Notes: generated by a model not told the origin, from the sequence alone. A stretch of DNA of 45,876 bases from Bigelowiella natans CCMP2755 (GCA_000320545.1 ADNK01000470.1:1-45876), one strand, 5' to 3'. Counted from the stretch's first letter, positions 1-45,876 are shown. Made by a program: numbers and translations.

Positions 1-77
1 GATTGGTAAATGCGTTTTTCTTGCATCTCCCGCCCCTCCCCCCTCTCCCCCTTTCGGCCCTCTCTTTGTTTAATCAG

Positions 78-312
78 GACCTGATGAAGAGTGCTGAATC
101 AAGGAAAAAAAAGGTCAACCGCCCTATGCTTTTGCGTACGCCTCAGATGTTTTTGGCTGATATTTGTTGTCCCAAATGGCCCCGCCCTGTGTACAAATCA
201 GATTGCGGCGTTAAAGGGGAGCTTCACTGGTTCGCCTTTCGAGGTGTTGTAGGATGATTGCGATGATGATGATGATGATTAGCTATACCGTTGATTGCTG
301 TGTTTATTAATG

Positions 313-352
<40 letters not shown>

Positions 353-528
353 CACTTATTCGTTGCATCGTAAAACAGGCCTACAAGAAAATGACTCGGT
401 CCGCCTCCCAGTATCATCTTCGCCCCGATCGGTACCAGGAAGAGGAGAGGGAGGAACAAGGCGGCTCCTTAACTTTCAAGAGCGGCCGCGGAGTTGACAA
501 TGATGATGACGACGATTACAGCGATTAG
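78..528 (+). CDS. 3' end of an unknown spliced gene (starts before the window)
   Basis: Three GT-AG-bounded exons (78-113, 202-243, 379-528) join in phase: DLMKSAESRKKK-IAALKGSFTGSPFE-AYKKMTRSASQYHLRPDRYQEE...DDDDDYSD*. Confidence 0.6.
316..350. repeat. (TA)n microsatellite, intronic
   Basis: Directly visible. Confidence 0.95.
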
Positions 529-972
529 ATCTAAGTAGTAAAAATCTATATCTAGAGTGCAACTCTGCATGTACATCGTCGAGGCCTGGCAACTGCTATT
601 CCTTGCAGGAGTGTCGTGAATACATGTTGTGATGGCCCAAGTGGACGCGCGCGAGGCGGGCATGCGATGCTAGCATAGCATGCATGCATGTGCACTGCTA
701 GACTGCACAAAACAATTTATAGCTAGCTAGAATGGCCAATGCTTCAATATACACCCAGATGCCGTTTGTCTTGACGTTCAGACACAGACGAAAGCTGCAA
801 CTTTAAGTGCACCACGTCTTCATTTGCCCATGCAGAGCTCTGCTGTGCTCATCATGCAATCGCATATATATCGCCGTGCTAGCGTGACTGGACTAGCGGA
901 GTCACAGCTCGACCAACAAACGTGCACAGCACTACAGACGAAACTAGGCGCATGCACTGCAGCCTGAGTGTT

Positions 973-976
<4 letters not shown>

Positions 977-1012
<36 letters not shown>
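977..1012. repeat. (TG)n microsatellite, intergenic
   Basis: Directly visible. Confidence 0.95.
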
Positions 1013-1016
<4 letters not shown>

Positions 1017-1296
1017 GTTTTGACATGCAAAGCCAGGTTGCATGTATGATGTGGCATCTCCCACAGAAATGTGCATGCATATATGTGTGCATGTGCACAC
1101 AAACACATGATTTAAACATAGACAATTCTGAATAGCTACATTAGAGCAACCATGATCGTAATTTTATAGATCATCAATGCTCGTCATGTCTAAATGTGTA
1201 CATGTACATGCACTCGGGGCGACAAGTAGTATTCTCCTTGTTTGCAGTTGTAATTGCCCACGACGATCGAATTCACATGCAGGATAATAATCTTTG

Positions 1297-1714
1297 TTAT
1301 ATCTCGAAAATAGGTTCCCCCCTCTTCCCAGGTTTTGCTTGTTGCTTCCTCCGTCTCCTCTTCTCAGCAGCCTTTTCCTTCATTCGGCTTAACGCAATTT
1401 CATAGATCTCGTCCATTTCTTTCTCCCAGTTCTCGTCTTCCTCTACGGGGGCGAAGAATTTAGGATCCTTCGCGTCACTAATTCTCCTAATGATGTCAGG
1501 AACAAAGCCCATGGCCTCGATTTCCTGTAAATTATGATGATGACATCTGTCACAATCTATCCTTTCAAGGAGAAGAAACCTCTTCTCTGACAAACAACAG
1601 GCTGTTTTGCTTGACCTCTGTCACGCCATGTTCGTAAGTTATTTCAGCAACTGGCGTTGTCGTCAGAGGAAGGTTGTGCGGACTCTCCGTGAAATCAACG
1701 AGTTCGACCTGAAG

Positions 1715-1751
<37 letters not shown>

Positions 1752-2302
1752 CGTTGGCGCAAACGCGCATGGCTAATCTGTCCTTACAACAAGAATTTCT
1801 TCACAATATAACACGATTTACGTGCTTTGTGACTGACGAGCTCGCCGTATCATACAAGACAGGCCAATCACCTTGCAGTCTGGATTAGAGTCTTTCGCGA
1901 ATTTCGTGGTTGCCCTACGAAGAAGAAGCAGCAGCAGCAGCAGCAGCAGCAAATCGTCATGTTCGATAGCACTCTGCTCTCTCATCTAATTCAATCGCTC
2001 CAGCTTTTGCAGTAGTTTTCATCGAGTACAACATGATTTCCATCTCATAGACGAAAGGAGAAGCGAAGTTAAACGTCGCCGTACCTTCGCCACAGGTCGT
2101 AGGAGCTACCTGCCTTCGGACACAAGTGCGTGGTTTTAATCACAAGGCGCTTAATGCCCTGTAGATTGAACTTCGCAAAGAGTCCTGAGGTTTAGAAAAG
2201 GGTATGTGAAATGTTGTACTTGTCACAACTGGCAAATGGCCAGGGTACATGTGACGGGATCTCCCATTGTTGGCTGCAATACACCCCCATCTCACCCGCC
2301 AT
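1297..2302 (-). CDS. Probable mitochondrial ribosomal protein mL53-like, multi-exon
   Basis: Spliced product MAGLFAKFNLQGIKRLVIKTTHLCPKAGSSYDLWRRATTKFAKDSNPDCKVELVDF...PVAEITYEHGVTEEIEAMG...EPIFEI*. The K-x-x-NPxCK-V...P-x-x-x-I-x-Y-x-x-G pattern recalls the MRP_L53 family. An alternative upstream ATG lies at about 2395. Confidence 0.5.
1717..1749. repeat. (TA)n microsatellite, intronic
   Basis: Directly visible. Confidence 0.95.
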
Positions 2303-2611
2303 AGCTCTTTCTCGGCACGAAGTATCAACTGGATGGGTGAGCTACATTTTTTGGGGATTTTTTTTAGGATATTTTCCCTATAAATTGCATACCATTTATC
2401 TTTACGCAGACAGAGGAATGACAGTGTTATCTTCAATCAAAAATATTTTCTGACTTCGCCCCCAAGATGTTTCGCGGATTAGGAAAATTCTCGACGATAG
2501 ACAATTGAATTATGCCTTCTTCTCCCTGCAAACATCGTAAGATTTTTTTTTTTTATGAATCATGGAAACAACAGTAACAACAATTACCAGCGCGAGATTC
2601 CCTAACCATTA

Positions 2612-3887
2612 ATGGAGTCATCGATAGGAGGAGCGATCCCGGAGGAAAGCGACCAGGCACAAGGGGAGGTTGAGCTTGCGAAGTCTCTCTTACTCTACGA
2701 GGATGAAGGCATTAGCGTCTCTACGATCACATGCTCTATTCCGCCTCACCTTGCGGAAATCATCCTCACCTATCTCCCCCATCCGATTTGCCTACAGGTT
2801 CGGGGAAAAGGGGGGGTGGTAGGAATTTCAGCTGGGCCGAACTCATTGTAGCTCTTTCCTCACATTTAGGTTGCAATTCGGATCCCAAGCTTGTCTGGTA
2901 GCTTTCATCTCTGGAGGTATTATCTCTTCCCCCCCCGCCCTTTAATGATGAACGTAACGAAAACATTTTCTCCTTTCCCCCTCCCATAAATTTCAGGGAT
3001 TTATGCCAGCGTCAATACCCTGTCGTCATGCGACGTGGAAAGGTGAAACACCGCAGTTGAGTTGTTCTTCTCGCCCCCCCTCCCCCACCCGCGTATTCAC
3101 GATTCGTCTGCCTCCTTGAATTCATTAGGGAAAGAGGAAGAAACATCGAAAGATGATGCAGGTTAGCAGCACTGCAGAACAGAGATCGGGGGAGGGGAGG
3201 GGGGCAGGGGCGGCTTACTTTCAGTTTTATTATTTTCAGTAGTATGACACTTTTACCTTCTCTACCTCTAGGAATCTAATACAGCCCATTTTTGGAGGTC
3301 CAGATACCACGGTATTAGTAATATTCTCAATTACTATATATGCTGCTTGTCGCTGCTGCTAGCGATAATGATAATGACGAAGCGTGCCGGTGCGACACCC
3401 CCTCGCCCCCCTCCCCCTTTGATTCGTTTAGAGCGCTGGACTGCCACGCTACGGCTGCGGAAAGAACGCGAGCAGAAGCTGCGCAACCTAAAGTAAAAAT
3501 AGCGCTACACACAAGCAAGAACAACGCAAAAAGCAGCTAGTTTGTGATCACGAACATCGGCGAATTTTATCATGCAACTCCTCCCAACCTATAGGTACCA
3601 ATATTTGAGACAGTACAGCAAGAGCAGATGGAAGAGCAAGATGGTGAGTAGTAGCGAGCGTTTTTTTGGAGAATAGGGGAGGAGATATAGCCGATACGAT
3701 TATGACACAAAAATGCTGCATCAAGCCGAAATAAGGGGTTATTACTGTGAATGGAATGGTTGTGCTCGGAGATGTTTCTTTTAACCGCATCAGTGTGTGG
3801 CCAGTAAGTAAAGAAATACTTATTCATTCTCTCCTCATCAGAATCAATCGGTTCGTCATCGGCACTAGCTCGAAAACAGTTGAATGA
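2612..3887 (+). CDS. F-box domain protein, many short exons
   Basis: Exon 1 contains SIPPHLAEIILTYLPHPICLQ. Following exons give VAIRIPSLSGSFHLWR-DLCQRQYP... (F-box followed by WRxLC), ...HFWRSRY..., ending about INRFVIGTSSKTVE*. The 3' exons are less certain. Confidence 0.6.
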
Positions 3888-4682
3888 TTTTTGAATATCG
3901 TGACGACTGCGCGGCGACAGTTTCAGACCCATCATGTATACGTCCCAGCGCGCTCTATGTCCGACAATTTGAACAGACTGCACACAGATCAAGTCTACGT
4001 GTAACAACCCAAGCGGATATATGCTGCAGCAGCAAATTAGCAAAATACCTACATGTGCGTGCAGCAGCATGCACCCGCCAACGATGTAAATACATGGAAT
4101 AAGATATTACAAACATGCTGGCATGCATAAATCTGTGGTGTACATGTTGGGGACATCACGCATCACATGATTTGCGACATCTCCGCCGGCACGTCGCATG
4201 ATGTGATCTGCATCTAGCTATGTAATTCGCATGTACATATATGTACATAGAGTGCACAATTGCACTACTACTACCAATGCATGCCATGGATTTCAATATA
4301 TGGATCCTCTCGGCAACACCTAGCTAGCTCGTCGTGACGTAGTAAGCCAGAGCGGCGGCCTGCTAACCTACGCTGGCGCATGAGCTTGCTCCATGACTGA
4401 CATGCGCTCTTTGCCATGGCACACATCTACCTCATAATAGACACAGTATAAGCACGTAGTGTCTATCATCCCTTTGTGATGCATTCGCAAACGTGTTGAT
4501 TGGCATGTGCAGCGTGTCACATGAATGCGAAAGGTTTGTATGCGCACACATATAGCGACGGCGTCATGACGTACGCACACAAAATGCATGCAGGAGGAAT
4601 ATATGTAGAGACACAAAGTCTACAAAGGAACATTCGCGAAGAATGAGTACAACTTCGACCACACAGCAGCTGCATCACTCTA

Positions 4683-5913
4683 CTACGCGCTATTACTGTT
4701 ATTTTTGGTCTGGTTTTTAGGAAGCATGATGCATAGCCGTGGAGTGATGCAGTCCCATAATTCACCACAGGCTTTCGCTACAACATCGAGCTGCAGCCTC
4801 TCCAGCCACGCAATGTGCGCGCGCAAGCAATCCTTCTCTTCGCCCACAATTCGAGCCGCAGCGCGTTTGCGGGCATCCCTTTGGACCTCTTCCGTGCTGA
4901 TATCCGGGTAGTAGCTGACGGTGCGCGACGCACGCAGAATACACGGGCAAAATGTCAGAAAGAAAGAAATGCTACAATACAAGGGGCGGAGAAACGAAAT
5001 CAGGAAGCAGACTTTACCCTCCCCCCCTCCCCCCCTTCCTCCTCCTCGAATTCTCATCAGGATCACAATTCGGCAGCAGGAATATAGACATGGAAAGTGA
5101 GAGACAACAACAACAACAACAAACACAGTTTGTGGAACAGGCAAATGCAGTAGTGAGCGACTCTTCATTCACGCGGCGCTGCGTCGCTGACCTCGTAGCG
5201 ATGGTTTCATCTTCCACGGGAAAGTCTCTGAGCTTCATAGAAGCCAGATTTTCGAGGGTCGCCTTGAAGTTGGGAGGAATCTCCACTCGCGGAAAGGGCG
5301 ACGACCCACCCGCACCAACGCCGGCTGATATTGGGCTAGCTTTGATGCGGTCATTGAGCTCCGCAACGAAGCTGTCGTAACTGTCCTTTGGAAGCATGAG
5401 CAGCCTGAGGCATTCCAACATCTCCCACTCCGCCCCCCCGTCTGACTTCACTTCAAAGTACTCCGAAAAGTCGCCTCGCCCTCGTGCCCCTCCCCGGGGC
5501 TGCATCTTCGTGTGCAGGGGAGGAGTAGGCGCTTCCTGGTCGCCAGCGGCGGCTCGTAGTTTTTCCTGGTTTTGCTCCTCCTGTAGCTGCTGCTGGTGAT
5601 GCTGAGAGCCGCTCACGCTTGGGATGAGTTTACACCGTCGGATGAACGACAAGCGTTCTGCGAGCTCTTCTATCGAGGCAGAAAAAGAGGACGAAGATGA
5701 CGATGAAGAAGCAGCACCAGCCGCAGCCTTGACGACGTATTCAAAGGGTATCTCACTGCTGCTTAAGGCCCGAGCGCTTCCTGGAGAGGTATATCAGTCG
5801 CAATGTGTGTGTGTGTGTGTGTGTGTATGTGTGTGTGTGTGTGTGGAAAGAGAGAGAAGGGGTTGGGTGGAAGAGGGGGGTGGGAGGGAGGGGGAGACCA
5901 CACCCAATCACCG

Positions 5914-5956
<43 letters not shown>

Positions 5957-6929
5957 TATTTATAATTATAATTATTAAAAGACGGAAAGTCTTAATTCAG
6001 TGGCGAGCGCATAGCAGCAGTTGTTAATTCCAGTATGATTCTATGCATCACACGAACGATGATGACGATGTACCATCGATAAATGCATATCGTCGGAGGA
6101 GCTCAGCATTGGGTAGATCGCCATAGGAAACAAACAGCTGCTCGCCCTTCCCCACGGGCCTAGTAGCTACCATCTCGAATCTGGCCGATTCTTCGCACAA
6201 GGAAAAACACACAGAGAGGTATGCGGTGAGTTCCTACCGCCACTTTACCACTCTAAACATGCGTGTGCGTGTGAGTCAGTAAATACGCGTGACTACGTCA
6301 TGTGGGATTCGATGCGTGCTTTTCGTCTTTGTAGCTGTTGATGCCGTCGTCGGTGTCTAAAGGCGTCGTTGGCGGTGGAAAGGTGCTGTGAGCGAACCGG
6401 TATTGTAAGCAAGCTTCACATTGGTAAGATTGCTTGAGGACGCATGGTTGACCATGTCCCACATCGGTACCATTCCTTGGTATCTGATAAGATGGTTGTA
6501 ACGTTCAGGTTTCTTCTCTTCGTCAGTCTATCTTTCTCCACCCCCCCCCCCCCTCTCTCTTCCCCTCTCTCTCTCCCGCTCATCGCTCGATACGCATATC
6601 TTTCTAATAGCATAACGTTGGTGTGCTGTTGTGAATATCATCTCATCAACAATCTTGAACAACGCACAAGGGCATGAGGAGGGGGAGGGGGAGGGGGAGA
6701 AAAGGTTCTTCTACCGATCGTCGCCGAGCTCGTACGAATTCGATGACACCACAATTGCAGCCCATCTGTGAGGGGGGCAATACGCAAACCAAGCAGCAGC
6801 TGCTCAAATCATCAAGCACGATCACCACCACATTCTCTACGACCCTGTGCATCATCATCATCAGCGGGAAGGGGGGGGGGATTGACGAAGCCAACAGATT
6901 CATCAAGATTGCGACGAATATCCACGAAG

Positions 6930-6974
<45 letters not shown>

Positions 6975-7620
6975 CTGTCTCACCTATACAAGCCGAAGAG
7001 CTGCTCCGTGGAGATATCTGCCCTCTCCAACATAGTCGAATTGAGGACTGTCCGGAAGAAGGGTTGCACGACGTGAAAGAACCATCGTTCCAGATGGCCT
7101 GGAATCGGTATTTCAGGTAGCAATGGGTCGCCCACGTGCAGCGTCTCATCGGCGCCGCTTTTGCTTTCGGAGATAATCTCAGGGAAGAGATGAGTGAGAG
7201 TGCGTGTGCCATTGAGCAGAGCAAGTTCCTTGAGGGCGTTGGGGAACGAGAAGGGGGGGAGGAGGGGGGGGGGGGGGGGTGGCAGAATACAGCCGTATGT
7301 TACTACAGATCTCATAGCACGGCAGTCTTGCACACGCACCCTTTTTTCCCAAAGAACGGGATGGTTCGCCGAATGCTTGAGGTTGTCAAAGTACGGTGTG
7401 TGCAACGAGGATCCCGGCGAGGAGGCGCCGACGATGAACTATTCTCAGCAGCAAACAACATGCAGCTTCAGATGATCTGAAGGAAGTGGTAATGCGGGTG
7501 TGCGGTTGTTCGTAGACGAGCATGGCAAGGTCAGGACCTCCAGCATGATGGCGATAACGAGTCCGCAGGTTTCCTATCGCATTTGTTTATTGTAAAGTTA
7601 AGTGTGCTGTGTGCGTTGTG

Positions 7621-7660
<40 letters not shown>

Positions 7661-8308
7661 CGTGTGTGTGTGTTACTATATGTGTGCACGCGTGTTTTAC
7701 CATTCCGGGGTGTGCGCCATGGCACAGGCCAGTCTCCCCCAACGCCTCAGAAATCCTTGACCTCTCCGGTAGAAATACAAGCTGCAGATATACCATGGCA
7801 ACAAAGGGTTCTCAAGCTCGATGTGTATACCTAGAGCTAATTTTGATTGTGCGCTTTAGGGTCGACGGCGGGTGTAAGCACATACGCTCTCAGGGACGCT
7901 GATGGGAACGTCGCCGGTCTTGATGTCCTCATTTGCAATGACTCCTCTCCCAAATTTAGCACCTAGGTGCGCCAATTCGCACTTGGACGTCTTTATGTCA
8001 TTTGCTGACGCCCACTCCACGAAGTGCTTCAGCGGCGGTGATGAGCGGAGTCCTTGAGGCCGCACCTCCCCGTTTCTTGCGTGCCTAAAACAGAGAAGTT
8101 AGGTGAGAATGGAGGGGGCATTACCAGGAAATTATTGAGCTTCTAACACCTCCGGGGATGATGATGAGACAGAAGAAAACAGGAGACTAGGGAGAAGGCT
8201 AAGAGGCACAGACGTCGTCGCCGCCCCTCGTGCGCTCTCATGCCCAGTTTATGATGACACCGGAGCCAAAAGGGCAGGACGGGACGAGTACCGATCCACG
8301 TTCGTCAT
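4683..8308 (-). CDS. SET-domain protein-lysine N-methyltransferase (SETD6/Rubisco-LSMT-like) with a putative N-terminal signal peptide
   Basis: FVEWA...FGRGVIANEDIKTGDVPISVP (about 7900-8030), MVPMWDMVNH (about 6440-6475), MVATRPVGKGEQLFVSYGDLPNAELLRRYAF (about 6080-6180), and a C-terminal LSMT-substrate-binding-like YPDISTEE...ARIVGEEKDCL. Hydrophobic RRRRLCLLAFSLVSCFLL lies near 8170-8225. The start is uncertain. Confidence 0.85.
5804..5952. repeat. (TG)n, G-rich and (TA)n tracts, intronic
   Basis: (TG)n about 5804-5845 and (TA)n 5918-5952. Confidence 0.9.
6934..6971. repeat. (TA)n microsatellite, intronic
   Basis: Directly visible. Confidence 0.95.
7623..7672. repeat. (TG)n microsatellite, intronic
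   Basis: Directly visible. Confidence 0.95.
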
Positions 8309-8348
8309 GATCATTTCAAATTTCGTGGAAAAACATGAGAAAATGGGG

Positions 8349-8449
8349 GGAAAACGACTGGGATTTGCGCATGCGACATGCCAATTTTTAGCTGGATAAT
8401 AATTGGAAAACGATTCGGATTTTTGCATGCGACATGCCAATTCTTGGCT
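8349..8449. repeat. Two 45-bp imperfect direct repeats in a divergent intergenic region
   Basis: 8349-8393 and 8405-8449 are identical at 39/45 positions by manual alignment; shared core GCATGCGACATGCCAATT. Confidence 0.85.
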
Positions 8450-8600
8450 ACAGACTAGATTAAGATCGCCATTGCAGTTACTGAAGTTACTACGAAGGAC
8501 CAACACTCGAGAGCACTCCACCATGGCAAGCCAGGTCAACACCTGTCCTGTGATGATAGCCTGTGCATGCATTCTGCTTTAGTTCCCACACCCGATACGG

Positions 8601-9100
8601 ATGAGTGTGCAAAGCACAACGAAAAAGGTCATGGCGCTTCAATCGAAGAACCATGCTCTTCTTCAAGAAATCGCAGCTTTGAAAAAGAAGAGGCCATCGT
8701 GGTGTGATTCCACCGACCCAAATGAAAGTGTGATAAACCGTTTGGAGGTGACGGCCGCACATGGGCTTGTGTTTACGATTGGAGGATCCAATAGCAAAAA
8801 AAAGAATGATTCTGGAGAGTGCTAGAGTGTCTGGATCCGGCAGATCTGGAGGCTGGGTGGAAGCAATTCTAGAATTGCCAGCAATGGAGACTGTGAGGAC
8901 TCGCATGGGCCTCACATGCGTGGATGGGAAGCTGTTCGCGATCGGGGGAAGAAAAAATGCGGGTACCAGTAGTACTCGTCAAATCCATTCGACGGGGAAA
9001 TTTTTGCGCATCGCTGTCTAGCTGGCAGCGAAACGGAATTTTGACAGGATTGCATGCCATGTGGTGCGATGCGCCATTGATGCGCATCGAGCTATGATGA
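8601..9100 (+). pseudogene. Decayed Kelch-repeat gene
   Basis: HGLVFTIGGSNSKKKNDSGEC is followed by TAG (8823-8825). The Kelch pattern resumes in the +1 frame: GGWVEAILELPAMETVRTRMGLTCVDGKLFAIGGRK. Only about 1.5 repeats are recognisable. Confidence 0.65.
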
Positions 9101-9567
9101 ATTCCGTCACGTGTGCGAAAACAGAGGATCGTGCTCTCGTAAGTCTAAATGATGCCCTTCCGTACACTGTGCTACTGAACCCTCATTTTGATGATCAGCT
9201 AATGTGATGTTCATGATTCAAACAAAGCCACGCCACTGCATGCAGCTTTTGCAAGAATATGAAGTTCAATGTGCAATGAGAAAGGAGAATCTAACAGCAG
9301 AAAACTACTGATTTCCACTTTTTTTGGTTTCAAATTTGCATGCACGGCAGCACATTGATTCTGCTGTGCGCATCTAGCTTATGCTAGCTAGGCGTAGGTG
9401 CGATGCACTCATGTGAAAAATTACCAAAAAAATTGCCGTGTGCTGTCACTGCTATCACTCTTCCCTCCGTTTACATCAAAGCATCAATTAATTAAAAAAA
9501 TGAAATCAAGGTGCACCTGCACCCTTGCATGCTGTACATTTTTTGTTTGATTCTTAACTTTAATTGC

Positions 9568-12500
9568 TTAAGTGTCCTCTCGAAGTTGTCGATTCGCACT
9601 TGAAAATGCGTTGATTCCTAGCATCAACCATCCTTTGATTGTTGTAAAAGCTTGTCCTGCATTTGAATATTGAGAATGTGGATATCTGGCACCTAATTGC
9701 TGAGCTATGACCAAGCCACTAACATATCCAAATTCATGGAGATTCATCATGAGCTCCGCTCCTGCAAACCAGACTGCTCCCCTCCCTTGAAATTTGTGTA
9801 AGTTTCTCCCCATGATGAAGAAATCTGTGGTATGCGGAATATGCTGAATACTACCAGATCCTAAGGGCAGGGATGTTAGAAAGGTGTCTGGGAGTTCTTC
9901 AGTATCGGAGTCCTCGAATATGATGGTAGATAATTGCTCAGGATCCGAGCAGCCTAGGGTATCCCTTCTTTGAATCGCGTTAAAGACTGTACCCCCACTG
10001 ATCCCATTGTTCGGTATATGAACATTATACATCTCTGCATGTGAGCAGTTGTTGAAGAGCAAAGGTTTTTCAGTCACGGATGATTCCTGGTGTACTCTGA
10101 ATGATGTATTTACAGATTTGATGTGACGAAAAATTTCTCTGTGCATCTCGGACTTTTGCATTATTTTACGGGTTGCTGCTAAGTTTGTAGCGACCACAAC
10201 CTGATATGTAATCAAAGAAACCCTTAACAAATTTGATCGACGAAGGTAAACAGAAGAAATTGGAAAATAATAGACTAGACCTGGTCAAATTCTTCTATCC
10301 TCCCATCTGCAAAATATAATCGAGCGTTTCCTTGAGCACTATCCCTCGGCTGTACGCCTATAATAGTTTCTCCCGTACGGATACTCAACGTGCTATGAGC
10401 TTTTAGTCGTTGTTCCCAACTCTCTAGGTAGGCAAGCGAACTATTGGGGAAAGTCCGTCCTACTATCTCTCCGAAAGATTTGCAAACTCCAAATTGTTCT
10501 TCAAAAAAGTGAACGAGAGCGATTGGCGATTCCAAGTACGTGATACCCGATGCGATGTAGGTTTGCTGACACGGCCTCAAGTACCTGCACAGTATATTAG
10601 AACATGAATGAATAAGTCTTCCATTGTCTTCATTTGTAAATTTTCACCTTCCTGCAACGAACTGTTGGTGCAAAAAATCGAAACTGAAATTGAATTGACT
10701 TACAAGCTGGCAAAGCGCTCGGAGAAATTATGCATTTGTAGAAATGTTCCTAGGGTTTCTGTCATAAAACGTTCCTCGGTGTAATCCTCTGCTGCCGCAG
10801 CAATTAGCTGATCGTATTTTTCAATCTGAACACAACATACAATAAATTGCTTATCTTCTAATCTCACCTTGTCAGTAACAAAAGTGACGTAGGCCAAATA
10901 ATACAAATATAGAGCTTTCTTTCAATGTATGAGGACCTCTTGCTGCATTTCCGATAATAGATTCTCCGCTGCCTCGGGCAGCCCTGAGGATCCGATTGCA
11001 GTGATATTTGACTGGAAATCTCCTTCATGAACAGTAACCGAGAACCGCAGCCTCCCAACTCTTGATTCTACCCTTAAGTCGCTTTCAAGTAGTTGAAAAA
11101 AGTTGTGGTATGTGGAATCAAATACTTTAAATGCCACATCCACACATTCTCCTCCTACACAATATGGTTTGATATTGCCTCCGAGACGCGGCTTGGATTC
11201 CTAACAGACATTATCATAGTGTAAATAATTTGAGATATGTGCAAGATATATTAGAGAAACAAATAAATGATAGAAAATAAACTCAGGAGTGATTGCAAGA
11301 TTTTGGTCATTACCAGGAGAGTAATAGCGTGTGGAGTATCCGTCGCTAGTTGATGTGCAATAGCCATTCCTGCAACACCTCCACCAATGATCGCAATTTT
11401 TTGCCCTTTGGGCACCTCCACAATACTGCAAGTGAGTGGATCTTGAAGTACTAAGGTGGAAATTAGAGCCATAGAAAATCCGAGAAGCAAAATACTACAT
11501 ACGATACTTGCAGTTTTCGGGATGCTTTCTCTGCTATGTAACTTATTTTGACGCTCCGACAGTTGACCAAGTTTTACTGCGTAATCCCCATTTAATGTTA
11601 TTATTGTATGCCTTCTTGCATCACAGGTTATCGATGCTCTTCTATCGGTGGTTGACGAGTCCATTACACTTCTGGTCGATTTTGCTCGCCGCTTTACATT
11701 TTTATATTGTATAAACCGTACCGAAGGCCTTTGAATATCCTCTTCACTTGCAATTGGCCTCTGATAATCTGTGCTGAGTCTTGAAGCAGAGACTTGTTTG
11801 TCCTCATTCTTCTCGTTGATAATGATACTCTCGCTCTTACTTTGAGCTGTTATTCTGATCGTCGATTTCGAAGCGTAAACCTTTTCTTCGTTTTTCTCGT
11901 TCATACATTTGGTTGTTGCCAAGGATGCCATTTTTACTGGGGATGGTAATACAGTAGAGTGAGGTTGTGAAATACGGTTGTAGTGTTTTGTGCCGATTGA
12001 CCAATAAATATTTGCTATGTATAATTGCACAAGAAAGGTTGGACCAAGGATTATTGGAACAATTATCCGAAGAAAGAAGATCCAATCTGTTACAACGGGT
12101 CTCGTGAAACACATGATGTAGTATAGATACCACGTGAGACCTCCAATAGCAACTCTGAGGAGGATTGTGTAAATTGCAGTTGCCTTTAGCACCAGATCCA
12201 ATCGTCGAACTGCATTATATCTATGGAGTAGAAGCGCAGACCATATGGGCTGTTCGCACATACCATGGAGAGAAAATGCTATTCCAAACCTATGTTGCAA
12301 AGAACATTGAACATTGAACTTCGCATTGTTGCAAAAACTACATGTGCAGTGAGGAAACAGCAGTAATTAATGAAATAAATGAAATCACAAAATGTAACTT
12401 ATCTATTAAACTATACGTTATGTGAATTCGACCTTGCAGCAGAAAGATCAAGGCATCGAAATGATGCTGTCGTAATGATATATAGCATAACAATTGAGAA

Positions 12501-13022
12501 TAGGTGATGTAGGACGAGCTCCACTTGTAGCTGAGAGCTAGTAGCCCATAAGACAAGCTCGACAGCATAGAGAAGATTCATCGGCACAGCTGCGAATCCA
12601 ACTAGACCGGAGGCGTGATCAAATACAACAGTCCACGCAAGGTCATCTCCCCAATATTGGATTTCGTCGAATCGAAAGTCTGCGAAGAAACCCCGAAGAC
12701 TTGTGTCTGTACCAAGTATTTCCGCCCCGAAGTACAGCATCGCGATTAGCGCGCAGGTGGAGACGATAAGCTCGACAATATAAATGAGAACATTTAGTCT
12801 GCGACGAGGCTCTAGCTTCAAATATGTCTTAGAATAGCGCTGAAGTGAGAATCGAACTGTTACAAATAGCGAGACTATTCCGAAAACCCAGAAGAAAGCT
12901 TGTGAAGGGATGGAACGGAACAACACAGATGTTCCAAGTCTGTGCTGAAAGTCGTAGGATGTCGTGGCTCCTTGGCCGTCAAGTACAGCATCCGTGGAGT
13001 GCCAGGAGCGGAATCCAGACAT
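9568..13022 (-). CDS. Multi-pass TLC-like membrane domain fused to an FAD-dependent oxidoreductase (COG2907-like flavoprotein)
   Basis: N-terminal hydrophobic helices with LYAVELV...LHH and EQP. Rossmann motif KIAIIGGGVAG, then ESKPRLGG, VDVAFKVFDSTYHNFFQLL, and C-terminal QGRGAVWFAGAELMMNLHEFGYVSGLVIAQQLG. Exons lie in ORFs 12411-13022, 11251-12300, 10922-11143, 10700-10906, 10275-10580 and 9568-10230. Confidence 0.8.
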
Positions 13023-13734
13023 ACTCGTATGCCCAGAGAAAAGTGTGATACAGGCGAGGGAAACGCAGGAGGAGCATGGAGCATGGAAGCAGATTTAGTT
13101 CCGTTCAATAACTGAACCTTGATTTTCCATAAGCGACATGAAAACATTTGCATCAATTCATAAAAAGGATTGGAGTTATTCGCTGATGACCATCGAATTA
13201 GCAACATTTACTTCCTGACATTGTTTCATACACACAAAGTACATCAGAAGCTCATCAATGCTCATCAAAATTTGTTCTCTCCATTTTTTTGTCAACAGGC
13301 TATTTTTAGACCTGAGGAATATTATGCAAAATGCCTTGCGACCTCACGTAGCGACACGCAAATTTGACGGTTGAGCCCGATATCCTACTGAATGGATGTC
13401 GCATAAGGAATTTTTCCTTGATATGGAATCTTTCAGGCAAGGAGAGCAAAGTGCTGATATTAAGTTCTAATGTTCAACAACATCTCTGTAATGATGTTGC
13501 TCTTTTTCACTTAGATCCCGTTCCAAAGACCTGTTTCCATATGAATCTGTCCTCTTTCCCGAAATAAAAAATGCATCTTGTGCGTCGGTAATGGATGACT
13601 GAGTCATGCGTCCGCATTGAAAAAGGAGAGTTAGAAGAAATCTGAGAATCCGTGCAAGTTTTGGGGTGCGACAATGAAATATTAATCGAAGGAAAGAAGG
13701 AAAGCTTTACCTGATTTCTCGGCATTCTCGGCAA

Positions 13735-16700
13735 ATGGAGGGAGTTGACCCAAGCCGTGCTTCCAATCTGGATGGCGTGAAGGTTTCATCTCAAGTTTCT
13801 GCTCCAACCTTGCCTGTTGCTAGCACAAATGCTACTAATCCAAACGAAGCTCTTGAGGGTTCGAGGTCAGAAGGAACGTCTCCTAATAAACCGGAAGATG
13901 TGATTTCTAACAATCAACAAGCACCTGATGGAAAATTTATCGAAGATGCTAAAAAACTCCGGAAGCAATCAATCAACAAAAAGATTGAAGGTTTATCGCC
14001 AAAATCATCGTATCGTAGTTTAAAACACCAGGTAATGCGTCGAAGAGGTGGTGCTACTCGAGGAGTTAGAGTCACGAAGACCAACATGGAAGATCTTGAC
14101 AATGAGTTCTTTGCATACATCAAGAGAAATACAAGAACTTCAATAAGCAACCCGAAATCAAAGTCGATATCAAGAACAAAGTAACGTGATTCAAGTGTAT
14201 ACTACATAATTTGTTAGAGTATAAAATTCAATCTATGCAGACGGTCAACGAACAGAAATAATGTCGTAGCTAAGATTGTGGAAGAATTGACTTTGCCAGA
14301 CCTCGATCGTCGGAAAACGTTTGTACAAATTTATTATCGTTGCTTTTTCCTCCTTTAGACAGGTTGAGAAATGAAATTTTTTATTTTGTCCTCATTTCCA
14401 TTTAGGAAAGATGGAGGTTACAAATTGTCGCCTTCTGGAGTTAATCGCAATAACTCAAGAACAAGATCAAAAAGACTTTCGAGTGGTAATAAGGAAGGAA
14501 CTGAAATGAAAGAAATCAAATTGCCGACAAAACACCCAAAATCCCCCAAAACACAGCCAAGTACCCCAAAAAGTCCTGGTGAAGTCAAAGGTCACCGTAA
14601 GACAAAAAGTCTTAATGATACTCCAGAAAATGGGGGGACCAAATCAATAGGCCAGAGTGAAATCATATCACATGAACGTAAAGATAGTGCAGGTCTCACA
14701 CTTATTGAGACATCAAATTCTGGTAAAACTATGACTGTCGACACGAAATCCTTGATCTCGGGAAATATGAGAAAGAGTGATGACGATATAGTCAAGCCCG
14801 TCTTCAAAGGGGCCAGTCTAAGCAATCTTGCTGCGGCTACTGAAGAAGAGAAGAAAGCTTTGTTGGCTATAGAATGGCAAAAAAGGTTTACAGCTCGTCC
14901 TTGCTTTCATCACCCTTACTCATGATTATACACAATGCAGGACTGATGATATCGTGACACAAATATTGATATACCTGGAATCATTTAACTTCTTCTCGGA
15001 GTACCTCCACAATAGACCGTAAGAGAGGATTGTTTATGTCACTTTTCAATTAAGTTGATGATTCTTTTCTTTATGATTTTTTTTATAATTAGAGAAATGA
15101 AGACACAAAATGCCCGCATTGAATTCTGTCGACATGCCAAGTTGGCCAAGTTTCAAAAAAATGAAAAAGTCTTTTCTAAGGGTCCTGGACTTCTACATAT
15201 GATTGATTAATTCTATAACAAGGTACAGAATTAAATATGCTCATATTTTCAGGCCAGGAAGATCACAAATTCTACATAATTCTCCGTGGCGAAATCAAAT
15301 TGGTCACAGAATCATCCGAAGGGGGGAAATCAGAGGTTACCAACAAAATATTTATTATTGTAAAGTCAACATGTATCCTTATTTTTTTTCAATCTTAGAC
15401 TATAATGCTCAAGGAAAAAGAATTCTTTGGGGATTCTGAAATGGAACCAAAAGGTCCACAAAAAGCAACAGCTATAACCACCAGTGAAACAGAACTTATT
15501 ATCCTGGAAGAGGTAATTAATCTGTTCACAGCAATAATTGTAATGGGAGAATTAATGAAAACCCCGCCAGGGAGGGTACCACGAGGCATTCGTGCAGGCA
15601 GCTCATGATGAGGACATATTGGACGAAGATGTAGAATCTCTAGATTCACATAACGCACTCATTAAGCAGCAGCTAAGCTCCATTGCAAGACATTGCCGGT
15701 ACCGCCCAGATGGAAAGCCGAGATCGGTGGAGGAGAGGATCGATCTTGCTGTCGAGTATATTCGTGCTTCCCAGAACTCCCGCTCGGTGAAAAAGCACAG
15801 ATTTCGACCGTACTTGGTCCATGAAATCGACGCAATTCTAAACAATTCAACTCTCTTCTACTACATGTAAGTTCCAGAGATTGAGTAATATCATAGAGTA
15901 TTATATGAAGCATTTTTAAAATTTAGATTTCTTGCTGTAGTGGCTCTCCACCTCATACTTGCAATTGGAGAGTACACATCTGTGGAAAATGCTAGGGAGG
16001 GATCTGATCGAGATCAAAGATACGCGTTGCTTGCGGTTGAATGGTTCATTGTAACGTTCTATTCTTCGTGCTACATCGGCGAGGTACTCGTATATGTCTC
16101 AACAATTGTGCAAAGATTTATGACAGATTGACAGATAATGTATTACACATAATTAGTTCTACAACGCAGGGAGGAAAGCTTTTCTTCGAAAGCGTATTAA
16201 TATTATATGGACAGTTGTAATGTTCCTGTTTATCCTTGATCTTTTAATTGCCACCGGATCGGGATTTCAGTTCTTCCGCTTTTCTCGTGTACTAAGACCA
16301 TTCATGTTATTTCTCAAAATTCCACTGTTGAGAATTGCGTACACGATTTCCGTGCGGACTTTGTTCCGATTAATACACATCTGGATCATATTCATCATAT
16401 TCTTTCTTATCTTCTCCTGTATCGGTAATGAATAACCCAATTTTTGTTGTCGTTCAAGCATACCAATATTTTTATTCCTGTCTGTTCTAGGGTTATACTT
16501 ATTCTCGTTTCAACGAGACATATATAACGAAGAGGAATTCAATATGGGAATCGGATATCCTAATTGTCAGGGTATACTAAAGTCTTATTCTTTCATTTCC
16601 CCCCAGCATAAATACGTACTTTGACTAGGTCCGTGCATTCCCGAGGGGAATGAACCGCTGCCATTTTGGGTTTTCACAAGCTTTGCTTCCTTTGAGCAGT

Positions 16701-19700
16701 CACTCATCACTCTTTTCGTGCTCCTGACGACTGAGAACTTTCCAGATGTAAAACCATTTTACAAGCTATATCTTTCCAACATAATTTACTATCACAAATT
16801 AGGTTTCACATCCACCGTATATGGTCTCTACTTTCTACAACACCTACTTCATAGTGTTTTGGCTTTTAGGAGAGGCTTTCTTGTTACAGTTACTCCTTGC
16901 CTTAATTTTCAATGTATACAAGGTGTAAAAAATACTTTTCCTTTGTCATTGAGGTAAGAGTTTTCACGATATAACAGGATCTCATGGAGAAGTACATGCT
17001 AAAGCAAATGTGGAACGAAAGATTCGCACTTCATTTTGCATTTGAGGTGAGACGGTATCTTAAGTATAAATATTTGGAAATAAAATAGTTTATACCCTTA
17101 TCTAGTGCCTCGACGTTACTTCCAGTGGCGCTATCACTCCGGAGACTTTCACTAAATTATTACAGCGGCTAAAACCGAACTATGACTTGGATACATGTCG
17201 TGCATTCTTTGACTTCATGGACCTAGACAAGAATGGCGGAATTGAAGAGAAGGAGTTCTGTGATTTCGGAGATTTCATTACTTACGAAATTCAGGTTCTA
17301 CATGCCAGAATGGAAAGGTGTTATTCCTAAGATTATAATATTTTTTTTTTAAACAAAAGGAATCAAGTTCGGAACAATCTGTTGACACGGAGAAAGATGG
17401 TTCAAGTCGGATCCCGACAATCTTGTGCTTCTCTCCTGAGACATCAAAAAAGATCGTCTATATTCATGACAGTAATATTGTGCATTCTAAACATATCTTC
17501 ATTTGTGGAGGCCATGGCTCAGAACTCTCACTCAAAGCTTTCTCCCTGATGATTTGTATGTTAGGTGCTGCTCACGATTACTTTGTTGACGTTATAATTG
17601 TATTGGAGTTCCTTACCCTTTTATCATTTGGTACAAAAAGAAGGATTAAAGAGGAGCAAAAAATTATCAGTTCTAATAATTGTCCGTTTTCAGGTATAGC
17701 ATCTGCAAATTTAACAAGAGATGAAATTGTGGCTATCAACGCGCTACAAGTGGCGACATGGGCTCTGTTTGTCCTCGACACAGGCATATTTATTAGCATA
17801 AAGGTTACACTCGACAAGACTAATCACAGGAAGAAATTTATTTAGTTTGAACATTTGAATTCAGGGAATATGGCAAGCACTTTCCACAAGATGGTCCCAA
17901 TTTGACATTGTCGTCAACGTTGTTACCTTTGTCGGTCTCGTTTTCCTGTTCCAGGGAAATGCGTTCGGATTTTTACGATTTTTTGGTAAAAGTTGTTTCA
18001 TTCCTGAACATTTTTGCCAGTATCGTATTGAAGATATTCTTGAGTCGATTCTGTTACCATCTCAGGAATGTTGCGAGTATTCAAACTAGCTCGTTATTTT
18101 GAAAGATATTTACAAAACCGGGGCCGTGAAAATCGATTGAGCAAAAAGGAAAGGACGATACGCGAAGTCCACGAAAACGAGGGGTTGAAGGGCGAGGAAC
18201 TCGATGAAGTTGTCAATGAGAGGTAAGTAGAGGAGAGACATTAAACAAGATAAATGATCGATCCTACTCTTTCTCCCTAGCTAATTTGTAATATATCTTT
18301 TTCAGAATGGTGGAAGAGAGGAAACTTGAAACTGAAAGTGAGATATAATCTTTAATTCTTTAAGGCTGTGGGCTTAATTCATAGACAAATATTGTTGACG
18401 GTAACCCATATTCTCTTTCAGACAAGATGACCATCCTCGACACCATGCTGAATATGATTCCATGGTAATACTATGTTGGAGAGTCTTCATCGTAATCAGT
18501 ACGACGGCTGATTGAAGATTATTCTCTTAGGTTTCTCTTCATGTGTTTGGCCATGCTTTGCGTGCTTATGTATGTGTACGCTATTGTTGGAACGGAATTG
18601 GTAATTACATTTCATCTCAACTCAACGTTCTGTCGCTAACAGATGTTTTCTATTTCCAAGTTCTCGGGCCAAAACGGAAATAATTGTAACGGTGCTGCTT
18701 GGATAGAGTACGACACAGAGGCTCGATTCTGCGACTTCTTGGGAGCGTTGACAACCCTTCTCCAAGTCCTGAAATCGCTCATACCCTTTACATATGATTG
18801 CCATTATCACCATTTGAAAATGTGCGTATAAAATACCTAATTGAGTTTACTATCATTCCATTCAGATCATAACAACTTCAAACTGGCACGAAATCATGTA
18901 TCCTGCCATAAGGGATCATGGTACATCGGTTTCAATTTACTTTATAAGGTATAGTTTGAATTTTAATGAAGAGAATTGATTGAGACTATCAACGAGATAA
19001 CTTAATTTATTATGTTCTATTCAGTTTCTATTTTCTTGCCGCTATCATCATGTTCAACGTCATGACAGCAGTCTTTATCGAGATATTTCAGACAATCAAT
19101 GTGAGAAACTCGAATTTTCTTTATTTCTATGATAAAACATTCGTCTATGGTTTCAGGAGGACAGTGATTTTACGGATGAAAGTAAAAACACAGCTGTAAG
19201 GCTAGACGATGTGTTGCGACGTAAAAATGCAGATTCTATTGAAAGTGACGACGAATATATGGTCAGTCCATTTCGGGAAATAAAAGTGATATTTATAGCT
19301 GTTTTTTTTATGATAATATTTCAGCAACCTCCACAACCTCAAGACTTGAAGGAGAAGATGGATAACCCAGTAAAGGCATCCATGTCAGATACCACGAGCA
19401 TAGGTACCGCCAGCGATGCAAAAAGAAAGAGTCTCAGCTCAAGCACCTCAAGTGTAGGCAAGAAACAATATTGGGCGACTAGAAAAGGAGGCAATATAAT
19501 GTCAGATGGGATAAGAAAAGCTTTCATTCCTGAAAAATATAAGGTTGACATGAGGTGAATGTTTCCTAAATAGCAAATTCAATGAGAGAATGAATTATAT
19601 TTCAGGCAAAATTCACTGCAGAAAGTTTTGACAACAACAATAGAGCACTTTTCTTGCGAACTTCAACGCTCTCATCTTCGCCCAGACATATTCGGCCAGC

Positions 19701-19887
19701 AGCTTCAACGAAAAATCTGCTCCATTCATCGGGTGGCACTGTCTCTGCTAGTGGGAGTGAAAAAAGGGAAACAGGGAGCCTACGAAATAGGCCATCAAAT
19801 CAGAATCTAAGACCAAAATCGAGCAATGTTGGAAAAGCAGCTCCCATTACAAATAAGCTTACCTCTATAGCAGAAGATAAGAAATAG
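13735..19887 (+). CDS. Two-pore channel (TPC family) with EF-hand linker and an N-terminal cyclic-nucleotide-binding-like domain
   Basis: S4-I FRFSRVLRPF. Pore I LFVLLTTENFPD. EF-hands LDVTSSGAITPETF and MDLDKNGGIEEKEF (about 17110-17270). S4-II FLRFFGMLRVFKLARY. Pore II IITTSNWHEIMY. S6-II AIIMFNVMTAVFIEIF. CNBD-like exons at about 14940-15510. Confidence 0.9.
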
Positions 19888-20866
19888 AAGACTAGATATG
19901 ATTTTGCTACATAAAGATTTAATCGTCATGATATCTATGGATTTAATCAGAGCATTATCTAGACAACACGAAGCTCATGTATCTAATGCAGCAATCAAAC
20001 ATTATTTCATGATGCGAGTTGTCCTTGCTACCTAAGCGTCGTCGATCGAAGAGCAATCTAGCACGCTCGCTCACGCATGCTAGTATGGCCAAGATAATTG
20101 CTCTATGCATACGCCATTAGGTACGTCTAAACCATTTAATTAATCATCTGTCATGCTCTAGTCGTCTACACTGTGCTAGCTGGCTAGCGGACTAGCGGGT
20201 GGCCCAGCTAGCCAGCTAGCCGGTGGTGCTAGAGTGCGTGCCCGCACTTGCTAGCTTGCTAGCTAGCTACCTAGCTAGAGTGTCCACATTCGAACAACTC
20301 TGGAACCACGTTTGCTAGATGACAGATCAAATTTGGCCAATCAAGCAATCTAGCAATGCTTCATGAGCCGATTTTGAATGAAGTCAATAATAACGAACGT
20401 CAAGGCAACATGTCTAGATGTGCCTGCGACGAAATCCATGCTAGCATGCTAGCATGCAACTACCCATTCTACGTGTTCAGATGCATTTGTGGTTGCAGCA
20501 TGCATCACAGCCTAGCTAGCTAGACATGGTGAAGGCATTTGCATCATCGACATGCGGCTCATAAATGCACATTGTCAATCTAACACACACGTAATCATGA
20601 GTTTGATGTCTAGAGAAGTCAACTTCTACAATTACATAAGTGCATGGACAGTGCACGGAGTACGGACGAACAGCGCTTGAAAATCATATCAAGTTTATTC
20701 TTGTTCTAGTTTTGAGCAGTAGAATCTAACCACTGATTGAATAACTGTTGATTATCTTCTCCATCTTTCGATTATCCGGATAATACACGTACGAAACAAT
20801 CTTGAACTTCTTCAAAAAATAAAGCTTCCACCGCCATCACGTAACGCTGAATTCACGGAAACATCG

Positions 20867-23279
20867 TCAATCTTCGAGAAGGATGAGATTTTCGTCGCCG
20901 TCGCCAGATCCAACCTCGTTCTCTTTTACGAATAATGCTACGGTTTCGATGTGCGACGTATGGGGGAACTGATCGACCATAGAGAAGCGATCCATGACAT
21001 AGCCATTCTCCTTGAGCGTCTGCGCGTCACGTACCTGAGTTGCAGGATTGCAAGAGACATACACGATCTGTTGTGCCCCAAGCTCAATGACTCTCTTAAG
21101 CGCCTTGGGAGCAATACCTGCCCGCGGAGGGTCAAGCACGATTGTATGGATCGCGCCGACGTATTCAGGATGATTATGGAGGAATCGATTCACATCTTCA
21201 GCATAGAACTGCAGATTCGTAAGCTTGTTTTTCTCAGAATTGACCTTGGCATCCTCAATGGCGTCCGCCACGATTTCTACTCCGATGATCTCCGAGTCGT
21301 TGTATTGCTTCGCCAAGAGCTGCGTGATTGTGCCCGTACCGCAGAAGAGATCCATCACAACGTTGCCTTCAGGAATGGCCCCCGCCTTCAGGCAGACGTA
21401 ATCGAGGGCCTTCCGGTATAAGTTCTCGGCCGATTTTGGATTTGTCTGGAAGAATGAGTTGATGGACATCTGAAAATCTAGCCCGCACACCCTCTCCCTG
21501 AGCACTTCGGAGCCGTACAGAATACTCACGGATCCGTTTCGCGGATTGGATACCGTATCACCTATATCGTCGTTGACGGTGTGCATCAGGCCTCCTAGCC
21601 TATCTCCTAGCACGTCGATCATCAGCTGCTTGAAGCCCCCCGTGTCAAACCGCGTGAGGTTCTCTGAGGTCGTGACAAGGTTGATGAGGAGGCGGTCATC
21701 GACGAGGGATTTGCGGCACACCAAGTAGCGAAAGAAGCCCGAGTTGAACTTATTGTAGTAGGCCGGCAGCTCAGTGGCCATGAGGAACTTCCGGATCCTG
21801 GGCATGTTGTTCTCCAATTCTGCGTCGAAGAGGCCAGAATCACGCTCCAAGTTCTCCACGAGCCAGAAGGTACCCCTATGCTTATAGCCCAGCCCAAACC
21901 CGACGCTTTGCTCGCGGGTGTGGACGTCGTACACGTCGCGCGAGAAGGAGTACTCAACTTTGTTCCGATAATGCCATTTGGAGGGGGAGGCGATGAACTC
22001 GTCGACTAAGTCCTCAGCGTTGTCAATTCCACCGAGGTGCTTAAACAGGCTGATGGTTAAGTTGCGTTTGTAGCCCTCCTGCACGCTCATGGGCAGGCTA
22101 GCGTACGGAGCGCCGGGGATACGCTGATAAGGGATCTCGATCTCCTCTTCGCTCTGTCGCAGCACTTCCAGTAGCTTGCATTCGGCGAAATCTTTCTTCG
22201 ACTTGGTCACTCGCGCTCGGACCTGAGGCAGTGGTGGCGGGGTGAAAGCACGAATGCAAACAACGCCGACCGTGATGACGATGATAGGAATTGCTGATGG
22301 TGCTCACTAAGTGGTTTTTTTGAGGAAAATAGGCTATTTATCTGCGAATTATGGCGATGGCCATTGTGTTGATATGGCAGATTATACACAACAGAATGGG
22401 GCATATGGAAAGAACCAATAAACAAGAAGAAAAGCTAAATGTTACGGGGGGGGAGGGGGGGGTGGTCTATTCTTTGAAAGAAGAAGAGAGTACCAACCTT
22501 CTGCCCGGGAATGGTGTTCGGAATAAAAACGACAAACTTTCCTAGTGTCGTATTCACTCGTCCAATGCCTTTCCCGCCGAAAGCCATATCCTTCACCTCA
22601 ATTGCGATCTGCTGCTTCACCAGGGGCTTGGGATAGATCTGTTGGTCGCCTTCCTCAATATCAAGGACAGTGTTGGGGTCACCGGCATATCTTCGTCGGC
22701 GCCTACGAAATGTACCGTTAGGTTAAAAGCTGCTGATTCTCACGCGACTAATGCAGATTTTGTCATTGCGGGATAAAGCAACATGGTGTCTATTCTGTCA
22801 ATCACAACGTTCACGCACCTGCCGCCGAACGCTCTGGTATCCTGACGGCTCACCCCCCCCCGAAATTGCCCGAGCAATGGCCGAGCTCCTCCCCGTGTGT
22901 AGAGTAAGATTGGCGAGTGTCGTAATGAAGCCAGTCGCTTTGTTTCTGAGAATCGAGTCAGAACGCCTCTGCGACGACCGAGAGAGGTTGATGAAGGAAA
23001 TCCTCTCCTGGCATAGTGGAGCAAAAACTCGAGTCATTCAAAGCGCGAGAGGCAACTGTATCTCTTTTCACAGAGTTATCCCTGTTGTTATTATTATTCT
23101 CCTTCGCTTTGCGCGTGCGTTTGTGCGTTTGTGCGGTTGTGCATGCGTATGAAGTGTCGCTGTTACGTGGAAAGTCTTGCGGTGACGAAGGACACAAAGG
23201 CCATCGCGAACAGCAGAGCCAATCTTGCTTGTTGAACCGCCACCGCCTTCGCTGCTCCACGGAAATTGCTATCGGGCAT
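20867..23279 (-). CDS. rlmD: 23S rRNA (uracil-C5)-methyltransferase RlmD/RumA family with TRAM domain and bipartite targeting leader
   Basis: TRAM domain IEVKDMAFGGKGIGR...VFIPNTIPGQK|VRARVTKSKKDFAE. Motifs YRNKVEYSF, SFFQTN, DLFCGTGTI, LDPPRAG, YVSCNPATQVRD and DQFPHTSHIE. 5' exons encode MPDS...RLALLFAMAFVSFVTA plus an Arg/Ser-rich segment. Confidence 0.92.
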
Positions 23280-24279
23280 CTATGGTGTTAAAGGGAGAGG
23301 ATGCAGGGTGAGTGGGGCTGTTGAGGCGAGGCGGACCGGGGGGGGGGTAGGGTACCTTCCCGTTTCATGTCTTTCCCCGTTCTGCTCTGTTCTGTTCAAT
23401 TGTGTCGAAATTAGACTTTTTTCCACCCTACAAATATCCCACAATAATCATCGACGAATCACTGTGAAACTCAAAAAAAGAGAGTATCGTTTCGGTGATT
23501 GGCACTTTGGAAAATTATTTTTCGATGTTCTTGGATCAAAATCTAAGATTCGTTGTTCTGATTCCACACAGCACTGAACGAGAAATTGCTGCCCGCACTG
23601 CTAGAGGGGGCCAGAAAGTCAGGATCGGAACGATGCGATCGATTGTAGGAACGAAAACTCGGTTGGAACGGAAACGCACGCGCGTCATGCTGCACGTCCC
23701 CGTCAATCTAGCAATCTTCGTGATGCTGAGTTCAAAGTGAAAACGCGCTCTGCGTGCCATGCTAGCATGCTGGCATGGACCACTGCACGCACACGTGCAC
23801 GCCAAGTTGGTCACTTGCACGCACGTGCTGACTTGTGAGTGGATGGCTAGACGGGGTGATGCGGTGGGGGGGTTCATCACATCGCACGATGCAACTGGAC
23901 AGCCATGCTTGCGCACATGCGTCTGCGCCTGCTAGCCTGCGTGTCGCGATCAAAGCAAAACGCAATGCTCGGCTTTTCTCATAATTCTCCTGTGCGTGCT
24001 GGCTAGCTCTGGAGCTATGAGCTGGGACATCGCAGGCCTGGCTAGCTGGCACTTGGCCGCGCACGTCAGTTCACGTGCTACAGCATGCATGCGCTGATGA
24101 TGCTCAGATTCAGTAGCGAAGCTGCACCATGGCTTGAATTTGCGTTGTGATTGATTATTTTGTTTTGCACATTGCTAGATTTTGCGATGCTGGACATCAT
24201 TTCTAGATTTCGGAAGATATCGGCATCAGCACTTCTAATTTGGTCTGATTCAAATGGGAAGCTCGCACTGAATTGTCAG

Positions 24280-24932
24280 TCATTGCATCCACGAAGGTGT
24301 CGCACGTCCAACGCCTAAGTAGGAAGGCCGAGACGGAACTGCGCTGCTGGCTGTGCCCTCACGAAGACCATACTTTCGCTCAAATGCAGCCAGCTTTTCA
24401 CGCTCTCGCTGCAGCTGAGCATCAGATGAAGTTACCAACACAATGTAATGAGAAGTTATGCACACACAAATACTCATATACAAACGATTCACGTGTGGTA
24501 CATTACACATATGTTTGCATTTAGGTTTGCGTATGTTGTTTACATGAAATCTAAAATGAGGGATTGAAAGAACGCATGAGTCAACCAGACATGAGGAAAA
24601 CTAGAAGGAAGAGTAAGCATACCGCCGTTTTTTGCTTGAATTTAGAAGCGACTTTGAGGCTTGGCTTCGCTTGCTCAACCATAGCCTGCATGTCCATACC
24701 ATGGAGCAAATATCATCAATCTTAGTACCGCCGAAGAAGATCACGGAAATTACATTCTAACAAACTTAGCGCACTAACACAACGAGCACCTCATATCGTA
24801 GTCGCGCAGCATCTTTTTCTTGTTCTTTCCTACGAGCCTAGACGTTTCAAGGAGAGGAGGATATCTCTTAGGGTTATATATTGTTCTTTTCAAAGACTTG
24901 TTTTTACATACAAATATATATTTTCTCCCTTT

Positions 24933-25000
<68 letters not shown>

Positions 25001-25494
25001 TCTTTCAAAGACGGATCTAGAAGGCGCTTCTTCAGATGTAAAACGAGCGAAGAATAGACAGAAACGATTTCAGACTCGGAACCCTTAAACAGGGCAATCC
25101 TAGCGATTTTACGTTTCTACACGGTTTAGCCGTATCGTGGGATAAATTCCACGGGAAAATATGTTTACAACAACGGAAACATTGCTCGATATATTTGGTA
25201 CCCGTTCAGCTCTTTTCTCCGCATCCATTCTGTTCCTAGCTTCAACCCTTTCGCGCAGCATCTCTCTGCGCTTCGCCTCGGCCTTCTTTATTGCCTTCTG
25301 CGCTCTCTGTTTTTGTATTCTGGTTATGATGGGGAGCGAAGCATCAGCTAATGTCCGTTGATGATAGTAGTTGATGTGCTACGGTTCTTACTCTTCATTG
25401 GCGGCAGCTTCCTCCTTCTGCTTCTTTTTCGCCATAATATCGGCCTTCCTAACCGCGTGCTCCTGAAGATAGAAGCAATAGCGTGTTGATACAG

Positions 25495-25537
<43 letters not shown>

Positions 25538-25761
25538 ACGCGTGTGTGTCTGTGTGTTTAGTGAGCACCAGCAGCACACAAATCCAACCACAATTTCTAC
25601 TCAATAGCTGCTACACACCAGACGCCGCAGTGACATTAGCAGATATAGTAACTCCGCCATTTACTATCTATGTGGACTATCAACCTGAAGAAATGCTCTC
25701 GCCTTTTTCTGCGCTCTTAGTTTGGCCTTACGTTGCTTCTCTTTGGCCTGAAATCCGTGAG

Positions 25762-25836
<75 letters not shown>

Positions 25837-28280
25837 ATATATAATTTTTATATATTTATCAATAGTAGCTTTGGGTGTGCCGTAAGACTGAACCAACTAG
25901 TTTGGCCATTCCACGAACGATCTTGAATGACTACTTTGGTACTTTGGGTCTTCAACTTTTGGAATATACCTCTTGCAGCTCCTTCTGCCGCTTTTCCTCC
26001 CTCCATGCCTTCACCGCCGCTGCCTTCTCCCTTTGGTTCTATTGACGTATACCACAAAGAAAGCACAGAGTATATAGAACACATTTGTAGTTAATAATGA
26101 GAGAAGAGAGGAGGTTGAGATCGGAATGGATACCTTGAGTCTCTGCTTCAAATCAGCTTGTTTTGCCTTCTCTTTCCGCTTGGCTGCTGCTTTCGCTCGC
26201 ATCACCGCCTTCGATGCCGCCTCCTCCCTTGCCTGTGGCATGGTTGGGGAAGTAAGTAAAGGGGAAAGACAGCTCCATTATACATAAACAGCAGCGCTAA
26301 GACGACTAAATCTGCTTCAGAAAATTTGTGTTCGACATACGAGAATCAACGATGTTTTTTTTACAAAAGCGTGATTCGCGTAGAATCAACGATGGTTTTT
26401 TTACAAAAGCGCGATTCGCGTAGTCATCTCGAAGGGCAATGCTGCACATTCATCACCAGCTTCCACTGCGCCACAATCTGCTTCTTCTCGCTGACGAGTT
26501 GGTGATAGCGGAGGGACCACGCATGGTGGGCGGATACCTGACAAATTATGGAGCTCCATCATCGCTGGGAAAAGAGCAGAAATTCAGCAATCACGCGCTT
26601 ACGGTGTATATATCCTGCATTGGTATCGAGACGGCAGCCTTTTGCAGCATAGCATTCGTGTTGTTGGGCATTTGAGCTTTGAGCTTCAGGTACAGCGTGT
26701 GATCATCTGGTCGCCACTCCCCACGTTCCCCGCCTTTGCAATCACACATCAGAATCATGGCTACGCAGCTCTAAGCAGTTATTATGTATTGGTAAAAAAA
26801 AAGGAGAGAATTGGCAGAACTTCGGAGACACTGTATTGCATTCGCTATGGCTTCGATCTACCATTTTCCTCAATCTCTGTGTCGATCTCTTGAAGTCTTC
26901 TTCTTAGCTCTGCCTCCTCCTCGCTTTCGGGGCCTTCCTGCTTCTTCTCCGGAGAGCTTTTCGCCTTACTAAAGCCCCTGTCCGTTTTGCCCCGTGAAGA
27001 TAAGGGGCGATTGGGCGTTGCAGGTACTGTATTTCTCTTGTCCCTCCCCCCCCCATGACTGTCCAGATCTAGCTGACCATTCGCCGCAGTGGCGGCGGCA
27101 GCGGCTACTGATTCTGCGCGGCTGAGAACCTCGGACAAGTATTCAGTCAGCTCCTTCTCCTCGTTCATCATTTCCGCATATGCACCGCGAGCGTTCCTAA
27201 ATGTTATTTTCATTGCAAGTAGAGCAAAGTCATTTTGATCTGAGACAAATATCCAGAAGCACGCAACGAAAACGCCGGTAGTGACCATTGCAAAAGTAAA
27301 ACGGCGGTGTGATATTACGCTTGGTTGTCCAAACACATGAGGTTCATCATGCAGGGAACCACCGTTTGAAGTCCAGGAGCGAATCCTCCACCGATTCCAT
27401 CGACTGCCTCACCTGCATTTTTTTGGTTTTCAAATTGAAGCTTAGAGCGACTTGGAAAACGACAATGCCGAATAGCGCAATGATCACAAGTCCTGTTCGA
27501 GGTGTAGATTGCATAATTAATATGATACCCGTTTTATCGTTTCTGGCTTAGTTCCGCCTTCCCCTCTAAGAATCGTCATCTCCTGCTTGAACAGCGTCAC
27601 ACCCTTTCTGGCCCGAGCAAGAGCCCTACGCAGCATTGTCGACTCCTCTTTCATCTTAGATTTATACTCCGCAGACTGAGCGAGTATGTCTTCCCAGAAC
27701 GACTTTGAAACCTCTTTCGCGTATTTCGTCCTATTTTTTGTACGTGTACGAAGGAGGGGGAGGAAAACGTCATGCGGATCATTCTCTAGGCTACAATTGG
27801 AACGCGTTGAAATCATAACCCCCACTCCCAAATGTTCAATCCTATGTTAACTGTTCCACTAAAAAATAATTGAATTGACTTCCGAATTGCGTTGCTCCAT
27901 AGATCATTCTCAAGCATCTTGCCTCGCTGACCCAGCCGCGACAGCTCTGTGGACCATTTGCGCTCGGCGGAGTTCCTGGATCCGACAACTATGATACCTT
28001 CGCTGCATCGACTCGTCGTGGCCGACGATTCAAATCTGTGAGTGTTGGTTGTTCTGGCAGCAACGGTGACCTTGACTCTTCTCTTCGCCCCACCTGTAAC
28101 ATTATGATGTAAAAGCATCACCTTACCACATAAGGACCCCGTCTGGAAGGAAGCATTCACACCTGTTGCTGGTCGCCTTGATACTACACCACGACTTCCA
28201 TTCGCAGTTTTGGTGGGCTTGGCACTGGCAGGCCTTGAGGCGCTGGGGGAAGGGGGAGCAGCCCAAGCTTCGCGCCTCAT
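24280..28280 (-). CDS. CCDC112-like coiled-coil protein (ciliary/centriolar family), multi-exon
   Basis: GERGEWRPDDHTLYLKLK (about 26680-26735), VSAHHAWSLRYHQLVSEKKQIVAQWK (about 26460-26540), E/K/R/A-rich coiled-coil exons, and a C-terminal GRATPSWMQ*. These match the layout I recall for CCDC112 (GGWxxxDH, HxxWY, RAxPxW). Confidence 0.65.
24933..24993. repeat. Compound (CA)n(TA)n microsatellite
   Basis: Directly visible. Confidence 0.95.
25497..25534. repeat. (TA)n microsatellite, intronic
   Basis: Directly visible. Confidence 0.95.
25763..25831. repeat. Compound (CA)n(TA)n microsatellite
   Basis: Directly visible. Confidence 0.95.
26342..26421. repeat. Intronic 40-bp tandem duplication
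   Basis: AGAATCAACGATG(T/G)TTTTTTTACAAAAGCG(T/C)GATTCGCGT x2. Confidence 0.9.
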
Positions 28281-29025
28281 CCGTTGTAATTGTTTTGACA
28301 GTTACGTTTTGTGATTTATAGATGATTTTCAAGGTGCGACAACAGAATTTTAGTAATTACGAGGGGAAAATGCTAGAAGAACTTTCTCGATGCACTTTTT
28401 TTTTTATGAAGTTTTTACGATCTAACGATGTAACGCTACACTGAAACTGGACAGACCACCGATAGGATGTTTCTGGCACGAATAATTTCCTATCTGTACA
28501 GCCTCAAAACCCAATACCGGAACTGAAAGGCTGGCGGTGGTTTCTCTTTTGCGACATGTTTTTACACGTAAATTTTGTTTGCTTTTGTGTCTGCGACAAC
28601 GATTTTATTTGACGCACAAAAAAAACCTGTTTCACTTCTCCAAATCGGAATTTTCGGACGTTGATCGTGACGAGCTGCCGCCCCCCAGACCGTGGTGCAG
28701 AAGTTTCATCTCGATTCACAATGCGAAGAGGATCGAGACTTTAGACAATGGGTCGGCATTTGTTTGCGCTGTAGAATAGAGCGATGTGCCTGTCATCATA
28801 ACTCACTGTTCGCAATGTTAAAAGTCTCCTTGTTCTTCCCCCTCCGACATCCAAAGAAGCACATCTTGCCATCGGAGTCTTCGCAGTAGGGGTGATTTTA
28901 TGCCTAGTATGGTGGAAATGCTGGAAGAGATTTTTCGAAAGGGTAGCGTCTGGTAGACCGCAACAGCCCATGCTGGTGATCCGCACAGACCAGGCCAAAG
29001 GAGGTTGTAATCGGAACCATGCTAA

Positions 29026-30277
29026 ATGTTGACATCTTTGCAAAAATTTACACGGCATATTTTCTTCTTAAAAGATCATGATACCGAAACTCACATGGTG
29101 GAAATGCGCTTCCTATTTCCGCACCACGTTTACGATGGAGTGAAGATTTTCTTCGATAGGAAGAATCTGACAGTAAAGACCGCGACGCGGTTGATCGAGA
29201 AAGAAATCGGGGAAATCGATGGTATTTTCGCCGAAGCGTGCGATCAGGAGCTAGCAAGGTGGTTGGACGATCCCGGAAGGCCTGCATCTGAGTACAAAGA
29301 CCTCTGTTTTGAGCTTGGAATGCATCACCTGAAGCCCCATTACAAGCTGCACTTCTTCACTCACCGCCTCAGAAGATTTCTCATCGTTAACCGCGTTTAT
29401 CCTAGTGGGATTGTCGATGAGATGAAGTGCCAACAGATGAGAAAGCGGTCTAGAGGTAGAGAGATGAAATCACACAAACGTATCGATGGATATCATTGTT
29501 GTTTCCATTTTGATCCAATTGGCACGTATGCAGGCAGCACGGTCAAAAGACGAAAGAAGCAGGGGAAAGGGAGGTACATTAGGAGAAGAGAGTATATCGA
29601 TATGTTCTAGAATAAGATAAAAAGCAACACGCTGGAGAGGCAAAAATAGATGGGGAGAGTGGGAGGGAGAGTGGGAGGGCCGAGAGAAAACTAGATGCTG
29701 ACATCACATGGATTTGTACTTGAAAATACGACTAGAAATGAGAAGCTGCTGACACAACGGCGAGGGCAAGTGTATATCAAGACATTGCAAGGCAAAACGA
29801 TTGTTCTTTATCCGTTGGGAGAGCATGAGACGATATTGCAGCTCAAATATAGACTTTGGATCCAGGTGCTTGCAATCCAATCACGGCTGCTACGAAATAC
29901 AGCCGATTTTGTGTGCGACATATTAGCCTCTATTTAAGGATTTTTCGGTTCAGAGTTAAACACCCCTGGAACGATGATCACCAAACGGCAACAACTACTG
30001 CGCTATCTAGCTATGCACGTATTTGAACGCTTTATTTATCATCCTTTGGTATGTATTGTTGTTCCAGACTGGGGATGATGTGCTGAAACAGAGGTTCCTC
30101 AAGGACGGAAGAGAATTGCCCAATCACGAAACATTAGCGGAAGCGGGCTTGGAGATTATGAAGAGCACCAATGACATGAAATCTACTGGAAATGGGGACA
30201 ATGAGAGCGATGCTGCTACTAAGAGCGTAGAAGCAGCGGCTACGATACATTATGTGTTTAAGCTTCGAGGGTCCTAA
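29026..30277 (+). CDS. Protein with a C-terminal ubiquitin-like domain; 5' end uncertain (may extend to about 28.4-28.6 kb)
   Basis: GQVYIKTLQGKTIVL...ETILQLKYRLWIQ|TGDDVLKQRFLKDGRELPNHETLAEAGL...ATIHYVFKLRGS*. A long coding-like ORF lies upstream at 29026-29610. Confidence 0.7.
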
Positions 30278-30918
30278 ATGTTCGAGAATTTTGTCATTGT
30301 TACATTGCTGCCTTATTTGGTCCCGATGAGTACATGATGCAAAAACAAGCAACATTGTGATGACATGCGCGATTCATGACCGTCGTACGACACTTGCACA
30401 CCCAGCATGCACACTACTACTTGCAGAAGCAATCGATTTTGCCACCATCCTGCTGCTGGAAGCTTGCGGATGCTGTGCCTCGCGCACAACATGTACGACA
30501 TCTAGACACATTGCATGTGTGACTGTCACACATGAAAGAGATACTCTTGTCAGATGCCAACATGTGTCACCTGCGCACTGTGAGAGACATGGCACATCAT
30601 GTGGGTATTCAACGTACACGTACAGATGGAGCAGTGGCTCCTTTCTAGTAGTTGCAAACAAGAACATGGCCTGCAGGTTCGAGTCAACGTTTACAACGAT
30701 GTAATGTGGTTGATCAACCCATAGATACAACTATTAGATGGTGTGCTCTTGATCTGCGGATCAAATCTAGTTCAGTAATGACGATGAGAAATGTATCTAG
30801 TCATTTGCACAATCTATGTATCGAGTAATTGTCCCTTGAAAATCATTGTGAAAAAATCCAGATAGCAATTTCCCATTCGACACGCATTGCACACATTGAG
30901 CCGTCCTCCTGTATGCAT

Positions 30919-32013
30919 TCATCGTGATAGAATCCCGAGGACATCTGTGAGGGTAATTATTCCGATTGGTTTGTCATCATCATCGACTATGTAAACGGCA
31001 TGCGCTCGGGCTTCAGCCATTAAGGACACCAGATAGCCGAATTCTGATGATTTCTTTGTTGTTTGTGTGCGGGATTTCACGAGCGAGATGTTGAGCAAAT
31101 CTTGATTTTTCTCGCGCCATTCGGCATGGCCGAAGTTAAGAAATAGCCCTACCGAAGCGTCCAAGAGAGCGAATTCTTCCGTATCAAGACCTCTTAGATC
31201 TGCGTTGCTGAGACTTCCAATGAGTCTGCCCTTTTTATTTGTTACGCCAATGCAACTAATCCTATTCTTGTACATAAGTTGATAGGCTTCGATGGTAGGT
31301 GTCTCCTGGATCACAGTGATAACGTGCTTCTTCTTGGGTACAAGGTCGAGTTCCTCGATGGTCTTGTGGTTCAATTCCTTCCAATCCTCCAAGTGTGTAT
31401 ACACATATCTTAGAATATCCGACTGGGTTATATAGTTCTCAATTTCTCCGTCTTTGTTGAAAAGAATCGCCCGATGGACGTTCTTGCCTTCAGTGTTGAC
31501 GAACATCCTCTGGATGAATTTCCTCAAGTCCCAACCAAGATGGGCGCTTGTTACCCCTTCGCAAACGTCGGATAGATCTGTGAGCGCTATTATGTTCTCC
31601 TTTCCAAAATCTTTACCAGCAGCTGTAAACTTCTCCCACCTGTTTGAGATTTCTTGAATCATCTGTTCAGTGTTATCGATCTTCGCTTTTCCCTGGCTAC
31701 CTTTCTCATAAGGTGGTTTCTTCAAATCCTTAATCTGTGATATTCTTCGGAGGACACTCTCAAGGATCGAGCCTGCATGAACGATACCACAGTACCCTGG
31801 TATTGGGCCTTCTTCCTTGAATTTCTCCTTGTCTGGCTTTAGGATAAGCGGGGCGCTCAAAAAGCGGCGATCTGCGAGGGCCTTCAGTGCCTCCGCGATC
31901 TTCATCGTATGCCGCAAGGTAAACACCTTCTTCTTGCAGCTCTTGATCACATCCGAGAGGGAGTGCCTCGAGGCAGGGGAGGTGGAGTCTTCTTTCGTTT
32001 CGAACATACTCAT
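30919..32013 (-). CDS. Tandem CBS-domain protein (SNF4/AMPK-gamma-like), uninterrupted ORF
   Basis: 364 aa. CBS signatures EALKALADRRFLSAP, VHRAILF...YITQSDILRY, EAYQLMYKNRISCIGV...LIGSLSNADLRG and HAVYIVDDDDKPIGIITLTDVL. Confidence 0.9.
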   Translation of the reverse strand: MSMFETKEDSTSPASRHSLSDVIKSCKKKVFTLRHTMKIAEALKALADRRFLSAPLILKPDKEKFKEEGPIPGYCGIVHAGSILESVLRRISQIKDLKKPPYEKGSQGKAKIDNTEQMIQEISNRWEKFTAAGKDFGKENIIALTDLSDVCEGVTSAHLGWDLRKFIQRMFVNTEGKNVHRAILFNKDGEIENYITQSDILRYVYTHLEDWKELNHKTIEELDLVPKKKHVITVIQETPTIEAYQLMYKNRISCIGVTNKKGRLIGSLSNADLRGLDTEEFALLDASVGLFLNFGHAEWREKNQDLLNISLVKSRTQTTKKSSEFGYLVSLMAEARAHAVYIVDDDDKPIGIITLTDVLGILSR

Positions 32014-32603
32014 GCGAGCTTTCGGTTTTTGGGTGCGGCTTCCAGAATTTCCTCAGAGCACCCGCGGCCATTGCAGGCACAGGGTACTTACACAACAACG
32101 CGCAAGGAAAATAACCAGGCATTTTCCCGATCCGCGTCATATCACAGCCCATGTCGCACATTCGCATCATCCGAGGTTTTCCCAAAAATACACCCCGCAA
32201 ATTTATTTTATTATCAGGAGAGCAATAATGTCAGGAGCAGGCACTGGCAGAACTGCATGGGTACCCTCACGATCCAAGTCGCAGGGGTAGGTACCCCCCC
32301 AGGCCAATAAAATACGCCTGAATTTCCTGAGAAATATGTCGCATAATGGTGTCGTACCTCTGAAATGTAGAGCGTTTTTTAGGAAGAAGCCGGTTATTCC
32401 GAGGAGGAGGGGGAGGAGGGAGGAGGAGGAGGGAGGAGGAGGGAGGAGGAACACAACTGAAACACCGCGACGACCGACGACCGACGACCGACGGCGACGA
32501 TAGAACACAATCTGGACTTCTTGTTGAAGCCTCCCCGACATCGCATTACACACTACATTGACTCCAAGCCACTACGGATTCACACCGCAAGCATCGACGC
32601 AAA

Positions 32604-33832
32604 ATGAGCGAAGGAAGACGAATCATTCTAGCGACTGACTTGAGCTCCTACAGGTAGCGCGTAAGATTCGAAGTATTTTCCAAGACCATAGACGTTCGAA
32701 GGACTATCATCGTAGGGATGTGCTGCCTCACAAGCAATCATTTTTATCAGCAGCGAAAGAATGCTCGAGTACATCAAGAAGAAAATCCTCAGAAAGGGAG
32801 ACAAGGTGGCACATGTTACTGTTGAATTTGGAAGTTGAGGGGAAGATAACCCAACTCGATATAATCCGATTGGCCTTGAATTACCTTTTGTTTCCAAGGT
32901 GACCATTCTCCACGTATTCAACTGGCAGAACATCTCAGGTTCAGTTGAAAAGTAGTAGCGCTCGTCAGTCAATACTTGCAAGGGGGAAAACAGTCATGTT
33001 GCTGTAGATAGCACTGATCGAACACGCTTCACCTCCATTTTGAATTTAAAATAATCCAAGTCGGGGAGGGGGGGACTAAATGGCGTCCGTGTGCATAAAT
33101 CAGACCTTCCTATGGACGATGAGGTGATGGGAATTGGAGCTGGGAAGTAAGACAGTGCCATCCATCTAACAGTAACCATTTTGCTTTCGCTCTGTGTCTC
33201 TGAAGGACCTATCGCAATTTAGCTTGGTAGCTCTGAATAATTCGGAGAAGAAAAGAGCCAGGGAGGCGATCACCAAGGGTATGGAATGTTTACTGAAGAA
33301 AGCACAGGACTCTGGTAAAATGATAGCAATGCTTAAAAATTGCAGCTCTAATCTGTTTTTATTACATCGCACTATCTATAGGCGTGGATGCTGAAAGCGT
33401 CATTATGGAAGGATATCCTCGGGTAATTTCTAATACAATCCACATCATAAAATAGTACCCAATAGCTTTCTTTCTACATCTCTCAGATTAAAATATGTGA
33501 ACTCGCCGCAAAAAAGAAAGCTGATTTTGTTGTAATGGCTAGTAGAGGTCACGCGACAAATTATTGAACCGCTGATGGAGAGAAATTCAGAGTTTTCGAC
33601 TTCACGATCACCTCTTTTGAATCAGGTATGGGAGCCCTTGGCCGCATGTTCTTAGGGTCTGTCTCAGACTAGTAAGTTCTTACAATTCCTTTTTAGTCTG
33701 GAAATTGCCAGATTTGGCTGGTTCGTTCAAATGCCTAATTTACACAATATTCCATTGCACAGCTGCATTCACAACTGCACGTCATCTATTCTCCTCGTAA
33801 AGGACAAGGAAATCACCAATGAGAATGCATAA
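32604..33832 (+). CDS. Universal stress protein (UspA family), multi-exon
   Basis: Spliced: MSEGRRIILATDLSSYS...VTILHV...VIMEGYPRIKICELAAKKKADFVVMASRGMGALGRMFLGSVSDYCIHNCTSSILLVK. Confidence 0.92.
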
Positions 33833-34449
33833 ATTTCTTCCTTGCAACCTGCTTCATCGAAGGAAGGCTTTATTTAGTACTGAAGTTACGATGAACATGC
33901 AATTGGCTATGCTCCTGTGTTCATTACACGCTACAATGCCTATTGTGAGCAGTGATGTTGACACAGCACTTGCGTGACTATGCACATCATTGCCGTCTGC
34001 ATGTAGCGCTTTGTCGCATCATAGATAGCTAGAGCTAGATAGCGCAATGCGGTAAAGTTCAATGAAGTCTAGCGATGTGTGTTGTGCTAGCTCGCCAGCC
34101 ATGGTCGTAGTCGGCACACAGATCTAGAAGATCTTGGTGTAGCATGCACATCCTACTAGACTAACATGACATGCTAGCATGCTTGTGCTCTTCGCGTCAC
34201 CGCATCTACGCACGCTAGTACGCGCTAGCTAGGCATCCGCAATGAACTGCTCGATCACTCCGCCACAACTGATCGATCGACAACGTCTAGCTCTAGAACA
34301 AGCTCTAGAACGTGCAGTCATGCTAGCGCATGCTACTAGCATGTGCAGAGCTAGAGAGTGCACTAGTCGATAACAACATCTTGACATCGCAGAACTCAAA
34401 ATTCGTCACGCAACAACTGCATGCATCTACTTCCATGGGGGCTTCGTCG

Positions 34450-35286
34450 CTATTCGAAATCATCTGCACTTCCTTTGCTGCTGCCCCCAAGAGATTGGTC
34501 ATCACTGTTCTCATTATCATCGCCCTTGCTTTCTCCGTCCTCGTCTGTACACAATTATGCAGAAATAAAATTTGGAGCTAACTGGTAGGGCAAACAGCCT
34601 TAATCTTTACCACCTTCATCTTCCTCCTCCTCCTCCTCATCTTCATCGTCATCATCGTATGCCCCATCCGCACTGTCAGCCTCATTCACATCCTCGTCGA
34701 TTTCGTCCTCGTCCATCTCATCTCCCTGTCCGCCGTCGTCGCCGTCATCATCGGAATCCAATACGATCACACCTTTACGTGTGGCAGCTCTTGGCCCCTT
34801 CACCGATGCAGCCCTACCACCTAATTCTAATGGAGAAGAAACACTAAGTTTAGTCTGAAACACAGTCTGATCCCAAATGCAAAACTGTAGGCGGTGGCTC
34901 GCATACCTGGGCCACGAACAGCTTGCAGAGACGACCGAACCGGCCTTTCACCCCCCTCCTATTTGAAACGTCAACAACGAGGAGTTCGTCAGTCCATAGT
35001 GGTAAGCAGACACGCATGGCACGCAGAACAGATTAAATCCATCGTGCGCTCTCCGTCATGTTGCTCCGCACCTCCTCTCCATATTGGGCAGCATAGATGG
35101 CGGCTTGGGTATCAGGGTCATATCCGCTCATGAAGTCGTCGTCGTAGTCATCATTCTCCTCGCCTTCGTCGTCGTCGTCGTCGTCATCATCATAACCTCC
35201 TAGCCGCTGGGAGTGATGAAGAAACAGTGTGTCATTGGTGTGACAGCAGAGGGATATGTGGGGATGGATGTCGTTTTATTTGTGCA

Positions 35287-35332
<46 letters not shown>

Positions 35333-35747
35333 TATCCATTATCACTTGGGTTTTCTTCCTTGCTCGGGTACTCCTCCTGACGAATTTGGAGGACGAGGCT
35401 TCCTCATCGTCGTCGTCGTCGTCAGCGCTCGAGTCGTCGTAACCGCCGTCCCGAGTGCGCTTCTTCTTCTTGAGGCGTTCTTGGTAGAACTTATTGCGCC
35501 TTTCCTGGGCATCCTGAGCTGATATTTCGATTCCCTTCTTCTCTGCGGTTGAGGAGACCACCGGCGGGTCGTCGCACATCGCGCTCACCGCGTCGGCCTG
35601 CTGCGTGTCCTCCATCGGCATCTCTCTCCCTAGTGTTACGTGAGCATCATGCGTGGGGTGTGAAGTCGAGGGAGCGATGAGTTGGAAACACTCATGTAGA
35701 TGAGTAGGAAAGCGATGAGTAGGAAACACTCATGTTGATGCATATAT

Positions 35748-35785
<38 letters not shown>

Positions 35786-36367
35786 ATTAGAGGGAACAGG
35801 GGAGAAACAACCCACGCCCGAGGACATCGGTTGCAATTCAAGGCGAAAGAAAGCGGTACCGGGAAAGGGGGTGCGTTCTCTGTCTATCTATCCACACTAA
35901 AAATAAAAAGATAATTATTCTACCGAATCCTATGAATCACCTCTAACTTCGCAGCTGAACGCGAAGGAAACGTAGTTTTCTTCCTTTCCAACGCTTTGAA
36001 AAGCCTCGCGGAAGAGCGGATCAGGGAGGCTCGATGTGGAGCCATGGTGGCCCCAGTTGATCAAGTCCTTTCATCATCATTCCCAACCAAAATCAGGTTT
36101 ATGTTTCCTTCTTGATTGACTATTTAATTATCAGCTCAAGCAATCGCCCCTACCTCCTCTTTCGGGTGGCCTCGCTGCCCGAGGAGGCATTTGTCCACAG
36201 GATGGTGAAGAATGTCTTCCCCTTCATCTTTCCCTTCATTCCTCTTTATCTTTTGCAGGCATTGACAATCGAGCGTTTCGTGCGTATCCGATGGAGATTC
36301 ACTCAACTCAAAAAGTCTCCTGTGGTGTTAGTTTCGAGTGTTATTCTAGTTATCATATATTTATATA

Positions 36368-36405
<38 letters not shown>

Positions 36406-36786
36406 CATTGATGATATATATTTACTATATGGCATTCTTCGCAAATAACCTAAGGTTTGCCATACTAACAAGCGCATCCGTAGCAGCACCGCCAAGAACG
36501 TTCTGAAGCCCCTCCTTGGAGAGCTGTCTCTGGTACACCTATCGTCGTCGCCGAGTAGAGAAAAACGAATACAACAACTTGAGTACGTCGTGGAAAAGGA
36601 AAGCATCATACGGAAGGAAGAGACGCGAGTAGAATTGTAGACCTTCTCTTCTATAGTTCCGGATGTAAGGAATCTGTAGACGAAGCACCGTTTCGTCTGT
36701 CCATCTCTATTGGCATATCAGGAGGGAGGGGGGGGGGGGGGGGGGGGTGATGAAAGGAGTGAGAGGGATCGAGAGCAAACAAATAT

Positions 36787-36840
<54 letters not shown>

Positions 36841-39446
36841 TATTTATTTAGATACTCCTCACTCCAGCCCCTTCCACTTCGGGTAATCAATATCATATTA
36901 TTTTTTGTTCCTGTTGATTCTGCTCCTCTACTCACCTCCACACACGCGCAGCTGCCTGCTTGTCCACAGCCGGGTTCCAATCAGGATCGTATAGTACAAG
37001 GCGGTTGGCCCCAACGAGGTTCAACCCGCATCCGCCCGCCTTACTGCTCAGCAGGAAGAGAAACTTATCGTTCTTTCGATCATCCAACTGCGCCACCAGC
37101 TTGCTGCGGTCCTTGACCTGAATGCTGCCGTCGAGGCGAATGAACCCCCACTTGCGTATCCGAGCCATGTCCTCAAACACGTTGAGGGTGGAAGTGTAGT
37201 TCGACACTAGCACGACGCGATCATCCGTTTTGCTCTTCACTTTGCGCAGTAGCCGGTCCAGCACGTCCAGTTTGCCGGAGAACCTGTTGTTGTCAGTTCA
37301 AGGTGAGCATACAACTTGCAACGCAGCATCCATGGTAATCCGCTCTGCATATGTTCCGCACCTTGGATGACCGCTCTCACGCTCGAAATCGCTCGGAAAC
37401 TGGTCTAGGCAGTCACTCTCCCACTTTTTCAGCTTTTTCTTCTTGGTTTTGAGCATGTTCCAGATGATTTTAGGGTGGTTGCAAAGCCCCTTTATGTTGT
37501 TGATGAGAGGCAAAATACGAGACATGGACTTTTGGCCCTCGCTGATGATCCTTCTCGCGTCCCTGGACTTAACTAGGACGTTATAGATGCCCCTTTGTAG
37601 ATTTGTCGGCCTGCAGCAAACCACCTGAAAATATATCACAAAACCTCGTCCTTCAAAGAGTGTATGATAATTCTTTGAATCACCCAAGACGTGTAAATCA
37701 AGCATGAAACGTTTGTAACCGTAATAATGGCAAAGAAAGAAGTTACCTGTATGACTTTCGGAGGAAGATGCTTGGAAAGGAGTGTGTTTGTTCTTCGCAG
37801 AATGAACTGATTGACAATAGCTGAGAGTTCGCTTGATCTCTCCACTCCCAGCTTTTCCTCTGAGTTGGCACAATCTGGCTCCCTATGGACAGAGTGGGGT
37901 AAGTCAGAAAACCGAAAACCGAGCGGAAAAGCAGGGTTAGCCCTACCTCCCAGCTAAGATGGGGATCTCGTAGTATTTTCTAAACGCGATTCTGTCTCCA
38001 AGAACGTTTGGATTGGTGAAGTTGACCTGCAGGTGTGTAATGCGTGTCGTTAAAGTTGGACAGGGAACGCGTGCATGCAAATTACAGGCTTACCATCGCA
38101 AAGAACTCGTCGAGATCATTCTGCATCGGCGTCCCCGAGAGGAGTATCCGCTTTTTACAGCTGAGTTTGTTCAGTGCTTCATACGTGGCCGTCTTGTGGT
38201 TTTTCAGTCGGTGAGCCTTGTGATTTACAATCAATATGTTAGATGTGAAGAAAAGCAAAATCTACGACCTGGCCTTTTACCTCATCACAAATGAGGAGAC
38301 CACATTTTTCGTTCTTGTTCCCCGCCTTATCATAAAAGCTCTCCGCATAGCGACGGAATGTGTCGTAGGAAATAATAAGGATGTTGTTCCGATTTGTATT
38401 GCTTAAGAAGCGCCAAATCGCAGATTCGATCTTCGCTGGTCCAGACTCCTTCACAGCTACACATGGAAGGCGGCCCTTGAGCCATTTTTGGAGCTCATTC
38501 TCCCAATTCCCAACTAGACTTGTCGGGCAGACGACAATGGCTCTCTTAACCGTTGGGACGCCTTTTTCTTTACCCTAAGTGTGCAATCGATTAGATTTCG
38601 GTCGGTATTTAACTCATATATTTATTTTTCTAACCTGACGCATTAGTGTATACAACGCGGTGATTGCTTGCAGCGTTTTCCCCAGCCCCATGTCATCGGC
38701 AAGGATAACGCCATTGCCTTCGAAGTCTTTTTCTCCCAGAACGCATTGTGTTGTGAATAGCACTCCCTCGCGCTGTCAAAATTTTCAGCTCACACGAATA
38801 CGGCCGAAGACATATCACATGGAAGATACCTGGTGAGGTCTGAGCCATTTGCACAGTATTCCTTCGACCTCAATTGTTGTTAAATTTTCATCGACTTTCA
38901 AATCTTCTTCCGTTGGTTCCCAAATAATTAGACGTTCCCAATCGGGTGTCACTTGCTGAGAGTGGTATGTGATTCAGGCAACCATTGAACGTTCAGTAGA
39001 AAATAAAGGAGATAAACGACCTTCGCTGCTTCTTCCTTTGCCTGGGTCGGCGCATCATGTTGCGTGGGAGGAATGTTCTCATTTGAGACTTCGAAATCGA
39101 TTTTAGGTGGGGATGGCTGTCATAAAATTTATGTCTCTTATTTAATATGAAGCTCATTACGATTCGAAACTTATTTCCCCAGATTTGTTCTTACCAGTTT
39201 CGCGGGAATTTTGATATTCCCCTTGACATATTTCATTTTCCATCTTCGTACACCAAGCCTCCCTCGCTTTCTTTTCTCCACTTGGAACCTTGCCGTGCCA
39301 ATCTTCTCTGGAGCTGTGAATTCTTTTTGGTACGGTTTGCGATAGGACTTGACCTTTTCGCATCCCTTGACAGATAGGAAATCAAACACCGCTTTCCTCT
39401 TTATAGGACCATAAATGGAGGAGGAGGAAACGGTTTTCGCGCTCAT
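34450..39446 (-). CDS. RAD54: DNA repair/recombination SWI2/SNF2 ATPase RAD54 with a long acidic tail
   Basis: [36 protein letters not shown]|[92 protein letters not shown]. Start and last exon are approximate. Confidence 0.93.
35287..35331. repeat. Compound (CA)n(TA)n microsatellite
   Basis: Directly visible. Confidence 0.95.
36790..36837. repeat. (TA)n microsatellite, intronic
   Basis: Directly visible. Confidence 0.95.
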
Positions 39447-39980
39447 GGTTACAAGGCTAAGTCGCTCCCTCCCCCAGTTTATTCTCGTTGCCAATGAGAT
39501 GCCAATCTACAATGTAGTTCCAGCTTAAACCTAAGTTTCGAATTCAGCATAGCAGTATTTTTGTAGGAGAGCGAAAGCTTCCAAATTCTCATAATTAGAA
39601 ACAAAAATATATGTCGTATGTTATTATTAAAAGTACAATTTACATCCGTCAAGTTTAATTCTGCATTTGGGAATTCCTAGTCTCAATTTTTCAGGCGCAC
39701 ACCCAAAATCTTCTGAGTTCATGAAACATGCTGGTTTGGAGGGAAGGGGTTCTTGCTTAGCGAGAAAACTCGAGATAACTTCCAGAATCTTTGAAAGTCT
39801 CGAGAGACACATTGACTGTTACGTTATTGTCCGGTGATTATCTGTTTTTGACGGGTTTGCAAAGTGCGTGGGTTCCGATTTCAACACTTCCTCGGAACCT
39901 AACACCATATCACCATTTTTCATTCTCCCTACTCTGCACGGACAACTTAAACTTAGGCTAACTGGAAAAGAGGGGAGAAA

Positions 39981-41455
39981 ATGGCATCGGTTTTCAATTT
40001 CAGGGAGGTCCAAGGCCTGAAATTCTCGTTTGAGAACTTTGTCGACGACCAGATGAATCAGAGAAAGGAGAAAAAACAACGTACATCTTTTTTACCTAGT
40101 TAATTCTGATGTTTAACACGATTTCTTTTTACCACATCAGAGATCGAAAGAACGATATGCCGCTTTTGGAAAAAAGGCACATGCATGAAAGGAGACGCAT
40201 GTGAGTTTCGACACGCACGACGGGAAGGTACAATGGTGTGCAAACACTGGCTTCGAGGTCTCTGTAAAAAGGCTGACAGGTAATAGAATAATATCATAAC
40301 ATTCCACGGGAAGGTGTATCATCTGAAATATGTTCTTTTAGGTGTAATTTTCTTCACGAATACGATATGTCCAAGATGCAACCTTGTATTTTCTTCGTCC
40401 AAGAGGGTAAATTACATCATACAACGTTTTTTATCATCCCCTTCACTATTCATATTCTTACACTCTTCACCCACCTTTCAGGAGAATGTAATAATAAGGA
40501 TTGCTACTTTCTGCATCTTCGACCCGAAGATAAGATAACGGACTGCAAATGGTATGATAGTGGATTCTGCCGCCACGGTACTCATGATATCCGGGTGTTA
40601 TATTAGTTATAAATCTGATTTTGTATTTTTCCTTTAGGACCGAAATGTCGCAAACGCCACCGGAGACGTGTTGCATGCGCCGATTATCTCGCAGGATTCT
40701 GCTTGAAGGGACCAGAGTGCCCATACGGACAGTAATATTAGAATTAAATGAAAGTTATAACTCATTTCTATGCTTCATTCACATTCATATCATGTTAATC
40801 AGTCCCAAGTTCATGACTGCGAGTACAATTGATCCTACCGGGAAGTCAATAAAATGTGCAAGCTGCGGTAAACTCGGTCATATGGCAGGATCTTGTCCAG
40901 AGGTGCTAAGTGGAAAGCAAAAGGTACACTTCACGAACAGCGACATTATTAAATTGAACACCCTTAACATTGTTGTCCTCATTTGCTGATGCTAAAACAT
41001 CTGGTATTATCATGCGCAGGGCCGAAAGTTTAGGCCTTTGGAAAAAGTTCAGTGCTTCAAATGTGGAAAGAAGGGGCACTACGCCAATATGGTTAGTTTC
41101 ACAAAAAAAAGAACACTAGAATCGCAAATTTTACAAAAAAAATACTGTACGGGAAGAGTGTAGCTAAAAATTTCAGTGCTCATGCGAGAATTCATGAAGC
41201 ACCCGAAATTTCCCCAGTGCTATCATATTAATGTTTTTTTTTTATTTATCCAGAGCTCTCGAAATTTTTTAATATTACCATATCTTAGCATATATTTATT
41301 AAATTATTTATACATTGAGCGTCTCTCTCTCTCTCTCTCTCTGGGTGTGTGTTGAAGATATTAACACATGTGTATTTCAGTGTACAAATGAACGGGCTCG
41401 TCCCCCTCCTGGAGGTTGGATGCTGCCAAAGATGAAAGCAATGCAAAATCGATGA
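39981..41455 (+). CDS. CPSF4: Cleavage and polyadenylation specificity factor 30 kDa subunit (CPSF30/Yth1)
   Basis: Five CCCH fingers including [30 protein letters not shown] and [19 protein letters not shown], plus two CCHC knuckles ([28 protein letters not shown]). Confidence 0.93.
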
Positions 41456-41715
41456 CAGATCCGGATTTCACTGGCTGAGAAGTAGTTTCTGCAATAAAAG
41501 ATTATTGGCAGTATAGAATCTAAATTGAAATTATTTTAAAAATGATTGGAAGCAGTGACACACTGTGCCACACTTCGGCATGAAATTGTTAATGATAGAA
41601 ATGTAACGAGTGCTTGTGAATCTGAAAACAAACGACAAGATTGAGCAGGCTAAGAAAATAATCTCATGCGATTATTTTTCCTGTGCACGGATGCATTAGA
41701 TCGTATCAAATGTTG

Positions 41716-41915
41716 AAAAATGAACAAGTAAATTTAATTTTGCGTCCGCATTGCGTTTAAGGCCATGAATGATTCATTACAACCCCCTACACTGCCATGC
41801 CAACAACCGTGAAATCATCGGTCAGGCTACCAGATGATACCCCCTTTATCCGCTGGCAGAAAGTGACCGCAAACATGTGAAAACACTTTTATAAACCAGC
41901 GTCAGGGAGTCAGGG
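41716..41915. ncRNA. Candidate structured non-coding RNA of unknown family
   Basis: Several nested inverted repeats. On the minus strand there is a TTTATAAAA box at 41895-41887 and a T5 run at 41720-41716. No known family was recognised. Confidence 0.25.
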
Positions 41916-42095
41916 TTGCGACTGCGCGTGTGCACATGCAGCGCGGCGCGGTTATTGTAACTGTGTATGCGTGCGGGCGGCGAATGGCATCGCATTGTAA
42001 TGTGAACATGTTGTTCCATTTAACACACAATGTGAACTTGTCGTTCCGTTCAATAAAAGAAGTAGCGACATTTGTGCTATTCATGCGACAATAGA

Positions 42096-42099
<4 letters not shown>

Positions 42100-42146
<47 letters not shown>
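42100..42146. repeat. (TA)n microsatellite just 3' of the METTL21-like stop
   Basis: Directly visible. Confidence 0.95.
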
Positions 42147-42147
<1 letters not shown>

Positions 42148-42169
42148 GTGTGTCTAAAGTCACGAGTTA

Positions 42170-43123
42170 CTACTCAGTCTTCTTGTCGCTATTCTTTTCA
42201 TCTGTCGGTCTAGATCCAATCAGATACAGATGCAGCTCTGAGGATTGATAGTCCGGGTGGAGATCTTTTGCTTTAATTTTAGCTATAGACACACCAGGGA
42301 CTTTTCTACTGAGCTTCTGGAAAAACTCCTTCTCATTACTCTTTTTTCGCTGTTCGTAGCTCAGGTAAACAGATAAGCCGCCGCGTTCGAGGAGAGAGGA
42401 GAGCACGCGTATCAGCGGATCATATAGTTCCGGCCAGATGACAACATCGCTCGCACATATGATATCAAATCGTTCATTTTTCCATTTCTGTATCGTCGCA
42501 GCAGCATCTGGTGAATCGTCACACCAATCTAATGCCTCGATCTTCACCTTAGAGTCTTTACTCTCCCAAATTTTGCGGTTCATTTCCGCGTTTTTGGCCA
42601 GTAAGGGTATTGTTCGAGGGTGATCGCTCAACGTAACACGACAACGCTTTTGTGAGCAAGCTAAAACCAGGCCAACGATGCCAGTTCCACTTCCTATGTC
42701 GAGAACACTGCAGCCCGACTGAAAGCAGATCTTTTGGTGCTCCAGGTAGCGACATAAAACTAATGCAGAATCCCAGACTGTTGCACCGATCCCTCCCCTG
42801 AGGCTGCCAAGGGGATCTTGTGCAACTAAAACCTCTGTGGCATCTTTATCTGCGCACTCATATCTATGGGTATATGCTGGATCGAGCAGGTCGTCGATGT
42901 GTTTTCCCTCTGCTTCCGTCTTCTCCCCCCCTTTCACTTGGCTTGGCAGCCTCGATGATTTCGACTTCGAGGGCTCGCGTACAAACTTCTTTCCCTCTTT
43001 GTCTCCCGCCGAGGGAGACTGCTCTCCACCAGAGCTAGAATTGTTTCCCCTTCCCTCCATCTCCAGGGAGGGGAAAGAGGGAATTATGGCTTCTGTTCTG
43101 CTTTGTCTTTCCGATGTTTCCAT
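42170..43123 (-). CDS. Seven-beta-strand protein-lysine methyltransferase, METTL21/VCPKMT-like, uninterrupted ORF
   Basis: 317 aa. GGIGATVWDSALVLCRYL, VLDIGSGTGIVG, LDW, DIICASDV, YLSYEQR and LHPDYQS. Confidence 0.88.
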   Translation of the reverse strand: METSERQSRTEAIIPSFPSLEMEGRGNNSSSGGEQSPSAGDKEGKKFVREPSKSKSSRLPSQVKGGEKTEAEGKHIDDLLDPAYTHRYECADKDATEVLVAQDPLGSLRGGIGATVWDSALVLCRYLEHQKICFQSGCSVLDIGSGTGIVGLVLACSQKRCRVTLSDHPRTIPLLAKNAEMNRKIWESKDSKVKIEALDWCDDSPDAAATIQKWKNERFDIICASDVVIWPELYDPLIRVLSSLLERGGLSVYLSYEQRKKSNEKEFFQKLSRKVPGVSIAKIKAKDLHPDYQSSELHLYLIGSRPTDEKNSDKKTE

Positions 43124-43734
43124 ATTAAATTATTGTCCAAATTTTTGCCAATATTTATACTCTGCGACAAATATAAATTATGTCGCATACTAAAAACCGG
43201 AATACCAAATGGCACTGACAACGTTCATGACGTCGCCTTGTCGCTGTCTCACAGCGATTTCGATAGAATTCTTGCATGCGACTTGTAAATATGAGCATTT
43301 ATCCAATAAACGGATCGTTTTTAACCGAAAAACGACTCCACTGCTAGGTCTGCTAAAGTCTGAAAATGAGAAACCTACTGGTAACTGACACCTCTTTCGC
43401 GCTCCGAAGGTGGTGGTGGTGGCGGTGGTGGGGTGGTGATGATGGTGGAAAGGTGTATGAGAATGGTTTACCGTACACTCATTATGAATACGAAGGAGTG
43501 CTAAGCCTTCATATTGACACTTATTGACAACTGTGACGGAAACTGTTCCTAGACAAACAGCGACGTCTTTGTTCGCTGAATGGAACGATTGAAGACGCAA
43601 TGGTGTTCAAACGCAAGTTCTCTTCTTAAAACGAGTTTTGTTTTAGGCGATGAAACGCCGTGCCGACCATTGAGCTACTGTAAGATAAAAGGGAGCTGCA
43701 TCACTGAACGAGCACTAGGGATCCACTTGCAAAC

Positions 43735-43868
43735 ATGGATAGCTACGCAGAGGTCCTATTTTTCGAAATATGGAGGTTTAAGAAGGGGGGGGGGGGGGGG
43801 GAGTGTGGGCAACTAGTTCTATATAGAAAACATCGGAAATGATATTAAACACGCACGTAAATCACTCA

Positions 43869-43904
<36 letters not shown>

Positions 43905-45838
43905 CCTATACAAAGTTGTGTAGGGACCTTCCAACACTTTCCAAAACTTAACCATGGATAATAAACACGTCAGAATCTGAAGAGAAAACAGAGGCTGGAG
44001 TTCTTCAGGAGGGTGTCGGAGGCACGACAGAAAGCTGTGATAGACACCAGCGAGCCCATGACATCCAAGCTGCACTCTACCTTTCGAGCATCGATCCGGA
44101 CAAAACAAACCAAATGTAACATAAAATGAAGCCACACAATGAATATCATGACACAATTTTATGAAATCGAATATTCACTGGGAGACATAGGCCTTCACTG
44201 TTCACACACTTTATGTTGTGTTTGGAGGATAACTCTTGTTGGGGGGTCTAAGTCTCATGTCCCACACACTTATGGCACAAATATTTCACATGCGCGCCGT
44301 CGTGTTAAACCTGGGTGCGACTCTAAATTTCCATTTTTTACTTGCTTGCATAATTCCAGATCGCGAGACGAGGATAAAGCTAGAAAACATGAAACTTTTG
44401 AACAGACTTCGCAAGATCAACGCTAGGTAGTTGATTGAGCTTGCCAGGATTTTTGGTCGGAAAGTAGTGCTCAGTAAGTACATGAATATGTTTTTCTGAT
44501 GGCAGACCTACGAGCAAGGGTAATATAGGCATACTCCACTCTTCATCTTATATGGCCTCGCGCAAAATGAAGATGGAGAGGATCAACTGGGAAAATCAGA
44601 GGATGCACAATCGCCTCCAGAAAACAGGGCCAGCAATAGATTCCTGGTTCATATGCAATGGGGTCGGACCGAAGAACTCCTCTCTCGTTAAAGAGGCAGT
44701 TAAGGTACTGCGACATACATGGTGGGGGAGTGCTCGCTGTTACTGAAACTGCTGATGACACGATGCATGATATGATGGTGAGGATGATGATTGGAAAGAT
44801 GGCAGAGAGAAAGTTCTCTAACAGAGAGAAGAAAACCAATAGGTTCAGCATTATCAACGTGCACTGCACGCACTTGTTTGTTTGTCTATTCCAACCGTGT
44901 GATTTCCCATGAATAATTCGTCTAAGAATAAAAATTCTCGGAAGTCCTCGAGTGCCTCCAGGCGCCCCTCTTCGGCGGGGGTAACGGTAGTAATGATGAA
45001 TTCAAATGAGCGAAATGCTGTCTGCATACTGATGTATGGGGACGTTTTGCGGCGACTTTCCTTGGCAATTTTTTTGAATTCTCTCAGAAAATGTTACTTT
45101 TTGTCTTGTCTCATAGGATTCAGATACGATCCATCGGCGTTTGCGAGTCTATTTTCGAATCTTATCATATTTGTATTCCCCCCCCCCCCCCCCTTCACGA
45201 CAAAAATATTAGAAACCACGAAGGTCTCCATTAAAGCGGAGAGGAGGCAGCACATCCGTTGCCGCGAAGACGCGAGGGAGAACAAAAGCTTCGAGTTATG
45301 TTTCGGTGAGGATGGTACCTGTGCCAGAATACGAATTGCTTACTATTCGTCGCCATCTTCTGATCCAAGCTCTTCTTCCTTCTTTTTGTCATTCTTCGCA
45401 TATAAATAAGCAGAAAGGAAAGGAGTTGTACAGCGAACTTCTGAAGATCGGGTCATATCTGATCAAGGTATTCATAAATTCTCGTTACTTCAGCCTGGCT
45501 TGAGAAGCACTCGAAAGATGTCAACCCGGCGATTCGCGAATCCTTTTCAACTTATACACCTTCCATTCTCTCCGTCCCTACGACATGATCAAATACACAA
45601 AACTGTGATGATGAAGCCTCCACGAACGCTATTGAAACCTTATGTACAGCTCTGCGTCTCGGAAGTTAATACGGCAAATAGGCACTTCCTGAGAATACTC
45701 GCGACGAAGGAAGACGTACGACTAGTTTGTTGACCCCCCCTCCCCTCCTCCCGTTGGACCTTTTCCAACTCACATCCAGAGTTAGTTTTTGCTGTCCGTC
45801 ATCGTCGTCGGTATAATGTGTGTGCATATAAATGTAGA

Positions 45839-45876
<38 letters not shown>
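43735..45876 (+). CDS. CFAP97/Hemingway (KIAA1430)-domain ciliary protein-like; runs off the window end
   Basis: Exons give ...KAVIDTSEP..., RIKLENMKLLNRLRKI and SRKMKMERINWENQRMHNRLQKTGP, the paired I-x-x-EN-x-x-L/M-x-x-RL helices I associate with this domain. The start is uncertain. Confidence 0.6.

What the first reader, a model, noticed from the sequence alone, without database searches (positions are those of the whole stretch)
13735..19887. Two-pore channel carrying an N-terminal cyclic-nucleotide-binding-like domain
Seen: exons at about 14940-15510 encode RTDDIVTQILIYLESFNFF...RIEFCRHAKLAKFQKNEKVFSK-GQEDHKFYIILRGEIKLV...LKEKEFFGDSEMEPKGPQKATAITTSETELIILEE. These splice in phase (GAG|GT...CAG|GGA) into GGYHEAFVQAAHDE...DLAVEYIRAS, the TPC N-terminal helix, followed by two 6-TM domains and two EF-hands. 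Known: animal and plant TPCs lack a CNBD, and CNG/HCN/KCNH channels carry it C-terminal to a single 6-TM unit. Inference: this is a TPC architecture I do not recognise as described, potentially integrating a cNMP-like ligand, Ca2+ and voltage.
Basis: partly seen in the sequence, partly recalled or inferred. Interest (0 to 1): 0.85.

Follow-up and report, generated by a model that had tools for sequence, protein, structure and literature searches.

The report
Rhizarian two-pore channel with N-terminal CNBD
This is a real, expressed gene of the alga Bigelowiella natans for a two-pore cation channel that carries a cyclic-nucleotide-binding-type domain in front of the channel, a layout shared with other chlorarachniophytes and foraminifera that I found in no paper, although this species' copy has lost the key ligand-contact residues.

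Summary
Window 13735-19887 (+) is one 29-exon gene with a 4248-nt CDS (1415 aa). It is Bigelowiella natans JGI model Bigna1 69064.

- **One transcript.** Spliced RNA contigs from three studies, plus a separate JGI transcript contig, join the CNBD exons (14941-15512) to the channel exons.
- **Domains.** Pfam finds cNMP_binding (35.7 bits, cut-off 27.5), two Ion_trans repeats and a linker EF-hand.
- **TPC membership.** In a per-repeat tree, repeat I groups with TPC repeat I (100/100) and repeat II with TPC repeat II (94/77). The 16 best PDB fold matches are all TPCs.
- **Distribution.** The same layout occurs in four chlorarachniophytes and at least four foraminifera. The foraminiferal proteins also carry a weak C-terminal DEP-like match. 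I found no example outside Rhizaria and no paper describing it, but both searches were limited.
- **Caveat.** Five of seven orthologues keep the canonical phosphate-binding cassette (FGE.A...R[ST/A]AT). The B. natans copy has Glu->Asp and Arg->Gln. Canonical cAMP/cGMP binding is therefore plausible for the family and doubtful for this gene.

Verdict: a new variant of a known kind, of moderate to high interest to people who study channel evolution.

The parts
13727..19966 (+). Whole transcribed unit (mRNA about 4.34 kb after splicing; 29 exons, 28 GT..AG introns of 55-100 nt)
   Evidence: RNA contigs X1, X2 and X5 start at 13727-13730. Transcript contig L013 aligns from 13727 to 19966. Exon table.
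13735..14885 (+). Exons 1-3 (13735-14180, 14241-14318, 14406-14885): about 335 aa N-terminal extension, Ser/Lys/Thr-rich, with no recognised domain
   Evidence: No Pfam family found on P0014 residues 1-335. Exon 2 (78 nt) is fixed by contig positions 455-532.
14941..15018 (+). Exon 4: N-terminal helices of the CNBD
   Evidence: Helices at residues 5-16 and 20-23 of the CNBD model. Aligns with orthologues.
15093..15181 (+). Exon 5: helix A and first beta-strands of the CNBD (holds the conserved FCRH motif)
   Evidence: Invariant Phe of the FCRH motif in all family members. The JGI model adds 10 residues here that RNA and orthologues do not support.
15253..15335 (+). Exon 6: CNBD beta-roll strands 2-4
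   Evidence: Pfam cNMP_binding 14.8 bits, profile positions 17-39.
15399..15512 (+). Exon 7: CNBD beta-roll strands 5-8, including the degenerate phosphate-binding cassette (FGDSEM...PQKATA)
   Evidence: Pfam cNMP_binding 15.9 bits, profile positions 45-77, collinear with exon 6. Cassette comparison. pLDDT is below 50 at the cassette.
15571..15866 (+). Exon 8: CNBD C-terminal helix, an acidic linker, then the TPC pre-S1 helix (EERIDLAVEYIRA...KKHRF)
   Evidence: Helix at residues 134-150 of the CNBD model. The pre-S1 helix aligns with canonical TPCs of hagfish, sponge and choanoflagellate. K..HR is invariant in the family.
15927..17046 (+). Exons 9-14 (15927-16083, 16157-16424, 16491-16571, 16629-16747, 16803-16922, 16978-17046): channel repeat I, S1-S6, with S4 RFSRVLRP and pore filter TTENFPD
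   Evidence: Ion_trans on exon 10 (30.9 bits) and exon 12. P0014 residues 561-817 match Ion_trans. Filter alignment.
17106..17294 (+). Exon 15: EF-hand pair in the linker between repeats I and II
   Evidence: EF-hand_1 30.2 bits; EF-hand_7 29.2 bits against a cut-off of 30. Aligns with TPC linker EF-hands.
17360..19100 (+). Exons 16-26 (17360-17471, 17565-17630, 17694-17803, 17865-17985, 18066-18222, 18306-18337, 18422-18464, 18531-18600, 18661-18765, 18866-18948, 19025-19100): linker end and channel repeat II, with S4 LRFFGMLRVFKLAR and pore filter TTSNWHE
   Evidence: All junctions are listed, table 5. Ion_trans on exons 25 and 26. Alignment.
18120..18430 (+). Charged insert of about 50-60 aa between S4 and the S4-S5 linker of repeat II (end of exon 20, exon 21, start of exon 22)
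   Evidence: Present in all four chlorarachniophyte proteins. Absent from foraminiferal members and canonical TPCs. Modelled as a long helix with low confidence in part.
19157..19887 (+). Exons 27-29 (19157-19261, 19325-19543, 19606-19887): Ser-rich cytosolic C-terminal tail and the stop codon
   Evidence: The 19543>19606 junction is seen in L013. No Pfam domain found. Poorly conserved.

Best explanation
The locus is one expressed Bigelowiella natans gene encoding a 1415-aa member of the two-pore channel (TPC) family.

Order of parts: a disordered N-terminus of about 335 aa; a cyclic-nucleotide-binding-fold domain (about residues 336-470); an acidic linker; the TPC pre-S1 helix; 6-TM repeat I; an EF-hand pair; 6-TM repeat II; and a Ser-rich tail.

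Shown here:
- The gene structure and a single mRNA.
- The CNBD fold.
- TPC membership of both repeats.
- Conservation of the layout in chlorarachniophytes and foraminifera, which implies the fusion predates the split of these two rhizarian lineages.

Inferred:
- Like other TPCs it forms a homodimer with a cytosolic N-terminus, so the CNBD and EF-hands face the cytosol.
- Repeat II S4 (R-x5-R-x2-K-x2-R; the Arabidopsis TPC1 S4 pattern it resembles is recalled from memory, not tested here) is the likely voltage sensor.
- The EF-hands give Ca2+ dependence.
- In the ancestor, and in orthologues with an intact cassette, cAMP or cGMP binding would move the CNBD C-helix. That helix runs through a short linker into the pre-S1 helix, and so could bias gating.
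- In B. natans the cassette has Asp for Glu and Gln for Arg. Here the domain most likely acts as a ligand-independent or differently liganded regulatory module, comparable to KCNH CNBHDs or trypanosome PKA-R, and not as a classical cNMP sensor.
For: - **Gene model.** Exon phases and GT..AG sites are. Spliced contigs from three studies match exon lengths exactly. Transcript L013 shows each junction. The JGI protein P0014 contains all 29 exon peptides in order.
- **CNBD.** Collinear exon hits. P0014 scores 35.7 bits against a cut-off of 27.5. Orthologues score 39-62 bits. The model shows an 8-strand beta-roll with flanking helices, and all top PDB neighbours are CNBDs of PKG, PKA-R, Epac, HCN or CNG.
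- **TPC membership.**
  - Repeat I forms a clade with TPC repeat I at 100/100 and repeat II with TPC repeat II at 94/77, both excluding every four-domain-channel repeat sampled.
  - PDB fold matches 1-16 are all TPCs (E 1e-17 to 1e-11), ahead of Cav and Nav channels.
  - The family profile's best non-family hits are two-repeat channels, including one named TPC2-like.
  - The pre-S1 helix and linker EF-hands align with TPCs.
- **Family.** Amorphochlora amoebiformis, two further chlorarachniophyte proteins, Elphidium, Reticulomyxa, Nonionella and an ENA protein all show CNBD followed by two Ion_trans repeats.
- **Cassette status.**
- **cNMP signalling in the genome.** At least 2 class III cyclase hits and 23 matches to the CNBD profile on 15 contigs.
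Against: - No functional data exist. Ligand binding, ion selectivity, membrane location and dimer formation are all inferred.
- The CNBD cassette is modelled with low confidence (pLDDT below 50), and the full model is only moderate (pLDDT 71, pTM 0.57).
- A single-sequence PDB search ranks T-type Cav channels above TPCs by summed score (85 against 61 bits).
- The tree has few canonical TPCs, several long branches, and is unrooted.
- A Lys lies next to the Gln in the B. natans cassette and might partly replace the lost Arg.
- The coupling route from the CNBD C-helix to the pre-S1 helix is not shown; model coordinates could not be inspected.
Confidence: 0.8

Rival explanations
1. The B. natans channel is itself a working cAMP- or cGMP-modulated TPC. 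On this view its altered cassette (Asp, Gln and a neighbouring Lys) still binds a cyclic nucleotide.
For: The CNBD fold is intact and the invariant FG of the cassette is kept. The domain has been kept in frame, spliced and expressed. The genome encodes cyclases and many CNBD proteins. Five of seven orthologues are canonical.
Against: Both residues that contact the ribose 2'-OH and the phosphate in known CNBDs are replaced. In PKA and HCN, Arg substitutions strongly reduce binding (general knowledge, not tested here). A second chlorarachniophyte protein (P0001) is even more degenerate, which suggests relaxed constraint on the binding site in this lineage.
Confidence: 0.2
2. The fusion is a gene-model or assembly artefact: a CNBD gene and a channel gene lie side by side and were merged.
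For: The public JGI models are imperfect. P0011 starts inside an intron, and P0014 has two wrong junctions.
Against: GT..AG-spliced contigs in three studies and a separate transcript assembly cross the 15512>15571 junction in frame. No stop or start separates the parts. The same order is found in transcripts or genomes of at least seven other species.
Confidence: 0.02
3. It is not a TPC. It would instead be an independent tandem duplication of a single-repeat channel, or half of a four-domain Cav/Nav-type channel, that happens to resemble TPCs.
For: In the PDB sequence search the T-type Cav channels score highest. The pore filters (TEN and TSN) differ from animal and plant TPC filters.
Against: The per-repeat tree, the fold ranking, the pre-S1 helix and the position of the EF-hand linker all point to TPCs. 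Cav channels have four repeats to sum over, which inflates their score. A four-domain channel exists separately in the genome.
Confidence: 0.05

Closest known systems
Plant-type TPC1 (Arabidopsis thaliana TPC1, e.g. PDB 5e1j, 5dqq, 7fhk)
   Same: Two Ion_trans repeats in one chain, an EF-hand pair in the linker between repeats, a pre-S1 helix, and an R-x5-R-x2-[RK]-x2-R pattern in repeat II S4. These are among the best fold matches (TM normalised to the target 0.54-0.61), and the sequence alignment is collinear across the pore I, EF-hand and VSD II region.
   Different: Plant TPC1 has no CNBD and no 560-aa N-terminal extension. Here filter I is T-E-N, where the canonical TPCs aligned have A or S at that position, and filter II is T-S-N-W. 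The chlorarachniophyte proteins also carry a charged insert of 50-60 aa after repeat II S4.
Animal TPC1/TPC2/TPC3 (PDB 6c96, 6nq0, 8ouo, 6v1q)
   Same: Both repeats fall in the same clades. Human TPC2 is the top fold match (E 1.8e-17). The repeat I S4 motif R.SR..RP is shared.
   Different: The named animal and choanoflagellate TPCs scanned here have no CNBD, and only some show a linker EF-hand match. Animal TPCs are known to be regulated by PI(3,5)P2 and NAADP (literature knowledge), which could not be assessed here.
CNBD channels (CNG, HCN, KCNH, plant AKT/CNGC, bacterial MloK1/SthK)
   Same: A voltage-gated-type pore combined with a CNBD-fold domain. KCNH channels offer a precedent for a CNBD-like domain that no longer binds cyclic nucleotide (literature knowledge).
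   Different: In those channels the CNBD follows S6 through a C-linker, and a single 6-TM subunit forms tetramers (PMC5806680). Here the CNBD precedes S1 of repeat I in a two-repeat subunit. By sequence it is closest to the CNBDs of PKG, PKA-R and Epac, not to channel CNBDs.
Diatom TPCL (PMC11085791)
   Same: Another lineage-specific TPC offshoot in a protist with a secondary plastid, also with a changed filter that carries an acidic residue.
   Different: TPCL lacks EF-hands, and no CNBD is reported for it. It is a separate clade in diatoms and was not sampled in my tree.
Epac (DEP plus CNBD) as a domain-pair analogy for the foraminiferal members
   Same: Foraminiferal orthologues combine a CNBD with a DEP-like domain in one protein.
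   Different: The DEP hits are below the Pfam cut-off (22-28 bits against 32.7). The domain lies C-terminal to the channel, and it is absent from the B. natans protein.

Membership tests
Two-pore channel (TPC) family | Two tandem 6-TM Ion_trans repeats in one polypeptide | tested here: met
   Ion_trans hits on exons 10, 12, 25 and 26. P0014 matches Ion_trans at 148.8 bits in 3 stretches. Two repeats were delimited at P0014 residues 560-820 and 941-1233.
Two-pore channel (TPC) family | Each repeat is closer to the matching TPC repeat than to any repeat of four-domain Cav/Nav channels | tested here: met
   Tree of 47 repeats. Repeat I plus TPC repeat I has 100/100 support. Repeat II plus TPC repeat II has 94/77 support. 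Sampling of canonical TPCs is thin: five, plus one divergent paralogue.
Two-pore channel (TPC) family | TPC fold, including the arrangement of the two repeats and the linker | tested here: met
   The model has pLDDT 71.4. Foldseek ranks 1-16 are human TPC2, mouse TPC1 and Arabidopsis TPC1. Cav and Nav channels appear only from rank 18.
Two-pore channel (TPC) family | Cytosolic pre-S1 helix and EF-hand pair in the linker between repeats (plant, protist and some animal TPCs) | tested here: met
   The alignment with hagfish, sponge, choanoflagellate and marine-protist TPCs covers both elements. EF-hand_1 scores 30.2 bits; the pair model scores 29.2 against a cut-off of 30.
Two-pore channel (TPC) family | Canonical filter residues (T-A/S-N in repeat I, V/M-N/G-N in repeat II) | tested here: inconclusive
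   The Asn and the surrounding TT.N.PD and NW motifs are kept. Repeat I has Glu at the A/S position, and repeat II has T-S-N. This is a variant filter, so selectivity cannot be predicted.
Two-pore channel (TPC) family | Homodimer; endolysosomal or vacuolar location; gating by voltage, Ca2+ or lipid | not testable with these tools
   The dimer exceeds the 1000-residue limit of complex prediction. No localisation or electrophysiology data were found.
Cyclic nucleotide-binding domain (Pfam PF00027) | Profile match above the curated cut-off | tested here: met
   P0014 scores 35.7 bits and P0011 35.3 bits, against a cut-off of 27.5. Exon by exon the scores are 14.8 and 15.9 bits at collinear profile positions.
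Cyclic nucleotide-binding domain (Pfam PF00027) | Eight-strand beta-roll flanked by an N-terminal helix and C-terminal B/C helices | tested here: met
   Secondary structure of the CNBD-only model. All top Foldseek hits are CNBDs, with probability 1.00 and TM 0.5-0.7.
Cyclic nucleotide-binding domain (Pfam PF00027) | Phosphate-binding cassette with the ribose-contact Glu and the phosphate-contact Arg (FGE.A...R[ST]A) | tested here: not met
   B. natans has FGD and Gln (then Lys) at these positions. P0001 is also degenerate. P0002, P0009, P0017, P0018 and P0025 keep both residues. The fold is a member of the family, but the ligand site in this gene is not canonical.
CNBD channel family (CNG/HCN/KCNH) | CNBD C-terminal to S6 through a C-linker, on a single 6-TM subunit | tested here: not met
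   The CNBD lies about 100 residues before S1 of repeat I, and the subunit has two repeats. It is not a member of this family.

The most novel reading that the evidence does not exclude
Rhizaria have a cyclic-nucleotide-modulated two-pore channel. In orthologues with an intact cassette (Amorphochlora, Elphidium, Reticulomyxa, Nonionella), cAMP or cGMP would bind an N-terminal CNBD and gate a Ca2+-, voltage- and EF-hand-sensitive TPC. That would link cNMP signalling directly to cation release from internal stores. It would also be, to my knowledge, the first case of a CNBD acting on a voltage-gated-type channel from the S1 side instead of through the S6 C-linker. The B. natans copy would then be a natural variant with a lost ligand site, useful as a built-in control.
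Probability: 0.35. Interest if true: 0.75.

Novelty: new variant of a known kind. Interest (0 to 1): 0.62.

Why it matters
TPCs are studied intensively as endolysosomal and vacuolar cation channels. Their known inputs are voltage, Ca2+, PI(3,5)P2 and NAADP.

A conserved subfamily with a CNBD fused upstream of S1 adds a possible fifth input. It also offers a new geometry for coupling a CNBD to a voltage-gated-type pore, since all characterised CNBD channels couple through the C-linker after S6.

The family supplies its own comparison set: orthologues with intact ligand sites, orthologues with degenerate ones, and foraminiferal versions with an added DEP-like domain. This makes the question "does the CNBD gate the channel, and how?" directly testable.

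It also matters for annotation. The public B. natans models are N-terminally truncated or mis-spliced, and no source named the protein beyond an identifier or 'hypothetical protein'.

Tried and rejected
1. **Exon-only library search.** Exon 10 alone against the 1.84-billion-protein library gave only 5 hits. It was enough to reach orthologues but not to map distribution.
2. **Word-index searches.** Runs with P0002, with a 4-sequence profile and with a 6-sequence profile found no CNBD-TPC outside chlorarachniophytes and foraminifera. The prefilter is weak, so this is not proof of absence.
3. **PDB sequence search.** It ranked T-type Cav above TPCs. I considered the 'half of a four-domain channel' reading and rejected it on the tree, the fold ranking and the linker architecture.
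4. **Raw RNA reads of run X21.** Only 8 reads were laid, from about 6% of the run. They are uninformative for strand or transcript ends.
5. **ESM Atlas look-alikes.** All scored 0.80 or below, so they are leads only. Most were TPC or other Ion_trans/EF-hand channel clusters, and one was an Endomyxa cluster that I did not follow up.
6. **Paper searches.** Seven full-text searches and two papers read found no mention of a CNBD-bearing TPC.
8. **Joined sequence.** Searches were done exon by exon by reference, or with database proteins returned by the tools (P0014, P0011). P0014 carries two small wrong junctions, which show up as low-confidence loops in the models.
9. Read laying was given 5991 letters.
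10. **Complex prediction.** Not used, because the dimer exceeds the size limit.

Full report
**1. What is in the sequence**

Three-frame translation of 13600-20000 shows a chain of short open segments on the + strand, joined by GT..AG introns of 55-100 nt. I built a 29-exon model by phase arithmetic.

- The CDS runs from 13735 to 19887, 4248 nt or 1415 codons.
- The start is the first ATG after an in-frame stop at 13675-77.

**2. Is it one transcript?**

The look-up of sequencing runs found 20 runs from 8 studies that hold part of the stretch. The best hold about 54% of the sampled words, which is roughly the exonic share of the gene.

- Single contigs of 4340 nt (X1) and 4321 nt (X2), and two contigs in X5, carry GT..AG joints.
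- Their internal coordinates match my exon lengths exactly. Contig position 1010 corresponds to window 14883, and position 1375 to window 15569. The 364 nt between them equal exons 4-7.
- Window 17863 falls at contig position 2962, as the summed exon lengths predict.
- Fifteen joints are listed and thirteen more are not shown, giving 28 introns in all.

As a direct check I fetched the JGI transcript contig that encodes P0011 (L013, 4473 nt) and aligned it to the window.

- It shows the 15018>15093, 15335>15399, 15512>15571 and 19543>19606 junctions.
- It runs from 13727 to 19966.
- It retains two introns (15182-15252 and 19262-19324). This explains why ORF callers started P0011 at an intronic ATG.

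The CNBD exons and the channel exons are therefore on one spliced mRNA.

**3. Identity of the gene and organism**

A search with exon 10 alone gave five hits. Cluster look-ups then showed the following.

- The window's protein is Bigelowiella natans JGI model Bigna1 69064 (P0014, 1431 aa).
- There are also truncated versions: P0011, P0016 and P0015.
- P0014 contains all 29 exon peptides in order.
- It adds 10 residues between exons 5 and 6, and 6 residues between exons 23 and 24.
- The RNA contigs do not support either insert, and both align to gaps in every orthologue.

**4. Domains**

Exon by exon:

| Exon | Pfam family | Score |
|---|---|---|
| 6 | cNMP_binding, profile 17-39 | 14.8 bits |
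| 7 | cNMP_binding, profile 45-77 | 15.9 bits |
| 10, 12, 25, 26 | Ion_trans | 30.9 bits on exon 10 |
| 15 | EF-hand_1 | 30.2 bits |

On the database protein P0014, cNMP_binding scores 35.7 bits against a cut-off of 27.5. Ion_trans scores 148.8 bits, and the EF-hand families also match.

A CNBD-only AlphaFold model (pLDDT 73) has three N-terminal helices, eight strands and a C-terminal helix. Its Foldseek neighbours are all CNBDs: PKG, PKA-R, Epac, HCN and CNG, with probability 1.00. By sequence, an orthologue's CNBD is closest to those of PKG, PKA-R and Epac.

**5. Is it a TPC?**

I delimited the 6-TM repeats in 19 proteins. These were seven CNBD-bearing proteins, five canonical two-repeat channels (hagfish TPC2-like, sponge TPC1-like, a choanoflagellate, and two unnamed), a CNBD-less B. 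natans paralogue, and six four-domain channels. I then built a maximum-likelihood tree of 47 repeats over 243 columns with LG+C20.

| Grouping | Support |
|---|---|
| Repeat I of the CNBD proteins with TPC repeat I | 100/100 |
| Repeat II of the CNBD proteins with TPC repeat II | 94/77 |
| CNBD proteins monophyletic, repeat I | 99/98 |
| CNBD proteins monophyletic, repeat II | 94/88 |
| Chlorarachniophyte subclade | 100/99 |
| Foraminiferal subclade, repeat I | 100/99 |
| Foraminiferal subclade, repeat II | 99/98 |

Every four-domain-channel repeat falls outside both TPC clades.

Other lines agree:

- A 921-residue model (pLDDT 71.4, pTM 0.57) has human TPC2, mouse TPC1 and Arabidopsis TPC1 as its 16 best PDB matches. 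Cav and Nav channels follow from rank 18.
- The family profile's best non-family hits are two-repeat channels, including a TPC2-like protein at 117 bits, against 36 bits for a Nav channel.
The linker EF-hands align too.

The one discordant result is a single-sequence PDB search in which T-type Cav channels outscore TPCs (85 against 61 bits). I attribute this to summation over two matching stretches in four-repeat targets.

**6. The family**

The same order, CNBD then pre-S1 helix then repeat I then EF-hands then repeat II, is found in these proteins.

| Protein | Source | Length | CNBD score |
|---|---|---|---|
| P0002 | Amorphochlora amoebiformis | 1510 aa | 49.4 bits |
| P0009 | ENA | 1634 aa | 62.2 bits |
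| P0001 | MMETSP transcript | 1494 aa | 16.7 bits, degenerate |
| P0017 | Elphidium margaritaceum | 1838 aa | 51.4 bits |
| P0018 | Reticulomyxa filosa RFI_08106 | 1460 aa | 39.3 bits |
| P0025 | ENA | 1556 aa | 51.4 bits |
| P0099 | Nonionella stella | 1639 aa | 50.0 bits |

- Bolivina argentea contributes fragments.
- Several of these come from transcript contigs, so the fusion is supported at the transcript level in several species.
- All foraminiferal members also show a sub-threshold DEP match at the same C-terminal position (22-28 bits against a cut-off of 32.7).
- B. natans has a second, very divergent two-repeat channel without a CNBD on G000:C2335, and a four-domain channel on C3708.

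**7. The ligand site**

In alignments of the CNBDs, five members keep FGE.A...R[ST/A]AT. These are P0002, P0009, P0017, P0025 and P0018.

B. natans has FGD.E...QKAT, with Glu replaced by Asp and Arg replaced by Gln, followed by a Lys. P0001 has lost the motif altogether.

From established knowledge of PKA, PKG and HCN CNBDs, the Glu contacts the ribose 2'-OH and the Arg contacts the cyclic phosphate, and changes to the Arg strongly weaken binding. I did not test this here.

The ancestral domain was therefore probably a true cNMP sensor. The B. natans domain is more likely a CNBHD-like module, or one with a different ligand. Precedents are KCNH channels and the trypanosome cAMP-independent PKA-R, which is among the fold hits (6h4g).

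The genome does have cNMP machinery: at least two class III cyclase hits and 23 matches to the CNBD profile on 15 contigs.

**8. Other features**

- Repeat I S4 is RFSRVLRP, shared with TPCs.
- Repeat II S4 has R-x5-R-x2-K-x2-R. I recall this as the Arabidopsis TPC1 pattern, but that comparison is from memory.
- Filter I is TTENFPD in all rhizarian members, with Glu where the canonical TPCs aligned here have Ala or Ser.
- Filter II is TTSNW or TTNNW.
- Chlorarachniophyte members alone carry a 50-60-aa charged insert between repeat II S4 and the S4-S5 linker.

**9. Mechanism**

Shown:

- The architecture.
- Expression as one mRNA.
- Family membership.
- Conservation across two rhizarian lineages.

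Inferred from TPC structures:

- The channel is a homodimer.
- The N-terminus is cytosolic, which places the CNBD and EF-hands on the same side.
- Repeat II acts as the voltage sensor.
- The EF-hands act as the Ca2+ sensor.

Proposed:

- Movement of the CNBD C-helix is passed through the acidic linker to the pre-S1 helix, and from there to VSD I, the repeat I S4-S5 linker or the EF-hand domain.
- In B. natans this coupling would be constitutive, or driven by something other than cAMP or cGMP.

**10. Novelty**

Seven full-text searches and two papers on TPC evolution gave no description of a CNBD-bearing TPC.

The proteins themselves are public, but no source named them beyond an identifier or 'hypothetical protein'.

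I rate this a new variant of a known kind. It is a lineage-specific TPC subfamily with an added regulatory domain in a position not used by the known CNBD channels (PMC5806680).

The library lacks most subscription journals, and I could not run a true architecture query. An existing description therefore cannot be excluded.

**11. Constraints**

- No step needed referral.

Noticed in passing
window 15182-15252 and 18601-18660; proteins P0014, P0011: The public JGI models of this gene are faulty. P0014 (Bigna1 69064) adds 10 residues between exons 5 and 6, and 6 residues between exons 23 and 24. P0011 and P0016 start at an ATG inside the intron before exon 6. Neither RNA contigs nor orthologues support these versions.
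   Followed up: yes
window 15182-15252 and 19262-19324 (L013 1091-1333 and 3722-4109): One assembled transcript retains two introns. The first breaks the reading frame. The second is 63 nt, in frame and without a stop. This may reflect incompletely spliced or alternative isoforms.
   Followed up: partly
window 17472-17564 and 17631-17693: Two introns of 93 and 63 nt are in frame and free of stops, so one reading frame stays open from 17339 to 17842. RNA contigs show that both are spliced out. A reader without RNA data would read through them.
   Followed up: yes
window 18120-18430: A charged, probably helical insert of 50-60 aa lies between S4 and the S4-S5 linker of repeat II. It is present only in the four chlorarachniophyte proteins. 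This is an unusual place for an insert in a voltage-gated-type channel, and I have no explanation for it.
   Followed up: partly
P0017 1474-1537, P0018 1286-1349, P0025 1176-1238, P0099 1375-1436: Foraminiferal orthologues carry a weak but consistently placed DEP-like domain C-terminal to the channel (22-28 bits, cut-off 32.7). CNBD plus DEP is the Epac regulatory pair.
   Followed up: partly
G000:C2335:26384-29549 (L011 1885-5049): B. natans has a second two-repeat channel without a CNBD: Ion_trans, a weak EF-hand match, then Ion_trans. It is nearly intron-free and very divergent, with branches above 2 substitutions per site in the tree.
   Followed up: partly
G000:C3708:157974-162818 (L012 2975-7819): An open frame of about 1614 aa encodes a four-domain Cav/Nav-type channel. 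It has at least three recognisable Ion_trans repeats and a PKD_channel-like match.
   Followed up: no
window 14558 and 14696: Single-base differences between RNA contigs and the window: C>T in run X2 and T>C in run X1. These are probably strain or allele differences. No DNA run of the same strain was checked.
   Followed up: no
Atlas cluster, rank 2: An Endomyxa (Rhizaria) cluster of Ion_trans proteins about 1049 aa long is among the nearest look-alikes (score 0.79, a lead only). It might be a further rhizarian relative with a long N-terminus.
   Followed up: no
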